Below are positions 1-32,000 of a stretch of 32,000 nucleotides of DNA, in pieces. A model generated the notes under the pieces. The model saw nothing but the letters and a program-made list of their open reading frames with translations, did no database searches and had not been told where the DNA came from. A program made the position numbers and the translations under genes. The DNA is taken from contig NZ_CVPE01000006.1 of NCBI RefSeq assembly GCF_001049895.1, positions 1,154,836 through 1,186,835 on the forward strand. Reading direction: 5' to 3'. How positions within the stretch are numbered: the stretch's first letter is position 1; each line of letters begins with the position of its first letter. This DNA comes from Rubeoparvulum massiliense. GTDB taxonomy: Bacteria > Bacillota > Bacilli > Rubeoparvulales > Rubeoparvulaceae.

Positions 1-1
1 A

Positions 2-535
2 AGTGTCACCGCGAGAACAGCAGGGTTCAACACCATTCCCATCGAAGCATTGCAAGCTACGTCTCTTTCACTGCTCATCCTCTTGATGTTTATCGGTGCG
101 TCCTCTGGTGGAACGGGAGGTGGAATTAAGACCAATACCTTCGTCGTGCTCTTCTTTGCTGTCCGTAGCTTTATTAAGGGTGAGGAAGAGATTAACTTAT
201 TTGAACGAAGGATTAACTGGCGTTATGTGGTGACAGCTCTTGCTGTTTTTGCTGTCTCTATCGCTGTGATCATTCTGGCAACTAGCATTTTACTATGGAG
301 CGAACAGATAGCCAGCGAGCATTTTCTAAGCCTACTTTTTGAGGTTACTTCTGCCTTCGGCACAGTGGGACTTTCTACGGGAATAACCGCCAACTTAACC
401 TCTATTGGCAAACTCATCATGATTCTTGTGATGTTTACTGGGCGCCTTGGCCCTTTAACACTGGCCTTTGCTTTTACGCAACGTTCTACACCTGCTAAAT
501 TACGTTTCCCAGAAGAGAACATGTTGATTGGTTAA
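2..535 (+). CDS. TrkH/KtrB-type potassium uptake transporter, C-terminal part (5' end outside window)
   Basis: Reading frame is open from position 2 (SVTARTAGFNTIPIEALQATSL...), with the conserved TARTAGFN and GGTGGGIKT motifs and hydrophobic segments. Stop TAA at 533-535. Confidence 0.93.
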   Translation, partial: SVTARTAGFNTIPIEALQATSLSLLILLMFIGASSGGTGGGIKTNTFVVLFFAVRSFIKGEEEINLFERRINWRYVVTALAVFAVSIAVIILATSILLWSEQIASEHFLSLLFEVTSAFGTVGLSTGITANLTSIGKLIMILVMFTGRLGPLTLAFAFTQRSTPAKLRFPEENMLIG

Positions 536-723
536 TCATTTGCTTCAGCATCTCCTTCTTCAGAAGGAAATGCTTGTGTTAAGCGGCCAGAACGTTTTAA
601 TGCATCACGGAGAAGAAATTCAATCTGACCGTTCACACTTCGGAACTCATCCTGTGCCCAGCGCTCTATGGCAGCATATATTTTTGGATCAATCCGAAGT
701 GGAAAGCTCTTTTTCTTCGACAT
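532..723 (-). CDS. Arc/ribbon-helix-helix-like small DNA-binding protein
   Basis: 63 aa, MSKKKSFPLRIDPKIYAAIERWAQDEFRSVNGQIEFLLRDALKRSG, an Arc-like RHH pattern. Located 3 nt downstream of the SPFH gene. Confidence 0.8.
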   Translation of the reverse strand: MSKKKSFPLRIDPKIYAAIERWAQDEFRSVNGQIEFLLRDALKRSGRLTQAFPSEEGDAEAND

Positions 724-726
724 GGA

Positions 727-1569
727 TCAATAGAGACTTCCTGTATTTAATACGGGCTGGGCTCCCCGATCAGACACAATCGCAATCATGAGGTTACTCA
801 CCATCTGTGCTTTCCGCTCCTCATCCAATTGGACAACCCCTTCAGACTCTAGCTGCTCAAGGGCATCCTTTACCATTCCCACTGCACCTTCTACGATCTT
901 CTGGCGCGCGGAGATAATGGCAGACGCTTGCTGGCGCTGCAACATGCTGCTAGCAATCTCTGGTGAATAAGCTAAGTGTGTTAAGCGTGCCTCCATCACC
1001 TCTACCCCTGCAACAGCTAAGCGCACTTGTAATTCCTGGGCAAGCTCCTGGGCAATTTCCTCAGCATTGCCTCGCAATGATAAGCCTCCTTCTGTAAAGG
1101 TATCATAAGCATATTTGGTTGCAACATGACGCAGAGCAGTTTCACTTTGAATCTCAACAAAAGCTTCGTAATCATCCACATCAAAGATGGCTTTCGCGCT
1201 ATCTACTACTTTAAAAACAACTACTGCAGCAATCTCAATGGGATTACCATCTACATCATTTACTTTGAGCATTTTACTATTAAAGTTACGAACACGAAGA
1301 GAAACCTTCTTGTGGATAGAGAAAGGCACAGTAATGAAGAGACCACTCTCGCGAATTGTTCCTAAATAACGCCCGAAGAAGATAATGGCGAATGCTTGGT
1401 TTGGTTGGATTACCACAAGACCACTGAAAAGAATCATGGCCAGCACTGTGAGTGGAATAGCCACCCAAAAATTTTCTTGGATAAAGTAATAGACTGCACC
1501 ACCTACTAGACCCAAGGCGATTAGCAAACCTAAGAAACCGTTGACTTTCCACGCTTTTAATTCCTTCAT
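727..1569 (-). CDS. SPFH (band 7/flotillin-like) domain membrane protein
   Basis: Two N-terminal TM segments, then VVIQPNQAFAIIFFGRYLGTIRESGLF, RVRNFNSKMLKVNDVDGNPIEIAAVVVFKV and a QRQQASAIISARQKIVEGAV signature. Confidence 0.92.
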   Translation of the reverse strand: MKELKAWKVNGFLGLLIALGLVGGAVYYFIQENFWVAIPLTVLAMILFSGLVVIQPNQAFAIIFFGRYLGTIRESGLFITVPFSIHKKVSLRVRNFNSKMLKVNDVDGNPIEIAAVVVFKVVDSAKAIFDVDDYEAFVEIQSETALRHVATKYAYDTFTEGGLSLRGNAEEIAQELAQELQVRLAVAGVEVMEARLTHLAYSPEIASSMLQRQQASAIISARQKIVEGAVGMVKDALEQLESEGVVQLDEERKAQMVSNLMIAIVSDRGAQPVLNTGSLY

Positions 1570-1757
1570 TCTTCTTCCCCCTTTAGCAATTGTTCAAATT
1601 GTATATACATATGATATCACTTTAATTTCATTTTGACAATATTGATATATCATTATGACTTTTAGATAATTCCATATTGTGGTTGAAATCGATGTCTGAT
1701 AAGATGATTAAAATGATGTTTTCCTAATATTCAAACTATTATTAATGGAGGGGTACG

Positions 1758-2261
1758 ATGAAATATAGCGTGGTGATCTTTCCTTCTGAAGAGATTCGAA
1801 GCATGGCAAACTCGTTACGAAAACGTTATGATTCCTATTTTCACCAAATTGAACCCTATGTTACTTTGCTAGATCCCTTTACGCTTACTGATGAAGAACG
1901 TCAATCTTCTAGCTCATTCTTAGAAGCTGTGGCAAAAGATACTGAGGCATTTTCCCTTACCTTTCATAAGGTAGGTACCTTCCACCCTGTTACACCCATC
2001 GTCTATCTTGCCATCCAAGAAAAAGATGCGCTTCATCATCTTCATCAGCGCCTATCCAATGGCCCTATTCAGGTAGAAAGGAAGTACTCCTTTGTCCCAC
2101 ACTTAACGGTTGCCCGTGATTTAGCTGAGGGCGAACTTCTCGATGTCTATGGGCGCTTGCGCTTGCGCTCCTTTCAATTAGCTTGTATAATCAATCAGTT
2201 CCATCTCATTAAACAGACAGCAGATGGCACATGGCAAGTGGATGAGACCTTCTTATTATGA
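1758..2261 (+). CDS. 2'-5' RNA ligase/LigT (2H phosphoesterase) family protein, YjcG-like
   Basis: Overall YjcG-like sequence with a C-terminal FVPHLTVARDL HxT motif. The first motif reads PYVTL instead of PHxTL. Confidence 0.82.
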   Translation: MKYSVVIFPSEEIRSMANSLRKRYDSYFHQIEPYVTLLDPFTLTDEERQSSSSFLEAVAKDTEAFSLTFHKVGTFHPVTPIVYLAIQEKDALHHLHQRLSNGPIQVERKYSFVPHLTVARDLAEGELLDVYGRLRLRSFQLACIINQFHLIKQTADGTWQVDETFLL

Positions 2262-2282
2262 TGAAAAGAGCGAGCGAATACC

Positions 2283-2960
2283 ATGCATATTCCTAAGATA
2301 TGGGTGCAGTCACTCCTGATCTTCAGCTTTCTATTCATGCTAATTCTCCTTCCAGGCTGTGCGGAAATTGAAGGCGTAGTAGATATGAATTGGCAGGGAA
2401 AAGGAACCTTTCAACTCAATATGAGCTATCCAGATTATCTCCATAAGCAGATAAGGTCACTGCTAACAGATCTCACACCAACCTTAGAATCAAGAGGCTA
2501 TCAGATCGAATTCTCACCAATGGACCTAGGGGAACACTCTTTCCGGTTAAGCACCCCGCTTCCCTTTCAACAGAAGAACCTTGGATTCCCTGAGAATTGG
2601 CTGCCCCAGATTAGCATTGAGGAGAAAGAACATTGGTGGACAAAAGAATACCTTATTTCTGCAAACTTTGACTGGAGTCAATGGAATGGACAGGATTTTG
2701 CTTCGAATATCACTAGCCAGCTAAGCAAGCTAGTGAAGCCCCGTTTTGTTTTGAAACTACCCATTTCAGCAAGTGCAAGTAATGCAACTCGTGTGGAAAA
2801 GGGTGGAAAACGGTTAAGCTGGGATCTCTCACTGACCAAGCCTAATCAGCTAGAGGTTCAAATCCGTGTCCCCCACCCTTTTCACATTCTCCTAAGTAGC
2901 GGTGCAATTTTCCTTTTAATTACACTTTACTTGGGGTGGAGAAGATTGCGCCATCGATAA
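2283..2960 (+). CDS. Membrane-anchored lipoprotein, DUF3153-like
   Basis: N-terminal lipobox (FMLILLPGCAEIEGVVD), extracytoplasmic domain and a C-terminal TM helix followed by basic residues. Confidence 0.75.
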   Translation: MHIPKIWVQSLLIFSFLFMLILLPGCAEIEGVVDMNWQGKGTFQLNMSYPDYLHKQIRSLLTDLTPTLESRGYQIEFSPMDLGEHSFRLSTPLPFQQKNLGFPENWLPQISIEEKEHWWTKEYLISANFDWSQWNGQDFASNITSQLSKLVKPRFVLKLPISASASNATRVEKGGKRLSWDLSLTKPNQLEVQIRVPHPFHILLSSGAIFLLITLYLGWRRLRHR

Positions 2961-2999
2961 AAAAAGACGAAGGCACAGCTTCGCTCTCGCCTTCGTCTT
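2959..2999 (-). terminator. Rho-independent terminator of the PHP gene
   Basis: On the minus strand: AAGACGAAGGC-(loop)-GCCTTCGTCTT followed by T's. It lies at the 3' end of the convergent lipoprotein gene. Confidence 0.85.
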
Positions 3000-3001
3000 C
3001 A

Positions 3002-3850
3002 TTATTTCTCGAATGTTTTTCGCTCTCTAGCCAATGCTTGAATCTGCTCTACAACCGTCTCATCGATCTTCTTGCTTCCAATGTCCCCATGGAAGACTTC
3101 CCCATGACGTTCACCATGAAAATCAGAGCCTGCTGTCGTCAACAATCCATACTCTTCGGCTAGCTGTAGGTACTCTGTTTCGGTGCTTCGATTATGATCA
3201 CTATGCCAGATCTCAATGCCATCGAGACCTGCTTCCACCAAGCGTGGGATTAGCTCAGGCTTACCGTAGAGTCCCGGATGAGCAAGCACTGCTACACCAC
3301 CAGCAGCATGGATCATCTGAATTGCTTCCTCAGGTCGAATTCTTGGCGGAGTTACATAAGCCTTTCCACCCACTCCTAGATACTCTTTAAAAGCCTGGGG
3401 CATGGATGAAACAATCCCTTTCTCAATTAAGAGCTGAGCCATATGAGGCCTGCCAATATTGGAACTAGATCCCTTCTGTGCCACAACCTCTTCCAGGGTG
3501 ATGGATATTCCTAATTCCTGCAATCTTGCAATCATCATTTCGTTTCGGCGATCCCGGACATGTTGCAGTTCCTCACATTTCTTTAAGAAATCCTGGTTAT
3601 GAATATCCATCTCATAACCAAGAACATGAATGTCCTTTCCATCATCTAGGGTGGAGATCTCAATGCCCTTCACTACTTCCACACCAATTTCTATGCCAGT
3701 CTGTTCTGCTTCAGATAATCCTGCTACTGTATCATGATCAGTTAAGGCAATGCCACTCAGTCCATTGGCTCCTGCTCGTTTAACAACCTCACTAGGGGAG
3801 AGAACACCATCGGAAGCGGTGGAATGTGTGTGAAGATCATAATGCTTCAT
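3002..3850 (-). CDS. PHP domain phosphoesterase (YciV/TrpH-like)
   Basis: MKHYDLHTHSTASDG, ALTDHDT, GIEIST, VLAHPGLYG and GSDFHG motifs. The start was moved from the ORF-track value of 3856 to the ATG that follows AAGGAGG. Confidence 0.92.
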   Translation of the reverse strand: MKHYDLHTHSTASDGVLSPSEVVKRAGANGLSGIALTDHDTVAGLSEAEQTGIEIGVEVVKGIEISTLDDGKDIHVLGYEMDIHNQDFLKKCEELQHVRDRRNEMMIARLQELGISITLEEVVAQKGSSSNIGRPHMAQLLIEKGIVSSMPQAFKEYLGVGGKAYVTPPRIRPEEAIQMIHAAGGVAVLAHPGLYGKPELIPRLVEAGLDGIEIWHSDHNRSTETEYLQLAEEYGLLTTAGSDFHGERHGEVFHGDIGSKKIDETVVEQIQALARERKTFEK

Positions 3851-3952
3851 AGGCAACCTCCTTATTAATTTTAAAGGTGAGACGTCATCTGCTCAATCAA
3901 GCATGATTTGTCTCACCTTTAGTATAGCGTATGATTTAGGTCATATTAAAGT

Positions 3953-4729
3953 TTAATATGCAACGATGTGAAAACCGCCATCCACGTGGAGAACTTCTCC
4001 AGTAATTCCTCGTGCCCAATCACTGAGTAAGAAAAGTGCAGAATCTCCTACTTCCTCTTGTGTAACAGAACGACGAAGTGGCGCCTTCTCTTCCATCACA
4101 TGTAGAATCGAATTGAAATCGCCTACCCCTTTCGCAGCTAGCGTGCGAATTGGACCTGCAGAGATGGCGTTAACACGGATACCTTCTTTACCTAGATCAT
4201 TCGCTAGATATCGTACCGTCTGATCTAGGGCTGCCTTAGCAACTCCCATCATATTGTAATTCTGAACAACACGCTCACCGCCGAGATAAGTCATGGTAAG
4301 AATGCTGCCACCTTCTGTCATGAGAGGGCGTGCTGCACGAGTAACCGCGATTAATGAGTAGGTACTAATATCTTGGGCTAAAGCAAAACCATCTCTGGAT
4401 GTATTCACAAACTCTCCTTTTAGATCCTCCTGCTTTGCAAATGCGATACAGTGTACCACGCCATGTAGAACACCCACTTCTGCTTGCAAGGTATTAAATA
4501 AGGCTTGGATATCTTCATCATTGGTTACATCGCATGGGAGTACGAGAGGTTGTTTCTCTTGTTGAAGTGTAGTTGCTAGCTCTTCTACCCGCGGCTTCGT
4601 CTTCTCACCTTGAAAGGTAAAATGTAGTTCAGCTCCTTCTCTTGCTAATGATTGGGCAATCCCCCATGCAATACTTCGATGATTAGCTACACCCATGACT
4701 AAGATTTTTTTCCCAGATAGCAATGACAT
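3953..4729 (-). CDS. fabI: Enoyl-[acyl-carrier-protein] reductase (NADH)
   Basis: MGVANHRSIAWGIAQSLA, the catalytic-site region MTYLGGERVVQNYNMMGVAKAAL, and GPIRTLAAKGVGDF. Confidence 0.97.
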   Translation of the reverse strand: MSLLSGKKILVMGVANHRSIAWGIAQSLAREGAELHFTFQGEKTKPRVEELATTLQQEKQPLVLPCDVTNDEDIQALFNTLQAEVGVLHGVVHCIAFAKQEDLKGEFVNTSRDGFALAQDISTYSLIAVTRAARPLMTEGGSILTMTYLGGERVVQNYNMMGVAKAALDQTVRYLANDLGKEGIRVNAISAGPIRTLAAKGVGDFNSILHVMEEKAPLRRSVTQEEVGDSALFLLSDWARGITGEVLHVDGGFHIVAY

Positions 4730-4817
4730 TTTTATCTCCTCCTATTAGTACCTGATACTAATAATCTGCAAAAAGTATACCACAATCCTCATCACTTGGG
4801 AAGGGAGTGTGGTAATA

Positions 4818-5030
4818 TCACGAATTTCGCTGCTCAGCATCCATCTCATTGTAAAAAGTAGAAATGATCATTAACTCACGAACAATTTGGTCTCGCATTG
4901 AACCATCCGCTGAGGGATTGGCTAGTTCTTTCACACATCGATGTAATGAACGACGTAATTCTTCATGGCTAGGTATCTGTTTCGAGGATAATCCACCATT
5001 CATGTCCATCGTACCTTCCCCCATCAGCAT
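4818..5030 (-). CDS. Small hypothetical protein
   Basis: 70 aa ORF, possibly starting at an internal ATG. No family recognised. Confidence 0.5.
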   Translation of the reverse strand: MLMGEGTMDMNGGLSSKQIPSHEELRRSLHRCVKELANPSADGSMRDQIVRELMIISTFYNEMDAEQRNS

Positions 5031-5181
5031 AGATTAAAGATTAATGAAAACCTTATAGTACTATTGTAGTAAACCTATGGATGAATTTCCATACTATAAT
5101 CACATCTTATGCAAAAATAGGTAAAAAGGCATAAATATATAGGTTTTCTCTTTTTATCCTATTATTTATGGAATACTACAA

Positions 5182-5994
5182 TCAAGATTTTAGCCAATAA
5201 TTGATCAATTCCATCGCTTTCTCCAGTTTTTCTCGTTCCTGAAAAGAAGGTAATTCAATTTGCAGACAAGCCTCCTCTTCTCGCCCCTTTTCCTTGCTAA
5301 ATAGGGCAAAGCTATAGGTGAATTCACCTTGAATAAGCGAGGAAGGTAAAGTCAAATTCATCAAGAGATGAGCTCCTTCTGCTTTCAGCTGTTGAAATAG
5401 CGAGCTCTGAAAAAATGACTGCGGCATGACGCAGAGCATTTTTCCATCAGTTGTAAGATGGCTCCATGCCTGGATAATCCGCTCTTCTGCTTGTTCCAAC
5501 TGAGGAGGAAGCTCTGTCACGATCAGATTAACCGGAGAAAGCGCGTGCTTCTGCAGCTTCCCTTCAAATAGCTGAATGGGCTTGCCTAACATTGCGAATA
5601 GCGTTTTAGCATAGCGATGGAGAGTATGATCCTCCTCTACACCTAGCCACTCTACCTTCTCCACCGTAGCTTGATTAAGACAGGCTGCTAATAAATTACC
5701 TGTTCCCATGGCTGGATCAAGCACCTTTTCATGGGGCTTAAGCAATTGCTGCACAAGATATCCAGCAAACATCGCAATTACATCTGGCGTCATGGAGTCT
5801 GTATGATGGAAGCCTTTTAGGTAAACCATCTGCACAGCTCTTCGAATCTCCTCTTGACGATAAATTGTTTGAATCTGTTCAAGTTCCTCCATTTCCGCCA
5901 TGTGAGCCATGGCATACTGATAATTCTCTTGTGATGAACACCACGCATCCAATTGATAGAATAATGCTTCAAATCGTTCCTGCTCCGTTGCCAT
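5182..5994 (-). CDS. Class I SAM-dependent methyltransferase (YtxK-like)
   Basis: VLDPAMGTGNLLAACL SAM-binding motif and a general N6-MTase-like layout. The start codon overlaps the surE stop (TAATG). Confidence 0.88.
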   Translation of the reverse strand: MATEQERFEALFYQLDAWCSSQENYQYAMAHMAEMEELEQIQTIYRQEEIRRAVQMVYLKGFHHTDSMTPDVIAMFAGYLVQQLLKPHEKVLDPAMGTGNLLAACLNQATVEKVEWLGVEEDHTLHRYAKTLFAMLGKPIQLFEGKLQKHALSPVNLIVTELPPQLEQAEERIIQAWSHLTTDGKMLCVMPQSFFQSSLFQQLKAEGAHLLMNLTLPSSLIQGEFTYSFALFSKEKGREEEACLQIELPSFQEREKLEKAMELINYWLKS

Positions 5995-6782
5995 TATTTC
6001 TCCGTCCCTTCACGTCCATCAAATTCTATCTTCCATGAATTCATCTGCTGAAGTAAGCTATGATCCGCAGTATCAATCTGAATTGGCGTAATGGTAATAT
6101 ATCCATTCATGAGCAGATGATAATCATCCTGTAGAGGATGGATTCGACCATACTCCCGTTCCAACCAATATCCTGATTTCATATCATCGATCTGCTGAAG
6201 ACGATCCTCATAAAAATCCCATGCTAATGGCGCTGGAATCATACCTTTTACATGATGGTTCTTAAGATTAGGTAAATTGATATTGAGCAATGTACCTTGC
6301 GGGATGACAGTTGCCTCAATTTGCTGAAAAACAGACTGAAGCAGCTGGTTCACACCAGAAAAGTCCTCAGGAGTAAAGTGATTGTCATAGGAGAGAGCAA
6401 TACCAGGCACGCCAAGAATAACACCTTCTCTTGCCCCGCTAACCGTGCCAGAATAATATACATCCTTACCAAGATTGGTGCCTGCATTGATTCCTGAAAT
6501 AACAAGGTGTACCTCTCGTTCACAGAGGAGATGATACCCCACCTTAATACAGTCAGCAGGAGTTCCTTGAACTGCCCATGCTTTCACTGGCAGACCTTCC
6601 AGTACATACTCCTCTACATGCAATGGACTACGCACAGTAATACCGTGTCCTACAGCACTACGTTCATTAGCCGGTGCCACTACATACAGTTCATAAGTGG
6701 GTTGATATTGTAATAATGCCTCTACCAAGACACGTATTCCTGGAGCTTGAATACCATCATCATTGGTCACTAACACACGCAT
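5994..6782 (-). CDS. surE: 5'/3'-nucleotidase SurE
   Basis: MRVLVTNDDGIQAPGI, APANERSAVGHGIT, SGINAGTNLG and YSGTVSGAREG. The ATG at 6782 follows GGAGGTG, so the start is shortened from the ORF-track value of 6815. Confidence 0.96.
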   Translation of the reverse strand: MRVLVTNDDGIQAPGIRVLVEALLQYQPTYELYVVAPANERSAVGHGITVRSPLHVEEYVLEGLPVKAWAVQGTPADCIKVGYHLLCEREVHLVISGINAGTNLGKDVYYSGTVSGAREGVILGVPGIALSYDNHFTPEDFSGVNQLLQSVFQQIEATVIPQGTLLNINLPNLKNHHVKGMIPAPLAWDFYEDRLQQIDDMKSGYWLEREYGRIHPLQDDYHLLMNGYITITPIQIDTADHSLLQQMNSWKIEFDGREGTEK

Positions 6783-6852
6783 GAAAACACCTCCGTCAGA
6801 CAAGATCCATACCATCTTACCATGTTTTCATTCGATTACAAAAGCATAGAAA

Positions 6853-6883
6853 AGCCATCCTTCGCTGATTATCAAGGATGGCT
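6853..6883 (-). terminator. Terminator-like hairpin downstream of the gerW-like gene
   Basis: AGCCATCCTT...AAGGATGGCT perfect 10-bp stem, followed by TTTC on the minus strand. Confidence 0.7.
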
Positions 6884-6941
6884 GAAAACTTGATACTAAA
6901 CCGATGTAAAATAGTCGCGAGAATGAACGAGGTCTTGCTCT

Positions 6942-7382
6942 CTACTGGTCCGAACTGCGAGAGCTGTCATCCCGTCCGTTCTTCATCTCATCTTTGGGCT
7001 CAGAGGTAAACATACGTTGTAACTGCTCAAGTAATTTAGGTGCACGATCCAACAGTGTTTCATAGAGTTGATTGGGGGTTTCTAATGAGATGGAACGGAT
7101 CTCTTCCGGACTAATGACAAGGAAAGCCACAGGGGTTATTGAGACGCCTCCACCTGCCCCTCCTCCAAATGGGAGCTGTGCGTTCTCACCTTGTCCATTA
7201 CTACCATGACGAGTCTGGAATTGGCTTCCTCCAGCTGCAAAGCCAAACCCCACCTTTGAGACAGGAATAATAAAGGAACCATCTGCCTCAACAGGATCGC
7301 CAATTATGGTATTCACATCCACCATCTCTTTAATATTCTCCATAGCTTCCTTCATCAAGCCTTGGATTGGATGTTCTGCCAT
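6942..7382 (-). CDS. gerW: GerW family sporulation protein (YtfJ-like)
   Basis: MAEHPIQGLMKEAMENIKEMVDVNTIIGDPVEADGSFIIPVSKVGFGFAAGG and GGAGGGVSITPVAFLVI. Confidence 0.93.
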   Translation of the reverse strand: MAEHPIQGLMKEAMENIKEMVDVNTIIGDPVEADGSFIIPVSKVGFGFAAGGSQFQTRHGSNGQGENAQLPFGGGAGGGVSITPVAFLVISPEEIRSISLETPNQLYETLLDRAPKLLEQLQRMFTSEPKDEMKNGRDDSSRSSDQ

Positions 7383-8023
7383 TTACGTTCACGCCCTTTT
7401 CTCAAACTTTTCAATGCACCAATGGCTACAAAGGTAGCTTTTCCTACAGAGATTTGAAGTATGCATTCTCCTTCAGTATGGAATAGTGGTTCAGAAAAAT
7501 GGGCTCGAACATCATAACGAGGTTGTGTATCCATCGTGAGGTACTGTGAAATAACGGTGATAACCAGCGCCTTAATGTTCCAGATAAAGCCTGTTATCGT
7601 TCCCGTCTCTGCTGCTTCACCCGTTCCAACACTAGTACGCCAATCCAATTTTTTTATATAAATGATCCGTAAAAGACGGCGGAAATAGGGGATGACATCA
7701 CGGTATTGATCGACAAGCTCCTTCCAGTTACGCCAATTTTTCTTGACTTCTGGGGGAGTAATCATCGTACTGGAGGAACCATTTTCAGAATTTTGTTCAT
7801 GAACCGTATCAAAATGAAGTGAAAATCCGCTTAGCGTATCCTCTAGCGTAAGTATGGGAATCTCCTTTTGAATACGAATCAAACCAAATAATGCTTTGAG
7901 TTTAATGATAATCATGTCATTTTTCCCATCGCGACGCCAACGAATGGAAATCCTGATGTTAGAAATGAAAATGATCAATAAGATAAAAAGAAAACTGATA
8001 ATCATGAATCGTACCCAGTCCAT
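7355..8023 (-). CDS. DUF2953 domain protein (YtfI-like)
   Basis: N-terminal TM, then RDVIPYFRRLLRIIYIKKLDWRTSVGTGEAAETG, typical of DUF2953. Located directly upstream of, and overlapping, the gerW-like gene. Confidence 0.85.
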   Translation of the reverse strand: MDWVRFMIISFLFILLIIFISNIRISIRWRRDGKNDMIIIKLKALFGLIRIQKEIPILTLEDTLSGFSLHFDTVHEQNSENGSSSTMITPPEVKKNWRNWKELVDQYRDVIPYFRRLLRIIYIKKLDWRTSVGTGEAAETGTITGFIWNIKALVITVISQYLTMDTQPRYDVRAHFSEPLFHTEGECILQISVGKATFVAIGALKSLRKGRERKWQNIQSKA

Positions 8024-8112
8024 GTTGTCACCTCAACATGTAGTATGATTCATTATCACCAGTTTTAACCAAACAATCTTTAGCTTGATTCTAGTCAATC
8101 CTCAAGTAAATC

Positions 8113-9306
8113 CTAACGTATTGCCATTTCCTTCTCTTCATAAAAACTATTATTATCCAGGACAAACACTTTTATATTTTTCTTTCTCCCATATTGCTTT
8201 GCTTCGTTTAATGTTTCCATATAAACATCCACTTTATTACCTTTAATGGCACCGCCACGATCAGCGGCAACAGCATAACCATATCCCTCAATGTAGAGAT
8301 GCGTTCCAAGGGGAATTACCGATGGATCAACTGCTACGATCCCTTTCCTTGTCTTTAAACCGATAGCTGTATAATCAGAAAGATTGGTTTCACTGCTGTT
8401 AAATGCAGTTGTCTCTACCACCATACTGCGATGATAGTAAACTTTGGTTCCATCAATTTCAACGGTCTTTAATGTTTCTAGCTTAGGATAAATAAGATGA
8501 AAAACCAACATAGCAGCTTCTGCTTTTGTCATCGGTTGATTGGGTAGCAATTGGTTGCTATTCCCATTGGTGAAGGAACGATGTATCCCATTAATCACCG
8601 CATAGGTCATATATTGCTCAGCAAGATTGCCTGTACCCCATTGGGGAATATCTTTACGATCGGTGAATTTAGATAAATACTCATCACGTTTCTTTTTATC
8701 AATTTTTCGAACATCTTCTCTTACGCCAACAGCACGTACTAGTCCTGCAATCCCATCTAGTCGGCTAAGCTTTTGGTCAGGGGCAAAGTATTCTTCTGTG
8801 ACACCGCCGAAGATCCCCATTTGGTAGGCTGTCTCTACGAAGTTTGCATACCATGAATCAGCCGTAATATCCTTGAATGCACCTAGATACTTGGTCTTTG
8901 TCACATCGATACCTTTAGCAACGATGATCATCTTACTAAATTCAGCACGAGTAACAGGTTGATCACCATGATAATAGAGAAGTTCATCTACCGTTTCGTA
9001 AGTTAGCGCATCCATTTCATAAAGTGCCTCAATCGCATCCCTTGCCCAATACTCTTCCGGAACATCAACAAAAATTGGTTTCTCTTCAATTTCTATGGAT
9101 TCAATTCCAGTTGTAGCGCTTTCAGGTGTAGAGACTGCTTGACCTTGATTAGATGGTGTTTCCACCATAATTGTTCTTTCTTTTTGAACTTCAACCGGAA
9201 CAGTCGCTTCATCCGCATGTATAGGCAGGGTCATAACGCTTGAAAAGATGCCAACAAGGCAAAGACCCTTACAGGTGTTATTTAAAATTTTCTGCCAGTT
9301 TCCCAT
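8113..9306 (-). CDS. Secreted protein with SLH repeats and C-terminal 3D domain
   Basis: Signal peptide. SLH-type repeats (YWARDAIEALYEMDAL..., FKDITADSWYANFVETAYQMGIFGG...). C-terminal VETTAFNSSETNLSDYTAIGLKTRKGIVAVDPSVIPLGTHLYIEGYGYAVAADRGGAIKGNKVDVYM, a 3D (MltA-like) domain. Confidence 0.92.
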   Translation of the reverse strand: MGNWQKILNNTCKGLCLVGIFSSVMTLPIHADEATVPVEVQKERTIMVETPSNQGQAVSTPESATTGIESIEIEEKPIFVDVPEEYWARDAIEALYEMDALTYETVDELLYYHGDQPVTRAEFSKMIIVAKGIDVTKTKYLGAFKDITADSWYANFVETAYQMGIFGGVTEEYFAPDQKLSRLDGIAGLVRAVGVREDVRKIDKKKRDEYLSKFTDRKDIPQWGTGNLAEQYMTYAVINGIHRSFTNGNSNQLLPNQPMTKAEAAMLVFHLIYPKLETLKTVEIDGTKVYYHRSMVVETTAFNSSETNLSDYTAIGLKTRKGIVAVDPSVIPLGTHLYIEGYGYAVAADRGGAIKGNKVDVYMETLNEAKQYGRKKNIKVFVLDNNSFYEEKEMAIR

Positions 9307-9461
9307 GCAACTACGCTCCTTTCTGTTGTCCTTTTTTAATTCTACATAATTTTATAAAATCCTGCATCCCCTAAAGTTTTTTTCTTCTAGTGGTTTTCAT
9401 GAGCATTCTGGCAATAATCTCCTATCTACATGGTTTACAGCCGCAAAGGGCAAAAATAAAC

Positions 9462-9485
9462 AGCTACCCTTTGCAAGGATAGCTG
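9462..9485 (-). terminator. Terminator-like hairpin downstream of the peptidase gene
   Basis: AGCTATCCTT-GCA-AAGGGTAGCT followed by GTTTATTTTTG on the minus strand. Confidence 0.65.
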
Positions 9486-9519
9486 CTACTTATGCTCCAG
9501 TATCATACATGGAAATCGA

Positions 9520-10623
9520 TTACAACTCGATTAAATCCTTTGGGAATTGAGTCAATACCTGAGCTCCTGATTGCTGAACAACCACATCATCTTCAATCCG
9601 AACACCACCCCAGCCTGGAAGATAAATCCCCGGCTCAATGGTGAAGACCATCCCCTCCACAACAGGAGAATGATTCAACCCATGAACACTAGGATACTCA
9701 TGGGTTTCCATCCCTAGTCCATGACCTAAGCGATGGGTAAAGTAATCACCATAGCCTGCAGCGCGAATCGTCTCACGAGCGACACCATCCAGTGCAGCCA
9801 ATGTTGTACCTACGCGAACCGCTGCAATTGCCTGCTCCTCTGCCTGACGAACGATGTGATAAACCTGCTTCTGTTTCTCATTGGCTTTACCAATCATGAA
9901 GGTCCTTGTAATATCTGAGTTGTATCCATTAAGGCGTACACCCATATCAATCAGAAGAAATTGACCATCCTCAATGGGAGTAGAGCCTGGTATGCCATGA
10001 GGCAATGCAGCATTAGCTCCGACTAGTACCATGGTCGTAAAGGCCATGGCATCTGCACCCATTCCCTTTGCAAGGTAGTCAATTTCTGCTACCAACTGTC
10101 GTTCACTCATACCGCGAAGGACTCGTTTAATACCTGCTTCTAAAACCTGATCCACCAACTGTGCTGCTGCAGCTAGCTTCTTGATTTCATCTGCGGACTT
10201 AAGCAAACGCAATTGAGCAATACTTTCTGCTACATCTACATAGTGCAGCTGTTGATGGGCTTCTTCTAGCAACTGGCAACGGCTTAATGTAAGCACATCT
10301 TTCTCAACGCCAAGATTAAGTTCACCGGTTACGTTCTGAAACCACCCATGAATCGCCGCTAGCGGTCCTTCTGCATCCGTATATCCAACAATTTTTGCTG
10401 GTATCTGGCAGACCTGATGAGCATGCTCCACTTCAAGTGCTGGAACGATTAAATATAGCCCCTTCTTTTCATTGAGAAAAAGCCCCATAAAGCGCTCATG
10501 GGGATCACTATAGAATCCTGTAAAATAATATACATGCATTGGGTTAACAATGAGTACATCCTGACAATTTAGGCTCTTCAGCTTACTTAGAAGATCATGC
10601 AGTCGTTGTTCAAACATGTTCAA
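9520..10623 (-). CDS. Xaa-Pro peptidase family (M24) protein
   Basis: FLLIDMGVRLNGYNSDITRTF, HRLGHGLGMETHEYP, GMVFTIEPGIY and GGVRIEDDVVV metal-binding motifs. Confidence 0.94.
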   Translation of the reverse strand: MNMFEQRLHDLLSKLKSLNCQDVLIVNPMHVYYFTGFYSDPHERFMGLFLNEKKGLYLIVPALEVEHAHQVCQIPAKIVGYTDAEGPLAAIHGWFQNVTGELNLGVEKDVLTLSRCQLLEEAHQQLHYVDVAESIAQLRLLKSADEIKKLAAAAQLVDQVLEAGIKRVLRGMSERQLVAEIDYLAKGMGADAMAFTTMVLVGANAALPHGIPGSTPIEDGQFLLIDMGVRLNGYNSDITRTFMIGKANEKQKQVYHIVRQAEEQAIAAVRVGTTLAALDGVARETIRAAGYGDYFTHRLGHGLGMETHEYPSVHGLNHSPVVEGMVFTIEPGIYLPGWGGVRIEDDVVVQQSGAQVLTQFPKDLIEL

Positions 10624-10671
10624 TCTCCTTTACCCATTTTCATGCATTCTCTGTTTATCGTTTTTAGTATA

Positions 10672-11853
10672 TCACTTCTTACTTGCCATGAAAGGATAAA
10701 TAGACTGACATCTTATTGTTTCGACGAGCGAATTGGCGATCACTCCCGCATCCCCCCATGATTGCTTTGGACGTTTTTTTGCAATTCCCTGCTCTAGCCA
10801 ACCCACAATTTCCTGCTCCAATTCCTTGAGATGATAAGAAACCTGAATCTGCAATCTCTGTGATAAAAAGTGGCAATTCGCCTCCTCTTGACCTGGTAAA
10901 GGTTTGTAGATGAAAAAGGGGAGACCTTGTGCTAAAACCTCCGCTGATGTTAACCCGCCTGCTTTACTAACAACTGCATCAGCGATGGTCATGAGTTCAT
11001 TCATTTTATTAATATAAGCAAGTGGATGAATATGTGAGACCCCCATTTTTCGGACCTGAACCTGAATCCACTCATATAATCGATGATTGGTACCTGTGAC
11101 AAATAACCACTCAATTTGCTGGGAAAGGCGGATGGCAAGACGGAAAAGTTCTTCCAACATCTTCTCCCCATTTCCTCCTCCTATACATAAAATTGTAGGA
11201 GATGAGGGCTGCAGTCCATAATGTGCGCGAACAGCAGCCCGTTCATCATCAGACAATTCCCTACCATACTCTGGACAGATGGGGATGCCCATTACTTCAA
11301 TCTGACCGTGATACTCTCCATGCCTGTTTAATTTCTGTAACAACTGCTGACGTTGCCAAGGCGTAGGAACATAATAACTATCCACTTCTGGATAGACCCA
11401 ATAAGGATGAACCTGAAAATCCGTAAAAATTGCCGCAAGATGAAAATCATACTTTGCCTGCTGTTTTAGATAGGCTAAAGCACCCAAGGACATAGCATGT
11501 GTACAGCCGATTAATTGAGGCTGATGCTTTTGGATGACCGGTTCTAGCCTTAATGCAAGCCAGCGCGTCCAAACTCCCTCTTTTTCAAAAGACCGAAGAC
11601 GATTCCATCGATGAATCCAGTTCCAAACCTGTGGTGTCTGATTAATGATCATACGATAGGAATAAGAGATGAGATGGGCTAGAGCAGGAGCCACTTCTTC
11701 TAAGGCATAACATATGGGAACATGTAGGGAGTGCTGCTGTTGAATGGCAGCGGCAATATTTTCAGCAGCCTTAAGATGACCCCGACCGGCAATTCGCTCG
11801 GTTAATAACAGGATTCTGCCATCTGAATGATGTTCAAGCTTTTCCTTTAACAT
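10672..11853 (-). CDS. MGDG synthase/UgtP family glycosyltransferase
   Basis: LLLTERIAGRGHLKAAENIAAAI, DFQVHPYWVYPEVDSYYVP, GGGNGEKMLEELFRLA, ADAVVSKAGGLTSAEVLAQGLPF and PLPGQEEAN. Confidence 0.9.
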   Translation of the reverse strand: MLKEKLEHHSDGRILLLTERIAGRGHLKAAENIAAAIQQQHSLHVPICYALEEVAPALAHLISYSYRMIINQTPQVWNWIHRWNRLRSFEKEGVWTRWLALRLEPVIQKHQPQLIGCTHAMSLGALAYLKQQAKYDFHLAAIFTDFQVHPYWVYPEVDSYYVPTPWQRQQLLQKLNRHGEYHGQIEVMGIPICPEYGRELSDDERAAVRAHYGLQPSSPTILCIGGGNGEKMLEELFRLAIRLSQQIEWLFVTGTNHRLYEWIQVQVRKMGVSHIHPLAYINKMNELMTIADAVVSKAGGLTSAEVLAQGLPFFIYKPLPGQEEANCHFLSQRLQIQVSYHLKELEQEIVGWLEQGIAKKRPKQSWGDAGVIANSLVETIRCQSIYPFMASKK

Positions 11854-12418
11854 GAGTCATCCCTTCCTCTAGGTACCTCTCATAGAGCTCCATGCTCGGC
11901 ATAAACAAATACTTCATTGGGTGCTGTAGCTGTCCTTTTTGTCCAGGGACAGTATAAAAATGCATAAGATAGTATAAGAACGTCAACAGGTAATTCTTAT
12001 AACGGAAATAGATTGAATTAGGTACTTTGATACTGCGAAACCCCAGTTTATCGCTCGAACGAGTTAATTTCGTTGTCCCGAAGATGCCAATGATCTCCTC
12101 ATGTTTTGGATGAGTCGCAATAAATTGAGCCAAGCCTGGAAGGGATTGGCGAATAAGCCTGAGAACTCGAATAGCCACCTCCACTTCACTCCTTGCTTCC
12201 TGCAGCTCCCTTGCCAGATAGTAGTTGTGCAAATGAATCTTACAGATCCAATCACCGGAACGAATCATCTGATCATCTGCAAAGATAAGAGAACGACCAC
12301 GATAGCGTTTTATTACAACGCGAAAAATATTCTGATGCTTATCAATATAGGTGAGACGTGTACAAGCGTAGTAAAAGATATCGATGGTATACCAAATACT
12401 TAGTATTAATCGTTTCAT
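11834..12418 (-). CDS. YkoP-like protein of unknown function
   Basis: LTYIDKHQNIFRVVIKRYRGRSLIFADDQMIRSGDWICKIHLHNYYLARELQ resembles the YkoP-type domain. Overlaps the start of the glycosyltransferase gene. Confidence 0.6.
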   Translation of the reverse strand: MKRLILSIWYTIDIFYYACTRLTYIDKHQNIFRVVIKRYRGRSLIFADDQMIRSGDWICKIHLHNYYLARELQEARSEVEVAIRVLRLIRQSLPGLAQFIATHPKHEEIIGIFGTTKLTRSSDKLGFRSIKVPNSIYFRYKNYLLTFLYYLMHFYTVPGQKGQLQHPMKYLFMPSMELYERYLEEGMTHVKGKA

Positions 12419-12555
12419 CCTGATTCCCTCTTTCGATGTTAACGATATACCGATCGTTAGTATGACCCTTTACACTGACCTTAACTCACTATACATGCTT
12501 TACATATTGTAATTTTAATACTATTGCTGTATGATTTAGGTTTAAGGAGCTGGTT

Positions 12556-13179
12556 ATGATGCAAATGAAAAAGGTTAAAAATGGTCTGCGGTTGGGCATC
12601 GATATTGATGGAACGATTACCGATCCCACAACATTTATTCCCTATCTCAATCGTGCTTTTCGCAAAAGACTTACCTTTGATCAGGTGACGGAGTATGATT
12701 TGGCACAGGTCTATGGCATCGATAAAGAGATTATGGATCGCTGGTTCAATCACAATGTAGCCACCATCTATGCCAATTCCCCTCTACTTCCAGAAGCCTA
12801 TCTGCGGTTGAAGGAATGGGAACCCTATCATCAGCTTATTTTCATTAGCGCACGAGATCAAAATCATGCTCCACTGACGAAACGATGGCTTCAACAACAT
12901 CAAATTCCATACGATGACTTAGAATGCATAGGAAGCCACAATAAGATTGAAACGGCAAAAGCACATCAAGTGGATATCTTTTTTGAAGATAAATATGACA
13001 ATGCCGTTGACCTTGCAGAAGCCTTAGATATCCCTGTTTTCCTCTTTGATACACCTTATAATCAAGGACCTCTTCCTAAGCAAGTACAACGCGTCTCTTC
13101 TTGGCATGATGTACAGTTGCCCATGACATTCAATCCACTCCTGCAAGGTCAACCGAAACTAAAAGGACATTCCATGTAG
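12556..13179 (+). CDS. 5'(3')-deoxyribonucleotidase-like HAD protein (NT5C family)
   Basis: LGIDIDGTITDPT (DxDGT) motif, IFISARDQ, and FFEDKYDNAVDLAE. Confidence 0.88.
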   Translation: MMQMKKVKNGLRLGIDIDGTITDPTTFIPYLNRAFRKRLTFDQVTEYDLAQVYGIDKEIMDRWFNHNVATIYANSPLLPEAYLRLKEWEPYHQLIFISARDQNHAPLTKRWLQQHQIPYDDLECIGSHNKIETAKAHQVDIFFEDKYDNAVDLAEALDIPVFLFDTPYNQGPLPKQVQRVSSWHDVQLPMTFNPLLQGQPKLKGHSM

Positions 13180-13200
13180 GAATGTCCCTTATTTTTTATT
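13165..13200 (+). terminator. Rho-independent terminator; the gene's stop codon lies in the loop
   Basis: GGACATTCC-ATGTA-GGAATGTCC followed by CTTATTTTTTATT. The stop TAG is at 13177-13179. Confidence 0.88.
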
Positions 13201-13414
13201 GACTTTCTTTTTTTCGGAAGGTTTCACAAAGCGTTCCGCGGTTATTCACAGCATGCCCCTTATCAAGGTTCTGCTGATCCATATCATTCGCAAATTCTGT
13301 CTTAAAATAGCTATTGGTATGATCATCAACCTTTACCATAATTGCATCCGCAGCACAATGATTCCCTTCTGCCCAGTAGTGACAGTTCGAAACACTACAT
13401 TTTACATCTGGCAT
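13196..13414 (-). CDS. DUF1540 domain-containing protein
   Basis: MPDVKCSVSNCHYWAEGNHCAADAIMV with Cys-rich DUF1540 spacing and a C-terminal Cys. Confidence 0.9.
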   Translation of the reverse strand: MPDVKCSVSNCHYWAEGNHCAADAIMVKVDDHTNSYFKTEFANDMDQQNLDKGHAVNNRGTLCETFRKKESQ

Positions 13415-13461
13415 TTGCTCACCCCCTTATAGGGTAGCATTGACGAAAAAGGGGTAAAATA

Positions 13462-14097
13462 TTAATCGTTCAGCTGGAAGATCCCCTCTTCGACAGTGAA
13501 AGGTGTACCTGATTGAACAGGCTCAGTAAGTACCATGATCCCACGTTCTTGAGGTGCATCTGCAATGCCCAATTCCCGTGCAGAGCAAATCATCCCATGA
13601 GAAGGAACACCACGTAGCTTTGCTTTTTTGATCTTCATTCCATCTGGCATCACAGCACCTACTAGCGCCACTGCCACATATTGATCCTGCTCTACATTCG
13701 GTGCACCACAGACGATCTGTAGTGCTTCTTCTTCACCAACATCGACCTGACAAACATGGAGATGATCTGAATCAGGATGCTGCTCACATTGAAGCACATG
13801 ACCAATCACGAAGAAATGCTGATTCTCTTCTTCTAAGGTCCATTTAATCCCTGCTTCGCGGATCAATGCATTGGCCTTTTCTAATAATTGGCTTGTAACA
13901 GGGATATTCCCCTTTTGCTCCAATTGAAAATATTGACTGGCTTCAAAAATATTAAAGCCCACTGGATTTCCATTCTGTAATAGGCGAATCACTGCCACAT
14001 TATCCACACGTTTACATGTAACTTCATGGGGGAGGGCTTCCTCGAGGGAAACACATAATACATCGCCAATTCCGTCTGGATTATAAAAAAAATGCAT
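13462..14097 (-). CDS. ytpR: YtpR family tRNA-binding (EMAP/OB) domain protein
   Basis: [43 protein letters not shown] and [26 protein letters not shown]. The ATG at 14097 follows AAAGGGG. Confidence 0.93.
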
Positions 14098-14195
14098 ACC
14101 ATAAACCCCTTTCCGCTCCTGGTCTTTATTAACTTCATTATGGTAGCACACTCTTTGTAAAAGACCAAGTCCTGAATCAGAGGAGCATGGAAGGA

Positions 14196-14936
14196 TTAGA
14201 GGTTTACACCGCCATCTACAGAAAGCACAGCTCCATTCACATAACTGGCTTCCTCGCTAGCCAAATAGACAAAAGCATTGGCAATGTCTTCGACCTCCCC
14301 AAGTCGCTGGAGGGGAACACGTTCCTTCATCATGGTTAATACTTTCTCTGGCATCTTCTCTGTCATGGCTGTTCGTATGAAGCCTGGCGCAACGGCATTG
14401 GCCGTAATCCCCTTCCGGCCTAATTCCTTCGCCCAAGTCTTCGTCATTGCAATGACACCTGCCTTCGTAGCTGCATAATTCGTCTGCCCAAAGTTCCCAT
14501 ATAGGCCCACAACAGAAGAAGTACTAAGAATTCGTCCATATCCTTGTTCAATCATATGAGGAATGACCGCACGGGTACAAGCAAAGACCCCCGTCAAATT
14601 AATATCAATCACACGTTGCCACGCTTCATCACTCATCTTAGCTAAGGTAGCATCTGCTGTAATGCCTGCATTATTGATCAGAATATCAATGCGGCCATAA
14701 TGCTCATGCACCTGCGCAACCATCGTTTCAATCTCTTGAGTATGACGAACATCTGCAACAAAGAATTGCACATCTCCCGCAGTTTGGAGCTGCTGTAGAG
14801 CTGCTTCTCCCTCTTCCTGCCGAATATCGATGATGGCTACCTTGGCTCCTTCCTGTAAGAAACGGCGAGCTGTTGCAAATCCAATACCACTTGCTCCCCC
14901 TGTGATAATGGCGACACGATCTTGTAATCGCTTCAT
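14196..14936 (-). CDS. fabG: 3-oxoacyl-[acyl-carrier-protein] reductase, SDR family
   Basis: [42 protein letters not shown], and a C-terminal [12 protein letters not shown]. Confidence 0.93.
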
Positions 14937-15055
14937 CTCCGATCTTCCTTTCTCACCATATGCTCATTTCCTTGCTCTTCACATTATTATAGAAAGGCAA
15001 GTTACATGGAGGTTACGTACATGGCCATGCTTGATGAAAGGCAGAGGAGAGAAGT

Positions 15056-15084
15056 TAAAAAACCGACGATTTATATCGCCGGTT
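15056..15084 (-). terminator. Rho-independent terminator of the ezrA-like gene
   Basis: AACCGGCGA-TATAAA-TCGTCGGTT followed by TTTT on the minus strand (one G-U pair). Confidence 0.85.
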
Positions 15085-15091
15085 TTCATCA

Positions 15092-17314
15092 TCAATCTGA
15101 TTCATATCGTTCAAGTATACGATTCACAAACTCAATGGCCTGATTAAACTCCGCCAGACGAAATGAGTTCTCTGCTTCCTTTAGTAAAGCCTCTGCTTCT
15201 GGATCATTACGATAACGATATGCGTACTGAATAACATTCTCTGCTTCCTCACACGCTGTGATTGTCTCAATACTTTTTTCTTCAACGAGATATACCTGCT
15301 TCTCCAATTCATCGAGCTGTTGTTGAACAGCCAGCACATCGAATGGTTCTTCTATGAGCTTTTCGTCCGCTTCATCGAGCATCAACCCTGCGATCTCTAA
15401 AGCACTCACAAGATCACCAGGAAGTGCTGGTAGGTTTGTACGCCGCAATTGATTTTCAAGCTTGATTAAACGGCGATACAACTGCTCCATTCTATCTAAG
15501 GATTCATCTTCACTTTGTTGGTAGTAATGGAGCTTGGCAACCCATTCTTCACATAGTTCCACCTGTTTTTGAAGTTCCTCTTCGATCGTTAGCAGCTCCT
15601 GGTAAAGGGAGTTATAGATCGGTGCCTTCCCCTTCATCTTCCCTTCGATCTGCACGATCTTCTCCTCCATCTCTTCTTGAATCTGAGGGAGATTCGCCAT
15701 CGCTTGGCTGGCAACCGCTTCATCATCTTGGAGACGGTAATGCTGCTTCACATCGAACAGGAGGTGCTCCACTTCCGTTTGCTTCTCTTGTAAAGTATGG
15801 ATAGATGAATGAATTCGTTGGAGGGCCTGACCCGTTCTTTCTTTGGCACTGACCTCCTCCTCCAGATGTTGAAACATCTTATCTAGCTGTTGCTTCAACT
15901 CTTGAACTTGGGGGATCATGTCCCGAATATTGCCTTCGTGAAATTGTGTCAGCATCAGTGCCCAATTTTTACGAACTTGTTCGATCTCTTCATAGAACCC
16001 TACTTCTCGTAACGCAAAACCATGCACTTCCATTTCATTGGCGAACTGCGTCAATTGATCCAGATCATTCGGGATGGTTACCTCCATCTCTTCAGAAATA
16101 TGTGGAATCAACGAGGTGAACGACTTTAGCTTTTCCACGATGGATTCGATTTCGTCAAGAATTGGGGTCGCTTCAGCCATCCTTTCTTCTTTCGCCAGCG
16201 TCTGTAGTTCCTCGCGTAGCTCATGCAGCTGTTTCCATTCTTCTTGAATGGAATCCATGACGAGCTTACCGTCATTCACATATACCAGTAATTCCTGTTG
16301 AATCTGTACTACAATCCGCTCTACTTCAATGGCACGATCCTGAACATTCTCCGTTTGATCAATCCAATCCTGCCAGTCCTCCACCATTTGTATGGCCTGC
16401 TGCTCAACTTGATCCATGAGCTGATCAGCATCCATCATCATCTGTTTGGCTCGAATAAAATGGAGATGACTGATCTCCTCTTCAATCTCAAATAGATTCA
16501 TCTCAAAATTAGGTAGATGCTCCTCAGCCATCTTCTTCCATGACTGTTTAATCTCTTGGATCCGCCTTTGTTGTTCAATGGATAATCCTGCTATCCCTGG
16601 AATGCCTGTATAGTTGGTTAATCTCTCCTCCAAATCTAGTTTGATCGTTGAAAGATCCTCCACCATTCTCAACATGCGGTGACGCATCCAATAAATATAT
16701 GCAAGGGCTAGGGCTGCCAAAATCGTCAGACCTAAGATTAATTTAAGCCAAAAGGGCATCCCTAAGACATTAGCATCCTCATTCTGTTCTGCTTTCTTAT
16801 CGACGATGGAAGACTCCAGCGTAGCCTGACGATGGCGTGCTGTGGTAATCTCACCATCGATCGAGTCAATAAAGGTACTAATACCTTCCAAATGCATATT
16901 ATGTTCTGCATTCGGTACAATTAACGTATTGATTTTTTGAGTGATCAGTTTTCCATCGATCCCCAACTCAATCAATGCTTTACCTGGCTTTGCCACGATC
17001 TCCCCTGTTTCCATGGCCATTACTAGTAATAGTCCGTCATCAGGGATCTTCAGTTCATCAAATAATTGATTGGTATATTCTTGTGTAGTCATGGAATCCG
17101 CCTTCGATAGAATCACAACTCGGAAGGCTGCAGCCTTACTTTGAATATTCTGAGTTAATGACTCAATCTGCTGACGGATAAAGTAGTTCTCTTCATCGAT
17201 GACAAGAGCATCTTTATCCTTTGGAAAACCAACAGCTCCTACCGTCAAGGTAAAGACCAGAGAGTATATGAGTATGAGAATCCATGTTCGTTTGATCGTT
17301 GCCGCTTCTGACAT
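15092..17314 (-). CDS. ezrA: EzrA-like septation ring regulator with an N-terminal extracytoplasmic TPM-like domain
   Basis: N-terminal TM, TPM-like segment (RVVILSKADSMTTQEYTNQLFDELKIPDDGLLLVMAMETGEIVAKPG), second TM (WLKLILGLTILAALALAYIYW), then an EzrA-type coiled coil (LPNFEMNLFEIEEEISHLHFIRAKQMMMDADQLMDQVE...). Sits next to refZ, ytrP-like and rpsD genes as in B. subtilis. The ATG at 17314 follows AAAGGAGA. Confidence 0.82.
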   Translation of the reverse strand: MSEAATIKRTWILILIYSLVFTLTVGAVGFPKDKDALVIDEENYFIRQQIESLTQNIQSKAAAFRVVILSKADSMTTQEYTNQLFDELKIPDDGLLLVMAMETGEIVAKPGKALIELGIDGKLITQKINTLIVPNAEHNMHLEGISTFIDSIDGEITTARHRQATLESSIVDKKAEQNEDANVLGMPFWLKLILGLTILAALALAYIYWMRHRMLRMVEDLSTIKLDLEERLTNYTGIPGIAGLSIEQQRRIQEIKQSWKKMAEEHLPNFEMNLFEIEEEISHLHFIRAKQMMMDADQLMDQVEQQAIQMVEDWQDWIDQTENVQDRAIEVERIVVQIQQELLVYVNDGKLVMDSIQEEWKQLHELREELQTLAKEERMAEATPILDEIESIVEKLKSFTSLIPHISEEMEVTIPNDLDQLTQFANEMEVHGFALREVGFYEEIEQVRKNWALMLTQFHEGNIRDMIPQVQELKQQLDKMFQHLEEEVSAKERTGQALQRIHSSIHTLQEKQTEVEHLLFDVKQHYRLQDDEAVASQAMANLPQIQEEMEEKIVQIEGKMKGKAPIYNSLYQELLTIEEELQKQVELCEEWVAKLHYYQQSEDESLDRMEQLYRRLIKLENQLRRTNLPALPGDLVSALEIAGLMLDEADEKLIEEPFDVLAVQQQLDELEKQVYLVEEKSIETITACEEAENVIQYAYRYRNDPEAEALLKEAENSFRLAEFNQAIEFVNRILERYESD

Positions 17315-17489
17315 CTTGACGTCTCCTTTTTCTTTCATCATCCATATCACGCACAAGAAACACTATCTCTATTATTTCATCATCTCCCTGCTATCTTCCT
17401 GCCTTCTTCGTCAAAATCTATGTATTCTATCACTTTTTCGACATTTTTACCTGATCTGAATTAAAGCAGATCAGGTTCAATTCCTTATC

Positions 17490-18116
17490 CTATAAGGAAG
17501 GGTGCACTAAAGCATAGACTGCATACTCCGTTTCCTCAAGGAGCTGTTGCTGAAAGCTAGGAGAATGTGTGGGAAGATGATAAACTTCCTGCATCACTTG
17601 GAGATTGAGATAGGGCATTGTTATTAGACTCTGTATTTGCAAAGCAGTTACTTCAAGAGAAACGATCTGAAATTCTCCCTGAGATACTCCCCATTCTAGT
17701 AAAGTTACAAGATAGTACTTCTGCTTTGCAAGATAGGTACTCATTACCTCACGCATCAATGTGGAATCAACGGAAAGCTCTCGATGTACGAGGAGTGTTA
17801 CCTCTTGATTCTCCTGATAATACTGCATCAAGGCACGGAGATAGCGAAGTAAATAAGGAAGTACCTCCTCATGTTCATCTACTTCTTGAGGAAAGACCTC
17901 CCTGCTCGTTTGGAGAATGCCTTCGTAGAATTGGATGAATAATGATTCCAGGATACCTTGTTTATTTTTAAAATAGTAGGAAATTAAGGCGATATTAACA
18001 TCAGCACGTTCAGCAATCTGACGTACACTGGTTCCATGATACCCCTGATATTTGAACAGAGAAATAGCAGCATTAGTAATTGCTAGCTTCGTTTGGTCAC
18101 CTTTTTTACCCATCAT
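17490..18116 (-). CDS. refZ: TetR-family DNA-binding protein RefZ
   Basis: TKLAITNAAISLFKYQGYHGTSVRQIAERADVNIALISYYFKNKQGILESLF HTH. It is adjacent to the ezrA-like gene as in B. subtilis. Confidence 0.88.
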   Translation of the reverse strand: MMGKKGDQTKLAITNAAISLFKYQGYHGTSVRQIAERADVNIALISYYFKNKQGILESLFIQFYEGILQTSREVFPQEVDEHEEVLPYLLRYLRALMQYYQENQEVTLLVHRELSVDSTLMREVMSTYLAKQKYYLVTLLEWGVSQGEFQIVSLEVTALQIQSLITMPYLNLQVMQEVYHLPTHSPSFQQQLLEETEYAVYALVHPSL

Positions 18117-18231
18117 TCTACCCTCGTTTCAACAGCAGATCGTATGGACATTTTCATCTTTATTATTGACGATGTTGCTCTTAACTGCAAGGAGCGGAGT
18201 GATAACAATCGATGAATAAAGAAGACTTGAA

Positions 18232-18256
18232 AAAGTCCTGCCCTAGGCAAGACTTT
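18232..18256 (-). terminator. Rho-independent terminator of the AtuA gene pair
   Basis: AAAGTCTTGCC-TAG-GGCAGGACTTT followed by TT on the minus strand (one wobble pair). T's are present on both strands. Confidence 0.8.
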
Positions 18257-18270
18257 TTTGCACTGACTAT

Positions 18271-18633
18271 TTATCTTGTGTAGTGAGGGACTAAATGCTC
18301 TTCTGTACATAACTCCTCTGGAATCTCGATGACAAGCCGCAAAAGGATGGAGCCAAATGATTTTCCTAAGTTATCACTACGAAGTGAGGAGGCTGCTCCT
18401 CCGCCTAATGCTTCCTCTAAGATAAATTTTAATCCTAGCACATTAGGAACCTCATAGCGAGTAACCGGTCCCTGCACCAATGGAGAGAAATGCTCCTTGA
18501 CTCGGTTCGCTGTAACCTCTCGAACAAAGATCTCATACATTTCTGGGGTACGTGCAAAGAGTCCAATATCACAGGTGTTCCCTTTATCTCCGGAGCGAAC
18601 ATACGCCAGATCCCGTAATCGTAATTGCGCCAT
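18271..18633 (-). CDS. AtuA C-terminal-like small domain protein
   Basis: LRDLAYVRSGDKGNTCDIGLFARTPEMY matches the AtuA C-terminal domain. Adjacent to the AtuA gene. Confidence 0.85.
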   Translation of the reverse strand: MAQLRLRDLAYVRSGDKGNTCDIGLFARTPEMYEIFVREVTANRVKEHFSPLVQGPVTRYEVPNVLGLKFILEEALGGGAASSLRSDNLGKSFGSILLRLVIEIPEELCTEEHLVPHYTR

Positions 18634-18636
18634 CCC

Positions 18637-20004
18637 TTACACCTCCACCACATCATGAACTACTCTCGTCTCAACCCATTCCCGTGGAATTAATGCAGAA
18701 GCTAATTGACTTAGTGCTCGGGCAGACCACATACTGGACAATCCTCCAATAAACGGTGGACCATTTAATGCTAAGGGCGGAAAGAGGCGACCAAAGCGTT
18801 CAGCATCCTCTTTCCTTTCTGTTTTTACGGCAACACGCAGATAACACTCATTCAATTCCTCCTCGTTCACCCCGTGAGCCAATGGCCCATGTAATGAATT
18901 AAGGCCTAGAAACTCATGATGAAAGGCTTGGAGTGGAATTTGCTGCAGTTGGGTCTGCTTCTGGATAATTTGGAGAACTTTTTCACACTTGGCTTTGGCA
19001 TCCGGCCAGGAGTAGCCCACCATTCCTTGACCCATGTAGCCATCAGAGATGCCCATCACCGCTTTGAGTGTTGGTGGTGCTGCTGTTCCACGTGCGCCAA
19101 GGATTCGAACCTGATTCTCCCCTTCTTGGTGAAAAGCGACTTGGGAAAAGTCACAGGTCACATCTGGGGTAAGGTATTCCGCGGGATTGTGAAGCTCATA
19201 GAGGAATTGTTCCCGTACTGTCTCAACACTCACACGTCCCCCTGTCTGAGGGGGTTTCGTTAATAATGCGGAACCATCCTCAGACACTTCGCATAAGGGA
19301 TAACCAATCTCCTCATAGCCCTCAATGTTCCACCAATCCCCGCTGAAATTCCCTCCTGTAGATTGGGCAGAGCATTCCATCAGATGACCTAATAGGACGC
19401 CCTGCGCTAGCTTATCCCAATCATCAGGCCTCCACTTCAGTTCATAGATCATCGGGGCTAAAAATTGTGCAGAATCTGTTGTCCGACCAGTAATCACGAT
19501 ATCTGCTCCTGCTTCAAGGCAGCGAACAATGGGAGTCGCGCCTAAATAAGCATTGGCAAACAACAACCGCTCTGTATAGGCTTGTGAGTTGAGGGTTTCT
19601 CCATTACACCGCCATTTCACACCCTTTTCACCTAATTCATGGAGGAATGGAACCAAATTGTCCCCCGTAGCAATGCCGATACGTAGATCATGAATTCCTA
19701 GTTCACGGGCGATCTGTACAGCCAAATCTCTGGCACCAACAGGATTGATTCCTCCGGCGTTGGTAATTAATTTGATCCCCTTCTCCTTCACATAGGGAAG
19801 CAAAGTACGCAAGGTCACTGCAAAATCCTTTGGAAAACCACCTCGTGGATTTTTCTTCGCATCCTTATGCAGAATGGCCATGGTCAACTCTGCAAGGGTG
19901 TCGAAGCAGATATATTGAACATCCCCATACCTTGCCATTCGTAGTGCTCCATCTACTGTATCCCCATAAAAACCCTGCCCTGCACCAATTCGTATTGACT
20001 TCAT
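18637..20004 (-). CDS. Acyclic terpene utilisation AtuA family (DUF1446) protein
   Basis: IRIGAGQGFYGD, NAGGINP, ITGRTTDSAQFLAPMIYE, LMECSAQSTGGNFSG, and GYPLCEV. Confidence 0.9.
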   Translation of the reverse strand: MKSIRIGAGQGFYGDTVDGALRMARYGDVQYICFDTLAELTMAILHKDAKKNPRGGFPKDFAVTLRTLLPYVKEKGIKLITNAGGINPVGARDLAVQIARELGIHDLRIGIATGDNLVPFLHELGEKGVKWRCNGETLNSQAYTERLLFANAYLGATPIVRCLEAGADIVITGRTTDSAQFLAPMIYELKWRPDDWDKLAQGVLLGHLMECSAQSTGGNFSGDWWNIEGYEEIGYPLCEVSEDGSALLTKPPQTGGRVSVETVREQFLYELHNPAEYLTPDVTCDFSQVAFHQEGENQVRILGARGTAAPPTLKAVMGISDGYMGQGMVGYSWPDAKAKCEKVLQIIQKQTQLQQIPLQAFHHEFLGLNSLHGPLAHGVNEEELNECYLRVAVKTERKEDAERFGRLFPPLALNGPPFIGGLSSMWSARALSQLASALIPREWVETRVVHDVVEV

Positions 20005-20079
20005 CCTATCCCTCCCTCTTCCTATACCATATGTATACGGAAGAGTTCAGACAATTCCTTCTAATGATGGTTAGAGAAG

Positions 20080-20117
20080 TAAAAAAATAGATGCCTACCC
20101 GAACTACATAGGCATCT
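20080..20117 (-). terminator. Rho-independent terminator of the GAF/GGDEF gene
   Basis: AGATGCCTA...TAGGCATCT followed by ATTTTTTTA on the minus strand. Confidence 0.85.
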
Positions 20118-20128
20118 TCTTCATATTT

Positions 20129-22669
20129 TTAATCTGCAACCACCACAAGATTTTTACCACTATTTTTTGCTTTGTACATGGCCTTATCGGCATAGTAGAA
20201 AAGTTCCTCGCCTTCTAAATCGCGTTCACCATGCTTCCATGTGGTTACGCCAATGGAAAGTGTTACCTTGGGCTGAGAGGTCGCTTCAACCCGTTGCCGA
20301 ATCCGCTCGGCCACTTGCTTCGCTGAAGAGATCTCACAGCGTGGTAGATAGATGGCAATCTCTTCTCCTCCCCAACGTGCTGCAACATCACCTTCTCGAA
20401 TACTATTTTTCACGGTCTGTGCAACAAATTGGAGTAGCTCGTCCCCCTTTTGATGTCCATACGTATCATTTACCTTCTTGAAATCATCAATATCGATGAG
20501 AATAAATGAGCCAAATCCATCTCGCTCTTGTGAAACCACAATCTGATCATTGAGGTAATGACGCGCATACAGTTGCGTCAATTGATCCGTGATCACCATT
20601 TGCTCCAAGCGTTGATGGAGAATGGCATTATTCACAGCCAAGGATGAGTGTTGAGCAATTAACTGAAGCAGTTGGTAATCATTATAGGTAAAAGCAAATG
20701 GCTTCTCTGAAAAAACGATCAAGCATTGCATCGTTAGCCCATCCGTTCTTATGGGAATTCCCATCACTGAACGGACGATGTAATTCTCCCGAATGGGGCA
20801 TGATTCATCCGACTGAATTAAACCCTCCCCCCTCGCTAAACACTGACATAGTCTATCGAGCAAGGGTTCTAGTGTCAGTTGTCCTAATTCATCACTAGAG
20901 ATCGCGTCGATGGTATATCGCTCACTGCTGTCTGGATTGTGATGGATAATCATGGAATTGGCATTAAAGGTTGTGGCCATCTTCTTTACCAGATAGACTA
21001 GCACTTCATTTAATTGTAATTTTTTATTCAGCTCCTGGGTGATCTGATTCACGATTTTTAGTTCACGAATCAGTTCACGAGATTGCTGATAAAGCTGAGC
21101 ATTCTCAAAAGCATGCCCTGCAGTCTCTGCAAGTAGCGTGATGAACGCTACCTCATCTTCTGCCAAGTAAGTACCTGGCTCCGAATAGATATGAAAAACG
21201 CCATAGCTGCCCTGTTTCCCCAGTAAGGGTACAGCTAAGGATACCCCAGTGGTTTGCTCCTGATGTATGACTCTTCCTTCCATAAATGCACGTAAATAGA
21301 TCTCTTGTTCCTGTTGGGAAAACTGAAGAATTTTGACGGGCACTTCAATTTCAAAGGTATCTGCCGTTAAATAGAGATCCACATGTAATTCTGGATAGAG
21401 CTGATCAATGCTCTCGATGATCGTTTTTAAAACCTCATTGAGGTTAAACGTGGAATAGAGTTTCTGTGACACATGATACAAGATATCTCGTTTATGCACA
21501 GCCTGCTCTACCTCTTGATGAACAAGGGCTTGATGAAGAGATGCCGCAATCTCTTTGACCAACCGCGAAAGCAATTGCTGCTCATCTTCTTGTAGCATCA
21601 GATATTGTTTACTATGGATGAGGATGAAACCCATCAACTCTCGCTTATGAGAGAGTGGTAATAAGATAAAACTGGAAAAATCTAATTGCTCCATGCCAGG
21701 GAAGAGCTTTAATAATTGCTGATAACGAGCACGATTGTGGGTCACAAACTCTTGCTTAATAAAAATTTCCTGATATAACTCTGCCGTCTCCTCATTCTGC
21801 TGTTGAATAGGCAAGTGTAAGGTAGGGAGTTTTTTCCCTTCTGAATGCCATGCTAGATGAAGTACTCTGTCTTTTTGACCCACTAAGCCAATGGAGATAT
21901 TGCCCTTACGAAGTATCCGTTCCAATTCTACAGCTAATTTTGACAGCATCTGGTTAACATTAAGACGTTCATGCATTTCTTTAATCAATCCCGAGTATTT
22001 ACGCTCAATATTGATTTCCTGATGCAAATTAATTTGGCTATCTTCTTGACAGCAATGGAGTAATGTCCGTTCAACCATGGTAGAGAAGTGCAATAAGGAT
22101 GTAAATGGATCCACCGATGTAATAGGCTTCACAAGAAATGCAAAAGCCCCTATGGTTTCACCATGTACTATAATAGGAAAGGCAAAGGAATTAAACTCCT
22201 GCAAAAAAGGTGCATCATGTTCTGTACCACATACTAAGGCTGAGTGACCTGAACGTATACACATACTAATAGCGGATAGGCCTACCGTTCGCAATCCCCA
22301 TTTCCCGAAGCGATAGATATTACAGGTTTCCCCTTGTTTTGTTGAGACAACAATGCCATTACGGTCCGTAATTAAATAGGTCGCATGAGGGTAATAAACA
22401 GGATCCAGCTTACACACATCCATAAGTAATTGAAATATACGGCGAAGAAAGCCATAGTCCTGAACCTGACTCATGGGTACTACAGAAGGGTAGTGGGGTT
22501 CATGATCTACGAATAAAGCAGCGGTTTCTTCTTGAAGTGTGTGCAACCACTGGTTCTGTATTCCTTTTTTTTCTTCAATATGCATAAGGATGTGTCCCCG
22601 CTCCTTCCCAAGCTGTTCTATATGCGGTAATTCAAATAATTTTTTCATACTTTTTATATATATTAACAT
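20129..22669 (-). CDS. GAF-domain protein with C-terminal GGDEF domain (YtrP-like, putative diguanylate cyclase)
   Basis: Several GAF-like segments. C-terminal DQLTQLYARHYLND, FILIDIDDFKKVNDTYGHQKGDELL, RWGGEEIAIYLP and SIGVTT. Precise start uncertain (22669 or 22648). Confidence 0.9.
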   Translation of the reverse strand: MLIYIKSMKKLFELPHIEQLGKERGHILMHIEEKKGIQNQWLHTLQEETAALFVDHEPHYPSVVPMSQVQDYGFLRRIFQLLMDVCKLDPVYYPHATYLITDRNGIVVSTKQGETCNIYRFGKWGLRTVGLSAISMCIRSGHSALVCGTEHDAPFLQEFNSFAFPIIVHGETIGAFAFLVKPITSVDPFTSLLHFSTMVERTLLHCCQEDSQINLHQEINIERKYSGLIKEMHERLNVNQMLSKLAVELERILRKGNISIGLVGQKDRVLHLAWHSEGKKLPTLHLPIQQQNEETAELYQEIFIKQEFVTHNRARYQQLLKLFPGMEQLDFSSFILLPLSHKRELMGFILIHSKQYLMLQEDEQQLLSRLVKEIAASLHQALVHQEVEQAVHKRDILYHVSQKLYSTFNLNEVLKTIIESIDQLYPELHVDLYLTADTFEIEVPVKILQFSQQEQEIYLRAFMEGRVIHQEQTTGVSLAVPLLGKQGSYGVFHIYSEPGTYLAEDEVAFITLLAETAGHAFENAQLYQQSRELIRELKIVNQITQELNKKLQLNEVLVYLVKKMATTFNANSMIIHHNPDSSERYTIDAISSDELGQLTLEPLLDRLCQCLARGEGLIQSDESCPIRENYIVRSVMGIPIRTDGLTMQCLIVFSEKPFAFTYNDYQLLQLIAQHSSLAVNNAILHQRLEQMVITDQLTQLYARHYLNDQIVVSQERDGFGSFILIDIDDFKKVNDTYGHQKGDELLQFVAQTVKNSIREGDVAARWGGEEIAIYLPRCEISSAKQVAERIRQRVEATSQPKVTLSIGVTTWKHGERDLEGEELFYYADKAMYKAKNSGKNLVVVAD

Positions 22670-22879
22670 GAAAACAAGGGTTAATGTAGTTAATAGTCCC
22701 TAAATTAATTAACTTAGCGAAGAAATTCACTTCAAATTGATTCTTTATTACTATCAGTATTATATACCTTTATTCGCGTTCATTGCATCCTGATAGAATG
22801 AAAGAAGCTTTCTTGGATCTTTCTGTTTTCTTTCCTTGACATTTAGTGGTTCACTCATTATATTATATGTGTTGTACTG

Positions 22880-23055
22880 TATATATAAAGGGTAGCAACG
22901 ATACTAGGTAAAAACGATATGTAACCCTCTTAAGTTTGTCCCTTACAGGTGGCGGCTGTACCTGTAGAGGCGTCCATTGCAAGAACGCTACCGCTTGAAG
23001 TATGGATACTAGACAGAACTTGCATATCGGAAGTAAACACCTAAATATCAATCAT
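22880..23055 (+). promoter_or_regulatory. Putative structured 5' leader of rpsD
   Basis: Long GC-richer untranslated segment (AGGTGGCGGCTGTACCTGTAGAGGCGTCCATTGCAAGAACG...) between AT-rich DNA and the rpsD SD (AAAGGAG). S4 autoregulation through the rpsD leader is known in B. subtilis. Confidence 0.5.
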
Positions 23056-23071
23056 AAAGGAGAAATTACAC

Positions 23072-23674
23072 ATGGCTCGTTATACTGGCCCAATTTGGAA
23101 AAAATCACGCCGTTTCGGAATCTCCATTACCGGTACTGGCAAAGAGTTGAACAAGCGCCCATACGCTCCTGGTCAACATGGTCCCAATCAGCGTAAAAAG
23201 ATGTCTGAGTACGGCTTGCAATTGAATGAAAAGCAAAAGCTTCGTTACATGTATGGCATGAACGAAAAGCAATTTGCTCGTTTATTTGAACGTGCAGGTA
23301 AGATGGAAGGCGTCCATGGTGAGAACTTCTTAACCTTGCTCGAATGCCGTCTTGATAACCTTGTATATCGCATCGGATTTGCTCGCACACGTCGTGCTGC
23401 TCGCCAATTAGTATCTCATGGTCACGTTACCGTGAACGGTAAGAAAGTGGATATTCCATCCTACCACGTAAGACTTGGTGAAGTGATCGGCTTACGGGAG
23501 CGTTCCCGTGACCTGCAAATCGTGAAGGAAGCATTGGATGAAAATGTTTTCCGTCCAGAGTACCTCAATTTCGACGAAAACAAATTAGAAGCAACCTTTA
23601 CTCGTCTTCCTGAACGCTCTGAGCTTCCACAAGAAATCGACGAAAAACTTATCGTTGAGTTCTACTCACGTTAA
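23072..23674 (+). CDS. rpsD: 30S ribosomal protein S4
   Basis: [26 protein letters not shown]...APGQHG...[15 protein letters not shown]...[41 protein letters not shown]. Confidence 0.99.
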
Positions 23675-23703
23675 TATTAGCATTAAGCATTTTAATGCAA
23701 ATA

Positions 23704-23746
23704 AAGCCCTTGAAATGTTGTTAATCAACGTTTCAGGGGTTTTTTA
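23704..23746 (+). terminator. rpsD terminator
   Basis: CCCTTGAAATG...CGTTTCAGGGG followed by TTTTTT. Confidence 0.85.
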
Positions 23747-23797
23747 TTAATATTTATTTTACACAAAGATAAAGTCCTTTATAATGGGTAAAGTTAG

Positions 23798-24430
23798 GTG
23801 GTAACCCGTACAAATCCACTTAAAAGGACACACATGGACAAGATTACACAAAAAAATCATTTGGGCAATGCTTTTCACCAAGAAATCGAAAGTCTGCCTG
23901 CACTGGACGATTGTCTTTTTAATGAGCATCTTCAAAAAGGCATCGATCTTTATTCTATAAGTGTTTCTCAGCTGTCAATACGATTAAATGGCATGAATCT
24001 AGATATATTTCAAAGGCTATTCCTTGATTTAGTTTTACAAAAAATACCGCAAAACAAAGGTGGGTGTAAAGTTGCACCTACGTCTAGTGTTTATGGAGAA
24101 AGGGAATCTTATCCTGAAAAAACCGTGCTAACAACCACGAAAGAACGTGACCGTGGCTACTTGGATTACAAGCGTTTATGACCGTATGACAGATGATGGT
24201 TACTTATTCCTTTCTAGGCTACGAAAAAAAGCTGCCATCAGGAAGTTTATGACTTTAAACTCCCAGAAGATACAGCAGTTATATCGGATCGAATGGTGTT
24301 GATTGGAATAAGTCAAACACGTGCTGAAAATTATTTTCGCTTACTAAAAAGCCAAGGATACAAAAGTGAATTAATTCCATCCAATTACTAATCGTTTTGA
24401 TTTGAGTGCCAAAGAAATTCCAGAGTCGTT
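23798..24430 (+). pseudogene. Decayed IS4-family transposase
   Basis: ISVSQLSIRLNGMNLDIFQRLFLDLV, then ESYPEKTVLTTTKERDRGYLDYKR | frameshift | RMTDDGYLFLSRLRKKAAI, VLIGISQTRAENYFRLLK, and an ITNRFDLSAKEIPE remnant. Several frame breaks and missing segments. The 3' boundary is unclear. Confidence 0.75.
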
Positions 24431-24663
24431 GTCACACAGGTCTAATTGTAAATAAAGGCCAAATTGATGGAACTACCTTTAATTGGGTATTTACTTCTTT
24501 GGCTCTATACGAGAAAAATATTGAAATTGAAATTTCAAATATTATTTATGCAACACTAGTGATAAAAATTAGTGCCTTGATGAAGGGATCCACCTTAGAA
24601 TGTTTCCAAGAAAGAAACATTCCTATTAAAGGAAAAATTTTAGACTGTAAGTAGAATATTTTT

Positions 24664-25659
24664 TTACACGTAATAAATTATATTAGGGCTACTTGTACTT
24701 TTATGTGGTCCTAAACATAATTCATACTGATATCCATTGCGAATTTTAATTGTCGACTTTACTGCTATTGTACAAGTTTTATTCAATGGAATCCTTTTAA
24801 GATTGAAATTTCCAATCCTTATTCCAGTTATGTAACAATAACCACTATTTTTTGCGTTTTTTATCACTAGTTGTTTTGTAGTTGGATCGATTGTCTGGTC
24901 AATGACATTAATCACAATTATTGCCTCTTGATTCTTAGAAGCATTACAAGATCTCAAAACGTCTGTAACAGTGATGACAGAGCTTGGGTTAGTGTCCTCA
25001 ATGTACTTTCTGAAAATCTCGGTCTCAATATATTTTTCAATTAAGTTAATCATACATTTAAACAAATGAATTAGTAGTGTCATCTGTTTTGAATTTAACT
25101 GTTCACCTATTTCCATTTTATACGTATGCGAAATCGTATTTCTTAAATCCACAACAAGTTGTAAGTAACCAATTGCTGATTCTGATAGTTTGGTTGAGAT
25201 ATTTGTATGAACTGGAATGAGACCAGAACTTTTCAATAAGTTAATTATATTCTTAATATCTACTGATTTATCTATCAATGAAGTGAGAGTGTTAATATCG
25301 AGTCCTATAATTTTGATTAATTCTGCAAACTCATTCCAATTAAGATTATTCGACTGACATAAAATTTCTTTTTTTACTTTAGTATCTTTAATATCTTTCA
25401 TAAACTCCCTGGATAGGTAAGATTTACCAAAACTTTTCTTTAAGTATCTTTTTATAAATTCCTCTGTATGCAAAATATACTCGTAGTCAAAGTATGTATC
25501 ATAAATCTCATCCTTGGCATACGTTTCCCAAATAGTATAAAGTGATAAAATGAAATTTCTAGTTACTATTTTTTCTAATCTTTTTGATGGGTACTTTTTC
25601 TTAAGTTCTATTGTTCTTAATAATTCATCCAATGTCTCAAAAGCTACATTCTTGCTCAT
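24664..25659 (-). CDS. HEPN-like protein (MAE_28990/MAE_18760-like) with beta-rich C-terminal region
   Basis: Mostly helical N-terminal ~230 aa with LRNTISHTY (RNxxxH motif), then a predicted beta-rich region. Start overlaps the DUF262 gene stop (ATGA). Confidence 0.75.
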   Translation of the reverse strand: MSKNVAFETLDELLRTIELKKKYPSKRLEKIVTRNFILSLYTIWETYAKDEIYDTYFDYEYILHTEEFIKRYLKKSFGKSYLSREFMKDIKDTKVKKEILCQSNNLNWNEFAELIKIIGLDINTLTSLIDKSVDIKNIINLLKSSGLIPVHTNISTKLSESAIGYLQLVVDLRNTISHTYKMEIGEQLNSKQMTLLIHLFKCMINLIEKYIETEIFRKYIEDTNPSSVITVTDVLRSCNASKNQEAIIVINVIDQTIDPTTKQLVIKNAKNSGYCYITGIRIGNFNLKRIPLNKTCTIAVKSTIKIRNGYQYELCLGPHKSTSSPNIIYYV

Positions 25660-26774
25660 TTAGATAATTCCTCAGATAGAAAGTTATAGAAAATGTCTAT
25701 CCTAGCTTTTACATTAACCAAAGCTGTATATTTTCCATTAAATTGGTCCTTGTTTTTTTTAATTAGACTATTTTTATTTGTTTGATTTACAGTACCCCTT
25801 CGACGAAGCACCTCTAAATCATAACCTTCATCTAATAATTTCGACACTGAAAGCATTACAGTGTCATATATCATTTTTTCAAACTTACCTTTATTACTCT
25901 TCATGAATGCTTTGTCTCCATAAATAGAATGTACATTTTCAATAACATTCATAAAATATTTTTTTGCATCTTCAACTTGTTCTTCATTAAATTTTTGTGC
26001 AGCAATTTGATAGTTGTCGAGTGTTACTTTAATTCCTCTTTTGTAATCACATTTTATGGCAGATTTAAACGCAAAAAACCTAAGTATCATTTCTCTATCT
26101 TCCATGCGGATGAGTTCATCATCAGTATTTTTAATCATCAATTTAAATATCTTATTATCCGCTAATTCATTTACCATATTATTGAAATTAGAGGGGTGTA
26201 ATGCGTTTCTAATTTCATGTGGAGATAGTTCCATTCCCCCGGTATTTAGCCTTTCAAACACAAATTGTTTTAATTCTAACTCTCTTTCCTTACCCTTGCT
26301 CGATTCTTTCAAAATTATAATTGCAGACAAATAGCGTCTGTGGATTAGATTTCTTAACTCCTCAGGTAGGTCACTAAATTTACAACCATTTATTTCACTC
26401 CACAGTTCCAATCCCTCTAGCTTAAATTCATTCTTAAAAAAACTGATTATGGTTGAGATTCTTTGTAAACCATCCATTACTTCATATTTATTATAATCTG
26501 TCTCATAAAGAAAAACCGGAGGTATGGGAACATTGACCAAGCAACTCTCTATTAATTTTGATTTTCTTTTAATATCCCATACCCTTTTTCTTTGATATTC
26601 TGGATTTAAATTGTAATTAACAAAAATAAGTGGTAAGTTTTCTAAAGGATATCTCGCTTGATCAATAAGAAGGTTATACTCGCCATTCAGTGCTTTATTG
26701 ACTAAATACTCGCGGTTATAAGATGAATTTTTTGCTACTTCTTTTATATTGAAAACATTGAAAATTTTTTCCAA
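25656..26774 (-). CDS. DUF262 (GmrS/ParB-like) domain protein
   Basis: LNPEYQRKRVWDIKRKSKLIESCLVNVPIPPVFLYE...YEVMDGLQRISTIISFF...LKQFVFERLNTGGMELSPHEIRNAL. The ORF track starts at ATG 26792. TTG at 26774 has a well placed SD (AGGTGGAG), so it is the preferred start. Confidence 0.9.
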   Translation of the reverse strand: MEKIFNVFNIKEVAKNSSYNREYLVNKALNGEYNLLIDQARYPLENLPLIFVNYNLNPEYQRKRVWDIKRKSKLIESCLVNVPIPPVFLYETDYNKYEVMDGLQRISTIISFFKNEFKLEGLELWSEINGCKFSDLPEELRNLIHRRYLSAIIILKESSKGKERELELKQFVFERLNTGGMELSPHEIRNALHPSNFNNMVNELADNKIFKLMIKNTDDELIRMEDREMILRFFAFKSAIKCDYKRGIKVTLDNYQIAAQKFNEEQVEDAKKYFMNVIENVHSIYGDKAFMKSNKGKFEKMIYDTVMLSVSKLLDEGYDLEVLRRRGTVNQTNKNSLIKKNKDQFNGKYTALVNVKARIDIFYNFLSEELSK

Positions 26775-27097
26775 TACTACTCCACCTTTCATTAGAACTC
26801 TTTAAATAAAATATAGCATATTATTGTTTTTTTTGTTCCTATTTTGAGAATTCCTTCTTCAACTATTCTGACCCTTTAGTTTAAGTACATTTTTTTACAA
26901 ATCTTCGTTTGTTTTACCGTATAAAAAACAACCCTCTATGAATTTCAAAACTACTAGTAATTATCACCTGTTGATTCCCATGAAAGTTGTCTTTATTTTG
27001 ACGATGAATTCTTTTTCTTTATTAAAGTAAGACGTGTAGTAGTACAAAAATTAGTACAAAACAGTTTTATCCATATTCATTTGTGGTAGTGTCAATA

Positions 27098-28458
27098 AGT
27101 TTGTGTAATTTGTAGGGTACCTATCGCGTTCAATTCTATCTTGATAAATGATTCTATTGGTTCATATTATAAGGATCAATAGAATGCTCAGTTAGCACTT
27201 TTTCGCTATAACGTTGCTTGAACATCTCTTGTAGCTCCGAATAAGCAGCATCAAAACCACGAAGTTTCCTTTCTGACCACCGTTGATTGTAGTCAACAGA
27301 CTCAAGATAGACAATCTTTTCGGCTGCCTTCTCGGTAGGTAGACTGTTCATGGGCTTCGTGCGTTTTTTGATCTCTTTCATGGTACGTTCGATGATATTC
27401 GTGGTATAGATCAAGGGACGTATGGATGCAGGATAATCTAAGAATGTGAGCAACACGGATAAATCTTGTTCCCATGAACGAACAACTTTCGGGTATTTCT
27501 TCTCCCACGCTGCTTTAAACAATGCAAATTGTTCATGAGCTTCTTCCAGACTATGAGCTTGGTAGATGGGCTTTAAATCTTCTGCAACCGAAGGTTGATC
27601 CTTTTTCCGTATAAGGTTTAAGGCATTTCGAACTTTATGAACGACACAGCGTTGAACATCGGCTTGAGGAAAGACTTCTTTCATCGCTTCTTCAAGTCCT
27701 GGAAGTCCATCGAATACCCCCAGTAACACTTCCTGAACACCACGGCTGCAGAGATCCATTAAAATCTCTTTCCATCGTAGCGCACTTTCTTGACCGCCCA
27801 CATCAAACCCGAGTATCTCACGATACCCTTTCTCGGTAACACCAATGACGAGGTAGACCACTTCATTGGCAACATCTTCGCGGCGAAGCTTTAGATAGGT
27901 TCCATCTAAATAGAGAATGGAGTAACGTTGCTTCAAAGGACGCTGAAGCCACATCTCCATATCTTCAACAACCACATCTGTAATGTGACTGATCGTGGTG
28001 GCTGAATAAGATTGTCCTAAGATTCGCTCAATAAAATGACCAATTTCTCGTGTACTCATACCTTTCTGATACATGGTGATGATCGTATCGTTTCTTCGAG
28101 CCATTGTTCACGACGTTGATAGGGACTAAATATCCTGGTCTGAAAGGTGTTGTCGCGGTCACGTGGAACTTGTAAATCTTCGATACGCCCATATTTGGTA
28201 TCCAGTTGGCGTGTATACGAACCATTTTTATAATTCTTAAGTTCAGGATGTTCGTAAGTGAAGAAGCCATTCATTTCTTCCTTCATGATGGTTTCTAGTT
28301 TCTCTTTTACGAAGTTTCGAACCATCATTTCCAATTGCTTTTCAAAGGGGTTTTGCTCTATACTTGTAGACATGGTAGGGTATCTCCTCTTCGTTGATTT
28401 TGCGGTTAACTTGAGGGTACCCTATCTCTTTTTTGCTTTCAAGCACTTTACACAAACT
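27098..28458 (-). mobile_element. IS256-family insertion sequence (disrupted transposase)
   Basis: Transposase ORFs are flanked by AGTTTGTGTAA (27098-27108) and its inverted copy TTACACAAACT (28448-28458), with a further internal TAGGGTACC similarity at both ends. No clear target duplication seen. Confidence 0.75.
27154..28373 (-). pseudogene. IS256-family transposase, split by a frameshift near 28090
   Basis: N-terminal part (28373-28056) FQTRIFSPYQRREQWLEETI continues in another frame (28104-27154) IITMYQKGMSTREIG..., with LYLDGTYLKLRRE, FDGLPGLEEA and TTNIIERTMKEIKKRTKPM. Confidence 0.92.
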
Positions 28459-28858
28459 ATTGTACGTCATCTCATTTGTTTAAAAATGCACTAGCAAGCA
28501 CGCATAGATTTATTAACATAGACAGAAAAGGACATCTTGTCCCCTCCTGAATCACAAAACACTCCTTTTTATGTAAACACCCAATACCTTTGAAGACATT
28601 TTCATTTTAATGGATTGGTATAAATTGGGTAACCTGATTATAGTGGTGAAAAGACAAGAAAAGTAATTCATTATTCGTACTATAATAAAATGGGTAATCG
28701 TATAGAAATATAACATTAGCTTACCTAAGATATATTCGATGATTAAATTGAGATAATTTATGAAGTATAACCCCCTTAGCAAAACATTACACAAAAATAA
28801 TCAAAACTTATTCATTAGTGTTCGTTATGATTGTAAATGAAAGGGAGGTGAAATACCG

Positions 28859-29146
28859 TTGAAAATGGAGGATATTCTACAATTTGATAATATGAGTGAC
28901 AGACCGATCATTGATACAAATAGTTAGAATAGATATTCTATCGTACTTGATGTTCCAAAAAACAGTGTAATTATATCGTTCGGTATTTTACTAACAGGAG
29001 AAGGAGAAGTTTGGTTGGATGGACTTAGCTTCGAAATAGTTGATAAAGATATCCCTCCAATCAATATTAGTTTTGAAGACAATCTTTTAGAGGAACCACC
29101 AAATTTATCATTTGAAGAAAAAGATTTTCCCTCTCTGTTAGGATAG
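28859..29146 (+). pseudogene. Decayed gene fragment of unassigned family
   Basis: Strong SD (AAGGGAGGTG) before TTG 28859, a stop at 28925-28927, then open sequence encoding VLDVPKNSVIISFGILLTGEGEVWLDGLSFEIVDKDIPPINISFEDNLLEEPP... to a TAG at about 29146. Confidence 0.45.
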
Positions 29147-29193
29147 ATGTCGTACGATACTTTAGTGTTATAGTTAAGTCAATAACACGGAGG

Positions 29194-29715
29194 TTGATCG
29201 ATATGACAGAAAAAAATGGAGTACGATATTCGCAAGAACAAAAAGAGTCCATTATCAAACGCATGATGCCCCCCAATCATGAATCTGTATCGAAAATTTC
29301 AAAAGAAGAAGGCATCTCAGATGCGACGTTGTACAAGTGGCGCAGAGAAGCTCGCAAGGCTGGTATGGCAACACCTGGTAATGGACAAACAAGCGAGAAA
29401 TGGAGTAGCTAAGATAAGTTTTTAATTGTGATAGAAACCTTCGCGATGAATGAATTGGAGCTTGCCGAGTATTGTCGCAAAAAGGGTCTGTATCGTGAAC
29501 AGATTGAAGCATGGAAAAATGTATGCCTTCAGGCAAATGGCCATGCATTCGATCAAGCGAAGCAGTTGAATGGTGCATTGAAGGAAGAACAGAAGCGTGC
29601 TAAGCAATTAGAAAAAGAGCTACAAAAGAAAGAAAAGGCACTAGCCGAAGCTGCGGCGTTATTACTTTTGCGAAAAAAGGCCCAAGCGATTTGGGGGGGC
29701 GACGAGGAAGAATGA
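29194..29715 (+). pseudogene. IS3-family OrfA interrupted by one in-frame TAA (29410-29412)
   Basis: ISDATLYKWRREARKAG...TSEKWSS* continues in the same frame DKFLIVIETFAMNELELAEYCRKKGLYREQIEAWKNVC... Confidence 0.85.
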
Positions 29716-30770
29716 TTAGCCCGTCAAATTTCGCATTAGCAGTCGAACTTATCCAAGAAGCCCATCAAAATGATGCGCGGCTAGCGAAGGCTTGCGAGGA
29801 ACTTCATATCAGCGTTCGTACCTATGAACGTTGGGTGGCAGAGGGTGGTGTGAAGGTTGATCAGCGCCCTCTTACGAAAAGACCGGTACCGAAGAATAAG
29901 TTGTCTGAGAAAGAAAAAGAAGAAATATTAATGGTTGTCAAACAGGAAGAATACGCCGATTTACTACCGACACAGATCGTACCAAGGCTTGCGGATAAAG
30001 GAACTTATATTGCGTCAGAATCCACCTTTTATCGTGTGTTACGTGAAGAAAAAATGCAACACCATCGTGGTCGTAGTCAAAAGCCTGAGAGAAGAATCCC
30101 TGAGAGTCATCTAGCAACGTCGCCAAACCAAGTGTGGACATGGGATATTACGTGGCTTGGTGGGCCTGTAAAAGGTTTGTATTATCGCCTCTATTTAATT
30201 CTCGATTTATTTAGTAGAAAAGCAGTGGGTTGGGAAGTTTGGGAAACAGAAGAGGCAAAACACGCCGAAACGCTCGTGAAAAAAGCAGTCATCCGTGAAA
30301 AAATCCAAGGGGCACCTCTCGTGTTGCATTCAGATAATGGCAGCCCGATGAAAGCCGAGACATTCTTAAGTTTACTAGAGAAATTGGGCATTCAAAGTTC
30401 CTTTTCAAGACCGCGTGTGAGTAACGATAATCCTTATTCAGAAGCGATGTTTCGAACACTTAAATATCGACCTGATTTCCCACACAAAGGTTTTGCGTCA
30501 CTCGAAGAAGCAAGGAAATGGGCACAGCAATTCGTCCATTGGTACAACGAAATTCACCTGCATCGTGGGCTAAATTTTGTGACGCCTGTGCAGTGTCATA
30601 TTGGAGAACATGTAGCCCTATTGGAAAAGCGAAAAAACGTATATGAAGCAGCGAAGGCAAAGCATCCAGAGCGTTGGGCTCGGAGCACAAGAAATTGGAC
30701 ACCTCATGAACGAGTAGCACTTAATCCCATGCGAGATGAAGAGCAAACCAAAGCACTGAGGAAATCATAA
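29712..30770 (+). CDS. IS3-family OrfB transposase (DDE integrase core)
   Basis: NQVWTWDITWLGG...LILDLFSRKAVGWEV, LHSDNGSPMKAETF, and NDNPYSEAMFRTLKYRPDFP (D, D, E present). ATG 29712 overlaps the orfA stop (ATGA). Confidence 0.93.
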   Translation: MISPSNFALAVELIQEAHQNDARLAKACEELHISVRTYERWVAEGGVKVDQRPLTKRPVPKNKLSEKEKEEILMVVKQEEYADLLPTQIVPRLADKGTYIASESTFYRVLREEKMQHHRGRSQKPERRIPESHLATSPNQVWTWDITWLGGPVKGLYYRLYLILDLFSRKAVGWEVWETEEAKHAETLVKKAVIREKIQGAPLVLHSDNGSPMKAETFLSLLEKLGIQSSFSRPRVSNDNPYSEAMFRTLKYRPDFPHKGFASLEEARKWAQQFVHWYNEIHLHRGLNFVTPVQCHIGEHVALLEKRKNVYEAAKAKHPERWARSTRNWTPHERVALNPMRDEEQTKALRKS

Positions 30771-30786
30771 TATTCCCCATTCTCCT

Positions 30787-30832
30787 GGTGATTTGAATCG
30801 AAAACCCGTTCTTCCTTTCGATTCAAATCACC
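30787..30832 (+). repeat. Perfect 17-bp inverted repeat, 12-nt spacer
   Basis: GGTGATTTGAATCGAAA (30787-30803) / TTTCGATTCAAATCACC (30816-30832). Two further pairs (CC/GG) follow outside one mismatch. Confidence 0.95.
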
Positions 30833-30953
30833 CGGTCAGCAAGCGTAGCGCGGTAGCCTTGACTGAATTTGGGATTTGATGACGATCTATTAAAATACTA
30901 AACTAGCTAAATGCGACAACTATATTGACAAACACTGCTTGGGGGGATGAGTA

Positions 30954-32000
30954 ATGGCAGATTTTATATTAGAAGAACAAATAGAAAATGTAATAAATAA
31001 AACAACAAAAGAATATTTAAAGGAAGTTCTTTCAAGCTATTACAATGGAAATTATAGAGCAGTAGTTGTGGTACTTTATACTATTGTTATTTATGATTTA
31101 TTAAAAAAAATTGTTATTCTAAAAGAAATATATAATGACAAAGGTGCTGAGAAAATAATTGGAGAAATTAAGAAACAACAAAGCAATAATCCAAAAAGTC
31201 CAGAATGGGAAGGCAGTTTGATTGAAGATGTGTACAAAGAAACGAAATTAATATCGGCTGTTGAAAAAGATGAGCTTCTACACCTCAAAAATGAAAGAAA
31301 CTATGCAGCACATCCAATAATAAACATAGATGATGAGAATGAAAAATTAGTACTAAAACAGATTACAAAAGAGACCGCCAGTGATCTAATAAGAAAGGCG
31401 TTTGAAATTGTATTTCTGCGTGATGCAATTCTAGCTAAAAACATTGTTAATGATATTATTTCTGATTTAAATCTATATTATGAAAGAGTAAAGACAGAAG
31501 GATTAGAAAATTATTTAAATACAAAATATTTCCGAAGAATGATTCAAGAGAGAAAAGATAGTTTATTTAAATCGTTGTGGAAATTTGTTTTCATTCTTAG
31601 CGATGATGAATGCAATAAAAATAGAGAATCAAATTACTGGGGACTAGTATTTTTATATAATGAAAATAAAAACCATTACCAGAATTTAATCAAAAAAGAT
31701 AAGGATTACTATTTCAATAAATTGCAATTAGAAACTATAAAAAGCTGGTGTGGGAGCGGAGGAATTGACGTAAACTACGATACTATTATTATGTTTAAAA
31801 GCATAAGTCGAATTACTAATTTAATCAAATTCTTAGAATCTGCTCCAGAAATATATGCGGTACTAAATGACTATGCGAAAAATATATTAAAGCAATCAAT
31901 TAATCATATGTACATCGAAGATGATGTAGTTGAAAAGTCTTTGTATCAGGTCAACAACCAAAATAGCGATTTATTTAAAGAACAGGTAAAATTGAAATCT
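30954..32000 (+). CDS. HEPN-like domain protein, incomplete at the window end (not in ORF track)
   Basis: Manual translation gives 349 open codons to the window edge: MADFILEEQIENVINKTTKEYLKEVLSSYYNGNYRAVVVVLYTIVIYDLLKK...KDELLHLKNERNYAAHPIINIDDENEKLVLKQ... RNYAAH fits the HEPN RNxxxH motif. Confidence 0.8.
   Translation, partial: MADFILEEQIENVINKTTKEYLKEVLSSYYNGNYRAVVVVLYTIVIYDLLKKIVILKEIYNDKGAEKIIGEIKKQQSNNPKSPEWEGSLIEDVYKETKLISAVEKDELLHLKNERNYAAHPIINIDDENEKLVLKQITKETASDLIRKAFEIVFLRDAILAKNIVNDIISDLNLYYERVKTEGLENYLNTKYFRRMIQERKDSLFKSLWKFVFILSDDECNKNRESNYWGLVFLYNENKNHYQNLIKKDKDYYFNKLQLETIKSWCGSGGIDVNYDTIIMFKSISRITNLIKFLESAPEIYAVLNDYAKNILKQSINHMYIEDDVVEKSLYQVNNQNSDLFKEQVKLKS

Follow-up and report, generated by a model that had tools for sequence, protein, structure and literature searches.

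The window analysed here, a 32,000-nucleotide stretch of the Rubeoparvulum massiliense genome (contig NZ_CVPE01000006.1, positions 1,154,836 to 1,186,835), contains two co-directional genes on the minus strand, in the following termed A and B, which occupy positions 25656-26792 (378 aa) and 24664-25659 (331 aa). A preliminary description had read them as a DUF262 protein and a HEPN-like protein, and the peptides quoted in it (YQRKRVWD, DGLQR, FERLNTG, LRNTISH and INVIDQTIDPTTKQLVIK) were all found in the translations of A and B. The features of the locus are:

24638..26814, minus strand: horizontally shared cassette (blastn, GC profile)
25656..26792, minus strand: gene A, DUF262/ParB-like, longest ORF of 378 aa (ORF list, Pfam, PADLOC)
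26780..26789, minus strand: Shine-Dalgarno sequence AAAGGTGGAG for a TTG start at 26774 (sequence)
26196..26609, minus strand: ParB-DUF262 domain of A, aa 62-199 (Pfam domain span)
within 26196..26609, minus strand: motif I of A, QRxxxW, with Q67, R68 and W72 (alignment)
26460-26474, minus strand: motif II of A, DGxQR, D107-R111 (alignment)
within 26196..26609, minus strand: motif III of A, FxxxN, F179...N183 (alignment)
25671..26195, minus strand: C-terminal helical region of A, aa 200-374, without nuclease domain (NsnA profile coverage, Pfam)
25656..25659, minus strand: ATGA junction, TGA stop of A overlapping ATG start of B (sequence)
24664..25659, minus strand: gene B, 331 aa, HEPN (RiboL-PSP/MAE_28990 family) and C-terminal beta-barrel (ORF list, Pfam)
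25024..25608, minus strand: HEPN domain of B, aa 18-212 (PF18735 alignment, profile 16-190 of 191)
25126..25143, minus strand: putative catalytic motif of B, R173-N174-T-I-S-H178, Rx4H (alignments)
24700..24984, minus strand: C-terminal beta-barrel of B, about aa 226-320, predicted to be EF-Tu domain-2-like (AF2, Foldseek)
27094..28463, minus strand: flanking IS256-like element, transposase in two ORFs (ORF list, repeats I15 and I21)

The span of 24664-26792 initially given for the pair does hold both ORFs; its upper end, however, probably lies outside gene A, as the true start of A is most likely the TTG at 26774 (372 aa) and not the ATG at 26792. This is concluded from the Shine-Dalgarno sequence at 26780-26789 and from the fit to the 372-aa NCBI protein P0020, a DUF262 protein of R. 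massiliense to which protein A is 100% identical; protein B is 100% identical to R. massiliense P0001. The 4-nt ATGA overlap already described is visible in tctaaATGAgcaag and constitutes translational coupling of A and B; a GAGGA Shine-Dalgarno sequence lies 9 nt 5' of the overlap.

The GC content of the cassette is 28% (stretch, 27-30%) versus about 43% for the R. massiliense genome background. At the DNA level the cassette is 85% identical to a locus of Mesobacillus selenatarsenatis (L008), and the homology ends about 25 nt past each gene end, the shared unit being a minimal two-gene cassette of 2.2 kb (blastn). The IS256-like element, whose terminal repeats contain TTACACAAAC, lies about 300 bp upstream of gene A. 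Mobility of the cassette is concluded from the minimal shared unit, the low GC content and the IS elements alongside, and the two genes together form an intact cassette that was acquired horizontally. Neither a tRNA nor an Rfam family is associated with it, and it has no convincing terminator or promoter. A search for direct and inverted repeats around it revealed no clear att sites or target-site duplications, and no further minus-strand genes lie between gene B and rpsD.

Protein A matches Pfam GmrSD_N/DUF262 at 1.5e-27, in line with its first classification, and no match to DUF1524 or any further Pfam domain was obtained for it. The residues of motifs I-III, as defined for ParB-DUF262 proteins together with the ParBDB domain (PMC12065111), are invariant in 20 homologues with 44-87% identity. 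Among the PADLOC profiles the best match is NsnA (7.6e-69; aa 60-374, profile 65-381 of 385); PD-T4-2_A matches at 1.4e-39 (aa 61-366). Judged by sequence, the C-terminal region of A is the putative equivalent of the ParBDB DNA-binding domain of NsnA.

Protein B alone matches PF18735 (HEPN_RiboL-PSP) with E 4e-5 and 24.0 bits, which is below the Pfam gathering score of 28.4, at full-length coverage of the domain. The family as a whole gave clearer matches, as the same model was hit by 53 of 58 diverse members at E<=0.001 (best 7.4e-28) and by 109 of 113 representatives at E<=1, these representatives having been obtained by clustering at 50% and sharing a mean identity of 18%. HEPN membership is thus supported for the family at the level of sequence profiles. 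The peptide LRNTISH had been taken for the RNxxxH motif of HEPN ribonucleases, and this motif is indeed invariant in 19 close homologues, in the 58 diverse partners and in the 113 representatives; a count of the RN...H motif gave 146 of 148 representatives, and one RHxxxH variant was noted (locus L053). Across the 113 representatives Y41, N105, R173, N174 and H178 are invariant and E45 nearly so. The strict invariance of RNxxxH argues for a catalytic HEPN domain rather than a scaffold.

In the AF2 model of B aa 3-221 are all-helical with pLDDT 30-60, and because of this low confidence no structural HEPN match was obtained with Foldseek. A further homologue search with a profile of 58 sequences, limited to 8,000 word-sharing candidates, contributed three more proteins, so that the alignment of the HEPN half gained no depth and its model stayed at low confidence. 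No relative of B with a solved structure came up when PDB sequences were searched with a profile, and no NCBIfam model matches B or its relatives, one of which is named 'MAE_28990/MAE_18760 family HEPN-like nuclease' by NCBI.

The C-terminal region of about 100 aa, previously described as beta-rich, is all-beta in a domain-only AF2 model (pLDDT 82.7, pTM 0.74). The top 50 PDB hits of this model in Foldseek were all translational GTPases (EF-Tu, IF2, eIF5B, aIF2gamma and eEF1A) with TM 0.43-0.59 (0.50-0.59 for EF-Tu), 90-117 aligned columns and rmsd 3.6-6.8 A at weak E-values of about 1e-2, and two further searches showed the same trend; the barrel is therefore predicted to resemble domain II of EF-Tu/IF2 in its fold. 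Sequence-level tests of homology to EF-Tu domain 2 were negative: Pfam GTP_EFTU_D2 matched 1 of 113 members of the B family (E=0.019), and hhalign against E. coli EF-Tu domain 2, for which an approximate sequence was used, gave E=0.81. The barrel is the fastest-evolving part of B. Co-evolution is seen between protein A and the HEPN half of B, which are correlated with a Spearman coefficient of 0.77, B evolving faster than A. Shuffling of barrels between lineages was ruled out as the main pattern, as no pairs combine a distant A with a similar barrel, and the only clear barrel replacement was found in locus L045. Such an additional C-terminal barrel on a HEPN RNase is apparently undescribed.

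A search of 185,579 species genomes yielded 399 DUF262 relatives. The long-form family comprises 308 clusters at 50% identity with a median length of 352 aa, and is found in Firmicutes, Cyanobacteria, Bacteroidota, Proteobacteria and Actinobacteria. For 87 related loci from five phyla the neighbourhood was compared, and next after the DUF262 gene comes a homologue or remnant of B in every case where there is sequence. The two genes occur together in essentially every related locus. In detail, 80 of the 87 loci have an ORF downstream of the DUF262 gene that starts at -35 to +114 nt (mostly -35 to +20 nt), all of them recovered by profile search; the other seven lie at contig ends, had a start missed in gene calling or are decayed remnants, with homology to B in all that have sequence there. 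The order with the DUF262 gene first is kept in each of the 80 loci for which a partner was called, none of these partners (0/80) containing a Walker A motif. The pairing of A and B is very strongly conserved and obligate.

Copies of the pair occur on plasmids and in phages, one of them on an E. coli plasmid of 3.9 kb that carries little else. A long form adjoins the cI repressor in a temperate phage of Vibrio, and a short form in a P2-like phage adjoins a replication gene and also a cytosine methylase. The closest relative adjoins a CBASS SAVED-endonuclease effector, and another locus (L004) an SRA-HNH gene and an SLFN-like helicase. In six related loci a co-oriented C5 cytosine methyltransferase abuts the pair in a layout like that of restriction-modification systems, suggesting that at least some members read the methylation state of DNA; an adjacent methylase is absent from the R. 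massiliense locus and from most relatives.

Pairings of HEPN and DUF262 proteins had been said to be noted computationally, and rows of a survey do list the Ribo L-PSP-HEPN and MAE_28990 HEPN families as 'in operon with ParB' (Anantharaman 2013, PMC3710099). The Pfam families in these rows are those matched by the B family; the rows give the operon association and mention no beta-barrel at the C-terminus of the members linked to ParB. The architecture of DUF262 plus HEPN is already known and thus less novel than first assumed, since a DUF262 and HEPN_RiboL-PSP pair has been validated in a shorter form as the anti-phage system PD-T4-2 (PMC9519451; PMC10952713). This system from E. coli ECOR65 blocks T4 both natively and when transferred (Vassallo 2022, PMC9519451). 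It resembles the R. massiliense locus in its gene order, with both genes side by side and carried by mobile elements, in its DUF262 protein, which has about 350-370 aa and lacks DUF1524, and in its HEPN protein, which falls into the RiboL-PSP/MAE_28990 Pfam families (PF18735/PF18737), PD-T4-2B and protein B sharing PF18735, PF18737 and Swt1 as top HHpred matches. However, the whole system measures 1,540 bp and PD-T4-2B is a HEPN-only protein of about 168 aa (168 positions in the PADLOC profile), whereas B has 331 aa with a larger HEPN region and the barrel of about 100 aa. The PADLOC PD-T4-2_B profile did not match B or four other long-form partners tested at E<=1. The locus belongs to a long-form family distinct from the short PD-T4-2.

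Two other system types share parts of this architecture. NsnA of Menshen has the ParB-DUF262 motifs I-III and a ParBDB-like C-terminal domain and is matched by A over its full profile (PMC12065111), and the effector subunit of Menshen is polymorphic as at loci of the R. massiliense type (Millman 2022; Li 2025, PMC12065111). In Menshen, however, an NsnB ATPase and an NsnC inPIN-nuclease follow, where R. massiliense has a single HEPN protein in place of both; a Menshen assignment was rejected because no NsnB or NsnC exists anywhere in the family, though NsnA is the best PADLOC match. The type IV restriction enzymes GmrSD, BrxU and SspE have, like A, the DGxQR motif in a DUF262 sensor domain of the NTPase type. 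The GmrSD type differs in its DUF1524 His-Me nuclease; the preliminary description had seen no DUF1524/HNH-like region in A, no match to DUF1524 or HNH, nor to any other DNase domain, was found in A or B, and a GmrSD assignment was rejected. As the effector here would be a separate HEPN protein, RNA and not DNA is the predicted target.

We consider it probable that the R. massiliense locus, intact in both genes, serves as an anti-phage cassette of the DUF262 plus HEPN_RiboL-PSP class, in its long form, with A as sensor or switch and B as RNase effector, an assignment of roles drawn by analogy. Protein A, a ParB/DUF262 NTPase with a ParBDB-type DNA-binding domain, would bind DNA carrying a foreign feature, for example a modification state or a replication intermediate in analogy to GmrSD, BrxU and SspE, and would change its state through NTP binding or hydrolysis. 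It would then activate B, a HEPN RNase with an invariant RNxxxH site. HEPN RNases dimerise and thereby form a composite active site, and B would be expected to do the same. Activated B would cleave RNA, and the resulting growth arrest or abortive infection would put an end to phage production. The analysis shows the identities of the domains, the invariance of the motifs, the obligate pairing, the coupling of translation, the mobility of the cassette and, as a prediction, the fold of the barrel; we infer which subunit senses, what triggers it, which RNA is cut and how the response ends. Given the faster evolution of B, it could equally be B rather than A that contacts the phage trigger.

The barrel of B most likely serves in substrate or ligand recognition or in contact between A and B. 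A useful analogy for the extra domain is DARNA/PD-T7-3, a HEPN RNase in which a non-catalytic C-terminal domain binds a nucleic-acid activator and gates tRNA cleavage, although DARNA is a single-gene dodecamer with an alpha-helical C-terminal domain and has neither a DUF262 partner nor a beta-barrel (bioRxiv 10.64898/2026.02.22.705581). A more speculative idea, to which we give little weight, is that the barrel grips the acceptor (aminoacyl-CCA) end of tRNA like translational GTPases do, or acts as a mimic of EF-Tu for a partner from the phage or the ribosome. The cassette would in that case couple a ParB-type NTPase switch that senses DNA to an RNase directed at tRNA, with the choice of tRNAs or phage decoys determined by the hypervariable barrel.

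The overlapping genes with their tight translational coupling, and the spread of the pair in minimal form by plasmids and phages, down to the 3.9-kb E. coli plasmid, could also point to a toxin-antitoxin or addiction module. B would then be a constitutively toxic HEPN RNase neutralised by A, the pair would mainly stabilise mobile DNA, and any anti-phage effect would be secondary, arising when A is lost or titrated on infection; HEPN toxins are well known in such pairs from review text. We regard this as unlikely, because A is an enzyme-like protein of 370 aa with invariant NTPase motifs, unlike typical antitoxins, because an MNT or small antitoxin is absent even though the regulatory gene precedes the toxin, and because PD-T4-2 was isolated as a defence system that is active in its native host.

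That GmrSD, BrxU and SspE act on modified DNA, and that cytosine methylases adjoin six related loci and the P2-like phage copy, would fit a restriction-like system in which DNA is attacked by A, or by A and B in complex, depending on how the DNA is modified, and in which B has a structural or nucleic-acid-binding role instead of being an RNase. The absence of a DNase domain from both proteins, the invariant RNxxxH of B, which points to a catalytic HEPN domain, and the lack of an adjacent methylase here and in most relatives make this likewise unlikely. Finally, A might be the NsnA of a broken Menshen system that has lost NsnB and NsnC, for example through the adjacent IS elements, with B as unrelated cargo. 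The score of A against NsnA and the IS256-like element upstream would agree with this, but the DUF262 protein of the PD-T4-2 type from E. coli also gives a better score with NsnA than with PD-T4-2_A, and this ranking is thus not diagnostic. As, moreover, an ATPase or NsnC-like gene is absent, no partner has a Walker A motif, and A and B are kept as a unit in all related loci and move as an exact two-gene cassette, we find such an origin extremely improbable.

E. coli PD-T4-2 is the short version of a class with a much larger long-form family. Censuses of defence systems probably under-count this class, as the PADLOC PD-T4-2_B profile misses all long forms tested. Residues for mutation are now at hand in A (D107/R111) and in B (Y41/E45/N105/R173/H178), and the barrel offers a testable handle on the recognition by the RNase. 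If the barrel did grip tRNA, this would be a new link of foreign-DNA sensing to the shut-off of translation and would provide a mechanism for the PD-T4-2 class.

The two-gene operon of a DUF262 protein (A) and a HEPN-like protein (B) proposed in the preliminary description is real, and its open reading frames, which overlap by ATGA as read from the sequence, lie in the window next to two insertion elements:

25656-26792, minus strand: gene A, longest open reading frame, 378 aa
24664-25659, minus strand: gene B, open reading frame, 331 aa
27094-28463, minus strand: IS256-like element, about 300 bp upstream of the cassette
29194-30835: IS3-family element, orfA pieces at 29194-29412 and 29428-29715, orfB at 29691-30770

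Because of a strong AAAGGTGGAG site ahead of it and the fit to the 372-aa NCBI model, the TTG at 26774 is probably the start of A; the start of B is preceded by a GAGGA ribosome-binding site 9 nt upstream. A and B each match a Rubeoparvulum massiliense protein record at 100% identity. The pair is flanked by rpsD and the IS256-like element, with the IS3-family element beyond, and has a GC content of 27–30% versus about 43% for the genome. Its closest relative, in Mesobacillus selenatarsenatis, shows 85% DNA similarity which is confined to 24638-26814, that is both genes plus about 25 nt on either side, and the mobile unit is therefore a minimal cassette of 2.2 kb.

The transposase of the IS256-like element is split into two overlapping open reading frames (28056-28373 and 27154-28104), its terminal repeats have TTACACAAAC in common, and the element could supply or disrupt the promoter of the cassette. 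On the other side of the cassette, a 19-nt stretch at 24054-24072 has 15 of its 19 nt in common with this terminal repeat. It might be a solo IS end that brackets the island, but such matches are common in this AT-rich region. A near-perfect hairpin of 20 nt (30784-30835) comes after the IS3-family element. Beyond the element, at 31000-32000, the GC content drops again to about 28% and open reading frames extend past the window end, which may be a second acquired segment.

Pfam recognises nothing but GmrSD_N/DUF262 in A (1.5e-27, aa 62-199), so that the reported lack of DUF1524 stands, while PADLOC matches NsnA over almost the full length (7.6e-69) as well as PD-T4-2_A (1.4e-39). A carries QRxxxW, DGxQR and FxxxN, the DUF262 motifs of NsnA and GmrSD (PMC12065111), and the motif residues are invariant in 20 homologues with 44–87% identity. 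Its C-terminal half is the counterpart of the NsnA ParBDB DNA-binding domain. With these features and no DUF1524, A is a ParB-type NTPase and DNA-binding protein lacking a nuclease module of its own.

Relatives of A were searched for by a pattern and tblastn scan with one genome per species, which found 399, of which 80 loci were fetched; seven from exact-protein look-ups brought the set to 87 loci. The expected co-occurrence of the two genes was borne out: at 80 of the 87 loci a plus-strand open reading frame, mostly of 315–363 aa, begins -35 to +114 nt from the stop of A. An iterated profile search with the B alignment found all 80 of these partners, 75 of them with an exact RN...H and none with a Walker A motif. 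Among the five others, four are truncated, with frameshift or decay seen in at least L026 and L070, and one (L053) has RHxxxH. Contig ends, start-calling misses or decayed remnants account for the seven loci without a called partner; wherever such a locus has sequence at that place, B homology was found. The two genes thus co-occur in effectively every case over Firmicutes, Cyanobacteria, Bacteroidota, Proteobacteria and Actinobacteria.

In the cyanobacterial loci L024, L026, L052 and L070 the HEPN partner is frameshifted or a remnant next to an intact DUF262 gene, suggesting that the effector is lost recurrently, as expected of a toxic gene.

Taken alone, B matches HEPN_RiboL-PSP (PF18735) over the full domain (aa 18-212) at E 4e-5, with 24.0 bits versus a Pfam threshold of 28.4, the second match being MAE_28990 HEPN (PF18737). 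No structural HEPN match was obtained from the AlphaFold model, in which the helical half reached a pLDDT of only 30–60 from an input of 19 shallow sequences. The family is more informative. RNTISH is unchanged in 19 close homologues; among 58 diverse partners with a mean identity of 26%, only N105, R173, N174 and H178 are invariant, and 53 match PF18735 at E<=0.001 (best 7.4e-28). Across the 113 representatives that an exhaustive HMMER search supplied (mean identity 18%), Y41 joins these four, and at E<=1 PF18735 is found in 109 and PF18737 in 93. Of 148 representatives, 146 contain RN...H; the remaining two are short, at 60 and 200 aa, and are probably fragments. At the level of sequence, this motif invariance together with the PF18735 matches settles B as a HEPN protein of the RiboL-PSP kind, and the earlier reading of RNxxxH as a HEPN motif is upheld.

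The proteins evolve unevenly. A retains 35–50% identity between phyla (E about 1e-75), the HEPN half of B falls under BLASTP detection beyond Firmicutes, and the C-terminal ~100 aa of B are recognisable in the closest subfamily only. This ranking holds without exception over 2,346 locus pairs, and at 40–50% identity of A the B C-terminus shows 21% versus 20.3% for shuffled sequences. Even so, A and B diverge in step (Spearman 0.77), and exchange of the C-terminus among lineages is rare in the locus-pair comparison. Only L045 stands out clearly, with a barrel that was either replaced or diverged very rapidly: it shares 64–70% (A), about 50–54% (HEPN half) and just 25–29% (barrel) identity with six related cyanobacterial loci.

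This C-terminal region had been described as beta-rich; aa 222-331 modelled alone are all-beta (pLDDT 82.7, pTM 0.74), with pLDDT 73–89 in the full-length model. The top 50 Foldseek matches of the barrel in the PDB are translational GTPases alone, i.e. EF-Tu, IF2, eIF5B domains III-IV, aIF2gamma and eEF1A (TM 0.43–0.59, EF-Tu rows 0.50–0.59; 90–117 aligned columns; rmsd 3.6–6.8 A). The full-length model of B gave a similar result in the PDB plus bacterial NADPH-oxidase entries, and the best matches among viral structures lean to giant-virus translation factors. IF2 and eIF5B are not known to contain any barrel other than the domain-II type, which points towards a barrel of the 'translation protein' kind and away from EF-Tu domain 3. 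As the barrel resembles the tRNA-acceptor-binding barrel of translation factors, tRNA would be an attractive, though unproven, target of B. Within the barrel (window 24664-24996), the 19-member subfamily, unlike the wider family, conserves C238, C275, C296 and C315 fully or almost fully, and these cysteines could form a metal site or structural cluster.

The preliminary interpretation was essentially right, except that the architecture belongs to an already known and validated class. PD-T4-2 ('DUF262, HEPN') was isolated from E. coli ECOR65, protects against T4 when cloned and sensitises the native strain when deleted (Vassallo et al. 2022, PMC9519451); residues 7-163 of its B subunit are reported to match PF18735, PF18737 and Swt1 in HHpred. 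Since the entire system measures 1,540 bp (PMC9519451) and the PADLOC PD-T4-2_B profile has 168 positions, validated PD-T4-2 is the short, HEPN-only form, whereas long-form B has an additional barrel. An E. coli plasmid of 3.9 kb carries a short form (373 + 191 aa; PF18735 5e-18, PD-T4-2_B 4.4e-4), a P2-like phage carries another (381 + 239 aa), and a long form adjoins cI in a Vibrio temperate phage (402 + 355 aa). The PD-T4-2_B profile matched no long-form partner tested. The new elements are the long-form family with its extra barrel and its escape from current profiles.

Menshen was considered in view of the NsnA match. Every DUF262 subunit, including that of E. coli, scores higher with NsnA than with PD-T4-2_A, so this ranking is no sign of Menshen, which requires the NsnB ATPase and the NsnC effector; both are absent at the window locus, and Menshen was rejected.

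Neighbours of the pair are heterogeneous, without a constant third gene among the related loci, and defence genes recur among them (as raw counts). In M. selenatarsenatis a CBASS-type SAVED-endonuclease effector (3398-4564 of that locus; PADLOC 8.5e-181) lies directly beside the pair, which places it in a defence island. nSTAND3-type NTPases occur at six loci (raw count), and at one locus the neighbours of the pair include an SRA-HNH gene and a SLFN-like helicase. Six loci (L035, L057, L063, L065, L076, L080; raw count), Bacteroidota, Clostridia and Fusobacteriaceae genomes among them, have a C5 cytosine DNA methyltransferase immediately adjacent to the pair and in the same orientation, an RM-like arrangement of three genes. 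The copy in the P2-like phage also has an adjacent cytosine methylase. On the E. coli plasmid, pLR-27_3 (3,948 bp, non-mobilizable), the short-form pair is accompanied by little more than a replication gene and a gene for a VbhA-family antitoxin, and it appears to be what the plasmid mainly carries.

A, of the NTPase-type DNA-binding kind with intact motifs, is joined by obligate pairing and translational coupling to B, a HEPN protein whose catalytic site does not vary, and the mobile cassette they form is located in defence and prophage hotspots. Our literature search found no mechanistic paper on PD-T4-2. A HEPN tRNase under the control of a C-terminal nucleic-acid-binding domain has a precedent in DARNA (bioRxiv 10.64898/2026.02.22.705581). 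We suggest that A would sense some feature of invading DNA and that its NTP cycle would gate B, which would dimerise and cleave RNA, thereby stopping phage growth. The barrel may recognise the RNA substrate, an activator or a phage protein, and its fast evolution fits an arms-race surface.
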